Assembly (NCBI GenBank): GCA_009602725.1
Contig: WELB01000011.1
Span: 1,039,146-1,059,145, forward strand
DNA: 20,000 nucleotides
Origin: Spirogloea muscicola
Lineage: Eukaryota
Direction: 5' to 3'
Shown here: piece by piece, positions 1-20,000 of the stretch
Layout: each line of letters starts with the position of its first letter
How positions within the stretch are numbered: position 1 is the stretch's first letter
Program-made: the position numbers and the translations under genes
The notes under the pieces: generated by a model
Database searches by the model: none
What the model saw: the letters and a program-made list of their open reading frames with translations, nothing else
What the model was told of the DNA's origin: nothing

Positions 1-100
1 ATGCATGCTTGCATTCCCTTGTACTGCAGCATTGAGTCAATGTCTGTAGCTTAGCACCCTGCCGATGCCGTATGACCTCCCACTTTGCATCCTGGTGCAG

Positions 101-265
101 TCAATTGCCACTTCTGCAAAGGACAAGCCCAGCAAATTGCACCGCAGGAAACATCAGATTACATCACTGTATTTTGACATGCGTCAGAAGGAAATGGAGG
201 TCGCTGAGCAAAGGGCCAGAGGTCACATGACCAAGGCCCAAACGCATGCCAAATATGGCTGGTGA
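101..265 (+). CDS. PRCC: Terminal exon of a PRCC-family protein (proline-rich mitotic checkpoint regulator / spliceosome-associated); upstream exons lie outside the window
   Basis: Acceptor tggtgcag|TCA at 100/101. The exon reads SIATSAKDKPSKLHRRKHQITSLYFDMRQKEMEVAEQRARGHMTKAQTHAKYGW*, matching the PRCC C-terminal signature RKHQI..L...KYG[WF]*. Confidence 0.85.
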   Translation, partial: SIATSAKDKPSKLHRRKHQITSLYFDMRQKEMEVAEQRARGHMTKAQTHAKYGW

Positions 266-375
266 TTGCAGTATTTCTGCTGCACCTTTTTAGTGCATGC
301 ATCATCTCAAGCTCAGCCTCCTCTGTCTCCCTTTGCTAGCTTCTGGGGGCACGTGACTGGTCCAGAGATGGGCTA

Positions 376-2107
376 TTAATCAAGACAAGATCTAAATTTT
401 TCTTGCGCTGCATTGAAGACGACCTGAAAAATAGCGAGACAGAAGCTCGTAAAGGCTGTGAACTGAGTTGTGTAAACATCTTGTGAGAGCAATTTTAAGA
501 CAGTGTGTGTAGTAAGAGAGGTCAGCTGCACTAGCTGTCACTAGATGTACTTGGAGATGATTCCATGGACATATAAACGACGAAGCAGTTGTGCTGCTAA
601 ACAAGTACCTTCAGAGGAACATGATATTTCCTAGCCAATTTTGCACAGTCCTCATACTCGGGATGGGCAGTCATCTGCACAGGAGTGATTTCTCTTAGAG
701 ACCAGTCATGCTTGCCAAGCACCTGTGCTAGAAGTCATATGGATGGGCCAGTGTCTATCAGGCATTACATAATGGATAGGTATTTGGCACCAGCTTGCCA
801 CCAAGTGATGCAGCTTTCACGGAAACTGGTCCCCACTCTGTGTTGACAGCTACCATTGACCTTTGCAGGCTCACTCGTTCGCACTGATTGATGCGTACAC
901 CAAGGCTAGTGGTCTCCTGCTCAAATGCATGCTGCTGAACGTTAGGCTCTGCACAAAAGTCACTGCATCAGCTAACAGCTGAGGCAAGGCTATTTGGACT
1001 TGCCTGCAGGATGATCTGCAGAAGATCATCAACCTGGCCTTTCCTACACAAAACGTTTAGTATCATTCCAGGTCGTCCTTTCTTCATCAAAGCCTGATTC
1101 ATGGAAAATCTCAAATTGATCAATGCAACGGAACATGCTAATTAAACTCCTATCGACTTCTCCTCAGCAATGTGACTCTGTGAGAGTGAGCAGGGCATTT
1201 TGCTTGCTGCATTGATTGCTATTGGTCGAGCTGCAGTCACGTCCTCAAGTTGCCGTTGCTTGAAAGTCGGTGTCATCCACAATTGCATCTCACCTGTACA
1301 ATCCATGCATCCAAGGCCCCAGCTGCAAGAAGCTGCTCCGTGGTGTATGCCATCTACACCTCCACAGACGAGCTTTGGTGAGTAGCATCAGAGAGTCATA
1401 ATTGCTGCACATGATGATGCTCCAGTGCACTGGACGAAGTATGTCACGAAGTATGTCAATTTTAAGTTTGCGCTCTGCTTGATCAATCTCATCGACAGCA
1501 AGTATGACTAACATAATGGCCTACCTACCAGTTGAGGCGACATGTCGTCTACATTTGTCTCCAGGGTCACAAGGTGCTCCCTCACGACTCCGTCCCCCCG
1601 GTGGTCCTCCTGCACGAGCCAATCTGACCCCATGCACAAATGAGACATCAGCATGCGCGCCACGGATGCATGCAAAGTCGCTTGTGAAGACAAGACGACA
1701 AAGCTGTAACCTCTAGGCAAGGTACTAAGCCAGTGCCGCAGAGATGTATCTCACAGTAGACATACCATAGCTTATACTCGCCCTTCTGCTTTCGCCGGCA
1801 GCCAAGGCTTGATCAAGCTGGGGAGGTGCCCTACCTCGGCTGCATGCTTGGACGCTCTTGCGTTGACCGTGCAGTCTCCATTTTTAAGGATCCTTGACGT
1901 CCGGCAATCCGAAGAGCGATATCCAGAGCCAGAAGCTGACCGCAGTCGCCGCCAGCCAGTTGCAGTCCCTCTCAAACAGTACCGCCGGCTCAAACGGTAC
2001 CGCATGGAGCTGGTTTCGGCTGCAGCTCTTAGCGGCCCGACTGGCAGGCGTTTGGCGCAGCCAAGAACGGCGAGCTCCGCGGGCGATGCGACGGAGGTAG
2101 CCGCCAT
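376..2107 (-). CDS. larC: LarC C-terminal domain (LarC2-like, nickel-pincer nucleotide cofactor nickel insertase family) protein with a transit-peptide-like N-terminus; 7 exons, 247 aa
   Basis: Exons 2107-1835, 1609-1529, 1353-1294, 1093-1004, 916-791, 674-609 and 423-376 splice in frame. After exon 1 they read EDHRGDGVVREHLVTLETNVDDMSPQL|MAYTTEQLLAAGALDAWIVQ|ALMKKGRPGMILNVLCRKGQVDDLLQIILQ|ETTSLGVRINQCERVSLQRSMVAVNTEWGPVSVKAASLGGKL|MTAHPEYEDCAKLARKYHVPLK|VVFNAAQEKFRSCLD*. The LarC motifs ETNxDD, GALD, MKKGRPG, ETTxLGVR, TxxGxVxVK and PEYEDC occur in order. Exon 1 (91 aa) is rich in Ala/Ser/Arg and poor in acidic residues. Confidence 0.88.
917..1003 (-). other. GC-AG intron (intron 4 of the LarC2-like gene)
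   Basis: Donor CAG|GCAAGT and acceptor ttgagcag|GAG. The splice joins IILQ to ETTSLGVR in frame, as the LarC motif order requires. Confidence 0.75.
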
Positions 2108-2203
2108 GATCGGGGCCCAGCCTCTGGAGGCAGCCCTCCGCCTGCTGGCCTGCGGGCTGCGACGAGGTGATGGAGAGCGGCGTCTCGGCGGGGCTGTCTT
2201 GAG

Positions 2204-2436
2204 TCTCTGACCTGAGGCTGCTTAGCAGGAAGAGAAAGTGCTCGCCCATTGAGATTAGGGGCTGGAAAAGCCAGCCCAAAAAAATCAACAAGGGGGTTAC
2301 TGAGTGATCCGTAGCTGCTTTGTTTCTTTGTGTGCTTGTTTTTCTTAGCGCTTCCCCTGGCCCCCTTCTCGTCTTTTGTTGATTCTTATATGGGCTGGCT
2401 TTTCCAGCCCCTATTCTCAATGGGCGAGCACTTTCT
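2204..2436 (+). mobile_element. 3'-terminal fragment of a CRE-like retrotransposon (family B), interrupted by an inverted copy of its own terminus
   Basis: TCTGACCTGAGGCTGCTTAGCAGG...GGTTACTGAG encodes SDLRLLSRGY*, as at 9943-9976. Bases 2295-2436 are the reverse complement of about 19069-19206. Arms 2233-2291 and 2376-2436 are inverted repeats. Confidence 0.7.
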
Positions 2437-2570
2437 TTGTCGGGGAGCAGTCTCAGGGACCAGGCCCGCAGAAGCCACGTAGATTACTTTCGTGCACTTA
2501 GCGCCAGTCTTCATACCCCAATCCTCAATGGGCGAGCCCTTCTTCTTATACAGTTGTTTGGGGACGAGAA

Positions 2571-2673
2571 CAGTGACGAGACGAGATGAGAGACGACGAG
2601 CGGGGCAACGTCCGGCTTGGTGGCTGCGACGAGAGGAGACGAGACGAGCGGGGGCACGTCCCGCTTGGTGGCT
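2571..2673. repeat. GACGA-rich tract with a 48-bp-period tandem duplication upstream of the aldolase ATG
   Basis: GACGAGCGGGGCAACGTCCGGCTTGGTGGCT (2595-2625) versus GACGAGCGGGGGCACGTCCCGCTTGGTGGCT (2643-2673). Confidence 0.75.
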
Positions 2674-2771
2674 CTGCCTTACTGTTCGACTGACTGCCCG
2701 GCAACGTGCTATTTGGACAACACCGCGGGCCGGCTCGGGTTTCGGCTGGCGGCGCGCCCCTCCCGACCGCC

Positions 2772-5451
2772 ATGGCTGGCCTCGCCAGTGCGACCAGGCT
2801 GCAGGTAAGGCAGCCATCGAGCCACCCCGTCGGCAACAGCGAGAGTCAACTCGGCTCCGCTGCTCGCTATGCAGCTTGACGATGTGTCAGGCGGAGCTCT
2901 CTGCCCTCTGACGGGCCTTCTTAAAAGGCCACGCGCACTGCATTCTGACGAGACCTTGTGTGGCAAAGACCGCAAGCATGCCATCAAGCCCCACACTCAC
3001 ACTCACGTAAGCTAAGCTGCAGAGCGCAGCTACTGACACTGGGAGGTGGCTTGCCCGGCCGACGCAGGATGTTGTGTCCAACGCAAGGAGGCTTGCCACC
3101 CCCGGCAAAGGCATATTGGCCAGTGACGAAACCACTGGCACGGTTGGCAAGCGGCTCAAGTCTGTAGGGCTGGAGAACACTGAAGAGAACCGTCGGGCAT
3201 ATCGAGAGGTCAAAGGTCCTCAGCGCCTTAGTAGTTAGCATTCATACTCACTAACTGTGAGTGCAGAGTCAGGCATTCACCTGCCGCAGCGTGACATCCG
3301 TTAATATTTCTGTACTTGCCTATGAGGACTTTCCTTCCTGCTACTGAGGCTCCAGTTTTATTGCTCACTTCACACAGACACTTATGTCCAGGCTAAATAG
3401 GGCTCATGCCTACTGCAGGTTCTGTACACTACTCCAGGCATAGGTGCATACCTCAATGGTGTTATTATCTTCACAGAGACCTTGCTCCAGTCTACTAAGG
3501 CGGGGATCCCCTTTCCAGATGTGCTTCAAGGCCAGGGTATACTTGTCGGCGTCAAGGTGGACTTGGTGAGGCTCCGGTATGCTCACAAGCTCCCTTGTAA
3601 TCGTGACGTACTTTGTTCTTTCTGTCCTGACATGCTCTGAGGCAATAGCTGTCTTTTCTCAAGGCGCAGCTCCATGCCTTGTCAGGCCTCTGCTGGATAG
3701 GAGCTGAACTGTCTCAACGTCGCCAGGGTCTGGTGGCAATTGCAGGTACTGAGGGGGAAACAGTGAGCCAAGGTCTTGACGGCTTGAGCACGAGGTGCCA
3801 GCAATACTACAACAAGGTCCACTATTCCTGAGCTACAGTCCTCTCACATTGGCAAAAGGCGTGCGTCTGAGGATAGAGTTCCTTCTGTCCTACAAGGTCA
3901 TGCTTACATAGTAGCTGCCTCTTCTGACAAAAAGCTAAATCCTGCAAGTGCAGGGTGCAAGATTTGCAAAATGGAGAGAGGTTATTGCCATCAAAGAGCA
4001 CTGCCCTTCCAAGCTTGCTCTCAAGCTTGCATCCAGTGCACTTGTCCGCTATGCTTCCATTTGCCAGCAGGAGGGACTGGTCCCCATTGTGAGTAGCTAA
4101 TTCTCATGCCTGGAAATGTCCTGCTGCTTGTTGCTGAACGTACACTTGTGGCATTGCCTGCTTGAATGATTCTAATGTGGAGCCTTGAAACAAACAGGGC
4201 ACAAGGTTTGCAATGCTGACATTTGCCGTGAAGGTTGTGGTTGGCTTGGATGACACCAATCATGGCCCACACCTAGGTCGAGGTAAGCCTTCTAGCACTT
4301 CTTGTTGCCAGTTGTACTTATGGTGTAGTGGTTTTGAAAGTCTTGACTCATGCAAGATCCTCTTGACCACTTTGTTGCAGCCGGAGATACTCATCGACGG
4401 CACTCATTCAGCTGAAAAGAGCGCGGAGGTTGCAGAACTTGTGCTCGCAGAAGTGTTCTCTGCACTTTCGTGTCATCATGTCTGCCTTGAAGGCATCCTC
4501 TTGAAGGTACTGCAATTAGCTACTGCAGTACACCTTCTAGATTTGCTGGTTGACAAGTCAACAGCAGCAGAACTCTCTGGAAGCATTGTGGCACTCTATG
4601 ACTTGACTCTGACACCACTCCGTACGTGATGAGCAGCCCCAGATGGTGCTACCAGGCTTTGACAGTGACAAGAAAGCCACACGAGAAGAGTGCGCTCAGC
4701 TCACAATAAGGACTTTACAGCGCGGCCTGCCAGTTGCTGTTCCTGGGATCATGTTCTTGTCTGGTGGTCTGTCTGAGGAGGTCAGTGGAGTGGCTCGTAT
4801 ATCATCTCCCAATTGTGGTACAAGCATCTGCATCCACTCGCGTTTGAGCCTGCATAGTCTCTGTTAAGTCCATAGTGGTTGATTTGAAGTGACTCTTTGC
4901 CAACTCTGCTTGCCCTTTGCAACAGGAGGCCACGGAGCAGCTGAATGAGCTCAACGTCATCAAGAAATTAATTAGTGACAAAGTGCCCTGGACTCTATCC
5001 TTTTCGTTTGGCAGGGCACTACAGGTTTGTATGCCAACAAGCTGAGACTGGCTTAAGTAGCGCTGGGCTTTTGAATTGAGACTGGCTTAAGTTGCAGTGG
5101 GCTTTTGAATCGAGATAGTTTGCAGAGGTATTTGCTATGCATTACCTGCAAAAGGGCTGCTATTTTATGCTCAACTTGATGCATGCACATCCTCTTCTCT
5201 TGGCACCCTTCAGAAGTGCTGACAGTGAAATTATTGCAATCCGTCTTGTGTAGGCCAGCATCTTAAGAATCTGGGCTGGGGATGCGAGCCAGGTGGAAGC
5301 AGCCCAAGCCATGGCAGGGGCACTGGCCAGGGTGAATGCAATGGCGACGCTTGGCAATTACGTAGGACCTCACCCATCAAAGTTGACGGGAGACCTTCGG
5401 GAGAGCTTCCGGGGATGGCGAAGTGTTACAGAAGTGGCAGACAGCAAGTAA
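2772..5451 (+). CDS. FBA: Class I fructose-bisphosphate aldolase; 11 exons, 416 aa (first two exons less certain)
   Basis: Exons 2772-2804, 2875-3006, 3068-3208, 3419-3565, 3727-3816, 3954-4088, 4277-4282, 4381-4506, 4637-4780, 4926-5024 and 5254-5451, all GT-AG. Motifs: [69 protein letters not shown] (Schiff-base Lys), [24 protein letters not shown]. Confidence 0.95.
4277..4282 (+). other. 6-nt microexon (GTC GAG = Val-Glu) of the aldolase gene
   Basis: acctag|GTCGAG|gtaagc. It supplies exactly the VE missing between GLVPI (exon ends 4088) and PEILIDG (exon starts 4381). Confidence 0.85.
5044..5115. repeat. 34-bp tandem duplication in the last aldolase intron
   Basis: GAGACTGGCTTAAGTAGCGCTGGGCTTTTGAATT followed by GAGACTGGCTTAAGTTGCAGTGGGCTTTTGAATC. 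Confidence 0.8.
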
Positions 5452-5945
5452 TGTGGAATCTGTCACCATTGCTTTGCTACTGTTGGGCTCCAAGACAGCA
5501 ATCTGACACTTTTCATCAGCTGCTTCACGCCATCTTGTGGGTGTCGTCATGAAGAAACCAAAGCCACAGGCTCTCACATACTCGAAAGCTGCTGCCTCAT
5601 CATCTGACGGCTGACTAGCAGCATAGATGACCAGCCAAAGCACGAGATACCATACCACATGTGTTGTGCTGGCAGACAGTTCTGCAGTTCATGCAGCAAC
5701 TCAAAGGAGCCGATTTTGGGGACAGGGCCTAGTAACCCACTAGCACATATCTGCTTCCCCTGCAATCCCCTTCCTAAGGACATATTCAATCGTCACCAAC
5801 AGATTACACAGAGAGCTTGCAAGAAGTCGCTGTGCGTCACCGCACAATCAGGCGATGATACTGCAGACAGCTCAAGCAGATGCAAGTGGAGGAGTGCTGG
5901 TGTGAGCACGCTGCAAAGGTGGAAGAGGGCCCAAGTTTGCCTCCC

Positions 5946-8752
5946 TCAGCTGTCGCTCATGAGGTCGTCAAGGCTAAACTCCTCTTCTGCAGGTGGCTGC
6001 CCGTCCTTGCCGTCCCACGGCTCCGTCTCTTCGACGGGCGGAACAACCTCCACAGACTCGGAGCCGCGCCCTCCCAGCCCAGCCTGCTGCACAAAGTCGC
6101 TGAACACGTGGACACGTGGACACAGAGATGTCTCTGCATCAGCGAAGACTGTCATGACCATGGCCAAAGTTGACTATTTGTGTAAGGCAAACAAGAAGAC
6201 TTGTTATGGAGCCTCCCTCTGCATCCTGACAAAGACATTGCACTTATATCTGAATGAAAAGTCTTGCTGTTATTGAGGCTGTCAATCTGGCAAGTGGACC
6301 CTTCAGAATTGCAGTAGTCAAAAGCAATGTGGTTGTGTCGGGCGAGGCTTATACTCACATAATCGGCTGCTTGTCAAAATAACCCTTGAAGGGGACAATA
6401 AGCTGCTTCTTGACGCTTAGCGCCACGAGCGCAGGGTACCCGTAACCGCCCACGCCCACGGCCTTCTCAAGTGCCGCCTGCTTGCTGGCTTCAGCCCACA
6501 CATAGCTGCTTGGCCGCCCCACCCAGTCTACTGGTCAGGCCAGCTTGATGGAGTGCACAATTTCCAGCATAAAGATGTGCAAGGTGGTTAAGCTGGACGT
6601 TGGCAGAACCATATGAGAAAGTCTAAGACAAGGAGACTGCACCTGTACGCACTCTTCTTGAAGTGCTCACTGACTTCCTTGAGGATACCAAGGTATTTGT
6701 TGCGCCCCTCAGCTCCAGTGTCCAGGATGTTTGGGAGGAAAGCCAGGAAGCAGATGGTGGACTTTGCACAATACTGGTCCAAGACATTCTGAAGGCACAT
6801 GCCGATAAGCACTGTAAGTCAACCACTGAGACCAACTGGGCTGCCAGCACAACTAGCATAGTCTGTTGAGTGACGTCAACCTCTGCTGCACAGATGTAGT
6901 GCTTTACTCGTCATTTCAGCTCACCTGATTGCTGAGCTCCAGCACCTCAGGAGCAACTGCGTTCGCTTCTAAGTGGTCCTGAGCAAAGCTCTCAATTGCT
7001 GATGCAGATCTTGGACCTTCATAAGGAACAGGGCTCTCCTTGTCGGCGCCAAAGACCAGGATGGTGGGAAAGCCCTTGATACCATACTTCCTTGCTAAAG
7101 TCTGCAAACATCAATCCAATTTGTGCAACCAAAAACAGTGAGAAACTTGCAGACATGCACTTTGCAGACTGCCACCAGCGTGCAGTCTTGACGAGTGTAC
7201 TGATCGCCATGCGGTCCAACGTCCAAGTCAGCTGATGCTGTCTATCCTGGTCAGATGCAAGTGAGAAGTACTAGCCGTCTCTGAGGTGCTAATGCCCTGA
7301 CAGTCATACGGCTGACAAAGAGAAAATGCATCATACTTCTTCCACAGTACAGTCCACCTCCCCCAGCTTGACTTGCCCCTGCAGGGACTTGGCGGCACGC
7401 TTCCATTCTGGCGCAAGTTTCTTGCAGTGCCCACACCTGTCAAACGCCTGCAGTTTTTTGTCACCTTCAACAAGTTCAATGTGCAGGTGGCCACTCAAAG
7501 TAGGCCGAGCTGAGTCCATGGTCGAAGTCAGATAAATGTGGCCCTTAGCGTCTGATTGCATGCGGCTCGAGATCAGGGGAGGAGAGCGTAAGCAGCCATA
7601 CCATGGAGCAAAGAACTCCACCAGCCAGAGATCGGTGCTCTTCAATACTTGCTCCTCGAAGTTGCTGCTCGTAAGAGTCACAGACCCACTCTTCTCACCT
7701 GAGCTGCTGCCGCCCTTCCCACTGCCTCCCGTGGCCTTCCCGGACAGTCTTGCCTGTACAAGGCTCTTCACCTGCACCAGATACCCAAAGAAGCGTAAGA
7801 GCAGTGACGTCAAGAGTCACTAAGCCAACACATGTCTCATTAAAGCTCACACTGTGCAATGCAAAGTCATTGTCCAAAGCTGATGTCAAAAAAGGTTGTC
7901 AAACCCCTGTCCTCTCTGACTTGAAAATCGCACCAAAACCTGGGTCAACTGTGATATGACTTTGAGCAGCCTCTAGCTCCTACCTGGCTGAGCGCAAAGT
8001 CAACAATGGCTTTGGCATCTCTGGGCCCCTGGTAGTCGCTCAGGCCCTTCTTGCCCGGGCTGAAATATTTGATGGTCGGAAAGCCCTGGATGCCATGGTC
8101 CTGCCATGGGCGTACACTCGAAAGCAAAAATCAAAAGTCACATCTGAAATTCACAAGCACAAAATGGTATTGCTGGTGGAGCTCTCTCTCTGACCAGCAG
8201 ATTTGATCACAGAAATTGGTCTGAATCTGGGGTTTTGCCGACGCGCAGCAGACACGACGGCGGCGCTCACGAAGACGCGAGATAGTGCCCAATCACCTGT
8301 GCCAGGGACTGGTGGGCGTCGCAATCCGCGGCGGCGACAGTGGCAACGCCCTTGAGGGCCTTGGCGGCCTGCTCCCAGGCGGGCGCCAGGTTCTTGCAGT
8401 GCCCGCACCACGGCGCGAAGAACTCCACCAACACCACCTTATTGCTTTCTAGCACCTATTGGTAAGGCAGCGACGGGCGTCTCAGGCGGCTGTGCTGCTC
8501 AGGCCATGAGCGTTGCAGCGGCTGGAGCTCGCTGGCAGTGAAGAAGCGGTCAGCTCGCCCGACACCGTTGTCCAGGCAATGGGGATTGCGCAGGATAGAC
8601 CGTCGCACCTTGGCGATGAAGTTGGCGGGCGAGAGCTGCAGCACCGCCGAGTCCGGGCCGTAAAGCGCCAGCGCCGGGCCAGCGAGCGCCGCCAGGAGGA
8701 CGACCGCAGCCAGCCATCGGCTGGCGGCGACGGCGGCCGCCGCCGCCGCCAT
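5946..8752 (-). CDS. PDIA6: Protein disulfide isomerase, PDIA6/P5 (plant PDIL2-2/2-3) type, a-a'-b architecture; 9 exons, 437 aa
   Basis: Exons 8752-8609, 8455-8297, 8100-7984, 7771-7602, 7436-7337, 7101-6925, 6788-6643, 6505-6359 and 6099-5946. It has a signal peptide ([20 protein letters not shown]), two [12 protein letters not shown] thioredoxin sites, GFPTI motifs, a Gly/Ser linker, [24 protein letters not shown] and C-terminal EPWDGKDG...[13 protein letters not shown]. Confidence 0.95.
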
Positions 8753-9334
8753 GTCCGACTATGCGCCCGCACTAGCTGGCGGGTCGCCGCCTCCGAGGCT
8801 GGCACGCAGTCGGCTGGCCCGCAGGTCGCGGCTGACGGCTCGGCGAGCTGATTCGCTCCAGGTCGAGCGCCTTGGCCCGAATGCGGCGAAGCCGGAGAGC
8901 AACCAGCGGCACGGCGGCGGCTTTGGCGGCGGCGGTGGTGGCGGGCGCTCGCAGGCCCCGGGATTGGCGGCGTGACTGGCGGTGCCGAACGGGGGAAACG
9001 GGGTATCTATCCGCGACGCCGAGACGGCGACTCGGTTCAACGGAGAAGCCGCTTTCTGCCCACTCAGCCAACTGTGGTTGAGAGACGGCGGAGGCCGAAC
9101 CAACGGCCACTCGCAATGGTGGTGACTGATGGAACAAGGTCCAACAGAAGAGAAAGTGGCTTTCCCCCAACAACAAAGCCTCGTTAGCAGCCACAAGCTG
9201 CTAACCCAAGAGGAAGAAGGCGCGTCCAATCTTGAGAGGAAGCGCGGCCGGTTTGACTGGTGGCTGGGAGAGCAGTGGCCGTGAGAGGCCCAGCCAAAAG
9301 AGAGGAAATGCTTGCATTCCCCACTACAGAGGCG

Positions 9335-9405
9335 AAAAAGCTCGCCCTTAGAAGATAGGGGCTAGCAGAAGCCAGCCAAAAAAGAATGGGAAAAAACAGA
9401 GCCCC
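9335..9405 (-). mobile_element. Isolated 3' terminus of a family-B retrotransposon fragment
   Basis: The reverse complement reads GGCTGGCTTCTGCTAGCCCCTATCTTCTAAGGGCGAGCTTTTTC, homologous to the terminus at 2392-2436. Confidence 0.6.
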
Positions 9406-9639
9406 CCACCACGTCACTGGGCGGCCGTGATTGGTCACTGTTCGGAGGCAGCGGCGTTGATCGACCGTAGCCGTGGCACGATCGCTGCCGTCGGCGAGGC
9501 CGTGCCCCCATACCAACATGCAGTCGGAGCGGCTTTACTGTCTGGTGTTCTGATTCACTTGTGGGGACTAGAGTCTTCTATTGTATTTTCCGATTTGTTA
9601 CCTTTGCTCCTGTTTCAACTTTGACGTCCTCTTACATAC

Positions 9640-10295
9640 TGTCCTGGCTTACTTTGGCCTCCTCTGCGGCGTCGTGTTTCAGCCTCTTGCAGCGAGCTCA
9701 GGCTCATGCTTTGCACCAGAAAGCTGGTCGAGCTTTAGCTGGTCATGCCACGCCATTTCCCGCCGCTACCATGGGGAGCCGGTGGATTTCCATATTGCAG
9801 GCTCGCTCGCACAGGTGTATCGAATGCGCCTGCCCGTCTGGCTGCCGAGGTCCATGGCTCGCGCGTTGCATCTGCGTGCCGGTTGTGCCCTCACTGCAGC
9901 CTCTGGCTCTGGCCTGGGGACCCGCTACCAGGAGCCCAGTTTCTCCGACCTGCGGCTGCTTAGCAGGGGTTACTGAGTTTCGCGTTCCGTCGACTTGTGG
10001 CAAGCTATGTAAATTCTCATGTCGGTATCTTTTTGGCTCTTTTTATTCTGTCCATTCTTTTAGGGCTGGCCTCTGCCAACCCCTCTTCGCCATGGGCGCG
10101 CAATTTCTTGTCAATTTAGCTGTGGCACAAGGGCTTGTCAGTCGCCGTCCAGTATTTGGGCATCGATAAGCGACCTCTACGTGCTGACTCGTGGTTATTG
10201 AGCGGGTCAGCTTAGCAGCAGGTGATAAATATCTGTCGATGTGCTTTGCCTTTGTACTTGGCCACCCAGGCCCTCATCAATACACACTCGTTTCT
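9640..10295 (+). mobile_element. Degenerate family-A CRE-like retrotransposon 3' fragment with a nested family-B fragment (about 9766-10142)
   Basis: 9640-9765 encodes LQRAQAHALHQKAGRALAG and 10148-10201 resumes with SSIWASISDLYVLTRGY*, both homologous to about 18140-18276. The insert encodes ARALHLRAG...FSDLRLLSRGY* and carries its own 3' UTR. Confidence 0.75.
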
Positions 10296-10602
10296 ATTAA
10301 TGGCCTTACACTGAAGGAGATGTTTCTCTTCGGGGATCCCGAGGCCCTAAGAAGAATGCGGCTGCTGATATCAAAAGAGCGGCTGTAAAAGCCAGCCAGT
10401 TGCTTACAGAGGGTGTTCATGACTACGTATAACCCGCTACTAATTCCGCTTCTGCTTCTGGTAGCGGAGCCACACGCTAGGCCGAAGCGAGCTTAGTAAC
10501 CCCGTGTCGGCAGTAGTAGAACCAGATGAGCTGGGGTGAGGAAGAGCGGGCCCGCTGCGCAAGCCAGAGGCTGCTGCAAGAGCGCGACCGGCTCAGCGGA
10601 GG

Positions 10603-10629
10603 CCCTAAACCGCAAACCCTAACCCTAAA
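10603..10629 (+). promoter_or_regulatory. Telo-box / short interstitial telomere-like motifs upstream of DUS1
   Basis: CCCTAAACCGCAAACCCTAACCCTAAA contains AAACCCTAA, which in plants is common near the starts of translation-machinery genes. Confidence 0.5.
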
Positions 10630-10659
10630 GACGGTGCGACTGCACAGCACCTGTCCCCA

Positions 10660-10661
10660 CG

Positions 10662-10692
<31 letters not shown>

Positions 10693-10697
10693 CGGCG
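10660..10697. repeat. (GGC)n trinucleotide repeat next to the assembly gap
   Basis: About 12 CGG/GGC units read directly from the sequence. Confidence 0.85.
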
Positions 10698-12755
10698 CGC
10701 TGCCTGCAGCGGCGCAGCCCGCNNNNNNNNNNNNNNNNNNNNNNNNNNNNNNNNNNNNNNNNNNNNNNCGGAGCCGCGGGCGACGGCGGGGCCGTGCGGG
10801 AGCGCCGCGCGGCGGCGGCGTGGGAGCACTTTTGGCGGCTGGGGTCGCCGGCGTGGCACGTGGCGCCCATGGTGGACCAGTCGGAGCTGCCGTTCCGGAT
10901 GCTGTGCCGCCGCCACGGCGCGCACGCCGCCTACACGCCCATGCTCCACTCCCGCCTCTTTGCCAGCGACGCCAAGTACCGCCGCGCCGAGTTCTCCACC
11001 TGCCCCGTTAGCCCCCTGCCCCATTGCTTGCCTACCCCAGCTGCCGGCCTCGTCGCAGAGGCCTCCAGAGGGGCTCCTGAGCCGGGCTTTGCTACCAGCG
11101 GCCAGCGGCCACAGAGCGGTCTCTGTCTCAGAGTACCATGTTCGTTTGCCAGGCTGCCCATTGAAGCCTTGGTCAATGGTACACGACACAGTCATGGCTG
11201 CTCTCGCGGCAACCGCCTCGGCTGGTCACTGCGGCCAGAGTGACCAAGTCCGAGGTTCCACGCGGTGCTGGTCCTTGTGCAGGAGGATCGGCCGCTGTTT
11301 GTGCAGTTCTGCGCCAACGATCCGCAGACGCTGCTGGCTGCAGCCAAGCACGTCGAGAACGACTGCGACTACATTGACATCAATCTTGGGTATATTGATA
11401 TTCTATAGCCGCTTCCCGAGGGATGTGTGTATTGTGCCAGCAATGGCTACTATAGCAGCAAGAAAAGTACAAGGTGATTAGATTAGAAGCATAGGAAGAG
11501 CCTAAGCAATGGGCAGGGTGAGGCTCGTCACGTGTGACAGACACCTACTTGTAGCGGCCATCCAGGCATGCAGCTGAAGATCTTCTGTCCTGCATGTCAC
11601 TCTGAAAGCTCCACGCTTGACAAGGGGTCTTGCACCTTCTGCCGCAGGTGCCCACAGAGAATTGCCAAGCGGGGCTACTACGGCGCATTCCTGATGGACA
11701 ACATGCCCCTCGTCAGGTCGCTGGTGGAGACCTTGGCAGCGGGCGTGAGCACGCCCGTCTCCTGCAAGATCCGCCTCTTCCCCCAGCTCGAGGACACAAT
11801 CGCCTACGCCAAGATGCTGGAGGACGCTGGGTGCTCACTGCTGGCTGTGCATGGCCGGACGCGGGACCAGAAGTGCGGGCGGGCCGTGAGGGCCGACTGG
11901 CCGGCAATCCACGCTGTGCGGCAGGCCGTGTCCATCCCCGTGCTCGCCAACGGCAATGTGCGGTGGCTGGAGGATGCAGTCGAGTGCATGCGCTTCACAG
12001 GCGCGCAGGGCGTGATGTCTGCGGAGTCACTCCTGAGCAATCCAGCACTCTTCGCAGGACACCGCATGCCTGCCGAGAGCGGCAGCAGCATTGAGAGCGT
12101 GCTTCTGCAGGAAGGCCGGGATACACGGCCACGGACCCCTTGTGAGGCCTCTGCAACCTTGGCGGCTGCAGCTGAGACTCGGGTGCTCGACCGTGAGCCC
12201 TGCAAAGACCAGAAGGCTGATGTCTCAGCAGCGGTCGAGGTCGTCGCAAGTCAAGTCGAAGGAGGTGAGCACGAGCTGGATGGCAGTGAAAAGAACGGCA
12301 GCGGAGCTGGCGAGGCTGCTCCTGACCAGCTGTCATTGATGGCGGAGTACCTGGACCTGTGCAACGCCTATCCCGTGCCTATGCGCATGATTCGCGCGCA
12401 TGTCCACAAGCTCCTAGGTTCATGGTTCCGTGTGCACACGGATCTGCGTGAGCGGCTGAACCGGGAGCATAAGCCGTCGCTGCCCTGGCTGCACTCGATT
12501 GTGGTGGAGATTCGCAAGAGAAACTCCAGAGTTCCATCGTTGAGGCCCTTAAGCGAGAAAATGCTGGGCAACAGTGCCGCGCCGGGGACTTTGGGCACCG
12601 TCGAGCACCCTGGAGCAACTCCCTGCCCCAAGGGGACCCAGACGGACGCCAGACCGCAACAGTCATTTGAGTTTCCTTCAAAGGAAGGGCTCATCTGTGG
12701 GGACGTGCTTGGCAGCAGCAGTGCGTCAGCTGCAGCAGTCACAACAGTTTCTTAG
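10686..12755 (+). CDS. DUS1: tRNA-dihydrouridine(16/17) synthase, DUS1-like; 3 visible exons, true start codon uncertain (probably in or before the N gap)
   Basis: Exons ?-11006, 11283-11389 and 11648-12755. Motifs: [21 protein letters not shown]...[46 protein letters not shown] (catalytic Cys), [34 protein letters not shown]. Confidence 0.92.
10723..10768. other. Assembly gap (46 N)
   Basis: Run of N characters inside the GC-rich first exon of DUS1. Confidence 1.
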
Positions 12756-14883
12756 CGTATTTATACTCCAAGACAAGTTCAAGTTGTTACAATCTCGAAT
12801 TGGAGAGTCTACAGCACATTCACTTAACATGCAAGTCGTGATACATGCACCTCTCGGTTACTCCTGCTCAGCTCCTTGCTTTGCACCAGTTCATCTGACT
12901 AAACAAGGTATGCAGGTAATACTTATGGCCTGGCAGAGGTGCCATCTCTTGAAGCGCAGCTTAATGATATAAGTGTAACAAAGATGTCATCAAAATGCTA
13001 TCGTGCCATTGCTTGTCGCCACATGGAGGTCTAGGCACAACCCTCAAATGCCCCGTGGACGTCTTTAGCTGGCCAGACATCTCACCTCCTACAGATTGCA
13101 GCTTGGGTTTAGTTCATGAGTTGACTCGAGTTCATGGCCACAGGTTGTCGCTGTGCCAATTGTCGTCCTTAGACATCAGCAATGTTGTGTGAGCCGCTGC
13201 CGGGCCTGATGGCAATAAGATACACAAGCGTGCATGGCGAAGCAGTCCCCGCCACAGTTGGCATTAGAGCGAGGAATCGTTGCCACTAGGCAACTGTTGT
13301 CAACAGCGTCACATGGCTCACTTCCTCCAGTCAACAAGCTGAGCGGGACCACGGGGTCCAGCTACAGCCTTGTATATATCCTAGTATAGGCAGCAGGTAG
13401 TACAAGAGTGAAGATAGACTTAAACTAGAGAGTTCGCATATGCCCGTGTATGAGTGTTCCACAATGCGCTCTTCTGCTTTGTCACAACAAGCAGCAGTAA
13501 GTAGTGGTCACCGCAAAGGCTCGTCCCATCTCTTACCAAGAAATGGCTGGCCATCTCCGTCTCCCTCGGGCCTTCGCAGTAATGTGCTCAGAAGCGCGCT
13601 CCTGCACTTGTAAAGCCCCGAGGTCGGCTACAGTGACGAGTAGGTCCTCATCGCGGCGCAGCAAGGGCAGCCATGGGGGCGAGCCGCCACGCCTGCGGCG
13701 CTGGGCAGCAGCCGCCGCTTATGTCAGGCACGCTGCTTCTCCTCTCCGAGCCATGAGCGGGGGTAAGCGGCTCCATCTTCTAAGCTGCGCGTACTGCCCT
13801 GAGCGAATGGCGGGCCACGATGCTTATTTGCGACGCCACTTTGATCACTACAAGTAACTGGCTGCCAAGTCGTAGGACAGAGCACCATTGCAATACGAGG
13901 TGAGGCCGCCAGGCTGGCGTGCGTTGACTTAGTGGGCATCTGTATTTGCAATGCGCATGCATTTCGCAAACCGGGCAGAGGTGACGATGGACGCCCACGA
14001 CATTCAAGACCTGGTCGCTGTGATCACTCGCCTTGGCCATAAGGTCGGTGGCCGTCATTGAGCAAAGGCACTGGTACGTGTAGAACAGCCTGCTCAGGCC
14101 TGTGCTTCCGCTTGAACACTGACAAAGACGGACCTTTTTCTTAAGCACTGACTAGAGCTTCTCGAACCCCTCTGCCCGCCACATTTTTGCCCAGTAGCAG
14201 GCATCAATACAGCAGCAGCCGAGCTGTCAAGTTCCCAGCTCTTATGCACATGTCGTTGCACACGGTTGCTTATATTGGTGCAATGCCTGTTAGCCTTTGC
14301 CTTGCACCTTCTGGCTTGTCTTGCCTTAGCTGTTGTTTCATCTTTTGCGGTGGGCTTGTTCCGGGCACCATATCTGTGTTGATCTCAAATTGCTATCTTG
14401 CGCATCTAAGATCACCACAGTCCCTCCCTGCAGCTGCTACATTGCGCTGCGCTTCCCTGCCAGCACCATTCTTGCCCCGATGTTTCTCGTGCAATCATTC
14501 GGCTGGCTGCTCCCAGCATGCGTCTTGGAGGGGCTCTTTTTGGTTACTAGGCCCCTCTGCTTTTGGTCGGTGACAGATTCCTCCCTGCCGCTTGTACCTG
14601 ATAAATACGAGCTGTTAAGCATATTGAGGAAAGACAGAGGGAATTGGGCAAGCACAGTTGGGAAGCACAGCCATCCTCTGTTAAAGGCGGCCTTTCACAG
14701 CCTGCCACCCTCGGGGCAACATCCGACTTGTCCATCCTTCCAGTGACTCCATCCTTTCAAGTCATGATCAAGCCGTACGCAGGATCAGTGCTTGCGTCTG
14801 AGGGACGCAGACTGAATTCAATAGTGCAGCAGATAAGAATGAGCTGCTTCTCTTCACAGCCACCTTCCCACTGCCATCAATTT

Positions 14884-14965
14884 TGCCACTGCCACTGCCA
14901 CTGCTACTGCCGCTGCCACTGCCACTGCCACTGCCACTGCCACTGCCACTGCCACTGCCACTGCC
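14884..14965. repeat. (TGCCAC)n hexanucleotide microsatellite, about 13 units
   Basis: Read directly. It explains the CHCH, LPLP, SGSG, AVAV and QWQW pseudo-ORFs in the track. Confidence 0.95.
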
Positions 14966-15061
14966 TCTGCACACTCTTCAACAACCACTGCCCCTTGAAG
15001 GAGTGCACCTTCTTCTTTGGCGTAACTCTCAGATTGTGACATCTGATAATTATGGCAGCCC

Positions 15062-15812
15062 AAAAAAAAAAAAAAAAAAATCGTGTATTAGAAAGAAATG
15101 TAGGCCAAATGGCCAGGTACAAAGGCAAGCACATTTAAAAATCTACATAACCTACAGCAGATTGACCCGCTCAATAACCACGGGTCAAAACATAAAGGTC
15201 ACTACTCGATGCATGAATTCTAGATGCCAGGAACGGAGCCCTTATGCCACCTACTAGAGCTCGCCCAGCTTTCTGGTGCAAGGCACTAGCCTGAGCACGC
15301 TGCAAACAGGCCGAAACTCGACGTCGCAAGAGCGACAGATATGCAGCTGGCAAGCCCATCTCAGCCGGAAACACATCTGCGCGTCGAGTGTAGCCTAGAT
15401 TGGCAATGTTTTGAAGCAGAGTGTGGAAGCGAGGACCCAGACAGCCAAAGATGTCGATTGCAGCTGGCAGGAGTTGATCGCATTGGGGGTAATCGGAGTA
15501 ATGCCGCAGTTTTCTTTGCTCTGCTCCGCCCACTGCGTGCCCAGCAATGTGTGTTGATGCTGGGCCTTTATATGCCTCCGTAACAACAACGTCGACCAGG
15601 GCCCGTGGTCCTCCACCAGGTTGCACGCCCACAATGTCAAGTGTGCGGCGATGATGACGTCCCTGGGCGTCCGTGGTGATAGGCATGATATTGTTGACTT
15701 CCACGACCGCACGGTAGCCGGCGTCGCCCATCAAGCCCGCCAGGGCATCGCGAAGGAGGTTGTGAATGCCCACCACTTCTGGTCCAGTGGGGCATCTCAG
15801 CATGTGAGTGGC
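15062..15812 (-). mobile_element. 5'-truncated CRE-like non-LTR retrotransposon (family A): open restriction-like endonuclease segment, 3' UTR and an adjoining T19 tract
   Basis: ORF 15171-15803 reads HMLRC...HNLLRDAL...RRTLDIV...DVVVTE...EQRKLRHY...LLPAAIDIFGCLG...LRRRVSACLQRAQA...LTRGY* (end of the CCHC knuckle plus a PD-(D/E)xK-like RLE). It is colinear with 17639-18365 in inverse orientation. Confidence 0.85.
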
Positions 15813-16749
15813 AAAAGAAATGAGGAGTAAGGTTTCAAAGGGGCCGGAAAGTGAAATGACGCAGCTATTTAAATGGTTACTGCGAGGGTGCTCTATGACC
15901 CCTAGTCACCAGCCGCATGTCGGAGCAAGTAGCGGCCGCAAAGAAGCAGCTTCTCGAAGTGGGGGCGATGGTTGTGAACGGCCAGGTTAAAAAATTGCAT
16001 AGATATAGAAACTCTTGGAGAATGGGCGGTGGCTGTGGAAGCAGAGAGAAGTGGCGCAACGCGCATGAGTTGAAAGAGGGGCCAAAACTAGCCAATGGAC
16101 TTGCAGAAGATACTGTAGAATTTGTGACTGTACGAAACGAAGCCCTCTGCAATGGGGGGCTGAGGTGACTGAACGTAAGCCAGCTCAATATCATTGGTGC
16201 TTTGGTGTCAAAGTTAAACTGGCAGAGATTTATTGCTCGCTCGAGGGTACTAGGGTCCCCCTTCAGTTGTGCTTTTTCTATTACACTGCTCGTAAGAAGA
16301 ACTGAATGTTCTTCCTACTAAGGAGCTAAGGTACGAAAACCCGCCTCCCTCTCATTTCATATGCACCCCGCGCCTTGTGCTCACTCAGGAAATACAGATC
16401 CGACAGGTAGACTTGGAGCTGGAGCACCGACACGGAAGCCAGCGGGCTGGCTTAGTGCGAGATCAGCACGCCAGTGAATAGCCACAGCTTGGGAGCAGAA
16501 AGAAGCAGTTGCGAAAGGGTGCCCATGCCGACACACGGAAGCGGCAGCCAAGGCACGGCCGGCCAGCAAGGTTCACGACGGCGGCCCAGAGACGAGGGAG
16601 AGAAAGCGGCCGCTGACATCAAGGGGCGGCGGCTGTGAAAGCCAGCCGTGTGCATGCAGAAAAAGGGGCTCTCCGGAAGGGCCCCTATCCTCAGTGGGCG
16701 AGGCCCTTTCTTTCCCGTCCAAGAGCGTGGCCTGGTCCCCACACGGTCT

Positions 16750-18365
16750 CCTGCCAACCTTCAGCTCCCCCACGGCTGTCAGACCCTGCCAATGGGCTGG
16801 CCATCCTCAAGGTCCCCTTCGGTACACCAGCTCACGTGGCGGTGGACTTGCGGGAACGCCTTCAAAAACACCTCGCCTTTCTCCCTTCCCTTCCCCTCCT
16901 TGCGGACACGCAGCTGGCGTTGGCCATCCTCACCCGCTGCATCGGCCAACGGGCTTGCTATCTGCAACGGACAGTCGCCCCATTGGGCATGGTGGCGGAG
17001 CTCTACAAGGAATATGATGACTCCCTTCAGCAGTCCCTGGCATCCCTACTACATTCTTCATCTTTCCCCTCAGCTTCAGCTTCCCTCCAGGCCTCCCTCC
17101 CTACAAGCATAGGCGGCCTTGGCTGCCGGTCGTTGGAGCAGACGGCGCAAGCAGCCTTCCTGGGCTGCTGTCACCAGATCGCCTCCCTGCTCCCCATGCG
17201 CTTCCCTTGCCTACACGACCCTGTGCGCAATGTGGAGGAAGGCTCCTTCCCCTTCCAAGCGGATCTGAGGAGCATCCGCGACTCAGCCATCAGCTCTTCC
17301 CCTCTCTCCAAACCCTTCTCACGCCATTCTCCGCCCTCGCCCAAGCTTCTGATAGAGGGGCACAATCCAGACTGGTTACGGCAGTGGAAGACGAACGCCG
17401 CAGAAGGTTGAGGAGGCTGCCAGAGATTCAGAACAATTCAAGGAGCTTGGCAAGACTTACTTCTCTAGCCACACCTGGTGCCACTGACTGGATCACCTCT
17501 CACCCCGTCGCCAACGCCTTCAGCATCAGCTCCGAGGCTTTTCGGACATCGCTTCAACTCTTCCTCGGCCTCCCACCTAAGTGCCTGATTGGGGTGCGCC
17601 AGTGCGAGTGCGGCTTCCGTGCAGAGGGTGCTGTGCTCGCCACTCACATGCTGAGGTGCCCCACTGGACCAGAAGTGGTGGGCATTCACAACCTCCTTCG
17701 CGATGCCCTGGCGGGCTTGATGCGCGACGCCGTCTACCGAGCGGTCGTGGAAGTCAACAATATCATGCCTATCACCACGGACGCCCAGGACGTCATCATC
17801 GCCGCACACTTGACATTGTGGGCGTGCAACCTGGTGGAGGACCACGGGCCCTGGTCGACGTTGTTGTTACGGAGGTATATAAGGGCCCAGCATCGACACA
17901 CATCGCTGGGCATGCAGTGGGCGGTGCAGAACAATTAAATTGCGGCACTCCTCCAAATACCCCCAATGCGATCAGCTCCTGCCAGCGGCAATCGACATCA
18001 ATGGCTGTCTGGGTCCTCGTTTCCACACTGCTTCAAAACATTGCCAATCTAGGCTACACTCGACGTGCAGATGTGTTCCCGGCTGAGATGGGCTTGCCAG
18101 GTGCATATCTGTCGCTCTTGCGACGACGAGTTTCGGCCTGTTTGCAGCGTGCTCAGGCCAGTGCCTTGCACCAGAAAGCTGGGCGAGCTCTAGTTGGTGG
18201 CAGAAGGGCTCCGTTTCTGGCATCTAGTATTCATGCATTGATAAGTGACCTTTATGTTTTGACCCGTAGTTATTGAGCGGGTCAATCTGCTGTAGGATAT
18301 GTAGATCTTTAGATGTGCTTGCCTTTGTACTTTGCCATTTGGCCTACATTTCTTTCTTATACACG
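16750..18365 (+). mobile_element. 5'-truncated, frameshifted CRE-like non-LTR retrotransposon (family A): RT C-terminus/thumb, zinc knuckle, RLE endonuclease and 3' UTR
   Basis: GLAILKVPFG, YLQRT, QASLPTSIGGLG, ARLTSL...GATDWI, CECG...HMLRC...HNLLRD and the RLE motifs are spread over three frames. Frameshifts lie near 17290, 17787, 17938 and 18027; the last three are visible by comparison with the minus-strand copy. Confidence 0.85.
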
Positions 18366-18379
18366 TAATTTATATTTAC

Positions 18380-18535
18380 GAAGGGGGCGAGGGCTGCGAA
18401 AAGCCAGCCCAGAAAGCATGGACAAGGCTCAAATCGCGGCAAGGCTCCAAAAACAAAAACAAAAGCACACATTAATGCAAGAGACTACAGCGGATAGGAG
18501 CTGACATATCCCGGCCCAGCAGCCGCAAGTCGGAG
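18380..18535 (-). mobile_element. Short 3' fragment of a related (family-B-like) element
   Basis: The reverse complement begins CTCCGACTTGCGGCTGCTGGGCCGG (SDLRLLGR), contains TGTGTGCTTTTGTTTTT and ends GGGCTGGCTTTTCGCAGCCC. Confidence 0.6.
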
Positions 18536-18658
18536 TAAGATGCAGAGACGGGCGCGGTGCGCATGAAATGAGAGGGTGGTCAGTTTAAGCCCAGTACACG
18601 ATTCAGGCCAAACGCTAGTGCAATCAGTGGGGCTAGTGAGTAATACAGAGTGAAAATG

Positions 18659-18859
18659 CGTGTGTTTGAAACAGACGAAGGCCAAATGGCAAGTACAAAG
18701 GCAAGCACATCTTAAGAGCTACATAAGAGCTGCAGCAGATTGACCCGCTCAGTAACCACGGGTCAAAACATAAAGGTCGCTAAAAGATGCCTGAATACTA
18801 GATTTCAAATACAAAGCCCTTCTGCCACCAACTAGAGCTCGCCCAGCTTTCTGGTGCAA
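18659..18859 (-). mobile_element. Short 3' fragment of family A
   Basis: The reverse complement encodes LHQKAGRALVGGRRA...SDLYVLTRGY* followed by the UTR with GTGCTTGCCTTTGTACTTGCCATTTGGCC, as at about 18167-18345. Confidence 0.8.
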
Positions 18860-19062
18860 AGAGAGAAGACGCGTGGGGCGCATGAAATGAAATGGAGGCC
18901 AGTTCAGGCCGATACATTGTTCAGACAGAGTCTAGGGCAAACTAAACAGGGCTACATAATACGAAGACCTAAACTAAGGTGCCTAAGCTGACCTCTGAAC
19001 CCACTTGCAAAGAGGGAGTTTGAGGATTGAATCGGGCGAGCGAGGAGAAGGCATCCAGGAAT

Positions 19063-19234
19063 AAGAAGAAAGTGCTCGCCCATGAGAATAGGGGCTGGAA
19101 AAGCCAGCCCAAAAAAGAATGAACAGAGTACGAGAAGGGGGCCAGGGGAAGCGCTAAGAAAAACAAGCACACAGAAACAATGCAGCTACGAATCACTCAG
19201 TAACCTCTGCTAATTTTTATTAAGCAGCCGCAGG
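19063..19234 (-). mobile_element. Short 3' fragment of family B
   Basis: Reverse-complement homolog of 2211-2229 plus 2295-2436, with a 10-nt insertion at about 19211-19223. Confidence 0.75.
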
Positions 19235-19473
19235 AAATGGGGATCGGGGGGGTGGGCGGGATGCCAGGTAAGCGTAGCCGACAGTCGGCCGCTCCGACGG
19301 CACGGCACGACCCAACAGTGCGCCCGGGGCGGTGGCCCCGGCTGGCCGGCCGGCGGCGGGCGCGGCGGAGGTCATAACATAAATTGCCATATTCAATTTT
19401 CTGTGGGCAGGATTTTTCGGTGGTTTTCGCCCCCCTTCCTTTGAAAGAGAGTTTTCGAATGGTACTGTATGTT

Positions 19474-19545
19474 CGTAGCCACTTGATTCCGTGTGTGCTT
19501 AAGCGCTTTCCCTGGCCCCTTCGAACTTTGTTTATTCTCCTTTCC
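19474..19545 (+). mobile_element. Diverged partial family-B 3' UTR fragment
   Basis: TGTGTGCTTAAGCGCTTTCCCTGGCCCCTTCG resembles TGTGTGCTTG...AGCGCTTCCCCTGGCCCCCTTC at 2330-2368. Confidence 0.5.
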
Positions 19546-19583
19546 CTCTCTTTGGACCGTTGGGGCGCCCGCGCTTGCCCCCC

Positions 19584-19622
19584 GCGCCGCCGCCGCCGCC
19601 GCCGCCGCGGCGGCGGCGGCGG
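19584..19622. repeat. (GCC)n(GGC)n self-complementary trinucleotide tract at the start of a GC-rich island
   Basis: GCC units are followed directly by GGC units, so the tract can fold back on itself. Confidence 0.8.
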
Positions 19623-20000
19623 TACTTTCGCCCCCGCTGCCGCCGGCTGACGAGCTGGCGCCGACGAGCTCATGGCCGCGCCAGTCCCCGGGGCTTCTTC
19701 GGGCGCCACGCTCAAGGCCGCGCCAGACCCTGCCCCCCCCCTCCAAGTGCCTCGCCGCTGCCGAGTTCCCCCGGTCACCCTCGGCTGGGCAGCAGTTCCC
19801 CGTACCTGCGCCAGCGGCAGCTGCTCCTCCCGACGCTTCAAGCCCCACGGCGGCGGCCTCGGGCGCCCCGGCCTCCTCTACCCCGGCGGGAGCCGAGCTC
19901 GTCCTCCCCTACCAAGCGCCTCCTGTCTTCACGGGCAGTGACGGCCTGAGTACGAGCGAGGTTCTGTCCCTTCGGCCACCCAACTCTTGGCGGCCGCGGC

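Follow-up and report, generated by a model that had tools for sequence, protein, structure and literature searches.

A spliced, LarC2-only gene with an organelle-type leader in Spirogloea muscicola and a green-algal DUF111 family

Introduction

The closest described systems are the LarC enzymes of nickel-pincer cofactor synthesis. In the Moorella thermoacetica LarC report (PMC13510736), LarC2 binds CTP between its subunits and P2TMN is CMPylated there, and nickel insertion falls to LarC1, which carries a His cluster; the sole LarC2 role described is to bind CTP and CMPylate on behalf of LarC1. Deleting, shortening, stiffening or replacing the linker of the Moorella enzyme lowered activity to <10% (PMC13510736). 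Frameshifting in DUF111 genes has been documented (PMC3711429). LarB, LarE and LarC of Synechocystis make the cofactor and most cyanobacteria are without LarA (PMC11796402), client enzymes other than LarA exist (PMC13524815), and lar genes occur in unicellular eukaryotes, where LarAH15 of Phytophthora is active (PMC11770544). In a 2020 review, urease is the one nickel enzyme listed for eukaryotes (PMC7435645). Nickel-pincer genes in eukaryotes are therefore not new; the addition made here is a LarC2-only architecture in green algae. Members of this leader-bearing family stand in databases as DUF111 and are apparently undescribed: the literature covered, largely outside subscription journals, gave no description of a green-algal or plastid LarC2, and the portion of supplementary files covered from algal papers and PMC13524815 contained no DUF111, LarB or LarE identifiers.

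Results

Gene structure and LarC2 identity

The gene lies on the minus strand of a 20-kb stretch of Spirogloea muscicola DNA (the window). Its seven exons, all in phase 0, splice in frame as originally predicted to encode 247 aa (91 + 156) with a single terminal stop, and the five motifs expected of LarC2 are present in the order claimed. Exon 1 (1835..2107) contains the start codon and a 91-aa Ala/Arg/Ser-rich leader, predicted to target an organelle, in an open frame ending at a GT donor; the following GT-AG, phase 0 intron 1 (1610..1834) is called from the sequence. Exon 2 (1529..1609) begins the LarC2 domain with the ETNVDD motif (PF01969 positions 240-258) and is joined in contigs to exon 3 (1294..1353; joint 1353/1529), which encodes GALD (260-278) and has the introns on both sides skipped in contigs. 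MKKGRPG is encoded by exon 4 (1004..1093; 281-308, E 1.5e-6), after which comes an 87-nt intron with a GC donor that is also skipped. Exon 5 (791..916) encodes ETTSLGVR and the green-family CERVS...WG signature (310-345, E 9.9e-9) and matches PDB 6bwo, exon 6 (609..674) encodes PEYEDC (352-372) between contig skips of 116 and 185 nt, and exon 7 (376..423), read from the sequence and bordered by the 185-nt skip, supplies the last helix and the TAA stop. The six introns measure 225, 175, 200, 87, 116 and 185 nt.

Family profiles agree with the LarC assignment that had been made from motifs. Among the six exons scanned, exons 2-6 match Pfam PF01969 collinearly over positions 240-372 of 375, exons 2-5 match the NCBIfam LarC2 model NF052512 over positions 2-106 of 118, and exon 1 has no match in Pfam or NCBIfam. 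A LarC2 profile of 139 non-green representatives gives the spliced protein 195 bits, versus 5.8 bits for the best of 200 shuffles, and all six green relatives scored with NF052512 reach 131-152 bits (cut-off 50). Across the 139 representatives, 31 columns reach a conservation of 85% or more, and the window protein retains every one. Among them are D112 and E216, aligned with D284 and E387 of Lactiplantibacillus plantarum LarC; we take the latter, which are acidic residues in the NxDD and PEY motifs, to be CTP-site residues. Full retention of the conserved positions fits unchanged LarC2 chemistry, and on alignment the protein looks active. Other searches added little: exon 5 alone as a query returned seven candidates, none significant, no plasmid match and no usable hit in the Atlas, an Atlas search with the closest relative, P0306, returned bacterial PF01969 clusters only, and Rfam gave 0 matches.

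Splicing was assessed in Logan contigs of run X1, the sole run containing the LarC2 stretch; that the run is RNA is probable but a guess, RNA not being on its record. Five of the six introns (2-6) are skipped in these contigs at the predicted sites (175, 200, 87, 116 and 185 nt), so the predicted junctions stand for these introns, whereas intron 1 is unbridged and exon 1 uncovered. One contig reads through intron 6 unspliced, indicating that DNA or pre-mRNA is also in the run. Another ends at 1611, where spliced and unspliced paths of intron 1 would fork, which gives a weak hint of that junction, and a further contig ends at 425, matching the fork of the confirmed intron 6. Three differences from the window fall in coding exons, two of them silent and one Lys to Arg. 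Run X1 also contains a second form of the last junction (413-607), with 8 letters differing at the start of exon 7, and further differences across the LarC2 region; together these suggest a second allele or strain. The LarC2 gene is real, spliced and eukaryotic.

A green LarC2-only family

Of 270 proteins compared with the spliced product, the nine that match it best are all LarC2-only. LarC2-only relatives occur in Mesostigma viride (284 aa), Closterium (169 aa), Chlorokybus (209 aa) and Cymbomonas (181 aa), and a profile of the nine proteins found four more members, including one cluster with Micromonas commoda XP_002507230.1. Identity between the window protein and the nearest row is 58%. 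The window protein groups with Closterium, P0306 and Mesostigma at 99/92, a placement that makes a streptophyte alga the likely source. A signature drawn post hoc from the alignment already inspected, C.R[VI][SA]x10-14WG, is present in all 12 green rows (eight of which, the window included, were assigned green by similarity) and absent from the 139 other representatives and the 80 cyanobacterial loci compared. Sequence comparison also suggests that some intron positions are common to the window gene and its green relatives: the ends of a Closterium fragment (P0275) coincide with the sites of introns 2 and 5, and at the intron-4 site a Micromonas protein (P0423) carries 20 additional aa that are absent from the MMETSP transcript P0304. 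The LarC2-only family, the shared intron sites and the tree grouping together point to a half-gene present in early green plants, which likely predates the divergence of prasinophytes and streptophytes.

The 7,995 candidates scored yielded no family member from land plants or core chlorophytes, but several of the query rows are also missing from that list, which therefore does not indicate absence. Of 80 loci from a metagenome scan, L096 alone was of the green type, and viral contigs gave none. A moss DUF111-DJ-1 fusion, PpGlyIII6 (Pp3s30_990V3.1.p, 512 aa; PMC8170915), was set aside: it lies on an unplaced scaffold, is without the green signature, reads like merged bacterial genes and, judged by eye, is likely a contaminant.

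LarC2 without LarC1

A LarC1 profile built from 116 full-length proteins matched neither the window protein, nor 20 green relatives, nor the six frames of the window (best E 2.2), and scored 341 and 306 bits on the controls P0001 and P0143. TIGR00299, which models LarC1, likewise had no match in any of six green proteins. The window protein does not have the full-length LarC architecture, in which LarC1 with its His cluster and acidic pocket lies on the same chain. That LarC1 is not encoded here had been argued from the 225-nt length of intron 1, and the six-frame result extends this to the whole 20-kb window.

Structural comparison was made through the P0306 model (mean pLDDT 89.8). Its best matches are the LarC2 structures 6bwo (Z 16.0, rmsd 2.3, 144 aligned) and 6bwq. 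Three copies of residues 24-180 scored 0.80 as an assembly, versus 0.00 for the best control, a mark passed in the benchmark by 20 of 30 solved homo-pairs and 1 of 23 single chains; the pass may reflect memory of a solved like complex (6bwo). Contacts in the trimer runs agree at ≥95%, with pLDDT ≥88. A LarC2 fold and a homo-oligomer are thus predicted for this relative, not for the window protein itself. Residues 27-116 of the model also match CutA, GlnK/PII, SbtB and PstA (Z ~9.6-10.3, rmsd ~2, ~80-90 aligned).

This resemblance favours the main rival to a split LarC, a stand-alone LarC2 in which LarC1 (and LarB and LarE) have been lost and the remaining domain acts in an organelle, either regulating through CTP binding in the manner of PII/CutA proteins or transferring CMP to another substrate. 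Such a function would also agree with the family data, since no full-length protein with the green signature was found by profile among the 7,995 candidates (the nine LarC2-only proteins score 225-267 bits and the next protein 204), and with the existence of a short, unfused archaeal homologue, MK0293 (186 aa). The importance of the linker in the fused Moorella enzyme (PMC13510736) points the same way. However, the PII-like fold is common to all LarC2 and a common fold shows no function, the complete retention of conserved positions fits unchanged chemistry, and the window neighbours point to no partner or substrate. We regard a stand-alone role as possible, though on balance rather unlikely.

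Our preferred reading is that LarC is split and that this gene supplies the half that uses CTP, which would enter an organelle and act together with a putative, separately encoded LarC1. From the described division of labour, LarC2 alone would be unable to finish the cofactor. A split enzyme with LarC1 supplied in trans is suggested by the conserved positions, all of which are kept, and by the near-constant company of LarC1 elsewhere. At prokaryotic LarC2 loci, LarC1 is fused in 149 of 160 cases, adjacent in four and not seen in seven (153/160 together), and it is present in 29 of the 30 cyanobacterial genomes that have a LarC2 match (61 genomes compared). In viral contigs, 4 of 14 loci contain a LarC1 motif, and in all four LarC2 is fused to it or lies next to it. 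Since nearly all of the prokaryotic co-occurrence is fusion or adjacency, it transfers poorly to a eukaryote. The Moorella linker result indicates that tethering of LarC1 to LarC2 matters and also counts against a split enzyme. Our confidence in this reading falls a little short of even.

Pairing of the two halves is not universal in cyanobacteria. LarC1 stands alone in frames of 247-256 aa in 8 of 37 cyanobacterial matches (G010, G019, G022, G028, G025, G031, G061 and G064), with no LarC2 genome-wide in the four of four tested, which may be incomplete genomes, and none within 2.7 kb. These LarC1-alone genomes mirror the green LarC2-only case and count against obligatory pairing; the halves can be uncoupled. 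These genomes are small (1.8-2.2 Mb), GC is 0.33-0.37 in the four loci read (L231-L234), and frames of ~304-310 and 203-259 aa come after LarC1. Other architectures were also seen. One protein of 469 aa (P0198) has an N-terminal region joined to LarC2 that looks to us like LarB. Three LarC proteins with a eukaryote-like sequence style (P0200, P0152 and P0182) carry LarC1 sequence; one tree places P0182 with three LarC2-only rows of the green set (99/98) and others do not, and if green it would represent a fused LarC form within the green lineage.

Another way to dispense with LarC1 is a LarB/LarE pathway that ends at, or diverts from, the CMP-linked intermediate to give a nickel-free or dinucleotide cofactor. 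Two reports offer precedents, namely accumulation of the CMPylated intermediate under nickel limitation (PMC13510736) and a dinucleotide pincer variant, NPAD (PMC13524815). We consider such a pathway improbable.

The leader and the 5' end

The first 60 aa of the leader contain 11 positive and 2 negative residues, and leader composition is 19% Ser/Thr, 16% Ala, 19% Arg/Lys and 7% acidic. An Ala/Ser/Arg-rich, acid-poor composition fits an organelle-targeting peptide, in keeping with the original prediction of a transit-type leader. The leader likely sends the protein into an organelle, probably the plastid, and its composition may also suit a mitochondrial presequence. Basic, acid-poor long leaders are also present in the Mesostigma, Chlorokybus and Micromonas proteins and in the transcript-like locus L096; the Closterium models P0133 and P0274 have leaders of only 8-9 residues, and that of P0306 is short and non-basic. 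Leaders do not align with one another: that of the window protein finds no match in the Mesostigma protein (E 19).

As exon 1 is uncovered by contigs, the leader call rests on its ATG context, the canonical donor, the CpG-rich 5' profile and the leaders of relatives. Exon 1 has GC 0.62 and CpG o/e 1.07, resembling the 5' ends of neighbouring genes, and its ATG context matches those of two of them. Intron 1 contains an in-frame Met from which the open frame continues into exon 2, and a leaderless form could arise there. The 5' end might then have been mis-called, the true start being this Met and the product a cytosolic LarC2 of ~165-170 aa, similar in size to the Closterium models (169-170 aa) and compatible with the lack of contig cover over exon 1. 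However, the first exon of the neighbouring aldolase gene also has depth 0 in run X1 (2701-3000), no contig reaches into intron 1 past 1611, and both the neighbour-like ATG context and the leaders in relatives support exon 1. A mis-called start is therefore doubtful, and we retain the leader-bearing model. That the gene is a bacterial contaminant or a pseudogene, or that the window hides LarC1 exons upstream of it, is scarcely credible and already largely refuted by the five introns spliced in run X1 contigs, which uphold the claim of a eukaryotic gene, by allele differences in coding sequence that are silent in two of three cases and otherwise Lys to Arg, and by the blank LarC1 profile across the six window frames.

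Surroundings of the gene

The LarC2 gene lies head to head with a class I fructose-bisphosphate aldolase gene (2771-5450, plus strand), with ~660 nt between the start codons. The aldolase gene is followed by a thioredoxin-domain, PDI-like gene (8752-5940, minus strand) and a dihydrouridine synthase gene (10868-12755, plus strand); with these neighbours, the window contains no lar cluster. Several introns of the aldolase and PDI-like genes are skipped in run X1 contigs. Over 1-12000, CpG o/e is high at the 5' ends of genes (~0.9-1.2) and low within gene bodies (~0.1-0.6), the pattern that gene-body methylation would be expected to leave.

Two kinds of repeat were noted. A small element with 51-nt inverted arms (2230-2440) sits between the divergent LarC2 and aldolase start codons, has related copies at 9351, 18383 and 19083 and a high summed contig depth, and is likely a MITE-like repeat. 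Inverted arms of ~740 nt (15070-15812 and 17639-18377), 89-97% complementary, enclose 1.8 kb of broken reading frames with no Pfam match, and partial copies of this element occur at 9687-10209 and 18653-18861. Its Cys/His pattern resembles what we take to be the end of a non-LTR retrotransposon.

Origin

Tree rows were a subset (71, 43 or 50 of at least 579 cores) picked by clustering and closeness, over 144 columns, too few to fix the origin. Cyanobacterial LarC2 sequences form a clade at 100/98 with the green rows outside it. A sister position of green and cyanobacterial rows is not rejected (AU p 0.13 and 0.73), nor is one for four streptophyte rows with cyanobacteria (0.33 and 0.44); green rows placed inside the cyanobacteria with a basal pair gave 0.055, and green rows with Acidobacteria-type rows 0.28. 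The proposed cyanobacterial link may be a sister relationship; in the free trees the green rows are not nested among the cyanobacteria. FastTree places nine green rows with cyanobacteria at 93, a grouping without support in IQ-TREE. Green rows P0181, P0207 and P0307, with Chlorokybus P0130, separate from the rest in free trees, and green monophyly is not rejected (p 0.56 and 0.18). Outside the green set, the highest-scoring match to the window core reaches 148 bits; among 80 named cyanobacterial loci the top score is 119 bits. Row L201, which branches deepest among the cyanobacteria, has DVW and xWG features in common with the green proteins, and the CERVS motif occurs in 0 of 110 cyanobacterial sequences.

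Discussion

If the gene encodes half of a split LarC, the leader would be cleaved after import into an organelle, probably the plastid, and the mature protein would form a LarC2 ring binding CTP between subunits. LarC2 would then add CMP to P2TMN, the sulfur-containing precursor presumably made by LarB and LarE, and a separately encoded, putative LarC1 would insert nickel to give the nickel-pincer cofactor. A more specific version, in which both LarC halves are imported for nickel-pincer synthesis in the chloroplast, were inherited from the cyanobacterial endosymbiont and serve the same non-LarA client as is presumed in cyanobacteria, is unlikely in our estimation. Were it true, an organometallic nickel cofactor would join plastid biochemistry.

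The family is of use for several questions. Cyanobacteria make the cofactor for an enzyme yet to be named (PMC11796402), and LarC2 from prasinophytes to streptophytes provides a eukaryotic handle on that enzyme: candidate clients are genes common to cyanobacteria and LarC2-bearing algae and missing in algae without LarC2. Green LarC2 is also a natural test of LarC working without the linker reported as essential. If LarC1, LarB and LarE prove absent, the result would be the first LarC2 function outside cofactor synthesis.

Compared with the known systems, the window protein is closest in kind to L. plantarum LarC2 (6bwo/6bwq/6bwr) and Moorella thermoacetica LarC (12bi-12bl; PMC13510736), with which it shares family HMM matches and conserved positions and, as modelled for P0306, a predicted fold and self-assembly; it differs in that the LarC1 domain, the His cluster and the linker are all missing. 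L. plantarum joins two LarC frames by ribosomal frameshift, whereas the window gene is nuclear and spliced with a targeting-type leader. Cyanobacterial LarC (Synechocystis P72725; PMC11796402) offers a similar phototroph context without a known client; it is mostly a LarC1-LarC2 fusion, in contrast to the LarC2-only window and green proteins. The oomycete and protist nickel-pincer pathway (Phytophthora LarAH15; PMC11770544) is likewise a case of eukaryotes with lar genes, but there a LarA client is known, and the non-green, eukaryote-like LarCs P0200, P0152 and P0182 carry LarC1. With the PII-like superfamily the family has in common a ferredoxin-like, trimer-forming domain (Z ~10); identity is 5-20% and LarC2 has an extra C-terminal domain, so that the resemblance is one of fold only. 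The same family as the window protein comprises the green, LarC2-only DUF111 proteins of Micromonas commoda (XP_002507230.1, UniRef100_C1FE18), Cymbomonas (KAK3236048.1), Closterium (GJP34591.1), Mesostigma (Mv23046) and Chlorokybus (Chrsp12S01984), which are annotated just as hypothetical or DUF111.
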